Source of the DNA: an uncultured Bacillales bacterium
GTDB taxonomy: Bacteria; Bacillota_I; Bacilli_A; RF39; UBA660
Direction: 5' to 3'
Length of the DNA: 50,198 bases
Assembly (NCBI GenBank): GCA_947306705.1
Contig: CAMZHD010000002.1
Span: forward strand, 1 to 50,198
Each line of letters starts with the position of its first letter. The stretch's first letter is position 1. A program made the translations under genes and the position numbers. The notes under the pieces were generated by a model. It made no database searches. It was not told where the DNA came from and saw only the letters and a list, made by a program, of their open reading frames with translations. This document shows, piece by piece, positions 1 through 50,198 of this stretch.

Positions 1-54
1 GACTTAGGATCTAGTGTCCCAGACGTGCAGGTTCAACTCCTGTTACCCGCACCA
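1..54 (+). tRNA. tRNA-Leu (anticodon UAG), 3' portion only; the 5' half lies outside the window
   Basis: Anticodon loop CTTAGGA at 3-9 (TAG at 5-7). Long variable arm (class II tRNA), T-arm GGTTCAACTCC, acceptor 3' strand TACCCGC, discriminator A, encoded CCA at 52-54. Confidence 0.8.
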
Positions 55-64
55 TTTATCTATA

Positions 65-89
65 AACAATCTGAAAAGATTGTTTTTTT
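65..89 (+). terminator. Rho-independent terminator after the tRNA
   Basis: Stem AACAATC / GATTGTT with loop TGAAAA, followed by a T-run. Confidence 0.7.
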
Positions 90-90
90 A

Positions 91-117
91 TTGTATTTAT
101 TCATTTAATGATATAAT
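91..117 (+). promoter_or_regulatory. Candidate sigma-A promoter (extended -10 TGaTATAAT)
   Basis: TTGTAT at 91-96 and TG-n-TATAAT at 109-117. The spacer is short at 15 nt, so the call rests mainly on the extended -10. Confidence 0.4.
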
Positions 118-134
118 AATGATGAGGAGGCTTT

Positions 135-1112
135 ATGAGCACAGTTAGAGATAATAGATACGATGATGGTACAAAAAAGAGAAAAGCGGGTAGTCGTCAT
201 AGAAAGGTAACACAAAAAGAAAGAGATCAACAATTATCAAGAAATAAAAGAAATGCTGAAAGAAGAGAATTAGTTGAGAATTTTAAACGATATCATGATC
301 CTCATAATATATTTGTTTTATTAATTGAAGAGGAAACAGATAATAATGAAAAGGTATTATTAGAAAGAACGGAACTAGCAGATGGGGTTTATACTTGTGA
401 TTTACCAGTTCTAAGAATGGAAGATGCAGCTTTATTAGAATCTTTGGATATTGAAAGAATGCTTAGAAATCGTTTTGGTATTACTTCAGAAAATTATGAA
501 TTATTACCAGATGAAAGAATGTTAGTTGTGAGAAATATAAAATTAGATCAATCAGGCTTTGAAAGTCATGTAATTAGAACCTATAATCCTGCAACTTGGT
601 TTTCTGGAAATATGACATCACAAATAGGAAAAACATTATATTATGGAGGAACCTTTACAGATCCATATCTTGCATCCGTAAATGATCTAGGAAAGATTAT
701 TATATCAAGTGATATGTTATGCAAAGTATTAGATTATAGAAAACACGAAAATAAAATTGATTATTATGCAGGAGTTTATGGGGGAACGAATTATCGTGTT
801 AGAGATACAACAGATTTTCTTTATGCATTTTATGATAGGCCAATACTAGAAAAATTAAGTAGAGAAGAATCAGAACTTATGTATCTATTACACGGTTCCC
901 GTAGAGGTCCAATTATTCAAGATATACATAGTTTTATGAGAACACTAAGAGCATCAAAAGATAAAATGGAAGAATTATCAAAATTATCATCTGAATCCGA
1001 TGATTTATTTGATTTTATGAATCGTGCTCATGAACCAATGAAAGAAGTCGTTAAAACATATGGAGGATACTTCAGTAATGTAAGAAAAAGTTATGATCAA
1101 ATAAATGAGTAA
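135..1112 (+). CDS. Hypothetical protein, 325 aa, with a very basic K/R-rich N-terminal ~55 aa
   Basis: Long ORF with GAGGAGG SD 6 nt upstream. I recognise no motif. Confidence 0.65.
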   Translation: MSTVRDNRYDDGTKKRKAGSRHRKVTQKERDQQLSRNKRNAERRELVENFKRYHDPHNIFVLLIEEETDNNEKVLLERTELADGVYTCDLPVLRMEDAALLESLDIERMLRNRFGITSENYELLPDERMLVVRNIKLDQSGFESHVIRTYNPATWFSGNMTSQIGKTLYYGGTFTDPYLASVNDLGKIIISSDMLCKVLDYRKHENKIDYYAGVYGGTNYRVRDTTDFLYAFYDRPILEKLSREESELMYLLHGSRRGPIIQDIHSFMRTLRASKDKMEELSKLSSESDDLFDFMNRAHEPMKEVVKTYGGYFSNVRKSYDQINE

Positions 1113-1126
1113 AAAGGAGTGAAAAT

Positions 1127-1834
1127 ATGCCAGCATTAAAAAGAGAAGTAAAAGTAGATCCACAAGAATATGAAAAAAGATGGTCTACAAAAATGGGAGC
1201 ATCTCTAGAAGATGCATTTAATGATATATTATCTAATTTTTCAGATAATATGTTAGACGAACATTACAGTAGTTTTATGAATCAATTCTTATTTAACAAT
1301 TTAGAAGAAGTCTATTATTTTGATAATTTTATCTATGTATATCCTAGAAAAATGAAAGATAAAGAACATGGACGTGTATTAAATAATCTTAGAGGAAAAA
1401 ATCAATTTAGATGTGTAGAATTAGACGGAAAAAATATTGTAATAGAAGAATTTCAGGATGAAGAAACCGTTGAGATGAAATTCTATTCTATGACACCAGA
1501 AGCTGAGGATAGGATAGATAAGTCCCCTTTCCATGGAGATAGAGGAGAATTCTTACTACTAATTTCAGAAGAGGATCAATCCGCTATCGAACCTCTTCAA
1601 TTCAATGGAAAAGTAGTGGTAAAACATGAACACGGAAGTTTAATGTGCTATGATTCAGAGGGAAATATTTTTGATATAGTTCCTACGATTGCAGATCGAA
1701 TGGATCAACCAAATAAGAATGGAATATCTTTCTATCACGAAGTTGAAAAGAAAATTGATAAAAAAGGAATACGAAAAGAATTAGAAAGACAAGCTTTACA
1801 AAGGGGAGAGAATATTGAACAAGCAGGGAAATAG
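1127..1834 (+). CDS. Hypothetical protein, 235 aa
   Basis: Long ORF with AAGGAG SD, 14 nt after the previous stop (operonic). No recognisable motif. Confidence 0.65.
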   Translation: MPALKREVKVDPQEYEKRWSTKMGASLEDAFNDILSNFSDNMLDEHYSSFMNQFLFNNLEEVYYFDNFIYVYPRKMKDKEHGRVLNNLRGKNQFRCVELDGKNIVIEEFQDEETVEMKFYSMTPEAEDRIDKSPFHGDRGEFLLLISEEDQSAIEPLQFNGKVVVKHEHGSLMCYDSEGNIFDIVPTIADRMDQPNKNGISFYHEVEKKIDKKGIRKELERQALQRGENIEQAGK

Positions 1835-1940
1835 AGAAATCTATTTCTTTTTATTGTATTTTTAAAGGATTTTGATATAATAAGAAGTAATTATTTTTAG
1901 GGAAAAGTTTATTAAATTGAAATAGAGATGAGGGATAAGT

Positions 1941-2711
1941 ATGAAATTTAATGGAGATTTAAATGGATTAAGTTTAGAAGCTGTTGTTAAGAGTCATTCT
2001 GATAGACAACCAGCATCTTATGAAACAGAAGAAAAACAAAGAAAATTGATTAATATACTAATTAGTAGATTTAATCAAGAATTAGAAAATGGAAATTGTC
2101 AAGATGGACTTATGAGAGCAAAAATACAAGGTGGTTTCTTTCATAAACCAGAACCTGGATATAAAGAAATAGAAGCTTTAAGAAAATCAGGAGACTTCGA
2201 TTCTTTCGCAAGAGAATATTGTATGTATGTAGGAGAAATTCAACCACTTGAAGATAATTGGAATATTCCTTCTATAGAAATTATTTGGGATTACAAAACA
2301 TATTTGAAACTAATTAGTATGGCAATGTTAAGAGATATGAAAGCATCTGGAATAGAAGAAATAGCTAAGCCATTAGAAGCAGTTAGAACCATGTCAGTAG
2401 AACATCAAGCAAATGTAATAGAATCTTTCAAAGGAATCGTAGAAAAAGAACAAGAAGCATGGCATAAAGAACTATTAGATAGAATTTGTGCTAAAGAAGG
2501 ACATCACTTTGAAGAATGGAAGTTATTCGCAAGAAGAGAGTTGGATGGAGAGACATTAATTCCAGTATGGGAAAGAAAATGTGCTATTTGTGGTTATAAA
2601 GAAAGAAGATTGGAAGAACCAAAAGATTTTGCTTCTCAAAGAGAAGAACACCATAGACAAATACTAAAATCAGTGAAAGAACAATTAGAGAATTTTAAAA
2701 AAGGAGAATAA
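1941..2711 (+). CDS. Hypothetical protein, 256 aa, with one CxxC near the C-terminus
   Basis: Long ORF with GAGGGA SD. Only CAICG stands out. Confidence 0.65.
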   Translation: MKFNGDLNGLSLEAVVKSHSDRQPASYETEEKQRKLINILISRFNQELENGNCQDGLMRAKIQGGFFHKPEPGYKEIEALRKSGDFDSFAREYCMYVGEIQPLEDNWNIPSIEIIWDYKTYLKLISMAMLRDMKASGIEEIAKPLEAVRTMSVEHQANVIESFKGIVEKEQEAWHKELLDRICAKEGHHFEEWKLFARRELDGETLIPVWERKCAICGYKERRLEEPKDFASQREEHHRQILKSVKEQLENFKKGE

Positions 2712-2726
2712 TATTCTTCTTTTTTT
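2701..2726 (+). terminator. Hairpin plus T-run overlapping the stop codon of the 256-aa gene
   Basis: GGAGAAT-AAT-ATTCTTC stem followed by T7. Confidence 0.5.
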
Positions 2727-2758
2727 AGACTTATGTTATAATGAGAATGGTGATAAAA

Positions 2759-3151
2759 ATGAATGAAGAAGAAGCTAAAGGAAAATTAGAAGAAGGTTAT
2801 GATGAAGCGGAAGAATTATTAAAAGATAGAGATAAGATGGAAGAATTTCTACAAAAACTAGAAAAGAAACTAGTAGAAATACCAGTAGCAGGTAAATCTT
2901 TATCTATGATTCCTGTCTTAATTTCCTTAATTAGAAGTTATTTTAAAAAAGAATATACAGATATTCCAGTAAAATCAATTATTGCAATTGTAAGTGCCTT
3001 AATGTACTGGTTATTGCCTGCAGATGTCATTCCCGATGTAATTCCAGGTATTGGATATGTAGATGATGCATCTGTCATAGCATTCTGTCTTAAACTCGTT
3101 GGAGATGATTTAAAAGATTATCAAAAATGGAGAGAAGAGAATCATAAATAG
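2759..3151 (+). CDS. DUF1232 (YkvA-like) membrane protein
   Basis: Motif VIPDVIPGIGYVDDASV is typical of DUF1232. I moved the start to ATG 2759 (GGTGA SD) because the track start at 2741 lies inside an extended -10 element (TGtTATAAT, 2734-2742). Confidence 0.7.
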   Translation: MNEEEAKGKLEEGYDEAEELLKDRDKMEEFLQKLEKKLVEIPVAGKSLSMIPVLISLIRSYFKKEYTDIPVKSIIAIVSALMYWLLPADVIPDVIPGIGYVDDASVIAFCLKLVGDDLKDYQKWREENHK

Positions 3152-3158
3152 AGGAATT

Positions 3159-3419
3159 ATGGAAAATACAAAGTTTGTATCAAATGCATTAAAAGAAAAG
3201 AAAATTGAAATTGTAAGTCAATCAGAATATGGAATTAACTGCAAAATTGGAGAAAATGGAGAATTACAAATAATAGGAGATTCAGAATCTCTTATTGATC
3301 TTGCAGATATCTTAACATCCCTTGCATTAGAAGAAAAGAATGACCATGTACACCTTGATAATATGACATTATTACAAGATAATTCCAATATTTCAGAAAT
3401 AATAATCGAGAAAAGATAG
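3159..3419 (+). CDS. Hypothetical small acidic protein, 86 aa
   Basis: ORF with AGAGGA SD, 7 nt after the previous stop. Confidence 0.55.
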   Translation: MENTKFVSNALKEKKIEIVSQSEYGINCKIGENGELQIIGDSESLIDLADILTSLALEEKNDHVHLDNMTLLQDNSNISEIIIEKR

Positions 3420-3428
3420 AACGTACAT

Positions 3429-3457
3429 TTGACAAATTTAACAAAATGTGATACAAT
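3429..3457 (+). promoter_or_regulatory. Sigma-A promoter of the asnA operon
   Basis: TTGACA (3429-3434), 17-nt spacer, TACAAT (3452-3457), preceded by TG-n (extended -10). Confidence 0.75.
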
Positions 3458-3463
3458 ATACTT

Positions 3464-3762
3464 GCATTGATGAGGAAAAGTACTATAGATCATCATGACA
3501 GTGAGCTGGAGATAGTGAGAACCAGTAATGAAGACTATACGAAAGAACACCTCGGAGCAAACTACCGAAAAGAATTCTTAGTAGGCTAGTTCGGAAGGCA
3601 ATCCGTTATCATATTGCTAGGTTTGTTAGAACTGAAAAAAGAGATTACGAAATACAAACCGCCTATATATTTATAGATGGTTTTTTTAGTAATAAATTAA
3701 GGTGGCACCGCGGATACCCATGTTCGTCCTTAACTGTAGGATGAAATGGGTATTTTTGTTTA
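3464..3762 (+). promoter_or_regulatory. T-box riboswitch leader, probable Asn specifier (AAC at 3546-3548)
   Basis: Conserved T-box sequence AATTAAGGTGGCACCGCGG at 3696-3714. Terminator ATACCCAT...ATGGGTAT (3714-3753) plus T-run. The 5' arm of the terminator overlaps the antiterminator region. asnA lies downstream. Confidence 0.85.
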
Positions 3763-3785
3763 TTAAAAAATTCGGAGGTGTTAGG

Positions 3786-4514
3786 ATGAAATATTTTAAA
3801 ACAGAAAAAGAGAAAATGGTTAGGTTACAAGAAAAGGATGGAATGATTTACAGAATGTTAGGAGAAGTAGAAGTTGATAAAGACATAATGGAAGCATTTC
3901 AAATGTTAACAGGAAAAGTAACAGAAGAAGAAAGGGAAGAACTACTACAATTAATGAAACGATATGGATTAACTTCAAAAGCCATTGAAAGTCTAATTCC
4001 ATATTATAAGAAAGATCGATTTGAAAAATATGGTCTTTCTGATAAACTACAAGAATTAATAGAAGAGACAGGAAGAAAAGATGTTACCTATTTAGAATAT
4101 TTAGACTTTGTAGAGCACATAAAAGAAGTGGATCAAAAAGAATATAGAAGACAAGCAGAAGAATTAGAATCTATTAGAGAAGAATATGGAGATTGGTTAA
4201 CAGATTACTTAAAAGGAACGGTTTTATTAGATCATATTGCTCCAGATACTTTAAAGAGATTCTTACCAGAAGCAAGTTTCTTAGAAAGAGATGAACAACA
4301 ATTGTTAGAGTTATTAAGAACTCATCATATGACAACAGCATTTGCTTTTCCAGTTTCTTATCATTTGATTGTAGAAATGGCAAGAGATCATACATTATCA
4401 AGATATCCTGAACAATTAACCTATACTGTAACTACAACAGGTAAAACAGTAGATGCATCATTTAAAAAGAAAGATTTTATTGAAAGTGTAAAACAAAAAC
4501 AATATATAAGATAA
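3786..4514 (+). CDS. Hypothetical protein, 243 aa, first gene of the T-box-controlled operon
   Basis: ATG 3786 with GGAGG SD. The track start at 3702 would place coding sequence inside the T-box terminator. No recognisable motif. Confidence 0.65.
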   Translation: MKYFKTEKEKMVRLQEKDGMIYRMLGEVEVDKDIMEAFQMLTGKVTEEEREELLQLMKRYGLTSKAIESLIPYYKKDRFEKYGLSDKLQELIEETGRKDVTYLEYLDFVEHIKEVDQKEYRRQAEELESIREEYGDWLTDYLKGTVLLDHIAPDTLKRFLPEASFLERDEQQLLELLRTHHMTTAFAFPVSYHLIVEMARDHTLSRYPEQLTYTVTTTGKTVDASFKKKDFIESVKQKQYIR

Positions 4515-4572
4515 GTATTTGATAGTCCTACAGTATCAAAAAGAATAAAAAATAAGAGAGGAAAGAAGAATT

Positions 4573-5538
4573 ATGAAAAGAGTAAAATATTATGAAAGAT
4601 TAATAATGATAGAAGATACGAAAAAAATATTTGAAGAAGAACTATCAAAAGCACTAGATTTAATGAAAGTACCAAGTCCATTATTTGTAAAAACATCTAG
4701 TGGATTACAAGACACATTAAGTGGAACAGAAAAATCTGTATCCTTTACAAAAAGTGGGGAACAATTTGAAGTCGTACATAGTCTAGCGAAATGGAAAAGA
4801 GAAGCACTAGGGAAATATGGTTTTCCAATGCATAAAGGTCTATTAACTGATATGAAAGCGATTCGTAAAGAAGAAGTAGTAGATGCCATTCACTCTATGT
4901 ATGTAGAACAATGGGATTGGGAGAAAGTAATTTCAAAAGAAGATAGAACCTTAGAATATTTAAAAGAAACGGTAAGAAAGATCTATGGAGCTATTAAAAA
5001 GACTAGTAAAAAGTTATCAAAAAAGTATCCATCTCTAAAAGTGGAATTAGCTGATAAAATTACGTTTATCACAACACAAGAGTTAGAAGATATGTATCCA
5101 GAATTAACTCCCGTAGAAAGAGAACAAGTATATGCAAAAGAAAAAGGAGCTATCTTTATTATCGGAATTGGAGACAAATTAAAAAGTGGGAAACCACATG
5201 ATTTAAGAAGTCCTGATTATGATGATTGGAAATTAGATGGAGATATCATTGTATATGATAAAGTAATGAAAGAAGCAATTGAATTAAGTTCTATGGGCAT
5301 ACGTGTAGATAAAGAGGCTTTATTAGATCAATTAAAGAAAACCCATACAGAAGATAGAATGAAATTACCATTCCATAAAGGGATTATGAAAGGAACGACT
5401 CCATTATCCATTGGAGGAGGAATTGGTATATCAAGAATCTTACTATTATTATTAGGAAAAACCCATATTGCAGAAGTACAAGCATCTAGTTGGGAAGAAA
5501 AAACTCTAAAAGAATTAAAAGATTTTGAGATACTTTAA
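4573..5538 (+). CDS. asnA: Aspartate--ammonia ligase (asparagine synthetase A)
   Basis: Colinear with E. coli AsnA along the whole length: FEVVHSLAKWKR, VEQWDWEKV, LSSMGIRVD, IGGGIG(I)SR. Confidence 0.9.
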   Translation: MKRVKYYERLIMIEDTKKIFEEELSKALDLMKVPSPLFVKTSSGLQDTLSGTEKSVSFTKSGEQFEVVHSLAKWKREALGKYGFPMHKGLLTDMKAIRKEEVVDAIHSMYVEQWDWEKVISKEDRTLEYLKETVRKIYGAIKKTSKKLSKKYPSLKVELADKITFITTQELEDMYPELTPVEREQVYAKEKGAIFIIGIGDKLKSGKPHDLRSPDYDDWKLDGDIIVYDKVMKEAIELSSMGIRVDKEALLDQLKKTHTEDRMKLPFHKGIMKGTTPLSIGGGIGISRILLLLLGKTHIAEVQASSWEEKTLKELKDFEIL

Positions 5539-5545
5539 AAAACAA

Positions 5546-5569
5546 AAAGAATTCATTTGAATTCTTTTT
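5546..5569 (+). terminator. Rho-independent terminator after asnA
   Basis: AAAGAATTC / GAATTCTTT stem plus T-run. Confidence 0.75.
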
Positions 5570-5616
5570 ATTTTATTTTTAGTATGTTATAATAAAACGC
5601 AATCGGGGGAATATGG

Positions 5617-6999
5617 ATGGAAAAGATTAGTCACAAAGGATATAAAATTTTATATGAAAAAAGGCAGTTCGCTTCTGCATATAAAATTATTCAAATGATT
5701 CAAAAATATTCAACTATTTTATCTGCGGATTTTCCGAAAAAAATTAGTTTATCAAAACCAGTAAAAGGATATGTATGGGTTGAAGATTTGAATGAATTAT
5801 TCATTCGAATATTAGAAAAAATAATGGATAATAAAGATATGATTGATGATGAAGATGAGACTGCATTCTTATTTCAAATCCTATTGGAAAAATATGATGA
5901 AGATAATGAGTATGACAGACAAACAGTATTTGACTTACAGACAATTTTTTGTTTATGTGGGTTAACTTATTTTCAATCTGCAGAGGATTATTATCATTAT
6001 TTACAAAACCCTACAGTACAACAAGATATTCAAATAGTGGATTCTCTAAGAGAAAAGCATAGAGAGGATTTATATAATTCTATACTAGATTCTCATCAAG
6101 AAGGAGGAGAAACTTTAGAAGAAGGATACATCCATATCATTACAAATTTTTTGAAAAAGAAAAGAGACTATGTTGATAGATTTATTAAAAACTATCCAAA
6201 AGAAATAATGCCTTTAACACCTCTTTCAGAAGAAGAATTAAAAGAATTATTTAAAAGGTTTTTAAAAGAAATAGATCCAACAGAAGAATTGATTCAATTA
6301 TTTGAAGAAGGAATCCAAAAGAATAGAATACATTTTTATGAGTCACAAGACCCAGTTGATGAAAATGAATCTGTTGTAAAAACTCCCGGGATTATAACAT
6401 TATATTGTAATGGCTGTATGAATGATTTTAGAATACTAGCCCATGAATTTGCTCATTACTTATTAATGAATAAAGGAGATATTCCAAAGTTTTCTCTAAG
6501 TGAATTTCTGTCCATCTTTTTAGAATTAGAAGCAGTTGACTTTTTAGAAAGAAACGGACTATCGCAAGAAGAATGTGAAGCAATTCGTAATATTAGAGAA
6601 AAGAGTCTATTAGATATCTATACCGGAGTAACAGAACTATTCATTCAAATTGATGAAAAAAAGAAAGGGATAGGTTTGACAGCAGAATGGATCTATCAAA
6701 CATTAAGAGAATTCTATGATCAAAAAGAGGAAGAGTTTTCGATAGAAGATGCAAAAACACTAATGGATGATTATACAATTGATCTAGTTCAAGAAGGATC
6801 TAAATTAATGGAAAGGCCTACTTATTTAGTGGGATATTATTATGCGAAAAAACTACAAGAAGAGAAAGATAAATATCAAAAGTTTGATTTCATATTAAAT
6901 CACATGAGTGAATATGATATGGAAAGATTAGAACAAGAATTAAAGGGAGATGCAAAGGTATTTACAAAAAATGAAAATGAATGTGATATAATGGGATAA
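5617..6999 (+). CDS. Putative zinc metallopeptidase (HExxH), 460 aa
   Basis: Single HEFAH motif (LAHEFAHYLL) in a long helical protein. The family is not assignable by eye; it could be distantly M3-like. Confidence 0.5.
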   Translation: MEKISHKGYKILYEKRQFASAYKIIQMIQKYSTILSADFPKKISLSKPVKGYVWVEDLNELFIRILEKIMDNKDMIDDEDETAFLFQILLEKYDEDNEYDRQTVFDLQTIFCLCGLTYFQSAEDYYHYLQNPTVQQDIQIVDSLREKHREDLYNSILDSHQEGGETLEEGYIHIITNFLKKKRDYVDRFIKNYPKEIMPLTPLSEEELKELFKRFLKEIDPTEELIQLFEEGIQKNRIHFYESQDPVDENESVVKTPGIITLYCNGCMNDFRILAHEFAHYLLMNKGDIPKFSLSEFLSIFLELEAVDFLERNGLSQEECEAIRNIREKSLLDIYTGVTELFIQIDEKKKGIGLTAEWIYQTLREFYDQKEEEFSIEDAKTLMDDYTIDLVQEGSKLMERPTYLVGYYYAKKLQEEKDKYQKFDFILNHMSEYDMERLEQELKGDAKVFTKNENECDIMG

Positions 7000-7012
7000 A
7001 GGTAGTGAGAGT

Positions 7013-8116
7013 ATGAATCTATACAATTATATTGATGATTATGGAATTTATTCATTTTCAGAAAAAAAGTTTAATGATATTGACGCTGTTATATTATCGT
7101 TTCTTTCCTATGCGAACTTTAATGAAATATTTCATACAAAATCTAGTATGACCATCAAAGAAGCAGGAAGAATTCATATAGGACTTCAAAAAGGAAAAGA
7201 TAGAAATATCATGGCAGTAAGAGAAGCTAATAAATTACTTCGTTATATTAAAGATACAAAAAGATATCAAGATTGTAAGTTATTTCACTACGAGTATATA
7301 GGAAATGATGATATTCAATTTGGAGCTATATCGATAGAATTCCTACCAAATCGTGTATTTGTATCCTTCGAAGGAACAGACCAATTATTTAGTGGATGGA
7401 AAGAGAACTTTATGTTAGGACATAAGTTTCCAACACTTTCTCATAAAGAAGCAATTAAATATTTAAATAAACATTTTTCATTTACAAACAAAAGATTATT
7501 AGTAGGAGGTCATTCTAAGGGAGGAAATCTAGCACTTGTTGCTGGAATGTATTCCAATCTCTTAGTTAGAATGGAAATTGATAAGGTTTATAATATGGAT
7601 GGTCCTGGATTACTTGAAAAAGAATTCCATTCAAAACAATATCAAAAGATAAAGAAGAAATATACCCATATACTACCTAATTACTCTGTTGTTGGATTAT
7701 TACTCAATCATTCAAATGATCAAATAGTGGTATCATCTAATAAAGGAGTATTAGCTCATAATGTTGTATATTGGCAAATAGAAGGAACTCACTTTGTTAA
7801 AACAAAGCTAAGTACTCTTTCACAAGAATTAGATAAAGAAATTAATACTTGGTATAGTCAATATAAAGAAGAAGATAAAGAAAACTTTATAATAAATATT
7901 GATACAGTATTAAAAGATGCAAACGTAGATAGTATATTAGATTTAAAAGAAAAAGGAAAAAATGTCATGAATGTCATTCGAGAAATGAAGGATATTGATG
8001 AACGATCTAGAAAGATGATGACTCAATTTTTCACAATTATTTTAAAATGCATAAAAGATGTTAAAAAAGAAGAATTTAAACAATTTATGAGTAATTTCTT
8101 AAAAATAGGAGGATAG
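7013..8116 (+). CDS. DUF2974 (Mbeg1-like) alpha/beta-hydrolase family protein
   Basis: SFEGTD...W..N block followed by the nucleophile-elbow-like GGHSKGGNLA, characteristic of DUF2974. Confidence 0.7.
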   Translation: MNLYNYIDDYGIYSFSEKKFNDIDAVILSFLSYANFNEIFHTKSSMTIKEAGRIHIGLQKGKDRNIMAVREANKLLRYIKDTKRYQDCKLFHYEYIGNDDIQFGAISIEFLPNRVFVSFEGTDQLFSGWKENFMLGHKFPTLSHKEAIKYLNKHFSFTNKRLLVGGHSKGGNLALVAGMYSNLLVRMEIDKVYNMDGPGLLEKEFHSKQYQKIKKKYTHILPNYSVVGLLLNHSNDQIVVSSNKGVLAHNVVYWQIEGTHFVKTKLSTLSQELDKEINTWYSQYKEEDKENFIINIDTVLKDANVDSILDLKEKGKNVMNVIREMKDIDERSRKMMTQFFTIILKCIKDVKKEEFKQFMSNFLKIGG

Positions 8117-8118
8117 TT

Positions 8119-8595
8119 ATGTCACTTGAAAACGTTAAAAATTATATGAAAAAATATAAACTAGAAAAAGATATATTAGAGTTTCCTGTATCTTCTGCTA
8201 CCGTAAAAGAAGCAGCAGAAGCAATTGGATGTAGAGAAGCAGATATCGCAAAAACAATGTCTTTTTTAGTAGACGAACAACCAATTGTAATTGTAGTTGC
8301 AGGAGATAGAAAAATAGACAATTCTAAATATAAACAAGAATTTCATAAGAAAGCAAAAATGGTTCCATTTGATCAAGTTGATGAAATAATTGGTCATGAA
8401 GTAGGAGGAGTATGCCCATTCGCAGTAAAAGAGAATGTAGAAGTATATCTAGATGAATCTTTAAAAGAATTTGAATTTGTATATCCTGCCTGCGGAAGTC
8501 ATAATAGTGCTATTAAATTAACAATTCCACAATTAGAAGAAACATCTAATTATAAAAAATGGATTGATGTATGTAAAAAAATAGAAGAAGAATAA
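8119..8595 (+). CDS. YbaK/EbsC-family aminoacyl-tRNA deacylase (trans-editing domain protein)
   Basis: ~158 aa, GHEVGGVCPF motif, and overall YbaK/ProX-like layout. Confidence 0.7.
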   Translation: MSLENVKNYMKKYKLEKDILEFPVSSATVKEAAEAIGCREADIAKTMSFLVDEQPIVIVVAGDRKIDNSKYKQEFHKKAKMVPFDQVDEIIGHEVGGVCPFAVKENVEVYLDESLKEFEFVYPACGSHNSAIKLTIPQLEETSNYKKWIDVCKKIEEE

Positions 8596-8598
8596 AAG

Positions 8599-8622
8599 AA
8601 TAAGACGTAGTCTTATTTTTTT
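8599..8622 (+). terminator. Rho-independent terminator
   Basis: AATAAGAC-GTA-GTCTTATT plus T-run. Confidence 0.7.
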
Positions 8623-8648
8623 ATGATAAAATAAAGTTAGGTGAGAGT

Positions 8649-9545
8649 ATGGATAAATCAGTAAGAATCATTCGTTCCATAATATTAATATTAATCTTAT
8701 TACTGATATTTTTCTATTTAGATAATATGGATAATCCAAAACCTCTAAAGAAAGATATCAATGAAGATGAAATATACTTTAAAATAGATTTTATTGATGT
8801 GGGACAAGCTGATTGTATCCTAGTTTCTTGTAATGGTAAGAATATGTTAGTAGATGCAGGAAATAATGAAGATGGTTATAAAATTGTACAGTATCTACAA
8901 AATCAAAAAATTAAAGAATTTGACTATATAATCGCTACACACGCTCATGAAGACCATATAGGTGGTATAGACAATGTTATGAAGAATTTTTCCTGGAAAC
9001 ACCTTTATATGCCCTCTACAGTGGTAGACAATATGACATATAAAGATATTACCAATCTATTAGAAAAAGAAAATAGAATTTTTGAGACTCCAAAGATAGG
9101 AGATACATTTACATTGGGAAACGCAATGATTACCGTTTTATCCATTAAAAATGATTTAGAAAATATAAATGATAATTCTATTGTTTTAAGAATCGTCTAT
9201 AAAAACACATCTTATTTACTAACAGGAGACGCTACAACAAGCATAGAAAAAGAATTATTAGAAAAAGAAATACAAAGTGATGTATTAAAAGTATCTCATC
9301 ATGGATCCTATGACGCGAATAGTTCTCAGTTCTTATACAAAGTACATCCAAGATATGCTATCATAACAGCAGAGAAAGAAAATGAATATGGATTTCCAAA
9401 AGAAGGAGTACTCAATCGATTAGAAAAAATAGGGGCAATCATCTATCGAACAGATCTAGATGGTACAATCCATTTAGTATCCGATGGAGAAGCCATTCAA
9501 ATAACAACAGAACATACTGATACCAATGAAATAGAAAAGAGGTGA
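8649..9545 (+). CDS. Membrane-anchored MBL-fold metallo-hydrolase (ComEC C-terminal-domain-like)
   Basis: N-terminal TM segment. Motifs DVGQADC, ATHAHEDHIGG and SHHGS are typical of the ComEC/Rec2-related beta-lactamase fold. Confidence 0.75.
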   Translation: MDKSVRIIRSIILILILLLIFFYLDNMDNPKPLKKDINEDEIYFKIDFIDVGQADCILVSCNGKNMLVDAGNNEDGYKIVQYLQNQKIKEFDYIIATHAHEDHIGGIDNVMKNFSWKHLYMPSTVVDNMTYKDITNLLEKENRIFETPKIGDTFTLGNAMITVLSIKNDLENINDNSIVLRIVYKNTSYLLTGDATTSIEKELLEKEIQSDVLKVSHHGSYDANSSQFLYKVHPRYAIITAEKENEYGFPKEGVLNRLEKIGAIIYRTDLDGTIHLVSDGEAIQITTEHTDTNEIEKR

Positions 9546-9549
9546 TTTC

Positions 9550-10740
9550 ATGGAAGTCACAGTAGAAAAACTAGATAATTTTGGAAGAGGAATTACTTAT
9601 ATCAACGATAAAATATGTTTTATTGAGAATGCTCTTCCAAAAGAAGTAGTAGATATAAAAATAATAGAGGATAAGAAAAAGTATTGTATTGGAAAAGTAA
9701 TAGAATATATTGAAACCTCTCCAAATCGAATAGAAGAAGAATGTCCATATTCTACCGTATGTGGAGGATGCCAATTAAATCATATTTGTTTTAATGATGA
9801 AAATAAGTTTAAAAAAGATAAAGTAAAATCTCTTCTAAAGAAGATGGGTCATATAGAAACATCTATCTCATCTATTAAATATCATGAAAGAAATCATTAT
9901 AGAAATAAAATTATATTACATGGAAAAGATCATGAATTAGGATTATACAAAAAAGAAACAAATGAAATTATTCCGATACAAAGTTGTTTATTAGTAAATG
10001 ATAAAATTAATGAAATTATCAATCAAATCAGGATGTGTAACGATGATATAGAAGAATGTATTATTAAAACATCCAATGATAACTCATCTGTATTAGTCTC
10101 TATTAAAGGAAGCATCCATCATCAAGAAGAATTAAAGAAGATTATTGATGTATTAGAAATCAACGGAAAGATACTTACAGATAAGAAATCAATTATCACA
10201 ACTATCGGAAATAAAAAGTATTATGAAAGTACACAATCATTCTTTCAAGTAAATAATACTTTAACAAAAGAATTATACGACTGTGTACTAGAAGAAGTAA
10301 AAAAGAAGCATTATAAGAATGCATTAGATTTATACTGTGGTACTGGTACGATAGGAATCTATATCAGTGACTATGTAGATAAAATCATTGGAATTGATAA
10401 TAATCCATCTAATATCAAAGATGCTAACAAAAATAAAGAATTAAATCACCGTGAGAATATCAGTTTTATAGAAGATTCTGTAGAAAACAAAATAGATTCT
10501 TTTCATGATATTGAATTGATCATTGTTGATCCTCCTCGTACAGGACTAGATTCCAAAACTATTGAATATTTATTAAAAATAAATCCTGTAAAAATAATAT
10601 ATGTTTCTTGTGATCCAGTAACTCTATCACGTGATTTAGACTTATTACAATCCAATTACAATATTCAATCCATCCAATTATTCAACATGTTTCCAAGAAC
10701 ATATCATTGTGAAAGTATCACAGTACTCGAGAGGAGATAA
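9550..10740 (+). CDS. 23S rRNA (uracil-5-)-methyltransferase, RumA/TrmA family, with TRAM domain
   Basis: N-terminal TRAM-like domain, Fe-S Cys cluster including CGGCQ, SAM-MTase motifs DLYCGTGT, DPPRTG, SCDP and FPRTYHCE. Confidence 0.85.
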   Translation: MEVTVEKLDNFGRGITYINDKICFIENALPKEVVDIKIIEDKKKYCIGKVIEYIETSPNRIEEECPYSTVCGGCQLNHICFNDENKFKKDKVKSLLKKMGHIETSISSIKYHERNHYRNKIILHGKDHELGLYKKETNEIIPIQSCLLVNDKINEIINQIRMCNDDIEECIIKTSNDNSSVLVSIKGSIHHQEELKKIIDVLEINGKILTDKKSIITTIGNKKYYESTQSFFQVNNTLTKELYDCVLEEVKKKHYKNALDLYCGTGTIGIYISDYVDKIIGIDNNPSNIKDANKNKELNHRENISFIEDSVENKIDSFHDIELIIVDPPRTGLDSKTIEYLLKINPVKIIYVSCDPVTLSRDLDLLQSNYNIQSIQLFNMFPRTYHCESITVLERR

Positions 10741-10743
10741 AAG

Positions 10744-11412
10744 ATGAAAGATATCAATCCAAAATTAAAGAAATATATAGAGAAAAATATATTTCCAAAA
10801 TATGATAAATTCTATTCACATGGAATGATACATATTAATAATGTTATTGATAATATGTTAATGCTCGCAGATTATTATGATTTGGATTGTAATATGGCAT
10901 ATACAATAGCAAGCTATCATGATTCTGGTTTAGGCATAGACCGCGAAAATCATGAATATGAATCGGGTAAAATATTAATAAATGATCAGGAATTAAAAAA
11001 ACATTTTAGTGAAGAACAATTAATTACAATGAAGGAAGCTATAGAAGATCATAGAGGCTCTAGAAAAACAAGACCAAGGAATTTTTATGGAGAGTGTGTA
11101 TCTGATTCTGATAGAGATTTTGATATAAAACTATTAGTTAAAAGGCAAATATCAACTTCAATAAAACATTATCCTAATTATAACTTTGAAGAGCATTTTG
11201 ATAATTGTTATAGCTATATGTGTAAAAGATTGAATGATAATGGAAAATTTAATCTTTGGACTAATAATCCTATATTAGTTGAAAGAAGAGATAGATTTCA
11301 AAAGGAATATTTAAATAAAAAATATGCAAAATCTATATACAAAAAAGAATGGGATAAGATAAAAAAAGATGGAACATATGAAAAAATAATAAATTACTAT
11401 GAAGATTATTAA
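10744..11412 (+). CDS. HD-domain phosphohydrolase family protein, 222 aa
   Basis: H...HD...D pattern (SHGMIH, SYHDSG, EDHR). Confidence 0.6.
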   Translation: MKDINPKLKKYIEKNIFPKYDKFYSHGMIHINNVIDNMLMLADYYDLDCNMAYTIASYHDSGLGIDRENHEYESGKILINDQELKKHFSEEQLITMKEAIEDHRGSRKTRPRNFYGECVSDSDRDFDIKLLVKRQISTSIKHYPNYNFEEHFDNCYSYMCKRLNDNGKFNLWTNNPILVERRDRFQKEYLNKKYAKSIYKKEWDKIKKDGTYEKIINYYEDY

Positions 11413-11416
11413 TAAG

Positions 11417-11505
11417 TATCACTTATTCCCAATACGCAAACAACTAAACTTGTACTGGGAAACATGTTCTATGGACCTAGAACGAAGTTAAGTGATATGT
11501 TTTTC
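11417..11505 (+). other. Candidate structured RNA (three-way junction) or complex terminator in the HD-HD intergenic region
   Basis: Closing stem TATCACTTA (11417-11425) / TAAGTGATA (11489-11497). It encloses hairpins CCCA...TGGG and GTTCTA-TGGACC-TAGAAC, and T5 follows immediately. Confidence 0.3.
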
Positions 11506-11557
11506 GATCCAGGGCAAGGCACCGCGAGAGTGTCTGTATATTAAGAGGAGATGAAAT

Positions 11558-12352
11558 ATGATAGACTTACAAAAAGCAAGAATAGCATTTAAGGAATATA
11601 TAAGTAATTATGATAATCAGAATGATCCAGGATTCAATTTAAAAGTAGTTCATACATATCATGTAGTTGACAATGCTAATATGATTGCAAAAAAATTAGA
11701 ATTATCGGAAGAAGATACAAAACTAGCAGAATTAATAGGATTATTACATGATATTGGAAGATTTGATGAATTGAAAAATTTAAAAACATTTGATAGTATA
11801 GGAAATGACCATGCTATGTTTGCATCAAAATTATTATTTGAAGAAGGACTTATAACTAAATTAATTGATACAGATAAATACAATCATATTATTAAAAAAG
11901 CAATTGAAAATCACAATAAAAAACAAATAGAAGAAGGATTATCAGATGAAGAATTATTTTATGCTAAAATTATTAGAGATGCAGATAAACTAGATAATTA
12001 TAGAGTAAAGCAAAAAGAAAAAATAGAAGATTTATTTCCAGGTATAGTAAATAGCAAAGAAGAATTAGAAAACAGTCTCATTTCTGATAATGTGTATAAT
12101 GCAGTAATGAGAGAAGAATGCGTAGACATAAAAGATAGAAAGTATCCATTAGATTATTGGGTATGTGTTCTTGCGTTTACATTTGATCTTTATTTTAAAG
12201 AAACACTATTAATAGTAAAAGAAAAAAATTATATAGATATTTTAATTGATAGACTAAATTATAATACTAGTAAAGATAAAATGAATGATATAAGAAATGT
12301 ATTAAAGAATTTTATTGAAAAAAGATTAAATGATGAAAGAATTGATGTGTAA
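11558..12352 (+). CDS. HD-domain phosphohydrolase family protein, 264 aa
   Basis: HTYHV...LLHDIGRF...DADKLD pattern. AGAGGAG SD. Confidence 0.65.
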   Translation: MIDLQKARIAFKEYISNYDNQNDPGFNLKVVHTYHVVDNANMIAKKLELSEEDTKLAELIGLLHDIGRFDELKNLKTFDSIGNDHAMFASKLLFEEGLITKLIDTDKYNHIIKKAIENHNKKQIEEGLSDEELFYAKIIRDADKLDNYRVKQKEKIEDLFPGIVNSKEELENSLISDNVYNAVMREECVDIKDRKYPLDYWVCVLAFTFDLYFKETLLIVKEKNYIDILIDRLNYNTSKDKMNDIRNVLKNFIEKRLNDERIDV

Positions 12353-12368
12353 ATGAAAGGAGATAATT

Positions 12369-13118
12369 ATGAATAAAGAATTATATGATATGATCTTTAA
12401 AAGAAAATCCTTTCATTTGTTTAGAAATATAGGAAATGATCATATTACAGAAGACGAATTAAATGATATTGAGAAAGAGTTCTTGAAATTAAAACCTTTA
12501 GTAAAAGATATAAAAGTACAAATAAAAATAGTAAAGAAAGAGTCTATACTAAGAGGCCAAGAATATTGCATATTATTCTATTCAGAAAAGAAAGATAATT
12601 ATCTACAAAATATTGGGTATATAGGAGAACAATTAGATCTATATTTAGTCTCTAAAAATATTGGTACACTATGGTTTGGAATTGGAAAACCAGAAGAAGA
12701 GCAATTAGATGGATTGGATTTTGTGATTATGATGGCAATTTCTAAAGTCGATTCACCTGAAAAATTTAGAAAAGATATGTATAAAAGCAAGAGAAAAGAA
12801 TTATCAGAAATTTGGAAAGGGGAATCCTATCAAGAAATAGGAAATATAGTGAGATTTGCTCCTAGCGCCTGTAATACCCAACCATGGAAAGTAGAAGCAA
12901 CAAAGAAAGAAATAAAAGTATATAGGTATCGTAAAGAAGGCAAAAGAGGAATCATGCCTAAAGATAAGGTTATTTATTATAATCAAATTGATATTGGGAT
13001 ATTTATATGTTTCTTAGAATTATGTTTAGATCATAATAAGATTGATTATAAAAGAGAATTATATAATGAAGAAAATCATGAAAAAGAAAATAATTTAACA
13101 GCAATCTATAAAATATGA
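12369..13118 (+). CDS. Nitroreductase-fold family protein
   Basis: RKSFHLF near the N-terminus and FAPSACNTQPW, typical of the nitroreductase superfamily. Confidence 0.65.
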   Translation: MNKELYDMIFKRKSFHLFRNIGNDHITEDELNDIEKEFLKLKPLVKDIKVQIKIVKKESILRGQEYCILFYSEKKDNYLQNIGYIGEQLDLYLVSKNIGTLWFGIGKPEEEQLDGLDFVIMMAISKVDSPEKFRKDMYKSKRKELSEIWKGESYQEIGNIVRFAPSACNTQPWKVEATKKEIKVYRYRKEGKRGIMPKDKVIYYNQIDIGIFICFLELCLDHNKIDYKRELYNEENHEKENNLTAIYKI

Positions 13119-14036
13119 ATGCAAATAATTAAGAAAGGAAAGAAAAATATGAAAAATAAATTTGCAATTATTGAAATTGGTAGTTATAATACAAAAACTC
13201 ATGTATATGAAAAAAATAAACTATTATATGAGAATAATGCTACAATTAAATTTAAATCAAACTATAAAGAAAATAATAAAATATTAGAAGATGATTTAAA
13301 AATACTAAATAAAGAAATAGAAAAAGCATTAGAGTATACAGATAATGTTCATATATATGGATGTAGTATTTTTAGAAATATTTCTAAGGAAGAACTAAAG
13401 GAAATTAATGACTCAATCTATGAGAAATATAAATTAAAGATAGAGGTTGTATCGCAAGAAGATGAAGCAAAATATACAGCATTAGGATGCTATTCTAAAA
13501 TTGACTATTCGGGGAATATTTGCGTATTTATTGGTGGAGGAGGTTCCATAGAATTAATCTTTGTAAATAATAAAAAGGTAATTGAAAAACATTTCTATAA
13601 CTTCGGAGTAGTAGATGTTACAAACAAATTTGAAAGTTTAAAAGACGATATACCAACCTGTACGTTTGATGAAGTATATAAGTATGTAGATAGCCTAATA
13701 AATGATATAAAATCAAAAGCAGATGTATTAATCCTAGCAGGAGGAGATCACTTCTATTGGTATAATAATGCGGGATACAAGTTGTTAAAAAATACACTAT
13801 ACAAAAATGAAAAACAACAGTATATGATTACAAAAGAATTAAGTGATCAATATGATAGAGATGCATTAGTAACATCACTAGAAAGAATTAAAAATAATAG
13901 CGATAATCCAAATTGGTTTGATGGATCTAGAGCTATGAAAGTAATTACAAACTTGATATCAAATAAAATTGATGCTAAATACATTATTCCAACTAGAATT
14001 AATATGGAAGATGGAATAAAAGATACATTAGAATAA
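13119..14036 (+). CDS. Short Ppx/GppA-type (ASKHA-fold) phosphatase family protein
   Basis: FAIIEIGSYNTK (phosphate-1 motif) and IGGGGSIEL (DIGGGS-like). An alternative start at ATG 13149 is possible. Confidence 0.55.
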   Translation: MQIIKKGKKNMKNKFAIIEIGSYNTKTHVYEKNKLLYENNATIKFKSNYKENNKILEDDLKILNKEIEKALEYTDNVHIYGCSIFRNISKEELKEINDSIYEKYKLKIEVVSQEDEAKYTALGCYSKIDYSGNICVFIGGGGSIELIFVNNKKVIEKHFYNFGVVDVTNKFESLKDDIPTCTFDEVYKYVDSLINDIKSKADVLILAGGDHFYWYNNAGYKLLKNTLYKNEKQQYMITKELSDQYDRDALVTSLERIKNNSDNPNWFDGSRAMKVITNLISNKIDAKYIIPTRINMEDGIKDTLE

Positions 14037-14107
14037 AGAATTATCAAATAATATATTACATGTATTTAAAATATCGTTTAAGATGAATTAAAAGAATATA
14101 ATAATAT

Positions 14108-14145
14108 AAGAACTCACTGTTTTAGCTTTGAGTTCTTTTATTTAT
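14108..14145 (+). terminator. Rho-independent terminator
   Basis: AAGAACTCA / TGAGTTCTT stem, 12-nt loop, T-rich tail. Confidence 0.65.
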
Positions 14146-14189
14146 AAAGTTTTTAGAATAAAATTTTTACAAAAAACATCATGAAAATG

Positions 14190-14219
14190 TTGTTCAAATT
14201 AGGCGGTTAGTGATATACT
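14190..14219 (+). promoter_or_regulatory. Candidate promoter of the SipW/TasA-like operon
   Basis: TTGTTC (14190-14195), 18-nt spacer, extended -10 TGaTATACT (14211-14219). Confidence 0.5.
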
Positions 14220-14286
14220 TAAATAGTAAAGTAGAATAGTGAGAAGATATCTTTACAACAAACGTTAGAATAAGGGAGGTGAAACA

Positions 14287-14832
14287 ATGAAAGGAGATAA
14301 AAAGATTCTAGCAGTAGCAATTTTAGTACTATTACTAACAGTATGTTTTGGTACTTACGCTATTTATAGAGCATCAGGAAGTGCAACTGGTACAGTTAAA
14401 GCAGCTGCTTGGTCAGTTAAAGTAGATGGAACTGATATTGCATCAGCAAATTATACATTTACTGCTGCCAATATTACATGGACAACATTAACTGGTTACA
14501 ACGATACAATTGCACCAGGTTCTGCAGGATATATTGAAATTCCAGTGGATGCTGATGGATCAGAAGTAGATGTAATTCTTACTGCTGAGTTAGGTTCTGT
14601 AACTGTTCCAAATGGAATGACTGTTGCTTTAGCAGAAGGTGCTGGTTCTCAAACAATTGGTTATTCAGCTACTGAAGGACAAATGGAAAAGAAAGTTAGA
14701 ATCAATATAGCATGGGCTGGTGCAGAATCAGATGATGCTGCAAAAGATGGTACTGATTTAGCTGCTCAAGGTTCTACAATTAGTATTCCAGTTACATTAA
14801 CAGCTAAACAATCATTAGTAGATCATCACTAA
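14287..14832 (+). CDS. TasA/camelysin-like secreted protein with SipW-type signal peptide (putative major fibre subunit)
   Basis: Very strong SD (AAGGGAGGTGA). N-terminus is basic, then hydrophobic, then GTYAIYRASGSATG. Ala/Gly/Thr/Ser-rich mature part. C-terminal W..G...DD...D....G....P..L.A.Q signature resembles TasA/CalY. Codon use differs from neighbours (GGT, GCT, ACT, GTT, TCT). Confidence 0.65.
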   Translation: MKGDKKILAVAILVLLLTVCFGTYAIYRASGSATGTVKAAAWSVKVDGTDIASANYTFTAANITWTTLTGYNDTIAPGSAGYIEIPVDADGSEVDVILTAELGSVTVPNGMTVALAEGAGSQTIGYSATEGQMEKKVRINIAWAGAESDDAAKDGTDLAAQGSTISIPVTLTAKQSLVDHH

Positions 14833-14940
14833 TAATAAGAAATAATATCGTAAAGAGTAATACATATTATTCTTTCGATTAAAGTTTATAAAGGGTTTTG
14901 TAAATTTTAAACGGGAGAATAATTTTTAGGAAGTGAAAAA

Positions 14941-16143
14941 ATGAAGAAACAAGATAATAAAGATAAAAATCAAAAAAGAGATAGAATTATTCAAATCATA
15001 TTAATAATCATAATAATATTATTGCTATTACATAATTGTTCTTTAGTGAAAAATAGAAACAAAGATGAAAATGGTAAAGTAAATATTATTGATATAACAA
15101 GTAATGATAAATGTGAGCAAGATGAAGTAATAGATTGTTTAGAGAATGAAGATAACAGTAAATGTATTGTTCCTGATTTTGTAGGAAAAGATAAGAAAGA
15201 TGTTTTAAAATGGCTTAGTTCTCTATCAAATACAATTGAATTAGAAATTGTAGTAGTAGAACAATCTGATGCGAAAGATGGAACGGTTGTAGATCAAACA
15301 CTAATTGGTTCAAAAGTAAAAGATTTAATTAAGAATAAGAAAAAATTAGTCATTACAATCGTAAATAATGGATCATTAGTAGATTGTGAAAAAGATAGTC
15401 AAAATAGTCAATGCAAATTACCTAACTTTGTAGGAGAAAAAGAAGAAGACGTAGTAAATTGGATGGATGTTCTTGCAAATCATATTAAAGTTAAATATGT
15501 ATATATGGATTCTAAAGAACCAGCTGGAACCATCATTAACCAATCAATCAGCGCTGGAAAAAATGTAAAAGATATTCTATCAGAAGATTTAACATTAATT
15601 ATTTATCTATCAAGAGGAAAAAAAGGGAATCCATCTACAGATGGTTCTATTCCTAGTAAACCATCAGAGCCAGATTCTGGTGAAGAGGAACCAATAACAG
15701 AAGATGACTTCTATGTAAATGATAAAGAAGTAGTAAAATGGGAAGATGAATCTAGTGTTAAAATATTTGAAGATTCAACTCATATTGCGAAAGTAAGAGG
15801 AAAGATTGCTCCTGAAAGTAGCGGTACATATAAGTTTACCGTAAACAATGGAACAAAATATAATTTAAAATATAAGATTACATTTACTGAAACCAATAAC
15901 AACAATATGAATATGAAATTTAAGTTAAAAAAGGGAGATACCTATTTAATAGATCATTACGTATCCTATAACGAGTTAAACATTGAAAATATGACATTAA
16001 ATGTTCAATCATCTGAAGATTATTATCTAGAATGGAAATGGGTAGGAGATAATGATACAAACGATACAACGATAGGTAATAAAGCTCAAAATACAGATAT
16101 AGAATATAATCTAGCAATTAAAGTAGAGGCAGAGAGTATATAA
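14941..16143 (+). CDS. Membrane-anchored protein with two PASTA domains and a C-terminal TasA-like domain
   Basis: N-terminal TM (IIQIILIIIIILLLL). PASTA-like units at 15163-15372 (VPDFVGKDKKDV...DGTVVDQ...LVITIVNNG) and 15412-15618 (LPNFVGEKEEDV...AGTIINQS...LIIYLSRG). C-terminus has GTYKFTVNNG...YYLEWKWVGDNDTNDT...LAIKVEAES. Confidence 0.65.
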   Translation: MKKQDNKDKNQKRDRIIQIILIIIIILLLLHNCSLVKNRNKDENGKVNIIDITSNDKCEQDEVIDCLENEDNSKCIVPDFVGKDKKDVLKWLSSLSNTIELEIVVVEQSDAKDGTVVDQTLIGSKVKDLIKNKKKLVITIVNNGSLVDCEKDSQNSQCKLPNFVGEKEEDVVNWMDVLANHIKVKYVYMDSKEPAGTIINQSISAGKNVKDILSEDLTLIIYLSRGKKGNPSTDGSIPSKPSEPDSGEEEPITEDDFYVNDKEVVKWEDESSVKIFEDSTHIAKVRGKIAPESSGTYKFTVNNGTKYNLKYKITFTETNNNNMNMKFKLKKGDTYLIDHYVSYNELNIENMTLNVQSSEDYYLEWKWVGDNDTNDTTIGNKAQNTDIEYNLAIKVEAESI

Positions 16144-16592
16144 TGGGTAAGATACTAAGAATATCATTCGACATTATATTAATCGCAATCATAATTCTAT
16201 TAAGTTTCTATTTTCTCCTAAGATTTATGGGAAAGGCAGAAATATATGAAGTAAAAACAGGTTCCATGGAAGATGGAATACATGCTGGAGATTATATTTT
16301 AATTGTAAAGAAAAAAGAATATAAAGTAGGAGATGTAGTAACTTATAAAAAAGATGGATATCACATCACACATAGAATCATTGAAAAAAATGGAGAAAAA
16401 GTTATTACAAAAGGAGATGCTAACAATGTTAGCGATGAAGAAATGGATGCATCAAAAATCGTAGGAAAAGTAATCATCCATGGAGGAATATTAAATATTC
16501 TAATAGATTTTAAATTTGTAATAGCAAGTGGGTTATTTGGAATATATTTACTTACTTGTTACTTTGAAAAGAAAGAAGAAAAAGAAAAATAA
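16143..16592 (+). CDS. sipW: Signal peptidase I, archaeal/ER type (SipW-like)
   Basis: N-terminal TM, catalytic-Ser box KTGSMED, GDVVTY, His box ITHRII, KGDANN. The start overlaps the upstream stop (TAATG). Confidence 0.8.
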   Translation: MGKILRISFDIILIAIIILLSFYFLLRFMGKAEIYEVKTGSMEDGIHAGDYILIVKKKEYKVGDVVTYKKDGYHITHRIIEKNGEKVITKGDANNVSDEEMDASKIVGKVIIHGGILNILIDFKFVIASGLFGIYLLTCYFEKKEEKEK

Positions 16593-16614
16593 TAATAAAG
16601 AAAGGAGTATTACT

Positions 16615-17088
16615 ATGAAGAAAATTATTTTTAAATCATTCTTATTAGTATCAGGAGTGGTACTTCTTTCATCTGTAGTACTTACTTTCGCTATTATGAG
16701 AATAAGAGGGAACAGTACTGGATCCATTAAAGCATCAACATGGAGTGTAACAAGAAACTATAGTCAACCAGGAGATTCAATAGAAATCTATAAAGAGGGA
16801 GAAACTGATAGTTATACTTTAACGGTAGAAAGTGCATCAGAGGTAGATGTTAAATACAAAATAATTATTTCGAATCTGCCAACTGGAGTAGAAGTAGATC
16901 TTGATAACACTGGATATGAATCACCAACAAACGGTTCTCTAACCATAGAAAAAACGAATATGATCATTAATTATAATGATTCAGTAAAAACAAAAACACA
17001 TACAATAACTTTTAGAGCGACGAATGCAGCGTCCCCTATAGCAAATCAAGAAATAAATATTGATGTAGAATTTAGACAAGATATTTAA
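16615..17088 (+). CDS. Second TasA/camelysin-like secreted protein with SipW-type signal peptide, 157 aa
   Basis: ATG 16615 with AAAGGAG SD; the track start at 16528 overlaps sipW in another frame. N-terminal motif LTFAIMRIRGNSTGSIKASTWSV parallels the 14287 gene. Confidence 0.65.
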   Translation: MKKIIFKSFLLVSGVVLLSSVVLTFAIMRIRGNSTGSIKASTWSVTRNYSQPGDSIEIYKEGETDSYTLTVESASEVDVKYKIIISNLPTGVEVDLDNTGYESPTNGSLTIEKTNMIINYNDSVKTKTHTITFRATNAASPIANQEINIDVEFRQDI

Positions 17089-17126
17089 TAATTATTAATA
17101 ATAGAGAAAGGAAGTGAAGTATAAAT

Positions 17127-20033
17127 ATGAAATATAGGCGATATATACTAATGATTGCTCTTTTTGCATTTCTATTCATTTTTTATACTTTTATAGATAA
17201 TTCTTTCTCTATCTATAGAGAAGTTAAAACAGATACAATTAACTTAAGTATTTTAGCTCCAAATAGTGTTCTTGTTACATTTAATCCAAATGGAGGAACA
17301 CTCGCAACAGAAGAGTCTACTAGAGAATTAAATGAGGGAGATGAAATTGGAACTTTACCAGTGCCAACGTATCAAGCACATCAATTTCTAGGATGGTATA
17401 CAGAACAAACAGGAGGAACGAAAATAAAGGAAACAACCATCGTAAATAGTTCAACTACTTATTATGCACGTTGGATTGAAAACGATTCTCCATTAAATTA
17501 TGTATTCTATATACCAGGAGAATGTAGTTTTACATCCACTGGACTACAAAATGGTTCGAATGGAGATTGTATTAGTACAATTAATCCAACAGAGGAAGAC
17601 ATTGACTATACAGAAAGTACATTATCAGCTAAAAGATATATTGATACTGGAGTAGCCGTCTATAACGCAATAAACCATGAAAATGACGTTGAAATAGGAT
17701 TTACAATAGTAAGATATAATTCCAATGAAAATGAATATAGAGCTACTTTAGTCAATACAAAAGCAGAAATAGATAATAGTCAATTAAAATATCCTGGATT
17801 TACATTTAGAAAGAAAGATAATTCAGGTAGTTACGTACTTCAATCAAGAAAAAATTATAGTTCAAACGCAGAAGTAACTCTTTCGCCAGCAGATGTACAA
17901 AGCGTTATTATTTATCGTACAGCCGGAGCAATTTATTATAGTATAAATGGGGGAACAAAAATCAAGGTAAATGATGCATATAATCCTATATTTGATTTAA
18001 ATGCTTGGTTTGGTGCAGCTCCACAAAATGAAGATGCATCAGTTGCACAAAGATTTTTTATTGGTACCTTAAGTAAAATGTATATCAAACTTGAACCACC
18101 TGAGATGATGACAATAACATTTAATCCAAATTATGAAGGGGCAACAACGACAACGAAAGAAGTTGCAAAATCAGGTCCTATAGGAGATCTGCCAACCCCA
18201 ACAAGAGAAGGATTTGCATTCTTAGGATGGTTTACAGAAGCAACCAATGGAACACAAATAGATTCAAATACAATCATTACAACAAATATTACTTATTATG
18301 CTCATTGGATAGAAAGTGTAACAGTTACCCTTCATCCAAATGAAGGGCAAGTTACTCCAACAACTATCACAGTACCAATTAATACAGCAGTAGGTACACT
18401 TCCTACACCAACAAAAACGAATTATACCTTTGCCGGATGGTATCAAGATACGAATTTAACAATTCCAGCAAACTCTGAAACAATTATTACAGAAGATACA
18501 GATTTCTATGCTAAATGGTTACAAAGTGTAACGGTTACATTAAACGCAAATAATGGTACAGTTAGTCCAAGTACAATAAAGGTTGGACAAGGAACTGCAG
18601 TTGGTACACTTCCAACTCCAGAAAGAGAAGGATATACATTTGATGGATGGTATCAAGAACCTGAATTAACAAATCTCGCAACATCAGAAACAATCGTTAC
18701 AGAGAATACCACTTATTATGCAAAATGGATTGAAAATATAACCATTACATTAAATGCAGATGGAGGAACTGTAACTCCTACAACGATTGTAATTCCTAAA
18801 GGAACTGCTATTGGAGAATTACCAGTACCAGAATTGACTGATTACGACTTTGTTGGATGGTATACAGATAATACATATGCAACGCAAGTTACAGAACAAA
18901 CAGTATTTAATGCATCTACTACAATCATTGCAAAATGGGAAGAAACCGTGTATGTTGCTTGTATAGGAAATACATGCTATAACTCAATTCAAAAAGCAGT
19001 TAACGCTGTAACAGCAAATAACACAAAAACAACCATAACAATCATTAGTGATGTTGAGCCAACAGATGTTACAACAATCCCAAGAAATAAATGGGTAGAG
19101 TTAGATATCGGTTCATATACAATATCTACTCCTCTAAATTCATCTTATTCAATATTCAAAAATCAAGGAACATTAGATGTAATTAACGGAACAATTACAA
19201 GTAGAGGTGGATATATCTTTGAAAACCTAAGTGGATCAACCTTAAATATTAAAGGTGGAACATTTACTTATAACAATACAAATCATACTGAAAGCAAGGT
19301 TATTGAAATAAAAGGTGGAACTGTTTATATAACAGGTGGAACCCTTACATGTAATTCAAAAGCAGCAGTCATCAACGTTAACACAGGTGGAACCTTAAAT
19401 GTATCAGGTGGTACAATTAAAGGATTAAATACATTTAAAGGACAAGCTGTATATAATAACGGTGGAACAACAACCGTTAGTGGAACCGCTTATCTAGAGA
19501 ACAATTCACGTGCTGCCGTTGATAACGGTAGAGCTGCTCTACATAATAATGCCGGTACTATGACGATTCTAGGCGGAACAATTATCAGTAATAATAATGC
19601 AGCCGTTAAGAATAATGATATTATGACAATAGGAGATAACACCAATCCAATTGATACAACAACTCCTGTCATGCAAGGAAGTACTTATGGTCTAGAAATT
19701 GCAGATGGTAAGACTGTAACAATCTATGATGGTATCTTCAAAGGAAAAGGAAACACCACAGATAAAGCAATTAATGATGAAAGTTTAGTAACCTTAGATA
19801 ATGCGGAAATTGATCATACAACAGAAACAATTGATAATGAACAATATGATGTTGCTTATCTTGTAGAAACCCTAAACAACAATGGTACAAACTCTAACAA
19901 AGGAAAAGATGAGTCAGAAACAAATGATACACAATCCTTTAAAGAAATGAATTCATTTGGAGAGTTACCAATAACAAAAAAAGAGAATCCTGAATTTCTA
20001 GATGATTTGAAGAAATTAACGGTGGGTAAATAG
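17127..20033 (+). CDS. Large secreted repeat protein, 968 aa: Listeria-Bacteroides repeats, a lectin-like insert and a beta-helix-like region
   Basis: N-terminal TM followed by NSFSIYRE. Five ~69-aa units of the type TFNPNGG...LP.P.R.GY.F.GWY....G......T......YYA.W. GGTxxIxGGT-type repeats at about 19165-19640. Confidence 0.7.
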   Translation: MKYRRYILMIALFAFLFIFYTFIDNSFSIYREVKTDTINLSILAPNSVLVTFNPNGGTLATEESTRELNEGDEIGTLPVPTYQAHQFLGWYTEQTGGTKIKETTIVNSSTTYYARWIENDSPLNYVFYIPGECSFTSTGLQNGSNGDCISTINPTEEDIDYTESTLSAKRYIDTGVAVYNAINHENDVEIGFTIVRYNSNENEYRATLVNTKAEIDNSQLKYPGFTFRKKDNSGSYVLQSRKNYSSNAEVTLSPADVQSVIIYRTAGAIYYSINGGTKIKVNDAYNPIFDLNAWFGAAPQNEDASVAQRFFIGTLSKMYIKLEPPEMMTITFNPNYEGATTTTKEVAKSGPIGDLPTPTREGFAFLGWFTEATNGTQIDSNTIITTNITYYAHWIESVTVTLHPNEGQVTPTTITVPINTAVGTLPTPTKTNYTFAGWYQDTNLTIPANSETIITEDTDFYAKWLQSVTVTLNANNGTVSPSTIKVGQGTAVGTLPTPEREGYTFDGWYQEPELTNLATSETIVTENTTYYAKWIENITITLNADGGTVTPTTIVIPKGTAIGELPVPELTDYDFVGWYTDNTYATQVTEQTVFNASTTIIAKWEETVYVACIGNTCYNSIQKAVNAVTANNTKTTITIISDVEPTDVTTIPRNKWVELDIGSYTISTPLNSSYSIFKNQGTLDVINGTITSRGGYIFENLSGSTLNIKGGTFTYNNTNHTESKVIEIKGGTVYITGGTLTCNSKAAVINVNTGGTLNVSGGTIKGLNTFKGQAVYNNGGTTTVSGTAYLENNSRAAVDNGRAALHNNAGTMTILGGTIISNNNAAVKNNDIMTIGDNTNPIDTTTPVMQGSTYGLEIADGKTVTIYDGIFKGKGNTTDKAINDESLVTLDNAEIDHTTETIDNEQYDVAYLVETLNNNGTNSNKGKDESETNDTQSFKEMNSFGELPITKKENPEFLDDLKKLTVGK
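17268..17474 (+). repeat. Isolated Listeria-Bacteroides (Flg_new-type) repeat unit, coding
   Basis: VLVTFNPNGGTL...FLGWYTEQTGGTKI...TYYARW. Confidence 0.7.
18108..18938 (+). repeat. Tandem array of four ~207-210-bp coding repeats (Listeria-Bacteroides repeat units)
   Basis: Each unit ends in YYA(H/K)W, with ends at about 18308, 18518, 18728 and 18938. Units share GT/GDLPTP..EG(Y/F).F.GW(Y/F). Confidence 0.75.
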
Positions 20034-20059
20034 TCTAGACTAATACCCACCTTTCTTTT
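20021..20059 (+). terminator. Rho-independent terminator closing the SipW/TasA-like operon
   Basis: GGTGGGTA...TACCCACC stem spanning the stop codon, followed by TTTCTTTT. Confidence 0.75.
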
Positions 20060-20119
20060 AATGAAAATAAATATGATATAATAAGGATAGATTCTATACA
20101 AATCCTGGGATGTGATAGT

Positions 20120-20623
20120 ATGTATGAGGAAATAAGGAATGATAAATTCTTTCAAGAATATAAAAATTATAATCGTTGTGTATTAGATTACTTTATAATA
20201 AAAAGCAATCAAAGTCATAAAGAAGTATTATTATATGCAATGAATAAAATAAAAGAGCAAGAAAATGATATTACAATCAAAAAAGAGAAAATGAAGTATA
20301 AAGAAATAACTTCATCCGAATTATTTCAATTACCTCAAAATTATGAAAAAGAAAGGTATAATCAAAATAAAGGATATAAAAGACCATACTGGTATTTATT
20401 CCTAGATCCACCTCATCAAACAAACTATAAAATAGAAGACTTTATAGAATTAAACAATATCTTATTTCCAAAAGGAAAAGAGCATTTAGAAATATACAAT
20501 TGGAATGTAGAATGGTCTAATTACTTTGAGGATGGTCTAGAATGGTGGGGAGCTGCCGCTATATCAATCTATGATAAAGTATTAGACCGTTATGTAATTA
20601 TATTAGCTTCATCCACGGATTAA
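20120..20623 (+). CDS. Hypothetical protein, 167 aa
   Basis: ORF with a plausible SD. W/Y-rich C-terminal half (YFEDGLEWWG). Family not assignable by eye. Confidence 0.55.
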   Translation: MYEEIRNDKFFQEYKNYNRCVLDYFIIKSNQSHKEVLLYAMNKIKEQENDITIKKEKMKYKEITSSELFQLPQNYEKERYNQNKGYKRPYWYLFLDPPHQTNYKIEDFIELNNILFPKGKEHLEIYNWNVEWSNYFEDGLEWWGAAAISIYDKVLDRYVIILASSTD

Positions 20624-20641
20624 TAAATAAAGGAGAATAAA

Positions 20642-20842
20642 ATGAAAAAAGAGAAGAAAAAGATCATAAAAGAGAAAGAAAATAAAAAAGAAGAAACTGA
20701 ATCAAATGGATTAGCAATAGGGATGTGCTTAGGAATTAGCATTGGTACAGCATTAGGAGCCTTAACAGACAATATGCCATTATGCATTACGATGGGAATT
20801 GCTATCGGAACATGCTTAGGATTAGTGATAGATAAAAAATAA
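20642..20842 (+). CDS. Small membrane protein with glycine-zipper segments, 66 aa
   Basis: AAAGGAG SD. Lys/Glu-rich N-terminus followed by GLAIGMCLGISIGTALG and GIAIGTCLG (GxxxG repeats). Confidence 0.55.
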   Translation: MKKEKKKIIKEKENKKEETESNGLAIGMCLGISIGTALGALTDNMPLCITMGIAIGTCLGLVIDKK

Positions 20843-20853
20843 AAGGAGACACT

Positions 20854-21297
20854 ATGGAACCAAATAGATTTATGGTAAGATGTGCAGTCCATTTATTTCT
20901 AGTAAACGATGGAAAAATACTCGTTGAGAAAAGAAAAAATAGAGACTATGGGAATCATCAGTTAGATGTAATCGCATCTCACATAAAAGAAAATGAAACT
21001 GTAATCGATGCAATCATTCGTACAGCAAAAGAAGAAGTTAATATTACAATCCAGAAAGAAGATTTAAAGATTATTCAAGTTATGCAACAAAAGAGTGATC
21101 CCTACGAATATATTAATTATTTCTTCCTTACAGATACTTATTCCGGAGAACTAAAAAATAACGATGTAGACTATTGTGAGTCAATAGAGTGGGTTGATTT
21201 TCAATATCCTATTGAAAATATGATGGCATATATTAATTTTGCAATAAAAAACTACCAAGAGAATCCAGATAATATATTTACATTCTACGGATGGTAA
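20854..21297 (+). CDS. NUDIX-fold protein with a divergent Nudix box
   Basis: Nudix-box register S-x5-E-x7-R-T-A-K-E-E-V-N-I; canonical G, E and G are replaced by S, T and N. AAGGAG SD. Confidence 0.5.
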   Translation: MEPNRFMVRCAVHLFLVNDGKILVEKRKNRDYGNHQLDVIASHIKENETVIDAIIRTAKEEVNITIQKEDLKIIQVMQQKSDPYEYINYFFLTDTYSGELKNNDVDYCESIEWVDFQYPIENMMAYINFAIKNYQENPDNIFTFYGW

Positions 21298-21300
21298 ACA

Positions 21301-21331
21301 AAAAAGTCAGGAAATTATTTCCTGGCTTTTT
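21301..21331. terminator. Bidirectional terminator between convergent genes
   Basis: A-run, then GTCAGGAAA-TTA-TTTCCTGGC, then T-run. Confidence 0.7.
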
Positions 21332-22955
21332 ATTGATTAAAAGTCTTTTGATAAGCTTTTTTAACTTCTTCATTTTCTTTAGCACTAGTTGGTAGATTTT
21401 CGTATTCTCTAAGCATTTTTTCTTTTAATTGATCTTCTAATTGCTTTTGAGTAACAATTTCATTCTTAGCAATTCTATATTCTTGTTTTCCTTCCATTAA
21501 ATCAAGATTGTTTTCTTTTCTTTGTTTTCTAGTTAAAAGGAATTTTTCTCTATATTTTCTTTTCCAAAAATCAAGATTTAAGATAATAGATAAACCAATT
21601 ACTAAAGCACTTAAAAAATGACCTATAATTCTTTTATTAAATGAAGAAACAACTCTATCTTTCTTAGTAAAATCTCTATCTTTTTTAAGAATTGCATATT
21701 TATTTTCAGTATAACCAAAATCGGCAGGTCTTTCTTCTAATTCTTCAACCTGAGAAGATGTTTGTACTACCGTTGTATTTGGATCAAGATAATCTTTTAA
21801 ATTCTCATGTTGATCAAATTCAGATTCATCAACTCTATATACATAATCAGTTCTCTTATAACCTTCTCTAAATACTCCTGGTTCTTCCCATGGGGTATAT
21901 TCTACAATAATTAAATCCTCATCTTTTCCAGTTTGATAATCAACTGAGTAAGAAGTTGTATCCGTAGTACTATCATATATAGTAGTTGTAGTTTCATAAG
22001 CTGGTGCAGTTGAGATAGCATAATCAATTAGAACACCACCACTTATACCTAACGAAACAATAAGTGCTTGAATAAAAGCAGCAATTCTCTGTCTTTTAGA
22101 TTCATAATTAATCTGCTCCTTCTTTTTTTGAGTATTTGCAATTTTAGCAGAAGCAGCATTCTTATTAGCCAAAGCATCAACTTGTCTCTCACGAATTCTT
22201 TCAATCTCTTCAGCTTCATCAATGAATTTTTGAGTATTTGCAGAAGTAATATCAGGATTCTTATATAAAGCAAGTAATACTAATAATCTTTTATCTAAAA
22301 CACTAGAATTATAATTATGATTCATCATTCTTTTCGTTTTTAATTCTGAATATAAACGTTGTAGTTCATTATCTTCAACATTCTTTAAGTCATTCTCACA
22401 AAGTTCCGCAATATAACTAACATCCGTAGGATCCGTATTGATTCTTTGTAATAACTTACTTCCATTAGAATAGATTAATTCCATTTGCATAGCTCTATAA
22501 ACAAGATCATAGACACGATTAACCATTCTTTCTTCTGTATCATAATTAATATTAGAAGATTTTTTAATATCACATAATACATTTAAAACACGATTTACTA
22601 ACAATTCTATAGAAGATTCATCTGCTGTTTCCAACAATTTGTCTATTTCTTTACATTCACAATGAATCTTATAATATAATGCCCAATCTTTTTTTAATTT
22701 ACCATTTTCACTATCTAAAACGGCTTCATATTTTTTATAGATATTTAAAACAGAATCTGGTAAATAATCATAAGCAACTGCTCCTGAAAATGAAGTATAT
22801 GCACTTTGAACTTCCTTTTTTACAGTAGCATCAATGGCATTAACTTTATCTTCGATTGATTTTGTATTAAGGCCTAATTCTTTTAGACGAGCTATCGTAG
22901 CTTTTATCTCCTTTTTAGTTCCTTCATACATAATACCATGGTCAAGTTCAACCAT
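21330..22955 (-). CDS. Hypothetical two-TM protein, 541 aa, with a large helical N-terminal domain
   Basis: Long ORF. TM segments IAAFIQALIVSLGISGGVLI and IIGHFLSALVIGLSIILNL flank a Thr-rich ~150-aa loop. No recognisable motif. Confidence 0.65.
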   Translation of the reverse strand: MVELDHGIMYEGTKKEIKATIARLKELGLNTKSIEDKVNAIDATVKKEVQSAYTSFSGAVAYDYLPDSVLNIYKKYEAVLDSENGKLKKDWALYYKIHCECKEIDKLLETADESSIELLVNRVLNVLCDIKKSSNINYDTEERMVNRVYDLVYRAMQMELIYSNGSKLLQRINTDPTDVSYIAELCENDLKNVEDNELQRLYSELKTKRMMNHNYNSSVLDKRLLVLLALYKNPDITSANTQKFIDEAEEIERIRERQVDALANKNAASAKIANTQKKKEQINYESKRQRIAAFIQALIVSLGISGGVLIDYAISTAPAYETTTTIYDSTTDTTSYSVDYQTGKDEDLIIVEYTPWEEPGVFREGYKRTDYVYRVDESEFDQHENLKDYLDPNTTVVQTSSQVEELEERPADFGYTENKYAILKKDRDFTKKDRVVSSFNKRIIGHFLSALVIGLSIILNLDFWKRKYREKFLLTRKQRKENNLDLMEGKQEYRIAKNEIVTQKQLEDQLKEKMLREYENLPTSAKENEEVKKAYQKTFNQ

Positions 22956-23084
22956 ACTAATTTCCCCCTTAGAATAGCATTTCTGCTAAAGCGATACATA
23001 TTATACCACAAAACATTATAAATAGCAAATAAATAATGTTTTAAGAATAGATTTTATAGTATAATGTATATTGGATGGTGAAAA

Positions 23085-23600
23085 ATGAAAAAATACAATT
23101 GTAGTGTGATTATGGCAGGCCCTGCAACTGGTAAAACATTTCTCTCAGAACAAGATTATCATTTCGTAGATATTGATGGGGAAAGAGCAAAATATAAGTA
23201 TAACTTGTATTCCAAAACTCCAGAAGAATTAGAAAAAGGAAAATCTAATAGAGGAGAAGCTATTCATAAAGATTCAAAAGAATATGCAATTCAGTTATTA
23301 GAAGAAACCATTCAATCAGGAAGAATTGCTTTAGTATCCTATCAAGAAGAAATAGTAGAATACTTAAACACTCATCATATAGATTATTGCCTTGTATATG
23401 CTGAACGATCCGCAAGAGAAGAATATAGGGAAAGAATGATACATAGAGGAAATCCAGAAGAATTTGTAAGACAAATGACAGAAGAAGATGCTTGGAATCA
23501 ATTCTTTGAAAAAGATAAAAAGGATAATAGACCTAAATATAAAATAATACTAAAAAAGAATCAGTATTTATCAGATATAAAGAATGATTTTTTAGAGTAA
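23085..23600 (+). CDS. Small P-loop NTPase or kinase-like protein, 171 aa
   Basis: Walker A motif AGPATGKT at the extreme N-terminus. Its size matches nucleotide-kinase-like folds. Confidence 0.55.
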   Translation: MKKYNCSVIMAGPATGKTFLSEQDYHFVDIDGERAKYKYNLYSKTPEELEKGKSNRGEAIHKDSKEYAIQLLEETIQSGRIALVSYQEEIVEYLNTHHIDYCLVYAERSAREEYRERMIHRGNPEEFVRQMTEEDAWNQFFEKDKKDNRPKYKIILKKNQYLSDIKNDFLE

Positions 23601-23696
23601 AACAAACTGTCAAGTAAATGTATTATTGTGTAAATTTAATTGTAAAATAATAAATACCATAGTATATTTATATCAGAGAGATTAGAAGGTGAAGAA

Positions 23697-23873
23697 ATGG
23701 CAAAATTACTAAATAAATATACTATTAAGAAAATCATGGTAATATTAATTTTACTTGTATTATTCTTATTATTGTTTGTCGCACCAGTAGATGCTTCTAA
23801 TCAAAATAAAGCAAAGAATCATAATCCTTTCAATGTGAAAGAAATTGTAAAATATTTTTATAATCAAAAATAA
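23697..23873 (+). CDS. Small secreted peptide precursor, 58 aa (absent from the ORF track, below its length cutoff)
   Basis: AGAAGGTGA SD. Sequence MAKLLNKYTIKKIMVILILLVLFLLLFVAPVDA|SNQNKAKNHNPFNVKEIVKYFYNQK. Own promoter-like element (TTGTAA-17-TATATT, 23640-23668) and own terminator. Confidence 0.45.
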   Translation: MAKLLNKYTIKKIMVILILLVLFLLLFVAPVDASNQNKAKNHNPFNVKEIVKYFYNQK

Positions 23874-23897
23874 AAGAACTGTAGACAGTTCTTTTTC
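23874..23897 (+). terminator. Rho-independent terminator after the small peptide gene
   Basis: AAGAACTG-TAGA-CAGTTCTT plus T-run. Confidence 0.65.
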
Positions 23898-23914
23898 TGT
23901 AGAAGGAGGGTAAT

Positions 23915-24415
23915 ATGGAATATTTAGATATTTATAATGATCAAGGAATAAAAACAGGAAGAAAAATCATAAGAGGAGATAAATCCGTACAATTATCAAA
24001 GAATGAACATATCGCAATATCCGTTATTTTTATTGAAAATGAAAAGAATGAATTTTTAATTCAAAAAACGTCAAAAGAGAAAGGAGGAGAATATTCTTCT
24101 ACAGGAGGTCATGTAGATAGCGGAGAAACTCCATTAGAAGCCATTCTAAGAGAAGTGAAAGAAGAACTAGGAATAACATTAAAGAAAGAAGAAATAAAGG
24201 AATATGGATATCTATTATTTGATATGCCATTAAGATACTTATTCTATTGTAAAAAAGATATATCTATGGAAGAGATAACAATTCAAGAAGAGGAAGTAGA
24301 ATCCATTGAATATATGACAGCTTCTCAAATAGAAAAACTAATAAAAGAAAATAAAATGTTAAAATCACACGCGATATTATTTCAAGAATTATTAAAAAAA
24401 CAAAAAAAGATGTAA
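23915..24415 (+). CDS. NUDIX hydrolase
   Basis: Canonical Nudix box GGHVDSGETPLEAILREVKEELGI. GAAGGAGGG SD. Confidence 0.85.
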   Translation: MEYLDIYNDQGIKTGRKIIRGDKSVQLSKNEHIAISVIFIENEKNEFLIQKTSKEKGGEYSSTGGHVDSGETPLEAILREVKEELGITLKKEEIKEYGYLLFDMPLRYLFYCKKDISMEEITIQEEEVESIEYMTASQIEKLIKENKMLKSHAILFQELLKKQKKM

Positions 24416-24424
24416 ACCATCTTT

Positions 24425-25132
24425 TTATTTTTGAATAGAATAATCCCTTTTATCGCGAAGAAAGATAAAACGAGTATCACTTAATAAATCTGGATATACA
24501 GTCATATAATGATCAGAATGAACAAGTTCATGATGCTCAACACACCATTTATTTAGATAAGATTCATCATGCCAGACAGCAAAGATACATCTACTTGTAT
24601 CATATTCAATCATTTTTAATACATCCTTACACATTTGTTTTATAAGAGATGTTTTTCCGAAGAAAAAACCAGATTGAATATAAGAATAGGTCTTATTTTC
24701 TAAATAAGCAGAAGAATACGGATTAAGATGAATCTTAGACCATAAATCATAAGATACTTGGTCATTATCAAATGAATGATAAGATACATTCAGTTTATGA
24801 AAAATAAATAGTTCTTCTTTATGAGGATGAATAACCGCATTCCCATTGAAATAGCAGGAATATTCATAAGAATCATCTATATTCTCTAAAATATGCCACA
24901 TTTTATATAAAGCAATAATTGGCCAAGGATAATGATTAATCCTAGGACATAATTCTACTTTCACAAGACCCTTTTCATACTGATCATATTCTTCTAATCC
25001 ATCAGATATTAGTTTTACTGTTTTAGGATTATTCGGATAAAAATTTTGTAATGACTCTAAGAATTCTGAAAACAAAATTTTATAGGGACCAGTTGCGATA
25101 TAGAATATTGCTAATTTGTCTGTATCTTTCAT
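24425..25132 (-). CDS. Glycosyltransferase family 6 (bacterial NxN type)
   Basis: FAVWHDESYLNKW matches AVWHDESHLNKY of mammalian ABO/GT6. SGFFFG matches GGFFGG. YFNGN sits where eukaryotic GT6 has DVD. Start moved to ATG 25132 (AGGAGTG SD). Confidence 0.8.
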   Translation of the reverse strand: MKDTDKLAIFYIATGPYKILFSEFLESLQNFYPNNPKTVKLISDGLEEYDQYEKGLVKVELCPRINHYPWPIIALYKMWHILENIDDSYEYSCYFNGNAVIHPHKEELFIFHKLNVSYHSFDNDQVSYDLWSKIHLNPYSSAYLENKTYSYIQSGFFFGKTSLIKQMCKDVLKMIEYDTSRCIFAVWHDESYLNKWCVEHHELVHSDHYMTVYPDLLSDTRFIFLRDKRDYSIQK

Positions 25133-25245
25133 CTTATCACTCCTATGATACATTATAGCATATAGAAAAAATAGAAAAAACAATATCATATCATTTACAT
25201 CATTCTATCTATATATTATAATTTAAATATAATAGGAGAGAAGTT

Positions 25246-27906
25246 ATGAAAAACAAAGTATTGATTATATTGATGACAATAGTATTAGTATTTCCGTTTT
25301 ATATCTTCGCAGAATCAAACGTTGTAATTAATAACCTAATAGTTGAAGAAACAGAAGGAAATGCAAGTGATAATAAAAGTAGTGTAGATAATAATCAAGT
25401 CATATTAAATCCAAACCTTAATTTTGAAAAAGACAGTATTACATATAAACTTGTAATCCAAAATCCTACAAATGAATATTATACATTAGATAATAATATT
25501 ACAACTGCTTCTAAATACTTTGACTATTCCGTCTCAATTGATGGAAATAGTAAAACGCTAAAAGGTCATGAAGAGAAAAATGTATATATTAAAATAGATT
25601 ATAAAAATGAAGTACCTGAATCGTTATTCCAAGAAGGAATATTTAATGAAAAAGAAGACTATGCTATAGTTTTATCAAAACAAATGAACCCAGCAACAAG
25701 GAACAATTTATTGATTGTATTAGCGCTCATTTTGGGATTATTTATAGTTACTTATCTTAAATTCAAAAACAAGAAACAGATAAATGCAGTATTGATTTTT
25801 GGGTTATTAATATTTCCAAACCTAATACATGCAGATAATTCCATTACTTTAAATGTAAAACTAGATATCGAAGTAGAAAATATTGCAGAATTTGATACAG
25901 GTAAAGTAGTAAATAAAAAATTATTAAATATGAATCATGATTATTCTATTAGCGGTTTTATTAGAAATGAAACTTTACCAACTTCAATTAAAACACTAGT
26001 TGAGAATCAATTAAATAGTGCAAATGAAGTAGTTATAACGGATGATCAAGTAGAAGAAGAATTACAAACAATTCTAGGAGAAAATTGGAGATATATAGAT
26101 CACATAGAATATAATCAAGAAAATGAAATTGAAAGAATCTGTTTAGAAGATGAGGATTGTTCATTAAAAGAAGAATTCACAAACTGGTTTATAGACAGTT
26201 TTGTATATTTAATTCAAAATAATAATTCAATGCAATATCTTATATATGACCAAAATACGTTTGAAATAAAATTGATTGATGAGAATTCTTTTATAAAAAA
26301 ATTAAAAAAGAAATTATTAAATGACCAAAAAGAAGATATTCTAAAAAACGTATTATCTTCCGAAAGATCCAATCATATTATTTATTCTTGGTATGACGAG
26401 GATACGTCTACAGTATATTATTACTGTGATCGAAAGAATATCTATTTTAATCCAGATTCATCTTATTTCTTTTCAACTTTAACAAATATGAATAATCTAT
26501 CAGATACAGGAAATATCAACACATCTAAGGTAATAAATATGAAATCAATGTTTGCATCTACAGGTGCTTATACAGATCTTCATACAGATATATCAAATTG
26601 GGATACTTCAAAAGTAACAGATATGAGTGCAATGTTTTATTATTCAGGTTATGAAGCATCAGATTGGTTTATTGGAGACCTATCCAATTGGGACGTTTCA
26701 AAAGTAACAGATATGAGTTATATGTTTGATACTACAGGAGTATATAATGACACTTGGTTCGTAGGAGACTTGTCCAATTGGGATACATCAAACGTCACAA
26801 ATATGGCAGGAATGTTTAGTGGCGCAGGTGAGGCAAGCAAAACTTGGAATATAGGGGACATATCTAAATGGAATACTTCAAATGTAACCGATATGAGCGA
26901 AATGTTTGCGATTACAGGCACATATATGAAGAATTATACAATGAATCTATCTACTTGGGATACATCAAGCGTCACAAATATGTATAGAATGTTTGACGGA
27001 ATTGGACGATATTCTGATACATGGAATTTAATAGGAATAGAAAATTGGGACACATCAAATGTAGAAAATATGAGCTATATGTTTGCAACAGCCTGCATTA
27101 CTGCAGAATTATGTTCCTTAGATCTATCTACTTGGGATACATCTAGTATTACTGATTTAAACAACATTTTTTCAGAATTTGGAAGGAATTCAAATAAAGT
27201 AGAATTAAATTTACAAAAAATTATAGTTAATGACAATGAAATATTAAAAAGTTTGATTCCACCTTTAATTGAAACAAAAGAAATACATATTGATTTAGCC
27301 AATATGAATACAACAGCTGTCACCAATTTTGATTATTTATTCTTATCATTAGGCTATAGAAGTAACAAAATATATATCGATGTGTCAAATTGGGATACTT
27401 CAAATGTAACATCAATGAAATATACATTTGCAGGCATAGGTGCGTGGAATGCTGATACGGTGGTTGTTACCGGACTTGAAACTTGGAATACATCAAATGT
27501 AACCGATATGAGTTATATGTTCAGTGACTTTGGAAAAGCAGCAGACAACTGGGATATAGTAGGATTTGATAATTGGGATATGAGTAATGTCACCGATATG
27601 AACAGTATGTTTCTAATAAATTCATATCCATATACTGAAACTTCGAACACTATTCATAATTTAGGCAATATAGATATCTATAATGCAAATACAGCATCGA
27701 TGTTTTCAGGAAGAACTAATGTGAAAGCAACGATAAATTTACATGAAAAATTAACAGATTTCAACAACATGTTTTCCAAAGTCGCAACTTTTGACGGAGC
27801 AGAAGTAGTAGTAAACTATGCAAATATAGTAGATAATATTGATAGTATCATTGCAACAAAAAACAATTCAAATTCAAATGTAATAAAAGGCAAGATGCTA
27901 GAATAA
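25246..27906 (+). CDS. DUF285/BspA-like leucine-rich-repeat surface protein, 886 aa
   Basis: Signal peptide and about 12 units of the type NWDTS.VT.M..MF. An internal TM hairpin is described in the findings. Confidence 0.8.
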   Translation: MKNKVLIILMTIVLVFPFYIFAESNVVINNLIVEETEGNASDNKSSVDNNQVILNPNLNFEKDSITYKLVIQNPTNEYYTLDNNITTASKYFDYSVSIDGNSKTLKGHEEKNVYIKIDYKNEVPESLFQEGIFNEKEDYAIVLSKQMNPATRNNLLIVLALILGLFIVTYLKFKNKKQINAVLIFGLLIFPNLIHADNSITLNVKLDIEVENIAEFDTGKVVNKKLLNMNHDYSISGFIRNETLPTSIKTLVENQLNSANEVVITDDQVEEELQTILGENWRYIDHIEYNQENEIERICLEDEDCSLKEEFTNWFIDSFVYLIQNNNSMQYLIYDQNTFEIKLIDENSFIKKLKKKLLNDQKEDILKNVLSSERSNHIIYSWYDEDTSTVYYYCDRKNIYFNPDSSYFFSTLTNMNNLSDTGNINTSKVINMKSMFASTGAYTDLHTDISNWDTSKVTDMSAMFYYSGYEASDWFIGDLSNWDVSKVTDMSYMFDTTGVYNDTWFVGDLSNWDTSNVTNMAGMFSGAGEASKTWNIGDISKWNTSNVTDMSEMFAITGTYMKNYTMNLSTWDTSSVTNMYRMFDGIGRYSDTWNLIGIENWDTSNVENMSYMFATACITAELCSLDLSTWDTSSITDLNNIFSEFGRNSNKVELNLQKIIVNDNEILKSLIPPLIETKEIHIDLANMNTTAVTNFDYLFLSLGYRSNKIYIDVSNWDTSNVTSMKYTFAGIGAWNADTVVVTGLETWNTSNVTDMSYMFSDFGKAADNWDIVGFDNWDMSNVTDMNSMFLINSYPYTETSNTIHNLGNIDIYNANTASMFSGRTNVKATINLHEKLTDFNNMFSKVATFDGAEVVVNYANIVDNIDSIIATKNNSNSNVIKGKMLE
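26470..27612 (+). repeat. Array of DUF285-type coding repeats (~75-85 bp periodicity)
   Basis: Recurring (N/T)W(D/N)TS(K/N/S)VT(D/N)M..MF. Confidence 0.8.
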
Positions 27907-27923
27907 AGTATAAGAGGCAGTAT

Positions 27924-28741
27924 ATGAAAACAGAAAGAAATATATTAATCGCATTTATTTTAAATTTATCATTTTCACTATTTGAATTAATAGGAGGAAT
28001 TCTTACAAATTCAATCGCAATACTATCAGACTCCGTTCATGATGTAGGAGATGCATTATCGATTGGAATATCTTATTTCTTAGAAAAGAAAAGTAAGAAA
28101 AAAGCTGATCAAAAATATACCTATGGATATGGTAGATATTCTGTATTAGGAGGAGTTATCACAACAACAATCCTTTTAGTAGGGTCTATCTTAGTCATTA
28201 TAGGGGCTTGTAAGAGATTGATTCATCCAACAGAAGTAAATTATACAGGAATGATCCTTTTCGCCGTATTTGGAGTGATTCTAAACTTTATCGCAGCTTA
28301 TGTAACAAGAGAAGGAGAATCTATTAATCAAAAATCATGAATTTTACAGATATTAGAATGCTAGATCCAATCATGAGTATTGGAGTAGCAATCTTCATCT
28401 TGATTCACTCAATAAAGAACTTTAAAGAAATACTAGATTTATTTCTAGAGAAAACTCCTCGTGATATTCAATTAGAAGAATTAAAGAATCATTTAATTGA
28501 AATTGAGGGAGTAGAGGATATTCATCATATACATGTATGGAGTATCGATGGAGTAAATAATTATGCAACGATGCACATTGTGTCAAAAGAAAAGGACATA
28601 AAGTCCATAAAGAAAAAAGTAAGAGATGAATTAAAAGAACATAATATCTGTCATAGTATATTAGAAACAGAAGAAGAAGTATGTGATGAACCAGAATGTC
28701 ATGTAGAACATGTAGAACATCATCACCATCATCACCATTAA
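27924..28741 (+). pseudogene. Cation diffusion facilitator (CzcD/ZitB-like) transporter, disrupted
   Basis: ORF 27924-28340 encodes TM1-4 (SDSVHDVGD). ORF 28337-28741 encodes TM6, the cytoplasmic domain and a His tail, in another frame. The TM5 segment that normally carries HxxxD is absent. Confidence 0.65.
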
Positions 28742-28745
28742 AAAA

Positions 28746-28769
28746 ATAGATGAGTTATCATCTATTTTT
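28746..28769. terminator. Bidirectional terminator
   Basis: ATAGATGA-GTTA-TCATCTAT flanked by an A-run and a T-run. It overlaps the stop of the minus-strand 90-aa ORF. Confidence 0.65.
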
Positions 28770-29034
28770 GTTGTGAAGATAAAAATTGAACAACTTCTGC
28801 TATGGGTTTACCATAAGTTAAAGAGTATACTGCAATGGAAGCATAATCATCAATTTTTAATGGAATATTAGATTCAACCCATATTTGGTATTTTGCAATA
28901 TCATTGCTTCCATTCCAAACCCACATTTCTTCCTTCGCAATTAACTCATCATACAAATTAGGGTAATTGATTCGTATGATTTCTCTTAGAGCAGTAAGTC
29001 TTTTCATTTGTTTATCAAATGCAGTATCCATCAT
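28762..29034 (-). CDS. Hypothetical protein, 90 aa
   Basis: ORF with AGGAGTG SD. No motif recognised. Confidence 0.5.
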   Translation of the reverse strand: MMDTAFDKQMKRLTALREIIRINYPNLYDELIAKEEMWVWNGSNDIAKYQIWVESNIPLKIDDYASIAVYSLTYGKPIAEVVQFLSSQQK

Positions 29035-29117
29035 ATCACTCCTATGTTATAAGTATATCATACTATAGAAAAAGAAGAAAGATGTGATATAATAAAATAA
29101 GAATAGGAGGTATTCAT

Positions 29118-30443
29118 ATGCCAATACTTGCAAGTTTTGCAGTACCACACCCACCATTAATCGTAAAAGAAGTAGGAAAAGGAGAAGAAGAAAGAGTTTC
29201 TTTAACAATAGAATCTTATCAAAAAGTAGCAGATCAAATTGCTGAATTAAAACCAGAAACAATTATTATTACATCTCCTCATACTCTTTGTTTTACAGAT
29301 TATTTTTATATATCTTCTCATTCCATTATGAAAGGATCTTTTGAACGATTTGGAGCAAAAGAAGTATCTTTTGAAGAAGAAATTGATCTAGAATTAGTAG
29401 AAGAAATAGAAAAACTTTCTAAAGAAAAGAATTTTCCTGCAGGAAGAGTAGATAAGGAAGTAGAACTAGATCACGGAACAATGGTACCTCTATATTTTAT
29501 AAGAAAAAAACTTCCTAAATGCAAAATTGTAGTAATTGGTTTATCTGGATTATCTCTTAATAAACATAAAGAACTAGGTAGAATCATAAAAGAAGCAATC
29601 AATCATACAAATAGAAACGTAGTATTTGTCGCAAGTGGAGATTTATCTCATAAATTACAAGAATATGGTCCCTATGGATACGCAAAAGAAGGAACTATTT
29701 ATGAAGATAGAATCTTAGAGACAATGACAAAAGGAAATTTCAATGAATTATTAGATTATAGTGATGAACTATTATACAAAGCATCTGAATGTGGACATCC
29801 ATCATTTACAATACTCTCAGGTGCTATAGAAAATGAACTAATAGAAGCAACCTTCTTATCTCATGAAGATACAACAGGAGTAGGATATGGTCTATGGACT
29901 TATTATCCGAAAGAAGAAAAGAAAGAAGAAGGAGAAGATGAATATGTCTCACTTGCGAAAGAAACAATTGAAGAATATATTCGTTTTGGAAATGTAATAA
30001 ATCCTCCTGAATATAGTAGTAAAGAATTACTAGAAAATAGAAGTGGAGTCTTTGTATCCATTCATAAATTTGGACAATTAAGAGGATGTATTGGAACATT
30101 TCTTCCAATGGAATCCTGTATTGCAAAAGAAATTATCGCAAATGCAATTGCAGCTTCTACTAGAGACCCTAGATTCAGTCCTATAGAAGTAGATGAATTA
30201 AAAGACTTAGAAATCAATGTAGATGTCTTAACAACCCCAGAAAATATTAATAGTACAGACTTACTAGATCCAAAAAAATATGGAGTTATTGTATCAAAAG
30301 ATACAAGAAGAGGTCTATTACTGCCAGATTTAGAGGGAGTAAATACAGTAGAAGATCAAATATTAATCGCAAAAAGAAAAGCAGGAATTCTTCCAAATGA
30401 AGAAGTATCCCTACAAAGATTTGAAGTTATAAGACATAAATAA
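29118..30443 (+). CDS. Fusion protein: class III extradiol dioxygenase-like (LigB/Memo-type) domain plus AMMECR1 domain
   Basis: N-terminal FAVPHPPLIV...SGDLSH pattern and C-terminal LRGCIGTF AMMECR1 signature. TAGGAGG SD. Confidence 0.75.
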   Translation: MPILASFAVPHPPLIVKEVGKGEEERVSLTIESYQKVADQIAELKPETIIITSPHTLCFTDYFYISSHSIMKGSFERFGAKEVSFEEEIDLELVEEIEKLSKEKNFPAGRVDKEVELDHGTMVPLYFIRKKLPKCKIVVIGLSGLSLNKHKELGRIIKEAINHTNRNVVFVASGDLSHKLQEYGPYGYAKEGTIYEDRILETMTKGNFNELLDYSDELLYKASECGHPSFTILSGAIENELIEATFLSHEDTTGVGYGLWTYYPKEEKKEEGEDEYVSLAKETIEEYIRFGNVINPPEYSSKELLENRSGVFVSIHKFGQLRGCIGTFLPMESCIAKEIIANAIAASTRDPRFSPIEVDELKDLEINVDVLTTPENINSTDLLDPKKYGVIVSKDTRRGLLLPDLEGVNTVEDQILIAKRKAGILPNEEVSLQRFEVIRHK

Positions 30444-30484
30444 AGGATAATATGATATAATACAAAAAGAAAAAGGGTGATACT

Positions 30485-31627
30485 ATGAAGAAAAAGATGA
30501 TAATCTTACTAATTGTTGGAATCCTAATCATTGGATGTGGAGTCTTTGGATTTGTTTTCTATAATAGTAAAAAATTAAAAATAGAATATAAGAATCATAT
30601 TACTCTAAATGTTAATGACGAATTCTATAATACAGACGCGATTAAAAAGATTCAGAATGGAACTCTTCTTACAAAAAAAGTAAAAATAGATACTTCAAAA
30701 GTAACAGATTCCATGTATCATTTGAAAGTTAAAAATTATTTTAATAAAACAAAAAAAATTGAAATAAAATATGAAGTAGTAGATAAAGAACCACCAGTCA
30801 TTACATTTAATCCAACAATTACAATAGAAGAGGGTACAGAATATGATCTTCTAACAGGAGTATCTGCTACGGATAATTGTGATGAATTAGTCATTGTCGT
30901 CATAGAAGGAACCTATGATATCAATACACCAGGTACTTATGAATTAGAATATATGGCAAGAGATTCTCATGCAAACGAAGCAAGAGAAAAGTTTACTCTT
31001 GAAGTCACTAAAAAAGTAGTTGTCGAACAACCTAGAGAAGGCTATAAAGCACCTGATAGAGACTTTACAACATCAAATGGTCATCATGGTACAGTAAGAG
31101 ATGGAATTACCTATATAGATGGGATTATGATAGCAAATAAAACATATCCATTACCTTCTAGTTATAATCCAGGAGACATCATTGGATATGTATGGGAAGC
31201 ATTTACAGAAATGAAAAATGCAGCCGCCGCAGAAGGAATCTATTTTGATCTAGCAAGCGGTTTCCGTTCCTATAACTATCAAAAGAATTTATATAACAGA
31301 TATGTTGCACAAGATGGAAAAGCAGAAGCAGATACATATTCTGCAAGACCAGGACATTCTGAACATCAAACAGGACTTGCAATGGATGTTGGAAAAGTAG
31401 ATAGAAACTATGGAAATGAACCAGGAGGAATCTGGTTAGCCGCAAACGCTTATAAATATGGTTTTATTCTTCGTTATCCATATGGAAAAACAGGAGAAAC
31501 AGGATATATCTACGAACCATGGCATTTCCGCTATGTAGGAAAAGAATTAGCTCCTAAACTATATAACGGAGGAGACTGGATTACACTCGAAACCTACTTT
31601 GGAATTACAAGTGAATATACATATTAA
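30485..31627 (+). CDS. VanY/M15B-family D-alanyl-D-alanine carboxypeptidase with N-terminal TM and an Ig-like (DUF5011-type) domain
   Basis: SGFRSYNYQ, GHSEHQTGLAMD and EPWHFRYVG. The Ig-like module is PPVITF...GTEYDLLTGVSATDNCD...GTYELEY. Confidence 0.8.
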   Translation: MKKKMIILLIVGILIIGCGVFGFVFYNSKKLKIEYKNHITLNVNDEFYNTDAIKKIQNGTLLTKKVKIDTSKVTDSMYHLKVKNYFNKTKKIEIKYEVVDKEPPVITFNPTITIEEGTEYDLLTGVSATDNCDELVIVVIEGTYDINTPGTYELEYMARDSHANEAREKFTLEVTKKVVVEQPREGYKAPDRDFTTSNGHHGTVRDGITYIDGIMIANKTYPLPSSYNPGDIIGYVWEAFTEMKNAAAAEGIYFDLASGFRSYNYQKNLYNRYVAQDGKAEADTYSARPGHSEHQTGLAMDVGKVDRNYGNEPGGIWLAANAYKYGFILRYPYGKTGETGYIYEPWHFRYVGKELAPKLYNGGDWITLETYFGITSEYTY

Positions 31628-31651
31628 AAAAGACACCATTTGGTGTCTTTT
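31626..31651. terminator. Bidirectional terminator between convergent genes
   Basis: A-run, then AGACACC-ATTT-GGTGTCT, then T-run. Confidence 0.75.
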
Positions 31652-32339
31652 AACATTCATAACCGTCAACACATATTTTAAAAGTAGCTTGACTGTTTCC
31701 TCGATAAACATTTTCTAAAAAATCATCTTCTGTATCATATGTAAATACTGTTAATAGAATAGGAGAATGAATATCAGCACAACTATAACTACTTTGAAGT
31801 TTTATTGCTGTATATAGTGTTTCTGGTGTATATTCATCATTCTCAATATGTGAATAGAATCCTTTCCCACGATTGGCATAATCATCATATAAATAATTCA
31901 TTAAGTATTCCCACTGTGCCATCGCATCAGGTGGCGTTAATATATTATAGGAAATGACTTCTCCATTAGATAAAGTTAATTCAAGATGAAAACCAATCTT
32001 AATAGGTTGAATTTGATTATATTCTTGAAATTTTTGATAAAACGAATTGGCAAAAGAATCTTGTAAATAGATGACTTCTTCATTAGATGGATAAACTTGA
32101 AAGATACCAATATCTTCTTCAATATTTAATGTTTTATGAATTTCATGCAATCTTGTTAACGTATTTCCTTGTAATTGATAAATTCCAATAGGAGTTGTAT
32201 TTAAATCTTCATAAGTAGGAGCTACTTCCACAACTTCTTCTTGTTGTTCTTCATCTATTTTTTCTTCTACAATTGTCTCTTCCTTAGCACAACCCCAAAT
32301 GAATATACATAATAATAAAAGTAGTAATAATCTTTTCAT
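31650..32339 (-). CDS. Hypothetical lipoprotein
   Basis: MKRLLLLLLLCIFIWGC lipobox. Start moved to ATG 32339 (GAGGTG SD). Confidence 0.6.
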   Translation of the reverse strand: MKRLLLLLLLCIFIWGCAKEETIVEEKIDEEQQEEVVEVAPTYEDLNTTPIGIYQLQGNTLTRLHEIHKTLNIEEDIGIFQVYPSNEEVIYLQDSFANSFYQKFQEYNQIQPIKIGFHLELTLSNGEVISYNILTPPDAMAQWEYLMNYLYDDYANRGKGFYSHIENDEYTPETLYTAIKLQSSYSCADIHSPILLTVFTYDTEDDFLENVYRGNSQATFKICVDGYEC

Positions 32340-32426
32340 AGGACACCTCACATTCATTATAATAGAGTTTTTCATTTATGAATAGAAAAATTTTTAAAAT
32401 ATGATAAAATGAAAATAGGTGAGTTT

Positions 32427-32750
32427 ATGATACAAACAATAGGAATCGTATATATATTATCTTTATACTTATCCATTCCAGGTTTTATAGGAAAAGCAGG
32501 ATATAATTGGTTATTAGGATTTATTCCCTTTGTAAATCTATATTATCTTGTACTAACATTGAAGATAGAACCAATTTTATTAATATTAGTTGGAATATTA
32601 CTAATAGTATTTCCAGAACGAATCTTAATTGGTACTTGTATTGTAATGTTTCTTCCATTTATGATAGCAGATTGTTTTGAAACAGACTTATTTTATTCAT
32701 TTGGATGTTTAATTCTACCATTTATATTCTATTGCATATTTTCATGGTAG
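32427..32750 (+). CDS. Small polytopic membrane protein (DUF5684-like?)
   Basis: GKAGYNWLLGFIPFVNLYYL resembles the KAG..W..iP..N motif. Start set at ATG 32427 (AGGTGAG SD). Confidence 0.5.
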   Translation: MIQTIGIVYILSLYLSIPGFIGKAGYNWLLGFIPFVNLYYLVLTLKIEPILLILVGILLIVFPERILIGTCIVMFLPFMIADCFETDLFYSFGCLILPFIFYCIFSW

Positions 32751-32771
32751 TTATTTATATTAGGAGGAACT

Positions 32772-33674
32772 ATGAGATTTTTTAAAAGACATGTATTTTT
32801 ATCATTCATCATTTTATTATCCAGCATCTTTATATATCAAAACTATACTAGAGAAGTATCATATGATAAAAATACAGATAAAAAGAATAATCATTATGTA
32901 AATGAACTCTATAAAAGTGATGATAGAATCTATAAAAACTATCTCGCTGAAGAAGATCAAATGATGTATGATCTAATTTATGATATGGCTAAAAAATATC
33001 AATTGAAAAAAACCATTAATATGAAAAAATTTCATTGTTCTGATTATATTGATTGTGCAGAGTTCATTGATACAGCAAACTCCGCTTTATATGTAGACCA
33101 TCCAGAATTAATGAATTATGCAGGATATCGATGGGTATATGCTAATGGAAGATTTAATCTAACCCTACAATATTCCTATTATCTTCCTATAAAAGAAGCG
33201 ATTGGAACGCTTCGAATTGAAAAGATCATCGCAGATATTGAAGAAGAAACAAAAAACATGACAGATAAAGAAAAAATACTCTATGTATACAACTGGATGG
33301 GAGAAAACAATACATATGATAGAGTATTTACCTATTTTTCAAAGAATCAATCCATCTATAATGTATTTGTAAAAAAGAATGCTGTATGCGCAGGATTTGC
33401 GAAAGCCAGTCAATTAATCTTTCAGAAGATTGGAATCGAATCATATGTTATTCAAGGAAATTCTGACTCAGAACATATGTGGAACATTGTTAAATATGAA
33501 GATAAATACTATTATTTTGATTCTACCATTGCGGTTAGTATTAAAAATAAGAAAAGTGATCGATACTATAATGGACTAAAACAAAAAGAAATGGATTATT
33601 ATACCGTTAAATTTCCAGAGTGGTATCCAAAAATAGAATCTACTAATATGTTTGAAATAGAAAAGACAGCCTAA
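32772..33674 (+). CDS. Transglutaminase-like (papain-fold) domain protein with N-terminal TM
   Basis: NAVCAGFAK (Cys), EHMWNIV (His) and YYYFDST (Asp) in the spacing of the transglutaminase core. Confidence 0.7.
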   Translation: MRFFKRHVFLSFIILLSSIFIYQNYTREVSYDKNTDKKNNHYVNELYKSDDRIYKNYLAEEDQMMYDLIYDMAKKYQLKKTINMKKFHCSDYIDCAEFIDTANSALYVDHPELMNYAGYRWVYANGRFNLTLQYSYYLPIKEAIGTLRIEKIIADIEEETKNMTDKEKILYVYNWMGENNTYDRVFTYFSKNQSIYNVFVKKNAVCAGFAKASQLIFQKIGIESYVIQGNSDSEHMWNIVKYEDKYYYFDSTIAVSIKNKKSDRYYNGLKQKEMDYYTVKFPEWYPKIESTNMFEIEKTA

Positions 33675-33683
33675 GCTGCCTTT

Positions 33684-35126
33684 TTATTTTTTAAAGATTT
33701 CTTGATAACCTTTATAGAAAGAATTTGTATATTGATATTCAATTGGTTTAACCATATTTTGATAAATCTCTATAATTAAATTTGATAATTCTTGATCATG
33801 TTGATCATCAAAGTATTCAAATGGAATGAAATAACCATTTTCTTTATCTTTGATTCCTAACTCTTTAAATGCATCTAAAGGAGTCCCAATGACTTTTGTA
33901 TGAAGAGTTAATGCTTCTATCGCTGAATAGGGCATAGCTTCACTATCACTCAAGAGAACAAAGTAATCACTATCTTGTACATATGGAAGAACATTATAAA
34001 CTCTCTCTCTCATAATAAGTCCCTTATGATTTGTATTTTCTTCTGCATCTGTAAATACATTCCAAGTATAAGGAATCTCTAATAAATCTAAAATAGATGC
34101 AAATTTCTTAATCCTTTCCATTCCTTTTCCTTTATAAGTTCTTTGACAAGAAACTAACTTTAAATGAGGACGAATCTCTTCTCCTTCTAAAGAAAAAGGA
34201 TTTAAGATAGTTTCTAGATGAGAATTCGGAAAGAACTCAATGGACTTCTTTCTAGAAGCTTCTGATACACAGATATATCTAGAATAAATATCATCATAAT
34301 AGATTGGAAATAATTCTTTAAAGTCTTCCATAACCCCATGAATAAATAGAGCATTCATCTCAAAACAAATAATATTCTTAGGATAATAGACTGTAGAATA
34401 TGTATCAATCATTCGATCACAACAATAATTTTCATAATAATTTCGTTTCACGCAACGAAATTGTTTTTCTAAAAGATGAAGAGTAGGCTCCCAAATAACA
34501 TCATAAAGAATCGTAATATCATAATCTTTTCCAAAACACCTACCAATATTACGAATCCAAGAAACATATCCATTAAACACACAATTACATCCATCCGCGA
34601 TATAAAGTATATTTTTATAATAGTGAGCATGTTTAACATATTTATAATAAACTTTATCATTTAAATAAGGATTTACTGGATTATGATAATAAAGAACCTC
34701 TCCAATGGCACATCTCTTTTTAAAAGTCTTTAGAATACGGTCATTCATTTGATCATCATAGGGAATCTCTAAGATTTTAAGAAGTTTCTTCGTACGAAAG
34801 ATATAACTCCATATATATTCATAAACATAAGGAATATTTTTAGATAATTCTTCTTCATTTTGAAGGATTTTAGTTTGTTTTTCTTTTTTAAATAAAATAT
34901 CATAGTTAATAAAACAAGAATCAAAGTCTTCTTCAATCTTTTGATAGATTCTTTCAAAATATAATTCAGAGATTTGATCTTCTTCTCGTAAGAAAGCAAC
35001 ATATTTTGTTTTAATTTTAGATAAAACAGATATTAGATTTTTCCCATTACTTCTAACAATCTTAATAGAACCAAATTTAGGAATTTTTCTTTTATTAGTA
35101 AGCAATACAAAAGTAATGGTCCCCAT
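33684..35126 (-). CDS. Putative glycosyltransferase (GT4-like C-terminal Rossmann domain)
   Basis: SDSEAMPYSAIEALTLHTKVIGTP resembles the GT4 E-x7-E region. Start moved to ATG 35126 (AGAGGTGA SD). Confidence 0.5.
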   Translation of the reverse strand: MGTITFVLLTNKRKIPKFGSIKIVRSNGKNLISVLSKIKTKYVAFLREEDQISELYFERIYQKIEEDFDSCFINYDILFKKEKQTKILQNEEELSKNIPYVYEYIWSYIFRTKKLLKILEIPYDDQMNDRILKTFKKRCAIGEVLYYHNPVNPYLNDKVYYKYVKHAHYYKNILYIADGCNCVFNGYVSWIRNIGRCFGKDYDITILYDVIWEPTLHLLEKQFRCVKRNYYENYCCDRMIDTYSTVYYPKNIICFEMNALFIHGVMEDFKELFPIYYDDIYSRYICVSEASRKKSIEFFPNSHLETILNPFSLEGEEIRPHLKLVSCQRTYKGKGMERIKKFASILDLLEIPYTWNVFTDAEENTNHKGLIMRERVYNVLPYVQDSDYFVLLSDSEAMPYSAIEALTLHTKVIGTPLDAFKELGIKDKENGYFIPFEYFDDQHDQELSNLIIEIYQNMVKPIEYQYTNSFYKGYQEIFKK

Positions 35127-35160
35127 AGGATCACCTCTAGTATAAAGTATATCATAGAAC

Positions 35161-35189
35161 TTGACATTCAAAAAAGAAAGTTTTAAAAT
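35161..35189 (+). promoter_or_regulatory. Sigma-A promoter of aspS
   Basis: TTGACA, 17-nt spacer, TAAAAT. Confidence 0.65.
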
Positions 35190-35195
35190 AATCCT

Positions 35196-35408
35196 AGAAA
35201 CGTTGAGGAAGAGGAGTACTTTACTCTAGTTTGTAGAGAGTTCGTGGATGGTGAAAACGAATAATGAGGAGTAGAGGAAGACACTTTGGAGTTGATTAGA
35301 AATAATCCGGAGAAATCCGTTATCAAAGAAGTGACTACAAAAGTAGTAATGTGGGTGGTACCGCGGATTAACAGTTATTCGTCCCTATTGGGAAATAACT
35401 GTTTTTTT
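35196..35408 (+). promoter_or_regulatory. T-box riboswitch leader, probable Asp specifier (GAC at 35280-35282)
   Basis: GTGGGTGGTACCGCGG at 35351-35366. Terminator AACAGTTATT...AATAACTGTT plus T7. aspS lies downstream. Confidence 0.85.
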
Positions 35409-35428
35409 ATTTGAAAAGAGGGAGTAAT

Positions 35429-37162
35429 ATGGAAAAGTACAAAAATTATTCAATTAAAAATGTAGGAGAAGAAGTATCCTTAAATGGATGGGTATCAAGA
35501 GTTAGAAATTTAGGAGGATTAGTATTCATTGATTTAAGAAATCGAATGGGAATAATGCAAGTAGTTGTAAGACCAGAAAATGAATTCTATGACCTTGCAA
35601 GTTCTCTAAAAAGTGAATATGTCATTCATGTAGAAGGAACAATTGTAGAAAGAGAAAGTAAAAATCCAAATATGGCAACAGGAGAAATTGAAGTCAATGT
35701 TAAAAGACTAGAATTAATAAATACTTCAAAGGAAATACCTTTTACGATATCAGATGATACAACTGCCTTAGAAGATACAAGATTAAAATATCGTTTCTTA
35801 GATTTAAGAAGAGAAAGTCTAAAGAATAACTTTGTAATTCGTAATAAAATAACATATGCAGTAAGACAATTCTTTAATGAACTAGACTTCTTAGAAGTAG
35901 AAACTCCAGTATTATGTAAGAGTACTCCAGAAGGAGCAAGAGACTATCTAGTACCAAGTAGAGTCAACAAAGGAAAATTCTATGCATTACCACAGTCTCC
36001 TCAAATCTATAAGCAATTATTAATGATTTCAGGATTTGAAAGATATTTTCAAATAGCAAAATGCTTTAGAGATGAAGACTTACGTGCAGACCGTCAACCA
36101 GAATTCACACAAATCGACGTAGAAATGTCATTTGTAGATGAAGATGCCGTTATGGATATCGGAGAAAGAATGATGGCAAGAATCTTTAAAGACGTAAAAG
36201 GTATTGATATTAAACTTCCATTGATGAGAATGAAATATACAGAAGCAATGGATCGATATGGGTCTGATAAACCAGATTTAAGATTTGGAATGGAAATAAA
36301 AGATATCTCAGAAGTATTTAAAAATACAGAATTTTCAGTATTTAAAACGGTATTAGAAGAAAATGGTATTATTAACGCAATTGTTGCGAAAAATGCAGCA
36401 GATAAATATTCTAGAAAAGATTTAGATAAACTAACAGACTTTGTAAAGACATATAGAGCACAAGGACTTGCTTATTTAAAATACCAAGAAGAAGTAAGTG
36501 GATCTATCTTCAAAGTCATGAGTGAAAAAGAAGTAGAAGATTTAAAAGAACAATTAGGTATTGAAAACAATGACTTAGTATTAATCATAAGTGGTAAGAG
36601 AGAAATTGTAAAAACAGCTTTAGGTGCATTACGTTGTAAATTAGGAAGAGAACTTGGATTAATTGATCCTAATGATTATAAATTACTTTGGGTAGTAGAT
36701 TTCCCATCATTTGAGTGGAGTGAAGAAGAAAACCGTTATATGGCATGTCATCATCCATTTACAGCTCCAAAAGATGAAGATGTAGATAAATTACTTACCG
36801 ATAAAGCAAACTGCTACAGTAAAGCATACGATATCGTTATCAATGGATATGAAGCCGGTGGAGGATCTATTCGTATTCACGATGAAAAAGTACAAGAGAC
36901 AATGTTTAAAGCACTAGAACTTACAGAAGAAGATATTCAAAATAAATTTGGATTCTTTGTAGATGCCCTAAAATATGGATGTCCACCTCATGGAGGATTT
37001 GCTTGTGGTCTTGATAGAATTACAATGTTACTTGCAGGAACAGATAATATTCGTGATGTTATCGCATTCCCTAAAACAGCATCCGCAACCGATTTAATGT
37101 GTGAATGTCCTAGTGATGTAGATGAAAAACAACTAGTAGAAGTAGGATTAAAATTAAGATAA
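35429..37162 (+). CDS. aspS: Aspartyl-tRNA synthetase
   Basis: Class IIb signatures: FIDLRD-like FIDLRN, LPQSPQ.YKQLLM, FRDEDLRADRQPEFTQ.D.E, GGGSIRIH and GLDR. ATG 35429 with AGAGGGAG SD. Confidence 0.92.
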   Translation: MEKYKNYSIKNVGEEVSLNGWVSRVRNLGGLVFIDLRNRMGIMQVVVRPENEFYDLASSLKSEYVIHVEGTIVERESKNPNMATGEIEVNVKRLELINTSKEIPFTISDDTTALEDTRLKYRFLDLRRESLKNNFVIRNKITYAVRQFFNELDFLEVETPVLCKSTPEGARDYLVPSRVNKGKFYALPQSPQIYKQLLMISGFERYFQIAKCFRDEDLRADRQPEFTQIDVEMSFVDEDAVMDIGERMMARIFKDVKGIDIKLPLMRMKYTEAMDRYGSDKPDLRFGMEIKDISEVFKNTEFSVFKTVLEENGIINAIVAKNAADKYSRKDLDKLTDFVKTYRAQGLAYLKYQEEVSGSIFKVMSEKEVEDLKEQLGIENNDLVLIISGKREIVKTALGALRCKLGRELGLIDPNDYKLLWVVDFPSFEWSEEENRYMACHHPFTAPKDEDVDKLLTDKANCYSKAYDIVINGYEAGGGSIRIHDEKVQETMFKALELTEEDIQNKFGFFVDALKYGCPPHGGFACGLDRITMLLAGTDNIRDVIAFPKTASATDLMCECPSDVDEKQLVEVGLKLR

Positions 37163-37184
37163 AAGAACCCTAGGTTCTTTTTCT
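37162..37184 (+). terminator. Rho-independent terminator after aspS
   Basis: AAGAACC-CTA-GGTTCTT plus T-run. Confidence 0.7.
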
Positions 37185-37211
37185 TATGCTATAATAAAAG
37201 AGGTGATAAGT

Positions 37212-38009
37212 ATGTATTCCATAAAAAAGAAAGAAGATATCAATCAAATTAAAAAATATCATCGTGCGAAAGATATGGTAAATATTCAATTATACTTTCC
37301 AGGATTAAGTCCAGTCGATGACCTTGCAATTGTAACAGATGAAGAAGATTATTTAAGTCATCAAAAAGAATTAAAGAATTTAACCAGTATACGAAATGGA
37401 AATCCTATCACGGAACCATGTATGGAATCAATTCCCGTAAGAGAAGATCATCCTGATATCATAGACGTTATCAAAAAAGTAAAAAAAATCAATCCAAAGG
37501 GAGTTGTGATATTATTTCATTTAAATACGAAAAGGACAGAACGATATGAAAGAGAAGCAGGAATTAGTGTAGGAATTTCTTTAGGAAATAAAGTTTATAT
37601 TGATGCCGTAGGACACGGATTTGATGGAAGAGAAGTATTAAAAGGTATTAGTTGTCATGAAAGATATACAATTCCATGGAACGAATTAAGAAGAGTAAAT
37701 CAAGATAATTTCAAAGAATATCGAACTTATTTAATAAATCCATCTCAATATTTAGAAACGAGAAAAGAAAGAATTAACTATTTAATATCTTGTGGTCTTG
37801 AAAAAGAAAAAATAGAAGAAAATATTCCAAAAGAATATCAAGAAATACCAGATTATATTTGGTTAAGTATCATAAAAGATATTTTAAAAGTACTGGAGAA
37901 AGAAGAAGATGTTCTAAGAAAAGCTGGTTTCTATGAATTCAATATTAGTGGTCATACAGAAGGAAGATATTTTGCTCCTTGGCAAATGGTAGATGATAAG
38001 AGAATGTAA
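37212..38009 (+). CDS. Hypothetical protein, 265 aa
   Basis: ORF with AGAGGTGA SD before ATG 37212. No motif recognised. Confidence 0.6.
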   Translation: MYSIKKKEDINQIKKYHRAKDMVNIQLYFPGLSPVDDLAIVTDEEDYLSHQKELKNLTSIRNGNPITEPCMESIPVREDHPDIIDVIKKVKKINPKGVVILFHLNTKRTERYEREAGISVGISLGNKVYIDAVGHGFDGREVLKGISCHERYTIPWNELRRVNQDNFKEYRTYLINPSQYLETRKERINYLISCGLEKEKIEENIPKEYQEIPDYIWLSIIKDILKVLEKEEDVLRKAGFYEFNISGHTEGRYFAPWQMVDDKRM

Positions 38010-38033
38010 AAAAAGCAGACAACTGCTTTTTTT
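38007..38033. terminator. Bidirectional terminator
   Basis: A-run, then AGCAG-ACAA-CTGCT, then T-run. Confidence 0.65.
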
Positions 38034-38036
38034 ATT

Positions 38037-39146
38037 TTAAAAGGAAATTATATTTTCCCAAGGTAATTCATCTTTTCCAAAATGACCATAATTGGTTGTT
38101 TTGGTGAAGATTGGAGTTTTTAATTTTAAAGACTGTATCATTCCCTGAGGAGTAAAATCAAAGGTATGAACAATCTTATTAAGAATTTCTTCTTCTGGAA
38201 TCGTATGAGTTCCATAGGTATTAATATAGATAGAAATTGGATCTTTCATCCCGATTGCATAAGATAGTTGAATTTCACATTTCTTAGCATAATGATTCGC
38301 AACAACATTCTTCGCAACATAGCGCGCCATGTAAGCAGCGGAACGATCTACTTTTGTTCCATCTTTCCCAGAGAAAGCTCCTCCTCCATGTCTGGCATAC
38401 CCACCATACGTATCGACTATAATCTTTCGGCCAGTAACTCCAGCATCTCCTAGTGGTCCTCCAATCACAAATCTTCCTGTTGGATTGAAATAATAATGAG
38501 TATCTTTATCTATATATTCCTTTGGAAGAATAGGGGAGATGACATTTTCCCAGACTTCTAGTTTCAACTGATCTAAATCTTTCTCAGGTTTATGTTGTAT
38601 AGAAATTAATATGGTATCAATCTTTTTTATTTGATTTCCATCATACTCAACCGTAAGTTGTACTTTCCCATCGGCTCCAATTCCCTCAATAATATGATTC
38701 TTACGACATTCTTGAAGTCTTTTAGCTAATTGATGTGCATAGTATACTCCAAAAGGTAAGTAACTAGGAGTCTCATCTGTTGCATATCCAAACATCATTC
38801 CTTGATCTCCAGCACCACCAATTTCATCATTTACTCCTAAGGCAATATCAGAGGATTGTTTTGATACATTAATAAGAATCTTACATGTATCTGCATGAAT
38901 ATCAGTATCTACAAAATAACCAATAGACTGGATTGCCTTTCTCGCAACTTGTTCAATATTCACTTCACAAGAAGAGGTAATTTCACCCGTAATAAAAATA
39001 GTCTCCTTTCCAGCACAAACTTCAACCGCAACTCTTGCGTTTTCATCTATGCTTAAATATGCATCCAAAATAGAGTCAGAAATAAAATCACATAACTTAT
39101 CTGGATGACCTTCACACACACTCTCAGATGTAAATAGTTTTTTCAT
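38037..39146 (-). CDS. metK: S-adenosylmethionine synthetase
   Basis: FTSESV.EGHPDK, GAGDQGMMFGYA, GGGAFSGKD.TKVDRSAAY. Start at ATG 39146; the track start lies inside the riboswitch. Confidence 0.92.
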   Translation of the reverse strand: MKKLFTSESVCEGHPDKLCDFISDSILDAYLSIDENARVAVEVCAGKETIFITGEITSSCEVNIEQVARKAIQSIGYFVDTDIHADTCKILINVSKQSSDIALGVNDEIGGAGDQGMMFGYATDETPSYLPFGVYYAHQLAKRLQECRKNHIIEGIGADGKVQLTVEYDGNQIKKIDTILISIQHKPEKDLDQLKLEVWENVISPILPKEYIDKDTHYYFNPTGRFVIGGPLGDAGVTGRKIIVDTYGGYARHGGGAFSGKDGTKVDRSAAYMARYVAKNVVANHYAKKCEIQLSYAIGMKDPISIYINTYGTHTIPEEEILNKIVHTFDFTPQGMIQSLKLKTPIFTKTTNYGHFGKDELPWENIISF

Positions 39147-39180
39147 AAAACCTTCCTTTCTACTATATATTTCAAGGAAT

Positions 39181-39332
39181 AAAAAAAGTCTTTGCACACA
39201 GTACAAAGACAAATAATTATTATTTTGATAATTATCAGCCAAAGTACTTTTACTTTGTCGGTATTAGCACCTAACTTAAATAGGTTGCTGCGGAGTCATA
39301 AAGCCGAATCTCTCGTCCGCTCTTGATAATAT
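39181..39332 (-). promoter_or_regulatory. SAM-I (S-box) riboswitch with terminator expression platform
   Basis: Minus strand reads TTATCAAGAGCGGACGAGAGATTCGGC...GCAACC...GGTGCTAATACC...TGATAA. It is followed by GTCTTTG-TACTGTGTG-CAAAGAC and T7, directly upstream of metK. Confidence 0.8.
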
Positions 39333-39343
39333 ATAGTAAAATC

Positions 39344-39372
39344 ATTATAAAAATTGTTTTAAATTTTGTCAA
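39344..39372 (-). promoter_or_regulatory. Sigma-A promoter of metK
   Basis: Minus strand reads TTGACA, 17-nt spacer, TATAAT. Confidence 0.7.
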
Positions 39373-40296
39373 TTATTTCTTTATGAATTGTTTTCCACGA
39401 ACTTCTCCTAAAGATTCTACATTATAATTATGGAAATAATGATCTAAATAAGAATCAAATAAAACATCATACACAGATATTCCTTTTCCACGAAGTTCTT
39501 CAATTAACTCTAATAGTCTATCTTCATGGTGAATCACTCCACGGAATACATAAATGACACGATAATCTTTTTCTAATAAAAGATTTTGAATAACTCCTAA
39601 ATCACTCGTAGAATCAATTAATAAGAAAGAAACTGGTTTTTCTTTTTCTAAAAGATATCGATCAATAAATTGAAATGTATTATCAACATGAACTCTTTCT
39701 CTTCCTAATGCACTTGCAACCATTAAACTATAAGGTGCATATTGATACTCTTCAAAGAATTCTGCAACCGTTTCATTCAATCCCAAAGTACTATCATTAA
39801 AGAAAATAATACTAGGAATGATAGGTGTTTTTGTACGTTGATCATCTAAGTCAATGATTTTTACTTTTCCTTGATGAGTCATAACATTATTCATTTTATA
39901 ATCTGTAGGATAAATTAAATGATCGGCTAATTCTTTACCGTTTCTAACAAATTCTCTCGCAATACGTATTTTAACAGGAAAAGGAGAATTCATATAAGAA
40001 TACATTAAAGGGCCATCATAATAGGGAAGTGAGATTCCTCCAAATTCACCATCCAGGATTATTTTATCTTGCCAAACATCTGTATATTTTACCCCAGCAG
40101 CATGTCTTTTTAAACGATCTAATCTTTTATTACTCATTCGAAGAGCTGGATTTGGGAAAGATTGAAAATACTTATCATGAACCATTTTATGATAGATTTT
40201 ATAAGCAGTCTGATCATCTACTTGATAAAGCGTACCAAAAGCACCAGAACTAATTTCTCGAAATGATTTTAAATCTTCACTGGTAATCGATATCAT
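39373..40296 (-). CDS. Atypical protein-kinase-like fold protein with an extra ~100-aa C-terminal domain
   Basis: G-loop-like SSGAFGTLY, YKIY (Lys), catalytic-loop-like YPTDYKMNN, IIDLDD in the DFG position. Start moved to ATG 40296 (GGGAGGGA SD). Confidence 0.5.
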   Translation of the reverse strand: MISITSEDLKSFREISSGAFGTLYQVDDQTAYKIYHKMVHDKYFQSFPNPALRMSNKRLDRLKRHAAGVKYTDVWQDKIILDGEFGGISLPYYDGPLMYSYMNSPFPVKIRIAREFVRNGKELADHLIYPTDYKMNNVMTHQGKVKIIDLDDQRTKTPIIPSIIFFNDSTLGLNETVAEFFEEYQYAPYSLMVASALGRERVHVDNTFQFIDRYLLEKEKPVSFLLIDSTSDLGVIQNLLLEKDYRVIYVFRGVIHHEDRLLELIEELRGKGISVYDVLFDSYLDHYFHNYNVESLGEVRGKQFIKK

Positions 40297-40407
40297 ATTC
40301 TTCCCTCCCATCGCACGGAGTATTATACCACAAAATCTTAAAAGTTAAAAGAACAAGATTGTATTCAAATATAGAATATGGTATGATGAAGAAAATAGGA
40401 GGAGTAT

Positions 40408-41064
40408 ATGAAAAAGAAAAAGAATTTATGGGTACCTGCAATTATTCTAATAGTTGTATCAATTCTATATACAGTATTAGTAAAATTCGTAGATGTTGGA
40501 GAGATTGGACCAGAAGGAAGTTCTGTTGGATTTCAAATGATAAATGGATATGTTCATAGTATGATTGGAGTACAAGAATTTTGGTATAAAGTAACAAAAT
40601 ATTTAGGAATTCTACCATTCTTATATGTTGGATACTATGGAGTCATTGGACTAATGCAATTAATCAAAGGAAAAAGTCTAAAGAAAGTAGATCAAAGAAT
40701 ACTTGCATTAGGTGGATTCTATATCGTAGTAGGATTAGTCTATGTCTTCTTTGAAAAAGTAGTGATTAACTACAGACCAGTCATTTTAGAAGAAGGATTA
40801 GAAGCATCTTACCCATCTAGTCATACAATGTTAGCTCTATGTATTTGTTTATCTTCACTATTAATTAGTAAATATTATATTAAGAAACAATATAAAAGAG
40901 TCGTAGATGGAATTACAGTATCTCTAATGACTGTTTTAGTAGTAGGAAGAATTCTTTCAGGAGTACATTGGATTACGGATATTATTGGGGGAGTTCTTAT
41001 CTCTTTAGCGCTTGTATATACCTATAAAGCAGTCATTAAAGAAGATAAATTTGATAGTCTATAA
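40408..41064 (+). CDS. PAP2-family (type 2 phosphatidic acid/undecaprenyl-PP) phosphatase
   Basis: YPSSHT and SGVHWITD motifs. Multiple TM segments. Confidence 0.75.
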   Translation: MKKKKNLWVPAIILIVVSILYTVLVKFVDVGEIGPEGSSVGFQMINGYVHSMIGVQEFWYKVTKYLGILPFLYVGYYGVIGLMQLIKGKSLKKVDQRILALGGFYIVVGLVYVFFEKVVINYRPVILEEGLEASYPSSHTMLALCICLSSLLISKYYIKKQYKRVVDGITVSLMTVLVVGRILSGVHWITDIIGGVLISLALVYTYKAVIKEDKFDSL

Positions 41065-41088
41065 AAGAAGAAATATTTCTTCTTTTTT
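41064..41088 (+). terminator. Rho-independent terminator
   Basis: AGAAGAAAT/ATTTCTTCT palindrome plus T-run. Confidence 0.65.
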
Positions 41089-41136
41089 GTTGAAAAAAAA
41101 CATACGAGTGATAGAATGAAAATAGAGGTGAATAAG

Positions 41137-41802
41137 ATGAAAGAATCAACTAAAAAAATAGGAAGTGTTATATTAGCTGGGTCTCTAGTAGTAGGAACAG
41201 GTGCAGCAACAGCCGTAACAGCATATGCACAAAGTCCAAGTGCAGGAACTACTTATACAATAATGGGAATTTCTGAAACAGTAGCATATATCGTACAAAA
41301 AGGAGATACATTAAGTGGTATTGCCTTTCGTTTATCAGGAAATGCCAATAACTATGCAATACTTCTTGCGATAAACCCAGAAATAGAAGATCCTGATTTT
41401 ATATTAGAAGGACAATCAATTAGAGTTCCAATCAGTTGGAATCAAAATAATCAAAATGGAAGATATGAACCAACAGCTGCAGATACTCTTCATATTGTAC
41501 AAAAAGGAGAAACTTTATATCAAATTGTTACAGACTTTTACAATGAAAAAAACATGGAATTAGTCAAAAGAGTAGCAACTAGAAATAATAAAGTAGATCC
41601 TCATATCATTTACGAAGGAGAGGCAATTTATTTATCTCCTAGAGGATTATTAGATACCATTGAATCAAGAGACTATACCCTACAAGATCAAATGTTAGAG
41701 TGGAGACTAGAACATCCAAATGAACCATATCCAGATTGGATTCTACAAGCATTAGGAAAACTACCTCCTGAACAACAAAAAATATACATTATTACACCAT
41801 AA
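41137..41802 (+). CDS. Secreted protein with two LysM domains
   Basis: Signal peptide. YIVQKGDTLSGIA...GQSIRVP and HIVQKGETLYQIV...GEAIYLSP. Confidence 0.8.
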   Translation: MKESTKKIGSVILAGSLVVGTGAATAVTAYAQSPSAGTTYTIMGISETVAYIVQKGDTLSGIAFRLSGNANNYAILLAINPEIEDPDFILEGQSIRVPISWNQNNQNGRYEPTAADTLHIVQKGETLYQIVTDFYNEKNMELVKRVATRNNKVDPHIIYEGEAIYLSPRGLLDTIESRDYTLQDQMLEWRLEHPNEPYPDWILQALGKLPPEQQKIYIITP

Positions 41803-41827
41803 AAGAGTAGAAATCTACTCTTTTTTT
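41801..41827 (+). terminator. Rho-independent terminator
   Basis: GAGTAG-AAAT-CTACTC plus T7. Confidence 0.7.
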
Positions 41828-41852
41828 ATGTATAATAAAAGAGGTGATACCT

Positions 41853-42941
41853 ATGAAGAATACAACATTAGAAGTCAATACAAGAAAATTTATTAGAAAT
41901 ATTGAAAAGATACAAGCCTATGTAGGAAATAAAACCATTATGCCGATTATTAAAGCAAATGCTTATGGTACCTATATCAATAAAAATTTAAGTATTTTAA
42001 ATCATTTCCAAATCGTTGCGGTCGCAGAAGTCAGTGAAGCAATTGAAATAAGAAAAACTGGTTATCGAAAAGAAATATTTGTATTAAATCAACCATCTAT
42101 CGAAGAATTAAAAGATATTTATAATTTTAATATTACGATTGGATTAAGTGAATTAGATTTTTTAAGGAAAGTTGATTTACCAATTAAAGTACATTTAGAG
42201 ATAGAAACAGGAATGAATCGAACAGGAATCAAACTAGAAGATTTAAAATCTTTTATGGAAGAGATTCATCAAAATGAAAATATTACAGTAGAAGGAATTT
42301 ATACGCATTTCTCATCAGCAGATACCGATTTAGAATATACAAAGAAACAATTTAATACATTTGAAAAAGCAGTAGAGATAGCAAAAGAAGAATTTGATTT
42401 AAAATATATTCACTGTAGCGCATCGAATGGAATCCTAAACTGGAAAGAAGAATTATCCAATACGGTAAGACCTGGAATTATTATGTATGGTTATGAACCA
42501 TTTAAAGGAGCAAAAGAAAAGATACCAATCGAACCAATTACTGTTTTAAAAACAAAGATAACCTATTTAAAAGAAATAAATCCTGGAGAATCCATCAGTT
42601 ATAATAGACGTTATACAACAGAAAAGCCAATGAAAATTGCAACCATTCCAATCGGATATGCAGATGGACTAAGAAGAGAGTTAACAGGAGTGGGAGAAGT
42701 CATTGTTCAAGGAGAAAAAAGAAGAATATTAGGTTCTATTTGTATGGATAGTTGTATGATTGATGTTACAGGACTCGATGTTAAAGTAGGAGATCCGGTA
42801 ACCATTTGGGATAATGAGAAAATTACATTAGAAGAAATTGCAAGTAAATGTAATACAATTCACTATGAAATTATGAGTACAATATCTGAAAGAGTCGAAA
42901 GAGTATTCCTAGAAGATAATCAAAAAATAATTAGTATATAA
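41853..42941 (+). CDS. alr: Alanine racemase
   Basis: PLP-Lys motif IIKANAYG, EIETGMNRTG, SYNRRY and IPIGYADG. Confidence 0.88.
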   Translation: MKNTTLEVNTRKFIRNIEKIQAYVGNKTIMPIIKANAYGTYINKNLSILNHFQIVAVAEVSEAIEIRKTGYRKEIFVLNQPSIEELKDIYNFNITIGLSELDFLRKVDLPIKVHLEIETGMNRTGIKLEDLKSFMEEIHQNENITVEGIYTHFSSADTDLEYTKKQFNTFEKAVEIAKEEFDLKYIHCSASNGILNWKEELSNTVRPGIIMYGYEPFKGAKEKIPIEPITVLKTKITYLKEINPGESISYNRRYTTEKPMKIATIPIGYADGLRRELTGVGEVIVQGEKRRILGSICMDSCMIDVTGLDVKVGDPVTIWDNEKITLEEIASKCNTIHYEIMSTISERVERVFLEDNQKIISI

Positions 42942-42951
42942 GGAGAAAAAT

Positions 42952-43830
42952 GTGAAAAAGAGTAAAGTATATTACTATAAAGAAGTATCAAGTGAAAATT
43001 TAGTAAAAGCACTAAAAGAATTGGGAAAAGAATTACCAGGGAAAGTAGCAGTTAAAGTACATTCTGGAGAAGAAGGAAATCAAAACTATTTAAGACCTGA
43101 ATTTATGAAACCAGCAATTGATTATTTAAAAGGAACCGTTGTTGAATGTAATACCGCTTATGCAGGAGAAAGAAATAATACAAAGAAACATTTAAAAACC
43201 ATTGAAAAACACGGATGGAATATCTTTGATTTTGACTTAATGGATGCAGAAGGACCAGATATGGTATTACCAATTAAAGAAGGAACGCATCTAAAAGAAA
43301 ATTATGTGGGGAAAAATCTAAAGAATTATGATTCTGTACTTGTATTATCTCATTTTAAAGGACATCCTATGGGAGGATACGGAGGAGCTCTAAAACAACT
43401 ATCTATCGGATTTGCATCATCTGAAGGGAAATCATGGATACATTCTGCAGGACATACGAAAAACCAAAAATTAGTATGGTTAAATTTACCAAAACAAGAT
43501 GATTTCTTAGAAAGTATGGCAGAAGCTGCTTCTTCAGTCGTAGATTATTTTAAAGGAAATATGATTTTTATCAATGTCATGGCAAATATGAGCGTAGATT
43601 GTGACTGCTGTAGCGATGCAGAAGATCCTTGCATGAAAGATATGGGAGTATTAATCTCAACAGACCCTGTCGCAATTGATCAAGCATGTATAGATATCGT
43701 TGAAAACTCTGATGATCCAGGAAAAGAACATTTCTTAGAAAGAGTTAATTCAAGAAATGGAAAGCATACGATTGAAGCTGCTGAAAAATTAGGAGTCGGT
43801 TCTAGAGAATACGAACTAATAGAAAAATAA
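42952..43830 (+). CDS. DUF362 (COG2768-type) putative Fe-S protein
   Basis: VAVKVHSGEEGNQNYLRP...ECNTAYAGERNN matches the COG2768 N-terminal pattern. Cys cluster DCDCC. GTG start with GGAGAA SD. Confidence 0.65.
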   Translation: MKKSKVYYYKEVSSENLVKALKELGKELPGKVAVKVHSGEEGNQNYLRPEFMKPAIDYLKGTVVECNTAYAGERNNTKKHLKTIEKHGWNIFDFDLMDAEGPDMVLPIKEGTHLKENYVGKNLKNYDSVLVLSHFKGHPMGGYGGALKQLSIGFASSEGKSWIHSAGHTKNQKLVWLNLPKQDDFLESMAEAASSVVDYFKGNMIFINVMANMSVDCDCCSDAEDPCMKDMGVLISTDPVAIDQACIDIVENSDDPGKEHFLERVNSRNGKHTIEAAEKLGVGSREYELIEK

Positions 43831-43859
43831 AAAAAGAATATTCAATATTCTTTTTTTTT
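43831..43859 (+). terminator. Rho-independent terminator
   Basis: A-run, then GAATA-TTCAA-TATTC, then T9. Confidence 0.65.
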
Positions 43860-43883
43860 GATATACTGATAATGGTGATAAGA

Positions 43884-44426
43884 ATGGAAAAGAAAGTAAC
43901 AAAAAAAGAAATCGTTAAAATGTTATTAAAAAATAATGAAATGGATTCACAAGATGAAGAAGAATTACTAGATTTATTAATTGATCAACCAATAAGTATT
44001 GATGTAGATAAACAAGAAGAAGCAAAAATGACAAAAGGAGATAGAATTGCCGATAAAGTCAGTGAAATTGCAGGGTCATGGGGCTTTATATTAGGATTCT
44101 CTGCATTCTTAATCTTTTGGGTTATTTTAAATACGATTATCTTAAGAGGAGATTATCAAATTGATACTTATCCATTTATCTTACTAAATCTATTACTATC
44201 TTGTCTTGCTGCTCTACAAGCACCTGTTATCATGATGAGTCAAAATAGACAAGCTGCAAAAGACAGCCTAAGAAACCAAAATGATTATAGAACGGATTTA
44301 AAGAGTGAATTAATCTTAGAGGAACTATATCACAAAATGGATGAAATTCTTAAGAATCAAAGAAAAATATTAAGAATTATTGATAATGAAGAAGAAGAAG
44401 AAAAAGGGGAAGAAACAAAACAATAA
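43884..44426 (+). CDS. DUF1003 membrane protein
   Basis: GSWGFI...DTYPFILLNLLLS...QAPVIMMSQNRQ pattern. Confidence 0.7.
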   Translation: MEKKVTKKEIVKMLLKNNEMDSQDEEELLDLLIDQPISIDVDKQEEAKMTKGDRIADKVSEIAGSWGFILGFSAFLIFWVILNTIILRGDYQIDTYPFILLNLLLSCLAALQAPVIMMSQNRQAAKDSLRNQNDYRTDLKSELILEELYHKMDEILKNQRKILRIIDNEEEEEKGEETKQ

Positions 44427-44443
44427 AAACAGAAGGTGATTTC

Positions 44444-45250
44444 ATGAAACCCCTGTATCAACTACTTTATAAAGAATATGAAGGAAAACCATTAGATGAT
44501 CGTTTTATTGAACATGCTTACAATCGAATGATGGAAGAAGAAAGAGAATTGGAACCATTTATATCAGGTCTAGATATCAATCATAAAAGAGAGAAATGCT
44601 TCGCAACCTACAATGAAAGAACCGGATTAATTACTATAAACCGGAAACCAATTAAGAAATATACAAACGATGATAAAATCAAAGCATTAGCATTTCTGCG
44701 ACATGAAATAGAGCATGCAAGAAATATAAAAACATATTTAGAAGGAAGAGAAGATTTAGAGTCAATCATTCTAAGATATACCCTAAAACCATATGGAATT
44801 AATAGAGGACTTATTCCAAGACCAAAAGAATATGAAAGTGATTTTGATTTAAAATATTTCTACATGAAAATCAAAGAAAATGCTTCCATTGATCCGGATG
44901 AGAGATTAGCCGAAATAAGAGCATGGAATTATATGGTAAATCTATTAAAGAATCAAAGAACTACAAAAGACTTGTTAACAGCAAGAACAGGATTATACAA
45001 GGCTTATTCTGCAGGATATGAAGATAATAGATATTATTTAGAATCTCCTACATTCCAATTCTTTTTAAATGTAGGTCTTTTACAAGAACATAACTGGTTA
45101 AAGAAAAGATTTAGAAATCATAATTATTCTTTTGATACAAGAATATTATATGGATTACCAGTTACTTATAGAGAATATACAAATAAAATATTGCAAAAAA
45201 CAAGATTAAGAATCGTAAAACGAGGTGAAGAAAATGAAGACAGGATTTGA
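44444..45250 (+). CDS. Hypothetical protein, 268 aa, with an HExxH motif (HEIEH)
   Basis: AGAAGGTGA SD. The single HEIEH may be incidental. Confidence 0.55.
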   Translation: MKPLYQLLYKEYEGKPLDDRFIEHAYNRMMEEERELEPFISGLDINHKREKCFATYNERTGLITINRKPIKKYTNDDKIKALAFLRHEIEHARNIKTYLEGREDLESIILRYTLKPYGINRGLIPRPKEYESDFDLKYFYMKIKENASIDPDERLAEIRAWNYMVNLLKNQRTTKDLLTARTGLYKAYSAGYEDNRYYLESPTFQFFLNVGLLQEHNWLKKRFRNHNYSFDTRILYGLPVTYREYTNKILQKTRLRIVKRGEENEDRI

Positions 45251-46697
45251 TAATAATAAGTATGTAAAAATACAAAGTGAAAAAATTAAAGAACGATTCA
45301 AATTATTTGATAAGTTGTACCTAGAAGTAGGGGGTAAACTATTTGATGATTCTCATGCTGCAAGAATCCTTCCTGGATTTAAAAACGATGTTAAAATCAG
45401 CATGTTTAAGGAATTAAAAGATGATTTAGAAATTATTTTCTGTATTAATGCAGGAGATATTGAAAAAAATAAAACTAGAGGAGAATATGGCATTACGTAT
45501 GATGCAGAAGTACTAAATTTAATTAGAAAATCAAAAAAGATGGGATTCTCTGTAAATAGTGTTGTCATTACATTATATAAGAATCAACCAAGTGTAGACA
45601 AATTCACTAAGAAATTAAATCGTAATGGAATTAAAACCTATATTCACACGTTTACAAAAGGATATCCAACCGATGTAGATACAATCGTATCAGAAGAAGG
45701 ATATGGAGCTAACCCATACGTAGAAACAACGAAACCATTAATCTTAGTAAATGCACCAGGTCCAGGTAGTGGAAAACTAGCAACTTGTCTTTCTCAAATC
45801 TATCATGAAAATAAAAGAGGAGTAAATGCAGGATATGCTAAATTTGAAACATTCCCTGTATGGAGCTTACCTTTAAAACATCCAGTAAACTTAGCATATG
45901 AAGCTGCTACAGCTGATCTAAAAGACGTTAATATGATAGATCCATTCCATCTAGAAAAGTATGGAACAATCGCTATTAACTACAATCGAGATGTAGAAGC
46001 ATTTCCAATTTTGAAAAATATACTTAGTAAAGTATCTAAAAAAGATATATATAATTCTCCTACTGATATGGGAGTTAACATGGTAGGATTCTGTATTACA
46101 GATAATGACTTAGTAGAAGAAGCCTCAAAAAAAGAAATTGTTAGAAGATACTACAATGAATTAAATAATTATAAAATGGGTCTTTGTGATGAAGATACGT
46201 ATAAAAAAATCAAATTATTAATGAATGAATTAAAGATTGATGAGAACTATTTAGATGTAATAGAACCAGCTCTAAAGAAAAAACAAAAGGAAAAAGGAAA
46301 ACCAGTCATTGCGATGAAAGTCAATCGAAAGATTATAACTGGCAAACAAACAGATTTAATGACACCTGCTGGAACAGTAATACTAAATGCAATTAAAGAT
46401 ATTAGTAAAATACCAGATGACATTTATCTATTATCTCCAACCGTTCTAGAACCCATCTTAAAATTAAAGAAAGAAATGGGAGTAGGAGATCGTCTAACAT
46501 TACCAGAAGTTTTAACAGCATTAAGTATTTGTTCTGTAACAAACCCACTAGCTGCAAAAGCGCTATCAAGCTTAAGTAAATTAAAAGGTGCAGAAGCGCA
46601 TTCAACATACATTATTACAGGTTCAGATAAAAGAGCCTTAAAAAGTTTAAAAATTAATTTTACATGTGAAAATGAATTTTTAGAAGAAGAACTGTAA
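45234..46697 (+). CDS. UPF0371/DUF1846 family protein
   Basis: Near full-length colinearity with streptococcal UPF0371: HAARILPGF, APGPGSGKLATC, GYAKFETFPVW.LPL.HPVNLAYEAATADL.DVNMIDPFHL and SPTDMGVNMVGF. Confidence 0.85.
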   Translation: MKTGFDNNKYVKIQSEKIKERFKLFDKLYLEVGGKLFDDSHAARILPGFKNDVKISMFKELKDDLEIIFCINAGDIEKNKTRGEYGITYDAEVLNLIRKSKKMGFSVNSVVITLYKNQPSVDKFTKKLNRNGIKTYIHTFTKGYPTDVDTIVSEEGYGANPYVETTKPLILVNAPGPGSGKLATCLSQIYHENKRGVNAGYAKFETFPVWSLPLKHPVNLAYEAATADLKDVNMIDPFHLEKYGTIAINYNRDVEAFPILKNILSKVSKKDIYNSPTDMGVNMVGFCITDNDLVEEASKKEIVRRYYNELNNYKMGLCDEDTYKKIKLLMNELKIDENYLDVIEPALKKKQKEKGKPVIAMKVNRKIITGKQTDLMTPAGTVILNAIKDISKIPDDIYLLSPTVLEPILKLKKEMGVGDRLTLPEVLTALSICSVTNPLAAKALSSLSKLKGAEAHSTYIITGSDKRALKSLKINFTCENEFLEEEL

Positions 46698-46765
46698 AGT
46701 ACATGAAAAAAGGTTTATAAAAATAAAAAAGTATTGTACAATATTACTATAGAGGAGGATATGAT

Positions 46766-47086
46766 ATGAAGACTTGTCCAAAATGTGGGAAACCAATAAC
46801 AATGAATATATGTGATTGTGGAGGATATGTAGATGAAAACAATCTAGCATCCATGTCAACCTATATCGCTGCAGGTGGAAGTATGGCCCCTGAAGTAAAA
46901 TTCTTAGATATTATTTCAACGTATATAAAGAAAAAAGATTTTGAAGATATTACAGATAAAATACTAGAAGCTGTTCATGATGATATGCCAAATAAAGCAT
47001 ATGCAATCAATCTATTACAATCCATTCTAGATTTAAGAACAGAAGAACAAATCAAAAAAGCGATTGAAGCTTTAGAAAAAGAATAA
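46766..47086 (+). CDS. Hypothetical protein with an N-terminal zinc-ribbon-like CxxC...CxC
   Basis: CPKCGKPITMNICDCG. GAGGAGG SD. Confidence 0.55.
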   Translation: MKTCPKCGKPITMNICDCGGYVDENNLASMSTYIAAGGSMAPEVKFLDIISTYIKKKDFEDITDKILEAVHDDMPNKAYAINLLQSILDLRTEEQIKKAIEALEKE

Positions 47087-47110
47087 AAAAGACAGTTACC
47101 TGTCTTTTAT
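47085..47110. terminator. Bidirectional terminator
   Basis: A-run, then AGACAG-TTAC-CTGTCT, then T-run. Confidence 0.7.
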
Positions 47111-48043
47111 TTTTTGGATAAATTCACGGATAGATAAAAAATCATGATAAGGAGTATTCGAGTCTATATACTGCTGTCTTTTAATATTGACAAAGAATTG
47201 AATCGTATCATTCGTCAATTGATAATTAGGAAATCTTTCATAGAAATCAAGCAGATTCTTAGACCAATCGATAATCTTCTCAATATCATATTTCCCATCA
47301 TACTCCATATAATAGAAATACATTGTTACTAAGAAATTCATAGTATTAGAAACTAAAAAATGCTTGTCTGCGCCTCTTTTAAGAGCTTCTTCAAGAGCCC
47401 AACACATATTATAAGAAAAACCTTCTAATCCAGTAAAACCATATAAACGATTATTACGACGAGTAATAGAATTAGGATTTTCATGATAGCAATAAGTAAC
47501 TTCTTCCAAGAACTCAATCTTAGCGTTAAGTAAAAAGATTAGTCTAACAAAACCATTATCTTCATTTGCCCTAGAATTATTAAAAGAAATGTGATGATTC
47601 TCTAAGAAAGCTCTTTTAAATATTTTTCCATGTAACCAAACATAATTATGTGTTTTTACAAGTCTCTCTTGATCTCTTTCATAAATAAAATCACTAATCA
47701 CTAAATCAGAATTTGTCTCAACAATTTTATTATATAAATGAATAAGAGCAAATTCTCCTGCAAAATAATCATCACTATCAATAAAAACAATATAAGGAGA
47801 AGAACTATTCTCCATCCCCACATTTCGAGCAACTCCAGGTCCTCCGTTTACCTTTGTTTTTACCTCTTGAATAGGGAAATAAATAGAATATTTTTTAACA
47901 AACTCTGAATAATCATGATTGGAGCAATCATCCACAAGAATTACTTGAAAGTCATCTATCTCTTTTTGATTCATAATAGAATTCAACGTAATATCGATTG
48001 TATCATGAGCATTATAAGCAGGAATGATAATATCTAGTTTCAT
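47096..48043 (-). CDS. Glycosyltransferase family 2
   Basis: DIIIPAYNA, ILVDDCS and FIDSDDY (DxD). Start probably ATG 48043; 48055 is an alternative. Confidence 0.8.
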   Translation of the reverse strand: MKLDIIIPAYNAHDTIDITLNSIMNQKEIDDFQVILVDDCSNHDYSEFVKKYSIYFPIQEVKTKVNGGPGVARNVGMENSSSPYIVFIDSDDYFAGEFALIHLYNKIVETNSDLVISDFIYERDQERLVKTHNYVWLHGKIFKRAFLENHHISFNNSRANEDNGFVRLIFLLNAKIEFLEEVTYCYHENPNSITRRNNRLYGFTGLEGFSYNMCWALEEALKRGADKHFLVSNTMNFLVTMYFYYMEYDGKYDIEKIIDWSKNLLDFYERFPNYQLTNDTIQFFVNIKRQQYIDSNTPYHDFLSIREFIQKIKDR

Positions 48044-48141
48044 AGCCTTCACCATTATTATTGTAGCAAACAATTGAAATAAAAGAAACAAATACGGAAT
48101 AATTATGATAGAATAGAAATATAGGTTATAGGAGTGTTTAT

Positions 48142-49428
48142 ATGCAAGAAATATCTAAAAAAGAAATATGGAACGCTTTAATAAAATACAATCAATTTTT
48201 TGATTGTTTAGTATCACATCCAGATGAAAAAATAGGAAATCTATTATTTACTGTACATAATGAAGATACAAAAGATATTGTTAAAACAAAAAATATCAAT
48301 ATAATGATGGAATCATTAGAATACTTATCAAATATAGAAAACGATTATTTTAAATCCATTAATAATACCGATATTGGAACAGATATCGATAAAAAAACAT
48401 TATTTGAAAAACCTTCAGAAGCAAAAAAGTTTTCATGGAAATTAATCCTTAAAAATATACAAATATGTTTTAAAGAAAATAGTAAAACAAAGTATTACAA
48501 ATTATATGATGAAGGAGACATATTAGAGTGTGTTAATGAAGAAGCAACACCAATTCCATTTCATATAAAGATTGAAATGAAACCATTATTATTAATGATC
48601 CAAAAAATACTCCATACAGAATATTACTATAGTTATAGTAGTCTTCATTTTGAAGAAGGAGAATTCCATGAAATATGTTTAAAAGATAGATGGAATATTA
48701 ATTCTGAAAAAGATTATATTGATTTACGTGTTGCGAATAAAACTTATAAAGAACAAGATATCGATTATATTGAATTATTAAAGAAAAATAAACTAGATTA
48801 TGAAATAAAAAGATATAAACTATTACCAGAACAATTAAATGCTTATCAAGCAATCCTTGAACATGAAAAAACAGACTATATGGATAAATTCATTATGAAA
48901 ACATTTATCAATTACTATAGTCCAAGTATCATGCCTTTAAAAGGAATAAAAACATTCTTTAATATGGAACAAATCAATATGATATTTACACTATATAATA
49001 ATCCTCAAAAAACATTTAATGAGTTTATGGATATATTTAAAAATCTATTTCGTTCACTAATCTTAAATAAAGAAAAAACAACGGAAGAAGAAGAACAATA
49101 TGTTTTCTATATTGAAGAGCCATTCCGTATCTTAACCAATACACAACCAATGATATATCAAAAATACTATAATAGTGCCATCAATATGATTGAATATTTC
49201 CTATCAAACATTTATAAAAATAAAACCATACAAGTAGGGGAAGAAATCATTAAGAAAGAAATACTAATCAAAGCATTTAAAGAAAATAAATGGTTCTTAA
49301 ATCCAAACGAAAGAACCATTATTCATATTGTAGATATTCAAAAAAAGAACCAAGTATATCAATTTAAAGAAAAACTTCAAGTAGATTTAGAAACATTATT
49401 TAAAACAATCCTTTTATTGGATAAATAG
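48142..49428 (+). CDS. Hypothetical protein, 428 aa
   Basis: Long ORF with AGGAGTG SD. No motif recognised. Confidence 0.6.
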   Translation: MQEISKKEIWNALIKYNQFFDCLVSHPDEKIGNLLFTVHNEDTKDIVKTKNINIMMESLEYLSNIENDYFKSINNTDIGTDIDKKTLFEKPSEAKKFSWKLILKNIQICFKENSKTKYYKLYDEGDILECVNEEATPIPFHIKIEMKPLLLMIQKILHTEYYYSYSSLHFEEGEFHEICLKDRWNINSEKDYIDLRVANKTYKEQDIDYIELLKKNKLDYEIKRYKLLPEQLNAYQAILEHEKTDYMDKFIMKTFINYYSPSIMPLKGIKTFFNMEQINMIFTLYNNPQKTFNEFMDIFKNLFRSLILNKEKTTEEEEQYVFYIEEPFRILTNTQPMIYQKYYNSAINMIEYFLSNIYKNKTIQVGEEIIKKEILIKAFKENKWFLNPNERTIIHIVDIQKKNQVYQFKEKLQVDLETLFKTILLLDK

Positions 49429-49436
49429 GTGATCAT

Positions 49437-50048
49437 ATGGCAAAATTATATTTTCGATATGGAACCATGAATTGCGGAAAAAGTACTGTATTAATGCAAG
49501 TGGCTCACAATTATGAAGAAAATGAAAGAAAAGTAATCATTGTAAAATCTACAATTGATACAAAAGCAGATGATCAAATAGAATCAAGAATTGGAATTAG
49601 AAGAAAAGTAGATATCTTAATTCATCCAGATGAATCTTTCAAACCATATTATAAAAAATGGAAAAATAAGATTGCTTGCATCTTGGTAGATGAAGCTCAA
49701 TTCTTAACAAAAGATCAAGTAGATGAATTATGGGGTGTCGCAAAAGACTTAAATATTCCGGTTATTTGTTATGGGCTAAGAACAGATTTTAGTTCTCATG
49801 TTTTTCCAGGAAGTTTAAGACTATTTGAATTAGCAGATGAATTAGAAGAAATTATTACAATCTGTAGTTGCGGAAAAAGAGCAAAATTCAACGCAAGATT
49901 TGTAAATGGAAAGTTCGTACAAGAGGGAGAAAGTATCTTAATAGATGGTTCTCAAAAAAATGTAGAATACAAACCAAAATGTGGTTATTGTTATAAAAAA
50001 TTAAAAAATGTCAAAACATTTAAAAGACTCAATATCAATATCTCGTGA
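49437..50048 (+). CDS. tdk: Thymidine kinase
   Basis: GTMNCGKST P-loop, VDEAQF, and C-terminal Zn-ribbon cysteines CSCG...CGYC. Confidence 0.9.
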   Translation: MAKLYFRYGTMNCGKSTVLMQVAHNYEENERKVIIVKSTIDTKADDQIESRIGIRRKVDILIHPDESFKPYYKKWKNKIACILVDEAQFLTKDQVDELWGVAKDLNIPVICYGLRTDFSSHVFPGSLRLFELADELEEIITICSCGKRAKFNARFVNGKFVQEGESILIDGSQKNVEYKPKCGYCYKKLKNVKTFKRLNINIS

Positions 50049-50198
50049 TTTAAAAATAGAAGAAGATGCAAAAGATAATCTTCGTTACAATGAAATGTCA
50101 TTGAAATCAATAACTCAAAAGTTTTTAAAAGAACCATTAACAGTAGAATCAGTGGATAAAAAATTTCGTCAAATGTATGAAAGTGATAAAAGGGCATC

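Follow-up and report, generated by a model that had tools for sequence, protein, structure and literature searches.

In Bacillus subtilis, polymerisation of TasA proceeds through the N-terminal strand of the mature protein (residues 28-38), and TapA, whose N-terminal strand is similar, nucleates the fibres (PMC9674648, PMC10151520). The genes are arranged as tapA-sipW-tasA, with an ER/archaeal-type peptidase encoded among its own substrates and with tapA overlapping sipW (PMC10151520). An aromatic P2' residue in TasA hinders LepB (PMC10269814). The sipW-bsaA-bsaB-bsaC genes of Clostridium perfringens encode a SipW-type peptidase and a pair of TasA-like paralogues, together with a larger protein that has an interaction domain. 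BsaA oligomers are membrane-tethered until the SipW cut, and in the published tethered-polymer model SipW frees each new donor strand; genes for TasA/BsaA paralogues lie in clusters with those for large surface proteins, and operons with several paralogues have been noted (PMC11580942). Archaeal AbpA pili and CanA cannulae also consist of donor-strand beta-sandwich or jelly-roll subunits; the AbpA gene is followed by the larger AbpB, a proposed initiator or adhesin, and the operon has no dedicated peptidase (PMC9245690). Gram-negative chaperone-usher pili (Fim, Pap, CFA/I) have a donor-only tip adhesin, shaft subunits with both strand and acceptor, and a base terminator (PapH-like).

Here we describe a cassette from an uncultured bacterium of the ruminant gut, found in the window (the whole 50,198-nucleotide stretch of DNA that was analysed). 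It is best explained as a fibre system that depends on a SipW-type peptidase, in a variant not characterised before; the protein fibre that it probably builds would be anchored to the cell, tipped with an adhesin and distantly related to the Bacillus biofilm fibre TasA. The core of the original prediction is retained, with corrections to the TasA label, the absence of tapA and the role of PASTA. The subunit proteins are described by no database family so far.

Layout and conservation of the cassette

Five co-oriented genes (g1-g5) lie between a conserved promoter and a terminator (Table 1). All five open reading frames were recovered at the coordinates originally given, and the overlap of the peptidase start with the preceding stop (TAATG) is present at the g2-g3 junction. 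Among g1-g5 and the neighbouring genes we found no LPXTG-like motif, C-terminal anchor, sortase or pilus-ATPase family, in agreement with the earlier reading that sortase and pilus ATPase are lacking.

Table 1. Features of the cassette and its boundaries (positions in the window).
Feature	Position	Strand	Description
Upstream terminator hairpin	14108-14145	+	stem GAACTCA/TGAGTTC then T-run, -13.0 kcal/mol
Promoter	14190-14219	+	-35 TTGTTC 14190-14195; 18-nt spacer; TG-extended -10 TGATATACT 14211-14219
5' leader inverted repeat GTAAAG...CTTTAC	14226-14256	+	both arms invariant in 10/10 aligned loci
g1	14287-14832	+	181 aa; candidate major fibre subunit
Spacer hairpin and T-run	14866-14927	+	hairpin 14866-14923, T-run 14924-14927; directly before g2 RBS
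g2	14941-16143	+	400 aa; membrane-anchored protein
g3	16143-16592	+	149 aa; ER/archaeal-type signal peptidase I (SipW-like)
g4	16615-17088	+	157 aa; putative minor g1-paralogous subunit
g5	17127-20033	+	968 aa; large adhesin-like protein
Downstream terminator	20021-20059	+	GGTGGGTA...TACCCACC then TTTCTTTT, -15.6 kcal/mol; overlaps g5 stop codon; downstream cassette boundary

A survey of how widely this arrangement occurs, proposed with the original prediction, found the gene order conserved in about 90 related loci. The order g1-g2-g3-g4-g5 is kept in 9/9 genome loci that extend past g1, seven of which reach g5 (L003 ends within g2 and L010 within g5). The metagenome survey comprised 80 loci, with denominators that vary by gene position; g1 lies upstream in 29/30 metagenome loci and a large ORF downstream in 17/25. 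A gene with the g2 C-terminal domain stands immediately upstream of the peptidase gene in 43/54 loci, and a g4/g1-like gene immediately downstream in 48/56. No g2 adjoins the peptidase gene in 11/54 loci, so the anchor or terminator proposed below is not universal. The same arrangement is seen in a cassette whose g1 has only ~30% identity.

The candidate subunit modules and the signal peptidase

Profile comparisons show three paralogous beta-sandwich modules in the cassette, namely g1, g4 and the C-terminal domain of g2. The g1 protein is divided into a signal peptide (aa 1-25), an N-terminal strand (~aa 26-45) and a beta-sandwich core (~aa 46-178). Its AF2 model (pLDDT 91.6) draws the N-terminus as a long helix, with no strand at residues 23-44 in the monomer. 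The top PDB fold match in Foldseek is the TasA fibre 8AUR (E = 2.1e-4; TM-scores no higher than 0.32-0.38). Next come the PapG pilin domain, CfaB, CS17, PapE and AbpA, each of them a donor-strand subunit. Across the matches, RMSDs are high and TM-scores low (0.3-0.46). Alignment of the g1 family (1135 representative clusters) with the TasA family by hhalign gave 74% probability (E = 2.8e-5), mostly over the signal peptide and first hairpin, with TYA↓IY falling on TWA↓AF (TasA A27↓A28) and IAPGS on LKPGD.

No Pfam or NCBIfam model was found for the g1 family. Neither g1 nor g4 matched the Peptidase_M73 (PF12389), TasA (NF046066), BsaA (TIGR04090) or TIGR04088 models, although real TasA does. 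The original term "TasA-like" does not denote membership of the TasA family for either protein and is valid only as a remote relationship. The suggested resemblance of their N-termini to the SipW-cognate signal likewise finds no counterpart in TIGR04088.

The g4 gene starts at an ATG behind AAAGGAG, and its homologues are likewise 157 aa long. With the N-terminus removed, the g4 core matches the g1 core (hhalign 95.5%, E = 1.4e-8), and the first 44 residues of the two proteins are 43% identical. AF2 predicts a beta-sandwich (pLDDT 83.6), again with the N-terminus drawn as a long helix. The best fold matches are CBM2 carbohydrate-binding modules and the others generic beta-sandwiches, with FimG, the PapG pilin domain and CanA also present. 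No link was found between g4 and the TasA profile; g4 is joined to the TasA-related family through g1 only.

The g2 protein has a basic N-terminus, a TM segment (~aa 16-30) ending in HNC, two PASTA stretches (~aa 75-142 and 158-226; 45.8 bits vs a cutoff of 23.2), a Pro/Ser/Glu linker and a g1-like C-terminal domain (aa 250-400, nt 15688-16140) from which the N-terminal strand motif is absent. This domain matches the g1 family (hhalign 96.5%, E = 7e-10). The original "PASTA-TasA-like" label is right in the sense that the C-terminal domain is paralogous to g1. A PASTA region occurs in only 13/42 complete homologues and is accessory, not defining, the constant part being the TM segment plus the C-terminal domain. 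A cleavage-type motif is absent from g2, as had been noted, and from 36/36 complete homologues, and H-(N/S)-C at the TM end is kept in 30/36.

In g1, g4 and g5, h-regions of 16-20 residues precede a conserved small-aromatic-small site, and the common signal peptide ends [small]-[F/Y]-[A/S], then I-[Y/M]-R. The three motifs first quoted are exact. Predicted cleavage sites are TYA25↓I26YR (g1), TFA26↓I27MR (g4) and SFS28↓I29YRE (g5), with Tyr at P2' in g1 and g5. In a six-frame translation of the 50-kb window, the pattern [small][FYW][ASG][ILVMA][YFMW][RKNSTQ] after a hydrophobic stretch occurred only in these three ORFs, and the motif is kept in g4 homologues and in 28 g5-like proteins.

The g5 strand runs directly into Flg_new repeat 1; repeats 2-5 occupy ~aa 322-612 (211 bits for all five), and no domain was assigned to the intervening ~aa 119-321. 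The T/N/G-rich region at ~aa 613-905 looks beta-helix-like from its composition and repeat pattern. The N-terminus of g5, kept in 28 homologues, matches that of g1 (hhalign 95.9%, E = 5.5e-9). We detected no acceptor domain in the body of g5 and neither an LPXTG motif nor a C-terminal anchor in the protein. Its relatives are ~2000 aa long.

The peptidase, g3, has hydrophobic segments at both termini and scores above the TIGR02228 cutoff in a profile search (76.1 bits vs 51.85). As predicted, GSME, THR and KGDANN are present; in the alignment with human SEC11A/C they fall on its Ser, His and Asp motifs, with GSME, HR and KGDxNN in common, and the catalytic-type residues Ser41, His77 and Asp92 are invariant in the homologue alignment. 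Judged by sequence, no catalytic motif of an ER/archaeal-type signal peptidase I is missing from g3. Against the Bacillus SipW equivalog it scores 44.8 bits, below the cutoff of 190.

Proposed fibre assembly and competing explanations

We infer, with moderate confidence, that the cassette encodes a cell-surface fibre of beta-sandwich subunits, remote relatives of the TasA/BsaA/AbpA class, with the SEC11/SipW-type peptidase as enabling enzyme; its cleavage, polymerisation and polarity would be as follows. The peptidase would cut after A25 of g1, A26 of g4 and S28 of g5. The P2' Tyr of g1 and g5, an aromatic residue of the kind that reportedly renders TasA a poor substrate for LepB, would account for a dedicated enzyme. 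Cleavage would free the N-terminal strand (IYR...), and donor-strand exchange of the kind known from TasA and BsaA would place this strand in the beta-sandwich of the following subunit. Having a strand and no acceptor domain, g5 could only start a chain, and would sit at the distal tip as tip or nucleator, showing its Flg_new and beta-helix-like adhesin. With both strand and acceptor domain, g1 (major) and g4 (minor or adaptor) would form the shaft. Since g2 combines an acceptor domain with an uncleaved membrane anchor and lacks the strand, it could only end a chain; as anchor or terminator it would fix the fibre to the cell, with peptidoglycan-binding PASTA in this clade.

The cassette shares with tapA-sipW-tasA a peptidase encoded among its substrates, a T-[aromatic]-A site followed by x-[aromatic], a beta-sandwich major subunit whose mature N-terminus is (here by prediction) the donor strand, and an accessory protein whose N-terminal strand resembles that of a subunit (TapA in B. 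subtilis, g5 in the cassette). The claim that a tapA-like gene is lacking is functionally doubtful: g5 shows the logic of TapA, and g2 sits at the position of tapA and overlaps the peptidase gene. The differences lie in gene order, in subunits outside PF12389, NF046066 and TIGR04088 (~155 aa mature vs 234), in a peptidase outside the SipW equivalog, and in three additional proteins: an acceptor-domain protein anchored in the membrane, another small paralogue and a Flg_new adhesin of 1000-2000 aa. The C. perfringens genes are similar in content, and the tethered-polymer model is the mechanism proposed here; however, TIGR04090 is unmatched, neither a sortase nearby nor dependence on type IV pili is seen at the cassette, and no anchored acceptor protein like g2 is reported for BsaA systems. 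No conserved N-E-K isopeptide triad was evident among the invariant residues. As with AbpA (7UEG) and CanA (9HDI), both weak fold matches of the cassette (E = 0.057 for AbpA), the relationship is detectable by profile or fold only; the archaeal systems have no counterpart of g3. The likeness to chaperone-usher pili, several pilins of which are among the top fold matches of g1/g4, is an analogy of design, not membership, the cassette being without chaperone, usher or outer membrane.

A possible, if unlikely, alternative is a processing module without a fibre, in which the SipW-type peptidase matures separate beta-sandwich monomers and an adhesin, for example for carbohydrate or host binding, their aromatic P2' sites being poor substrates for the housekeeping signal peptidase. 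The CBM2 and generic beta-sandwich matches of g4, the low TM-scores to fibre subunits, the unmatched TasA, BsaA and TIGR04088 models and the ruminant-gut habitat, in which proteins often bind carbohydrates, are all consistent with this. However, the post-cleavage segment (IYR...) is common to three otherwise unlike proteins, including the 968-aa adhesin, which is hard to attribute solely to the specificity of the peptidase. Conserved beside the peptidase is a membrane protein that has the same domain and not that segment, and the best fold matches of g1 are nearly all donor-strand fibre subunits. The hydrophobic N-termini of g1, g4 and g5 could instead be uncleaved anchors of a membrane-tethered surface complex, the peptidase having another role or a single substrate, as the long helices drawn by AF2 for g1 and g4 might suggest. 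We regard this as highly improbable given the length of the h-regions, the small-aromatic-small site that aligns with the experimentally known TasA site, and the dedicated peptidase with intact catalytic residues conserved alongside; a true anchor in this system is exemplified by g2, which has no cleavage-type site.

A fibre might also be released into the matrix, as in B. subtilis, rather than form a cell-anchored adhesive pilus. In that case g1 would polymerise extracellularly, g5 or g4 would merely nucleate like TapA, and g2 would be a membrane-side assembly factor or peptidase partner and not a terminal subunit. The TasA system is the closest characterised precedent (PMC9674648, PMC10151520), the g2/peptidase overlap mirrors that of tapA/sipW (PMC10151520), the conserved H-N-C ending the g2 TM segment suggests a membrane-face role, and 11/54 cassettes have no g2 adjoining the peptidase gene. 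We nevertheless consider such release distinctly unlikely, as the g1-paralogous domain of g2, set on a long extracellular linker and accompanied by PASTA in this clade, suits a fibre-end subunit well, and g5, adhesin-like, rich in repeats and very large (~2000 aa in relatives), is unlike TapA.

Transcription signals

Hairpins with T-runs are present at both predicted terminators; a simple terminator scanner missed both owing to its loop-length rule. The upstream hairpin terminates the preceding Ppx/GppA-like gene and bounds the cassette, and is not kept in relatives, whose upstream genes differ. The extended -10 lies exactly where predicted. Promoter-like matches in this AT-rich window are at chance (51 observed vs 53.8 expected), so that the promoter alone is not above chance; the -35 (TTG..., consensus TTGACA) and TG/TATACT -10 are, however, conserved in position in ten related loci, which supports it. 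The inverted repeat in the leader, which we infer to be an mRNA stabiliser or regulator, shows no covariation because the aligned loci do not vary. The first gene, g1, has the strongest RBS (AAGGGAGGTG).

The cassette was originally read as one unit with a single promoter. This is too simple, given a conserved terminator-like hairpin between g1 and g2 (-22.5 kcal/mol, z = -5.1). It matched no Rfam family and was found in 11/11 related loci, with 93.8% of cells paired and compensatory changes at seven pairs (0/500 shuffles were as high, and slid controls were 43-55% paired). The T-run 3' of it is short and missing in some relatives, and we regard the hairpin as a candidate partial terminator or mRNA 3' stabiliser. 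With its T-run, it would let g1 mRNA exceed the downstream messages, matching the ratio of a major to minor subunits.

Layout, flanking signals and spread of the cassette

Five co-oriented ORFs spanning 14287-20033 in the window encode a candidate major subunit (g1), a membrane protein (g2), a signal peptidase (g3), a small g1 paralogue (g4) and a large adhesin-like protein (g5). The original prediction described overlapping g2 stop and g3 start codons (TAATG), bracketing terminators and an extended -10 element, and all of these are present, the terminators as hairpins followed by T-runs. The window DNA has 29% G+C and its promoter-like matches are no more frequent than expected by chance; in ten related loci the -35 and TG-extended -10 occupy the same, conserved position. 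The leader inverted repeat might stabilise the mRNA as a stem or serve as a site of regulation.

Features of the cassette and of nearby ORFs in the window
Feature	Position	Strand	Details
Hairpin with T-run	14108-14145		-13.0 kcal/mol
Extended -10, TGATATACT	14211-14219		
Leader inverted repeat, GTAAAG...CTTTAC	14226-14256		just 3' of the -10; both arms invariant in ten aligned related loci
g1	14287-14832	+	181 aa
g1-g2 spacer hairpin	14866-14923		58 nt; -22.5 kcal/mol, z = -5.1; followed by TTTT (to 14927) and the g2 RBS
g2	14941-16143	+	400 aa
g2 hydrophobic segment	14986-15050		residues about 16-36
g3	16143-16592	+	149 aa
g4	16615-17088	+	157 aa, as in its homologues; start is the ATG 3' of AAAGGAG
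g5	17127-20033	+	968 aa
Hairpin with T-run	20021-20059		-15.6 kcal/mol
ORF without Pfam family	21330-22955	-	541 aa
Glycosyltransferase family 6 ORF	24425-25189	-	254 aa
DUF285 repeat protein	25246-27906	+	886 aa

HD-domain, nitroreductase-like and Ppx/GppA-like genes lie upstream of the cassette, and the downstream neighbours include two NUDIX genes and ORFs with no assigned family. None of the five flanking genes tested adjoins the cassette in related genomes and hence the cassette is self-contained, as had been proposed.

Relatives of g1 number 314 at the cluster level (90% clustering), and the family as a whole comprises 1135 (about 1100) representative clusters at 50% identity and E <= 1e-3. 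These clusters carry no Pfam domain and no names apart from a few generic ones ('hypothetical protein', 'uncharacterized membrane protein'). The clusters of the window's own g1-g4 are also unnamed, and the exact g5 sequence is absent from the collection. With neither a Pfam nor an NCBIfam entry, the subunit family is invisible to current annotation. The gene for g1 was found in eleven species-level genomes, all MAGs, from sheep, goat and other gut samples and variously labelled Bacilli, Erysipelotrichaceae, 'Mycoplasma' or Bacillales.

A survey of the gene order showed that g1-g5 are arranged identically in all nine genome loci that run past g1, seven of which reach g5 (L003 stops inside g2 and L010 inside g5). 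The order is largely kept in a further 80 metagenome loci, retrieved through an alignment of the peptidase at 38-82% identity. In these, g1 lies upstream in 29/30, a gene for the C-terminal g1-like domain of g2 (the g2C domain) adjoins the peptidase on the 5' side in 43 of the 54 loci open to this test and a g1-family gene takes that place in the other 11, a g4/g1-like gene is directly 3' of the peptidase in 48/56, and an ORF of 600 aa or more follows downstream in 17/25. The g2 and peptidase genes overlap or abut in 22/42. Most of the distant g1 representatives lie on short contigs with uninformative neighbourhoods; the informative one is L012, where g1 is about 30% identical and the layout is the same. 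It consists of a g1-like gene, a TM segment with a g2C domain and no PASTA, the peptidase, two further g1-like genes with the sites SYA|RF and SYA|KY, and a large glycine-rich protein with the look of a beta-helix. A variant cassette occurs in L078, L083, L089, L090, L092 and L094, with an ORF of roughly 1607 aa, a g1-family gene, a longer peptidase (244-412 aa), sometimes one more g1-like gene after the peptidase, and no g2C-domain gene.

The spacer hairpin between g1 and g2 was found in 11/11 related loci. In the alignment of these loci 93.8% of cells are paired, with compensatory changes at seven pairs; none of 500 shuffles scored as high, and slid controls gave only 43-55% pairing. An Rfam search of the operon returned no family for the hairpin, the lone match being a chance miRNA (E = 0.7). 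We read the hairpin as a partial terminator or 3' stabiliser that lifts expression of g1 above that of the downstream genes. Close relatives also share an upstream segment, AAAGAATAAT, able to pair with the 5' arm of the hairpin in an attenuator-like manner. This alternative helix is 93.6% paired and almost invariant, which makes covariation uninformative; judged from the sequence, attenuator-like pairing with AAAGAATAAT is possible.

Kinship of the cassette proteins and likeness to TasA

Comparison of the cassette proteins with hhalign shows that three of them are related to g1. The g4 core, with the N-terminus excluded, matches the g1 core at 95.5% (E = 1.4e-8), and the C-terminal 150 residues of g2 match it at 96.5% (E = 7e-10). 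The match of g5 with g1 (95.9%, E = 5.5e-9) is at the N-terminus and runs from the signal peptide to the residues just past the predicted cut. A direct link between the g4 core and the g2 C-terminal domain is not significant (2%), so that these two are connected through g1 only.

A six-frame translation of the whole window confined the combination of a hydrophobic run, [small][FYW][AS] and I-[Y/M]-R to g1, g4 and g5. The motif is absent from g2 and from 36/36 complete g2 homologues, which upholds the earlier observation that three N-termini share a motif that the 400-aa protein lacks. The signal and cut-site motif is kept among g4 homologues, and in 28 g5-like proteins IYRE..D.I.LS leads directly into the first Flg_new repeat. 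The acceptor domain of g2, by which we mean the g1-type beta-sandwich, sits behind a predicted uncleaved anchor. The distribution of motif and domain therefore sorts the proteins cleanly into those with the N-terminal strand only (g5), those with strand and acceptor (g1 and g4) and one with acceptor only (g2).

The small proteins had been described as TasA-like, and this appears to hold in part for g1, as a remote likeness, and fails as family membership. At E <= 1 g1, g2 and g4 do not match PF12389 (Peptidase_M73) or NF046066 (TasA/camelysin), none of 87 diverse g1-family members matches the TasA/camelysin, BsaA or SipW-signal family models, and the TasA profile matches 0/994 ORFs of the 80 related loci. 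The positive control behaved as expected: real TasA was recovered by NF046066 from the same library, with a score of 509 bits, and PF12389 is present in all TasA relatives, whereas the N-termini of g1, g4 and g5 match none of the models that recover TasA. Likewise the N-terminal 65 residues of g1, g4 and g5 gave no match, even at E <= 10, to TIGR04088, the 34-position model for SipW-dependent-type signals (cutoff 19 bits), which recovers TasA at 38 bits in the same search; their resemblance to a SipW-type signal is limited to the core T-[FYW]-A|x-[FYM]. The BsaA model TIGR04090 does not match g1 or g4 at E <= 1, and neither does TIGR04089; TasA matches both weakly, so both are in the searched library. 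Neither g1 nor g4 could be assigned directly to a family: queries of Pfam, NCBIfam and the PDB sequences, whether with single sequences or with profiles of 19 and 87 sequences, yielded no meaningful match.

The remote comparisons are more favourable for g1. Its AF2 model (pLDDT 91.6) has the TasA fibre 8AUR as best fold match in the PDB (E = 2.1e-4, probability 1.00), but with TM-scores of only 0.38/0.32 and an rmsd of 7.6. The next matches are the donor-strand subunits PapG pilin domain, CfaB, CS17, PapE and AbpA; the TM-scores overall are just 0.3-0.46. An hhalign comparison of the 87-sequence g1 alignment with a 36-sequence TasA alignment gave 74% probability (E = 2.8e-5), and its 82 columns take in the signal peptide, the N-terminal strand and the first hairpin. 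This alignment places T23-Y24-A25|I26-Y27 of g1 on T25-W26-A27|A28-F29, the known SipW site of TasA, and sets IAPGS against LKPGD. For g4, the model (pLDDT 83.6) is a generic-looking beta-sandwich with CBM2 as best match, followed by FimG, the PapG pilin domain, CanA and BslA; TasA is absent from its top 50, and hhalign of the g4 family with TasA gave 0.5%. By these remote comparisons of model and sequence g1 appears partly TasA-like, and the relationships of g1, g2, g4 and g5 with one another matter more than the TasA label.

The PASTA assignment made originally for g2 stands (PF03793, 45.8 bits, cutoff 23.2, two stretches). A PASTA region is found in 13 of 42 complete g2 homologues, and most complete g2 proteins are 200-300 aa long, consisting of a TM segment and the g1-like domain. 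The hydrophobic segment of g2 ends in His-(Asn/Ser)-Cys with a basic patch behind it, LLLHNCSLIKKK, as seen in 30/36 metagenomic homologues. A lipobox has the pattern [LVI][ASTVI][GAS]C; LLHNC and ILLC do not fit it, and the conserved Cys was rejected as a lipoprotein site. Because g2 is translationally coupled to the peptidase, the His-(Asn/Ser)-Cys may mark a contact or modification site.

The g5 protein matches Flg_new (PF09479, Listeria-Bacteroides repeats) at 211.3 bits over five stretches and TIGR02543 at 105 bits. A BLAST of g5 against itself gave no off-diagonal match at 1e-4, and the repeat positions, taken from tblastn self-similarity and the Pfam count, are approximate. Homologues in most relatives (L001, L002, L005, L008, L009 and L011) are 1900-2200 aa long, about twice the length in the window, and L019 carries a 968-aa version like the window's. 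The L002 homologue (L002:12867-19265) combines ten Flg_new repeats with a Y_phosphatase3-like domain at the C-terminus (E = 5.5e-18), an odd feature in a surface adhesin. Two proteins, P0250 (526 aa, GCA_016648615.1) and P0323 (928 aa, L015:4929-7715), have a g1-like N-terminal module and signal motif fused to repeats, DUF285 in one and Flg_new in the other, and the module is thus reused as the N-terminal handle of other surface proteins. The L015 gene is solitary and lacks a peptidase gene within some 5 kb.

The peptidase and comparison with known systems

The g3 protein scores 76.1 bits against TIGR02228, the archaeal/ER-type signal peptidase I model (S26B, SEC11/SipW-like; cutoff 51.85), and also matches Pfam Peptidase_S24 and S26. 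Its Ser41 (GSME), His77 (THR) and Asp92 (KGDANN) align with GSME, HR and KGDNN of human SEC11A/SEC11C and are invariant across six homologues with identity down to 39%; the Ser/His dyad, as opposed to a Ser/Lys pair, is therefore present together with the conserved Asp of the GDxN motif, and the archaeal/ER-type assignment proposed from these motifs is borne out. Of the models named in the original prediction, TIGR02228 detects g3, Peptidase_M73/TasA finds nothing in g1, g2 and g4, and TIGR04088 nothing in the N-termini of g1, g4 and g5. Against NF046067, the Bacillus SipW equivalog, g3 scores 44.8 bits, below the cutoff of 190. In type and context g3 is SipW-like, yet by this equivalog model it is not a SipW orthologue.

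Other classes of surface appendage were considered and rejected. For a sortase-assembled pilus, g1-g5 lack an LPXTG-like motif and a C-terminal hydrophobic anchor, and a search of the operon and its ten neighbours gave no sortase family. In a type IV pilus or pseudopilus the conserved site would precede the hydrophobic segment, whereas here it follows it, and searches of the operon and neighbours for PilD, PilB and PilC families were empty. The earlier statement that the locus has neither sortase nor pilus ATPase is in line with these searches. Membership of the chaperone-usher pili was rejected as well. The nearest systems to the cassette are instead tapA-sipW-tasA and sipW-bsaA-bsaB-bsaC. 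Genes for TasA/BsaA paralogues are reported to lie in clusters with those for signal peptidases and for large surface proteins, and heteropolymers have been suggested (PMC11580942), so the general kind is already known. Four features are new: the subunit family is large and no current model covers it; a conserved paralogue that has the acceptor only is anchored in the membrane and coupled to the peptidase; a giant Flg_new protein bears a subunit-like N-terminal strand; and the gene for the major subunit is followed by a hairpin with covariation. The literature searched contains no paper that joins TasA or SipW to PASTA or Listeria-Bacteroides repeats.

A proposed assembly model and neighbouring ORFs

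In TasA the mature N-terminus (residues 28-38) is a donor strand that completes the next subunit, and TapA, which nucleates the fibres, has a strand of similar kind at its N-terminus (PMC9674648, PMC10151520). BsaA oligomers of C. perfringens have been proposed to stay tethered to the membrane through the newest subunit until the SipW cut (PMC11580942). LepB cuts the TasA site poorly on account of the aromatic residue at P2' (PMC10269814); g1 and g5 have Tyr at P2'.

We propose a model in which g3 would cleave g1, g4 and g5 after A25, A26 and S28, respectively, and the released IYR... strand would enter the next g1-type domain. The processing of all three proteins by g3 is a prediction that we hold to be probable, and polymerisation of g1 by strand exchange appears slightly favoured. 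In the model g5 can only start a chain and would therefore end as the distal adhesin, the shaft would be built of g1 with g4 as a minor or adaptor subunit, and g2 would take the last strand and anchor the fibre at the membrane, where in the window's clade PASTA would bind peptidoglycan. This polarity, from g5 through g1 to g2, is tentative, and we give it rather less than an even chance.

TasA-type fibres have so far been understood as matrix scaffolds in Bacillus and Clostridium and as bundling pili in archaea. The cassette suggests that in uncultured ruminant-gut Bacilli this chemistry has given rise to a modular appendage, anchored to the cell and carrying an adhesin at its tip. The parts list itself predicts the order of assembly, from strand only to strand and groove to groove only. 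If true, this would give a handle on surface attachment by poorly known gut Bacilli, and a natural donor-strand fibre with a built-in terminator beyond the Gram-negative chaperone-usher systems.

A broader reading, which we consider unlikely when arming, start, stop and RNA are all taken jointly, is that the cassette represents a third adhesive-pilus design of Gram-positive-type bacteria, next to sortase pili and type IV pili, growing tip-first from the base by donor-strand exchange. Here the cut of the signal peptide by a dedicated SEC11-type peptidase would arm each donor strand, and the giant Flg_new adhesin, having a strand and no groove, would start the chain. The anchored paralogue, with a groove and no strand and translationally coupled to the peptidase, would halt growth and anchor the fibre, and the RNA structure that follows the gene for the major subunit would fix the proportions of the subunits.

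Three further ORFs of the window lie downstream of the cassette (Table). The 541-aa ORF is convergent with the downstream neighbours of the cassette and by eye shows two hydrophobic segments and an N-terminal half that is charged and resembles a coiled coil. The 254-aa ORF matches its glycosyltransferase family at E = 2.3e-8 (33.6 bits, cutoff 25); the best-known members of this family are blood-group transferases of animals, and bacterial ones are uncommon. The DUF285 ('Mycoplasma protein') ORF, some 5 kb 3' of the cassette, has four repeat stretches (E = 1.2e-70) and is a further large candidate surface protein.

Follow-up and report, generated by a model that had tools for sequence, protein, structure and literature searches.

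A signal-anchored, PASTA-bearing protein upstream of sipW as a candidate fibre anchor in an uncultured Bacillales bacterium

A five-gene cassette around sipW

The window, i.e. the whole stretch of 50,198 nucleotides of DNA from an uncultured Bacillales bacterium that was analyzed, carries an open reading frame for 400 amino acids that exists as described in the initial annotation. It belongs to a cassette whose genes encode, in this order, a fibre subunit (A), the protein under study (referred to here as the anchor), a SipW peptidase, a further subunit (B), and a giant protein with Flg_new repeats (Table 1). The order of the cassette was kept in 21 of 21 genome loci as far as the contigs reached, whatever the spacer of the anchor, the exceptions being the two most divergent loci (L020 and L021), where a SipW gene was not detected. 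It was also seen in two distant metagenomic members. Subunit A lay directly upstream of the anchor gene in all 18 loci with upstream sequence, plus two more distant loci. The loci were recovered by an alignment-based scan of the genome contigs; a scan with the single anchor protein found none. Distribution of the cassette was patchy, with 9 of the 151 genomes of the order carrying it.

Table 1. Features of the anchor gene and its cassette (positions refer to the window; a slash in an N-terminus marks the predicted SipW-type site)
Feature	Position	Strand	Basis
Subunit A (181 aa), probable major fibre subunit, divergent TasA/camelysin-like; N-terminus ...FGTYA/IYRASGSATGTVKAAAW	14287..14832	+	hhalign; synteny
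AT-rich hairpin with U5 behind it, in the intergenic region of gene A and anchor gene	14867..14927	+	RNA folding
Anchor protein (400 aa), feature under study	14941..16143	+	ORF translation, Pfam, homologue alignment, AlphaFold model
N-terminal signal-anchor helix (aa 7-38) behind a cytoplasmic start rich in Lys/Arg; without T[YF]A/IYR SipW-type site	14959..15054	+	AlphaFold helix aa 7-38; motif absence by inspection
Conserved membrane-proximal strand KVNIIDI	15076..15096	+	Homologue alignment; strand in both AlphaFold models; hhalign register with subunit motif
PASTA unit 1 (aa 75-144), with a Cys-x8-Cys loop (C66, C75) before it	15163..15372	+	Pfam PF03793; six-frame genome search; Stk1/PknB PASTA fold match
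PASTA unit 2 (aa 158-226), with a Cys-x8-Cys loop (C149, C158) before it	15412..15618	+	Pfam, best stretch aa 159-210; six-frame genome search
Disordered Pro/Ser/Glu-rich linker (aa ~227-256)	15619..15708	+	AlphaFold pLDDT <50 for aa 228-268
C-terminal subunit-like beta-sandwich (aa 257-400), family-defining	15709..16140	+	Profile search, AlphaFold of short-form homologue, hhalign to A family
SipW/archaeal-type signal peptidase I (149 aa)	16143..16592	+	TIGR02228 76.1 bits, cut-off 51.85; Peptidase_S24/S26 also match
Subunit B (157 aa), paralogue of A, probably minor or adaptor subunit; N-terminus ...LTFA/IMRIRGNSTGSIKASTW	16615..17088	+	hhalign
Giant secreted protein (968 aa), 5 Flg_new (Listeria-Bacteroides) repeats, candidate tip adhesin; N-terminus ...NSFS/IYREVKTDTINLSIL	17127..20033	+	Pfam; shared N-terminal motif

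The hairpin between gene A and the anchor gene was found by folding positions 14825-14945, which yielded a minimum free energy of -26.9 kcal/mol (z = -5.55; 0 of 200 shuffles were as stable). Possibly, it is an attenuating terminator that sets a high ratio of A to anchor. A consensus terminator scan detected nothing convincing inside the operon and did not call this hairpin, because its stem has few G-C pairs. Further downstream, the stop codon of the anchor gene and the start codon of sipW overlap (TAATG), and this coupling is kept in related loci.

Subunits A and B matched each other in hhalign (99%, E 7e-18). The giant protein gave 211 bits with PF09479 over five stretches and has neither an LPXTG motif nor a C-terminal transmembrane (TM) segment; a regex scan for LPXTG-type sorting signals was negative for all five proteins of the operon. 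Common to A, B, and the giant protein is a SipW-type N-terminus, T[YF][AS]/IYR (hydrophobic-T/S-Y/F-A/S-I-Y-R), and 16 orthologues of the giant protein, which reach 2,260 aa and include those cut by a contig end, have retained this subunit-type motif. By inspection, the SipW-type motif (a hydrophobic region followed by T-[FYW]-A) is absent from the anchor, which reads ...LLLLHNCSLVKNR in this region. Judged by its sequence, the signal sequence of the anchor has turned into a permanent signal-anchor, since the T[YF]A/IYR site of A, B, and the giant protein is missing. These data support the view that the protein is part of a SipW/TasA-like fibre operon and is membrane-tethered.

Domains of the anchor protein

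The anchor begins with a membrane helix and continues with two PASTA units and a disordered Pro/Ser/Glu linker before ending in a beta-sandwich of ~145 aa. Both the membrane anchor and the linker had been proposed in the initial annotation, and both were recovered, the former as a predicted helix behind a Lys/Arg-rich start and the latter as a stretch of low model confidence (pLDDT <50), whose length and sequence differ between homologues. The membrane-proximal strand follows the TM helix at a distance of 7-17 aa in family representatives. Its family consensus is PTGNVDIFEI, followed by C-x4-5-C, and residues N48, I50, D51, and I52 of the anchor are nearly invariant in the homologue alignment. 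In hhalign comparisons, the KVNIIDI strand was in register with two counterparts, the ATGTVKAAAW segment in subunit A and, in PF12389 proteins, the motif of the AGTLEI type. The C-terminal domain displays the motifs IAPES/IAPGS, YxFxVxN, INMKYKLKK, YYLEWKW, NDTxIG, and YxLxIxVEAE; across 49 aligned homologues, GKIAPES, YxF, LEWKW, GDxD..D, and the final E.E were invariant or nearly so.

The two PASTA units claimed for this protein are genuine. PF03793 matched the anchor in two stretches with 45.8 bits (cut-off 23.2, E 5.8e-12). When the organism's own genome was searched in six frames, the same places were retrieved, i.e. unit 2 at 15415-15570 (29.7 bits) and unit 1 at 15169-15318 (23.3 bits, so that unit 1 alone barely reaches the cut-off of 23.2). 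The units share 32% identity with each other (E 5e-14). The AlphaFold model of the region (pLDDT 75-89) shows a helix plus strands per unit, and Foldseek matched it to the Stk1 ectodomain of S. aureus (3m9g, E 7.9e-5) and to PknB of M. tuberculosis (5e12, 2kui, 2kue). Both units are thus modeled, one after the other, with the PASTA fold of a helix that packs against a three-stranded sheet. That they lie outside a PBP or kinase context was borne out as well: Pfam and NCBIfam scans revealed no transpeptidase or Ser/Thr kinase domain fused to them, PASTA was the sole Pfam domain, and the NCBIfam Stk1 kinase model covered the PASTA part only (32.6 bits vs. a cut-off of 450). Classical PASTA-bearing PBPs are also encoded in the host genome. 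Recent copying of the units from the other PASTA proteins of the genome was rejected, because identity to these is only 29-34%.

More care is needed for the C-terminal domain, which had been described as TasA-like on account of its motifs. These motifs are real and strongly conserved, but PF12389 (Peptidase_M73/TasA) gave no match at E<=1 to the anchor, A, or B in the Pfam scan and scored above its cut-off nowhere in the genome (best 6.9 bits); neither Pfam nor NCBIfam provided a family for the C-terminal domain, A, or B. When the C-terminal domain of the anchor was compared directly with 124 PF12389-type proteins by hhalign, the match was weak (40%, E 3e-4, 132 columns in register), and the full-length anchor reached 17-19%. 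The path through subunit A was stronger. The A family aligned with full-length short anchors over 172 collinear columns at 95.1% (E 8e-9), a score that was obtained in global mode with the hydrophobic signal/TM segment included and may be inflated. This alignment pairs the signal region with the TM helix, TGTVKAAAW with TGNVDIFEI, IAPGS with IAPgS, and C-terminus with C-terminus. With the C-terminal domain alone, values against A were 73-83%, dropping to 48% when an enlarged A alignment was used. The A family in turn matched the 124 PF12389-type proteins at 95.7% (E 9.5e-9, 168 columns), and subunit B matched PF12389 proteins at 96.0% (E 4.6e-9). The likeness of the anchor to TasA is thus weakly suggested, remote, and transitive, and would hold only via A. 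Within the operon, the alignments support the C-terminal part as a probable remote relative of the fibre subunits and show the anchor, at the level of sequence, to be their apparent full-length paralogue. The spacer is inserted between the first strand (VNIIDI) and the remainder of the beta-sandwich.

Fold comparisons were less specific. The AlphaFold model of a short-form homologue (alignment of 100 sequences) reached pLDDT 93-98 over the C-terminal domain and was much better than the full-length one, yet its fold matches were still generic. With this model, Foldseek returned no PDB match at E<=1e-3; TasA (5of2) ranked 30 (E 7.1e-3, prob 0.95, TM 0.31/0.32) amid generic sandwiches, with the C-terminal domain of C. 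perfringens enterotoxin, PliG, collagenase PPC/CBD, and FlhE placed above it. The full-length anchor model yielded PASTA matches and generic sandwiches, and TasA was not in the top 50. Likewise, phmmer and profile searches (A2, A3, and A4) against PDB sequences gave chance matches only (designed repeat proteins, tau) and no TasA. Because the KVNIIDI segment is predicted as a strand in both AlphaFold models, i.e. that of the anchor and that of the short-form homologue, VNIIDI may complete the C-terminal domain in cis, which would leave no open groove, place the body at the membrane, and loop out the PASTA units.

Spacer exchange and distribution of the family

A profile of the C-terminal domain retrieved at least 1,225 clusters at 50% identity, 619 of them at E<=1e-10. 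An N-terminal TM helix was present at the start of 110 of the 149 representatives read, and the domain was located nearly always at the extreme C-terminus. In the conserved core of the family, the TM helix is followed by the short strand motif, a spacer that varies, and then the C-terminal domain; PASTA is no defining element. The usual form has a low-complexity linker of ~40 aa (median spacer length among representatives, 41 aa). Among 33 long representatives, the spacer contained Big_2 in five, PASTA in four, cadherin-like domains in three, and Glucodextran_B in two. Of the genome loci, L009 carries four Big_2 copies, L018 two, and L012 and L020 none, and spacers with two to seven copies occur elsewhere in the family. 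The spacer of the present lineage consists of the two PASTA domains and the disordered linker. In the tree, PASTA forms are nested among short forms, and a short form of 247 aa is encoded in a genome of the same genus. PASTA-bearing anchors are a derived subclade, and the family shows PASTA as an exchangeable extracytoplasmic spacer outside kinases and PBPs. Neither a Pfam or NCBIfam model nor a published description was found for the family, in agreement with the initial annotation, to which no account of this domain combination was known.

A Cys at the end of the helix was observed in 37 of 110 family members; the anchor itself has one (HNC-S). As this amounts to about one third, some members could be lipoproteins rather than TM-anchored, judging from their sequences. 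A lipoprotein nature was rejected as a general feature, given the count of 37 in 110 and residues at -1/-2 that are not lipobox-like. We also considered the small TM-anchored proteins encoded upstream of sipW in classical PF12389 operons (L023, L024, and L026). They were not detectably homologous to the family of the anchor (3-14%) and represent an analogous arrangement only.

Possible role of the anchor and comparison with known systems

A role as base or anchor is the best reading of the protein, because it lies in a SipW/TasA-like operon, is membrane-tethered, has a C-terminal part remotely related to the subunits, and occupies a tapA-like gene position. More specifically, we propose, with a probability of roughly one half, that this paralogue of the subunits, held by its signal-anchor, is the part nearest the cell in a donor-strand fibre independent of sortase, and that PASTA is a derived spacer which spans, and possibly binds, the wall. 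SipW would cut the exported A, B, and giant Flg_new protein and thereby free their N-terminal donor strands, after which the three would polymerise by donor-strand exchange, like TasA. The giant protein would cap the distal end as tip adhesin, since its N-terminus is of the donor type and a subunit body is not recognisable in it. At the other end, the C-terminal body of the anchor, which would itself have no free N-terminus to donate, would take the donor strand of the last subunit, so that the fibre would be ended and tied to the membrane. The spacer, be it PASTA, Big_2, or linker, would let this body reach into or through the peptidoglycan, and in this clade the PASTA pair may also bind it. 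The overlap of stop and start codons suggests that anchor and peptidase would be made in matched, low amounts, working side by side. More tentatively, and at somewhat less than even odds, the cassette as a whole would be a complete, so far undescribed Gram-positive pilus: a SipW-processed donor-strand fibre without sortase, whose tip adhesin is the giant Flg_new protein (joined only via its N-terminal strand), whose terminator-anchor is a subunit paralogue that keeps its signal peptide, and whose modular spacer (disordered linker, Big_2, cadherin-like, or PASTA) serves as a wall-spanning ruler.

The protein could instead act outside the fibre, as a TapA-like nucleator or assembly platform that, from a fixed place beside SipW, shows its strand (VNIIDI / TGNVDIFEI) or its C-terminal domain to freshly cut subunits and starts or chaperones polymerisation in the manner of TapA in B. 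subtilis or of CapP in B. cereus, the latter reportedly described only recently. This is unlikely in our judgment, even though several observations fit it. The gene sits where tapA does, with the same stop/start overlap with sipW (PMC10151520), and TapA nucleates TasA via a donated strand (PMC9674648, PMC10151520). Outside the C-terminal domain, nothing is more conserved than the strand motif, whose distance from the membrane, the place of SipW cleavage, is tightly constrained (7-17 aa) and which pairs in the alignment with the N-terminal strand region in the subunits. However, a TM helix precedes the motif and the anchor has no free N-terminus; because a SipW-type cleavable N-terminus is missing, it cannot nucleate a fibre in the TapA fashion with a free donor strand. 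Nor is there a sequence relation to TapA: the anchor showed no membership in that family, with only a partial PASTA match in NCBIfam and only PASTA above cut-off in Pfam. Moreover, a pure nucleator would need no conserved full subunit-like body on a spacer of very variable length. The anchor is a positional analogue of TapA, not a homologue. The proposal that it is a wall-attached base replacing TapA therefore holds in part only, i.e. for the tapA-like position, the membrane tether, and the base role as best reading, and fails for nucleation by a cleaved N-terminus and for PASTA-based wall attachment as a general feature.

Two further readings place the function in single domains. Some PASTA domains (PrkC, PknB) bind muropeptides, and the PASTA repeats of StkP act as a wall-thickness ruler, whereas peptidoglycan binding is not general to all PASTA domains. 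Here, the PASTA units might bind peptidoglycan or muropeptides and either fix the fibre base to the wall or sense the state of the wall to gate assembly. Their identity by HMM and fold, the walled nature of the organism with its classical PASTA-bearing PBPs, and the good conservation of both units in more than 100 PASTA-form homologues speak for this idea, which we nevertheless rate as quite improbable: most relatives have a short linker without PASTA, others carry Big_2 or cadherin-like modules at the same site in an identical operon, and the PASTA forms are derived, with a short form in the same genus. As PASTA does not define the family, wall attachment through it cannot be the general mechanism and would at most be an extra property of one clade. 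A role as independent surface receptor or adhesin, in which the C-terminal sandwich would be a stalked ligand-binding module merely co-regulated with the fibre genes, appears very improbable. It draws on the best fold matches, which are binding modules (the claudin-binding domain of C. perfringens enterotoxin, collagenase collagen-binding/PPC domains, CBM35/36, PliG), and on the layout of TM helix, stalk, and distal domain that is common among adhesins. All these matches are, however, weak and generic (E > 1e-3, TM <= 0.43), the collinear homology to subunit A extends over the N-terminal strand too, synteny is strict, the gene is translationally coupled to sipW, and the operon already contains a giant repeat adhesin.

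What holds TasA-type matrix fibres to cells is an unsettled question, there is still debate about what TapA does, and BsaA fibres have a membrane anchor whose identity is not known (PMC11580942). With the anchor read as the cell-proximal end of the fibre, a family of at least 1,225 clusters of signal-anchored subunit paralogues, encoded upstream of and overlapping sipW, offers a concrete anchor candidate. It also suggests that Bacilli of rumen and gut with small genomes have a pilus-like structure made up of a base, a shaft, and an adhesin at the tip. If this is true, a signal-anchored subunit paralogue beside sipW could explain the tethering of TasA/BsaA-type fibres generally.

A close counterpart is TapA (YqxM) of the B. 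subtilis tapA-sipW-tasA operon, which, like the anchor as proposed here, partners a TasA-type fibre as an accessory protein that is associated with the membrane and of low abundance. The stop codon of its gene overlaps the start codon of sipW, which follows directly (PMC10151520), and the proposed place of TapA is the cell-proximal start of the fibre. TapA is, in contrast to the anchor, cleaved by SipW and uses its free N-terminus as donor strand, and it has a folded domain that forms a complete sandwich of the V-set Ig/macroglobulin-like kind and bears no relation to TasA (PMC10151520, PMC9245690). The anchor keeps its N-terminal helix, has no cleavage motif, appears to be a subunit paralogue, and carries an inserted spacer. 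With TasA, CalY, and camelysin (PF12389) it shares the linkage to SipW and a series of collinear motifs, i.e. the GT-L/V strand, PG[SD] turn, FxVxN, C-terminal N/D-rich loop, and final xAxQ/E strand, and its body is likewise predicted to be a beta-sandwich. It differs from them by the uncleaved signal-anchor, the spacer insertion, and a body of ~145 aa vs. ~230 aa; TasA polymerises through N-terminal donor strands (PMC9674648).

The sipW-bsaA-bsaB-bsaC operon of C. perfringens likewise combines SipW, two TasA-like paralogues, and a large secreted protein with a SipW-type signal (BsaC), in which a VWA domain stands in place of the Flg_new repeats found here. In strain 13, BsaA fibres are sortase-independent and anchored to the membrane, not to peptidoglycan (PMC11580942). 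Descriptions of the bsa operon include no paralogue dedicated to TM anchoring, and BsaA is cross-linked by isopeptide bonds, both unlike the cassette described here.

The PASTA ectodomains of PknB, Stk1, StkP, and PBP2x-type proteins belong to the same Pfam family and fold and, as in the anchor, form an extracytoplasmic tandem right after a TM helix. The anchor departs from them by having no kinase or transpeptidase domain, by the Cys-x8-Cys loop before each unit, and by a tandem that is inserted in a loop of another domain and is interchangeable with Ig-like modules. Finally, in chaperone-usher pili (PapH) and in sortase pili (basal pilins), growth of the fibre is ended by a paralogue of the subunits, which also attaches the fibre to the envelope, and the adhesin sits at the far end. 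The parallel is one of analogy only, as fold families and machinery are different and neither usher nor sortase is involved here; unlike PapH and the basal pilins, the anchor would hold its fibre by a retained signal-anchor helix.

Layout of the anchor protein and its spacer slot

The Pfam scan of the anchor protein (400 aa) returned PASTA (PF03793) in two stretches (45.8 bits vs. a cut-off of 23.2) and no other family. The NCBIfam scan gave nothing besides the Stk1 kinase model, which matched over its PASTA part only (32.6 bits vs. a cut-off of 450). When the window's own genome was searched in six frames, each PASTA unit was recovered separately. An AlphaFold model based on 49 homologues (mean pLDDT 69) displayed a helix (aa 7-38), a short strand (aa 48-52), two helix-plus-sheet units (pLDDT 75-89), and, after a disordered segment (aa 228-268), a C-terminal domain made up of beta strands only (pLDDT 70-84). 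The PASTA region resembled S. aureus Stk1 (3m9g, E = 7.9e-5) and M. tuberculosis PknB (5e12, 2kui) in Foldseek searches. The layout proposed in the initial annotation, i.e. an N-terminal anchor, two PASTA units, a linker, and a C-terminal domain, was thus confirmed.

Relatives of the anchor were found in 21 loci of rumen and gut metagenome-assembled genomes labelled Bacillales, Erysipelotrichaceae, or Bacilli. The orthologues share a constant frame: a Lys-rich N-terminus with a transmembrane (TM) helix, a conserved, short strand motif with two cysteines after it (consensus PTGNVDIFEI-x-C-x4-5-C; KVNIIDI in the window), a variable middle, and a conserved C-terminal domain of ~145 aa. The middle consists of (i) two PASTA units in L001-L007; (ii) Big_2 modules in L009 (four) and L018 (two); or (iii) only a low-complexity linker, termed the short form, in L010, L012-14, L016, L017, and L019-21. 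An invariant Cys-x8-Cys loop precedes each PASTA unit in the homologue alignment. We also noted that the window's anchor and its closest relatives lack the first cysteine of the conserved pair after the strand motif (TSNDKC in the window vs. consensus TCNxxKC), making the extracytoplasmic cysteine count odd.

Searching 1.84 billion cluster representatives with the C-terminal domain profile yielded 1225 clusters at E<=1e-3, of which 619 also passed E<=1e-10. The domain was nearly always located at the extreme C-terminus, typically of proteins of 200-280 aa. Among the 149 representatives read, 110 had an N-terminal TM helix; the strand motif followed 7-17 aa past the helix, and the spacer had a median of 41 aa (range 0-217). 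The 33 longest representatives contained Big_2 (5), PASTA (4), cadherin-like (3), and Glucodextran_B (2) modules. A quick maximum-likelihood tree placed the domain of the window's anchor, with full support, in a clade of 14 PASTA forms. This clade is nested within one of 56 rows (SH-aLRT 96) that also includes short, Big_2, and other forms; the remainder of the tree comprised mostly short forms. The domain was present in 9 of 151 genomes of the window's order. Within the same genus, one genome carried it in a 247-aa open frame and another lacked it. Given the tree nesting, the varied middles, and the 247-aa form, the PASTA pair is a derived, lineage-specific occupant of the spacer slot, i.e. 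swappable and not part of the family core.

The window's organism has a peptidoglycan wall and ordinary PASTA-bearing penicillin-binding proteins (open frames of 718 and 716 aa). The anchor's PASTA pair may bind peptidoglycan; its equivalence to Big_2 modules, cadherin-like modules, and plain linkers argues for spacing as the common job of the slot. The same genome encodes another non-classical PASTA protein in a 646-aa open frame. A short cytoplasmic start and several hydrophobic or TM segments are followed there by five PASTA units, then by a Pro/Thr linker and a C-terminal domain that contains cysteine; the frame has neither a kinase nor a transpeptidase domain. The anchor's PASTA units share only 29-34% identity with those of this protein and are thus not a recent copy of them.

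Conservation and predicted processing of the five-gene cassette

Coordinates of features in the window and in other loci (G000, the window's own genome)
Feature	Position	Strand	Remarks
Subunit protein A	14287-14832		secreted, 181 aa
Hairpin	14867-14927		AT-rich, then U5; z = -5.55
Anchor ORF	14941-16143	+	400 aa
Cysteine pair region, aa 52-60	15094-15120
PASTA unit	15169-15318		23.3 bits
PASTA unit	15415-15570		29.7 bits
SipW/archaeal-type signal peptidase I	16143-16592		TIGR02228, 76 bits vs. cut-off 51.85
Subunit protein B	16615-17088		secreted, 157 aa
Giant protein	17127-20033		968 aa, five Flg_new repeats
Giant protein orthologue	L001:10217-16804		2196 aa, 11 Flg_new repeats
Long SipW homologues	L008:2957-3799; L009:8413-9099; L011:8416-9141; L015:432-1100		222-280 aa
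Genes following the anchor	L020:2096-4943; L021:3278-6125		Candidatus Faecimonas
Small proteins adjoining sipW	L023:218-703; L024:60-485; L026:2599-3108	- (L026)	141-169 aa
646-aa open frame (L027)	G000:C24:~12300-14250	-	five PASTA units

The gene order A, anchor, SipW, B, giant protein was conserved in the 21 loci, to the contig limits, except in the two most divergent ones (L020 and L021), where no SipW gene was found in the stretch covered. There, proteins of 204, 158, and 578 aa replace SipW, B, and the giant Flg_new protein, all with SipW-type N-termini (VTYSSYY, VAYAAYR, and SDSYALFTT). In two far more distant metagenomic members, looked up individually, the anchor gene is likewise preceded by an A-like gene and overlaps a SipW gene on its downstream side. 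In the window, the sipW start codon overlaps the anchor stop codon (TAATG). The hairpin between the A and anchor genes may be a partial terminator setting subunit stoichiometry. Big_2-type cassettes encode far longer SipW homologues than the window (149 aa). Giant protein orthologues range from 968 to >2260 aa; that of L001 also has a Y_phosphatase3 domain in its C-terminal part (PF13350, 65.9 bits), cargo that would be unusual at a putative fibre tip.

The N-termini of A (...CFGTYA-IYRASGSATGTV), B (...VLTFA-IMRIRGNSTGSI), and the giant protein (...DNSFS-IYREVKTDTINLSIL) carry a processing motif kept across orthologues. It resembles GGTYA-LFSD of genuine members of the TasA/camelysin family (PF12389) in L023, L024, and L026, a type of N-terminus annotated by JGI as a SipW-like signal peptide. 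The anchor (...LLLLHNCSLVKNR), by inspection of its sequence, lacks a SipW-type site. We infer SipW cleavage of A, B, and the giant protein, but not of the anchor. None of the five cassette proteins contains an LPXTG signal.

Relationship to TasA-type proteins

The initial annotation had described the C-terminal domain as TasA-like. Direct tests gave weak evidence. PF12389 had no match at E<=1 to A, B, or the anchor, and its best score across the window's genome was 6.9 bits; profiles searched against PDB sequences did not find TasA. Neither Pfam nor NCBIfam has a model covering the domain. A second AlphaFold model, of the 199-aa short form of L019 (100 sequences; mean pLDDT 86.8, pTM 0.73), reached pLDDT 93-98 in this domain. 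The predicted fold is a beta-sandwich, but Foldseek returned no PDB match at E<=1e-3. Generic nine-strand sandwiches led the list (C. perfringens enterotoxin C-domain, PliG, collagenase PPC/CBD, FlhE, and Cry domain III). TasA (5of2) was retrieved at rank 30 (E = 7.1e-3, probability 0.95, TM 0.31/0.32) with the longest alignment, 205 columns; Ena3A followed at rank 48.

Indirect evidence, from profile-profile comparisons (hhalign), was stronger. These used genuine PF12389 members from related small-genome Bacilli (L023-L026), expanded into a set of 124 sequences that mostly carry the PF12389 annotation. This set matched the A family with 95.7% (E = 9.5e-9, 168 columns) and the B family with 96.0% (E = 4.6e-9); A matched B with 99%. 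The C-terminal domain alone matched A with 73% (83% with a 163-sequence domain alignment, 48% with an enlarged A alignment) and the PF12389 set with 40% (E = 3e-4), pairing VVPGS with IAPES, NN.AQ with NDT.IG, and V.A.Q with V.AE in the last strand. The most informative homology result is the comparison of the A family with full-length short-form anchors (95.1%, E = 8e-9, 172 collinear columns; with the caveat of global mode and an included hydrophobic segment). It pairs the signal h-region with the TM helix, ATGTVKAAAW with PTGNVDIFEI, IAPGS with IAPgS, and the C-termini, leaving the spacer as a single insertion. B matched the anchors with 75%. In our reading of these alignments, the anchor is probably a paralogue of the cassette subunits, themselves divergent TasA/camelysin-type proteins, so that "TasA-like" would hold for it only as a remote, transitive statement, via A, and not as family membership.

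In classical PF12389 operons of related small-genome Bacilli (L023, L024, and L026), a small protein adjoining sipW combines an N-terminal TM helix with a body resembling that of a subunit (PG.. motif, GNEAQG...). To the TasA-like protein next to it, it shows a weak relationship (56%); a relation to the anchor family was not detectable. A membrane-anchored subunit paralogue beside sipW may be a recurrent solution.

Proposed mechanism and comparison with known systems

TasA fibres grow as the N-terminal strand of each subunit completes the sandwich of the next (PMC9674648). Once cleaved by SipW, A and B would polymerise in this fashion, A probably as the major subunit and B probably as a minor one. 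As the giant protein has a donor-type N-terminus and no recognisable subunit body, it could join only the fibre end with a free groove and would thus be a distal tip adhesin. The anchor, with a body but no free N-terminus, would accept the last donor strand, ending the fibre and tying it to the membrane, and its spacer would raise the body so that it reaches into the wall or across it. The observed sipW overlap and hairpin would be consistent with high amounts of A and low amounts of the anchor and the peptidase. The main uncertainty concerns VNIIDI, predicted as a strand in both models, which may complete the domain in cis. If so, the body would lie at the membrane, with the PASTA units looped out to the side.

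The literature found on SipW, TasA, TapA, anchors, and PASTA covers TasA and TapA structures, BsaA, CapP, and archaeal Abp pili; none of it describes a signal-anchored subunit paralogue or a fusion with PASTA. For the BsaA fibres of C. perfringens, the membrane anchor was explicitly left unidentified (PMC11580942). In B. subtilis, TapA starts TasA fibres by donating its own N-terminus, and tapA-sipW displays the same stop/start overlap as the anchor and sipW genes of the window (PMC10151520).
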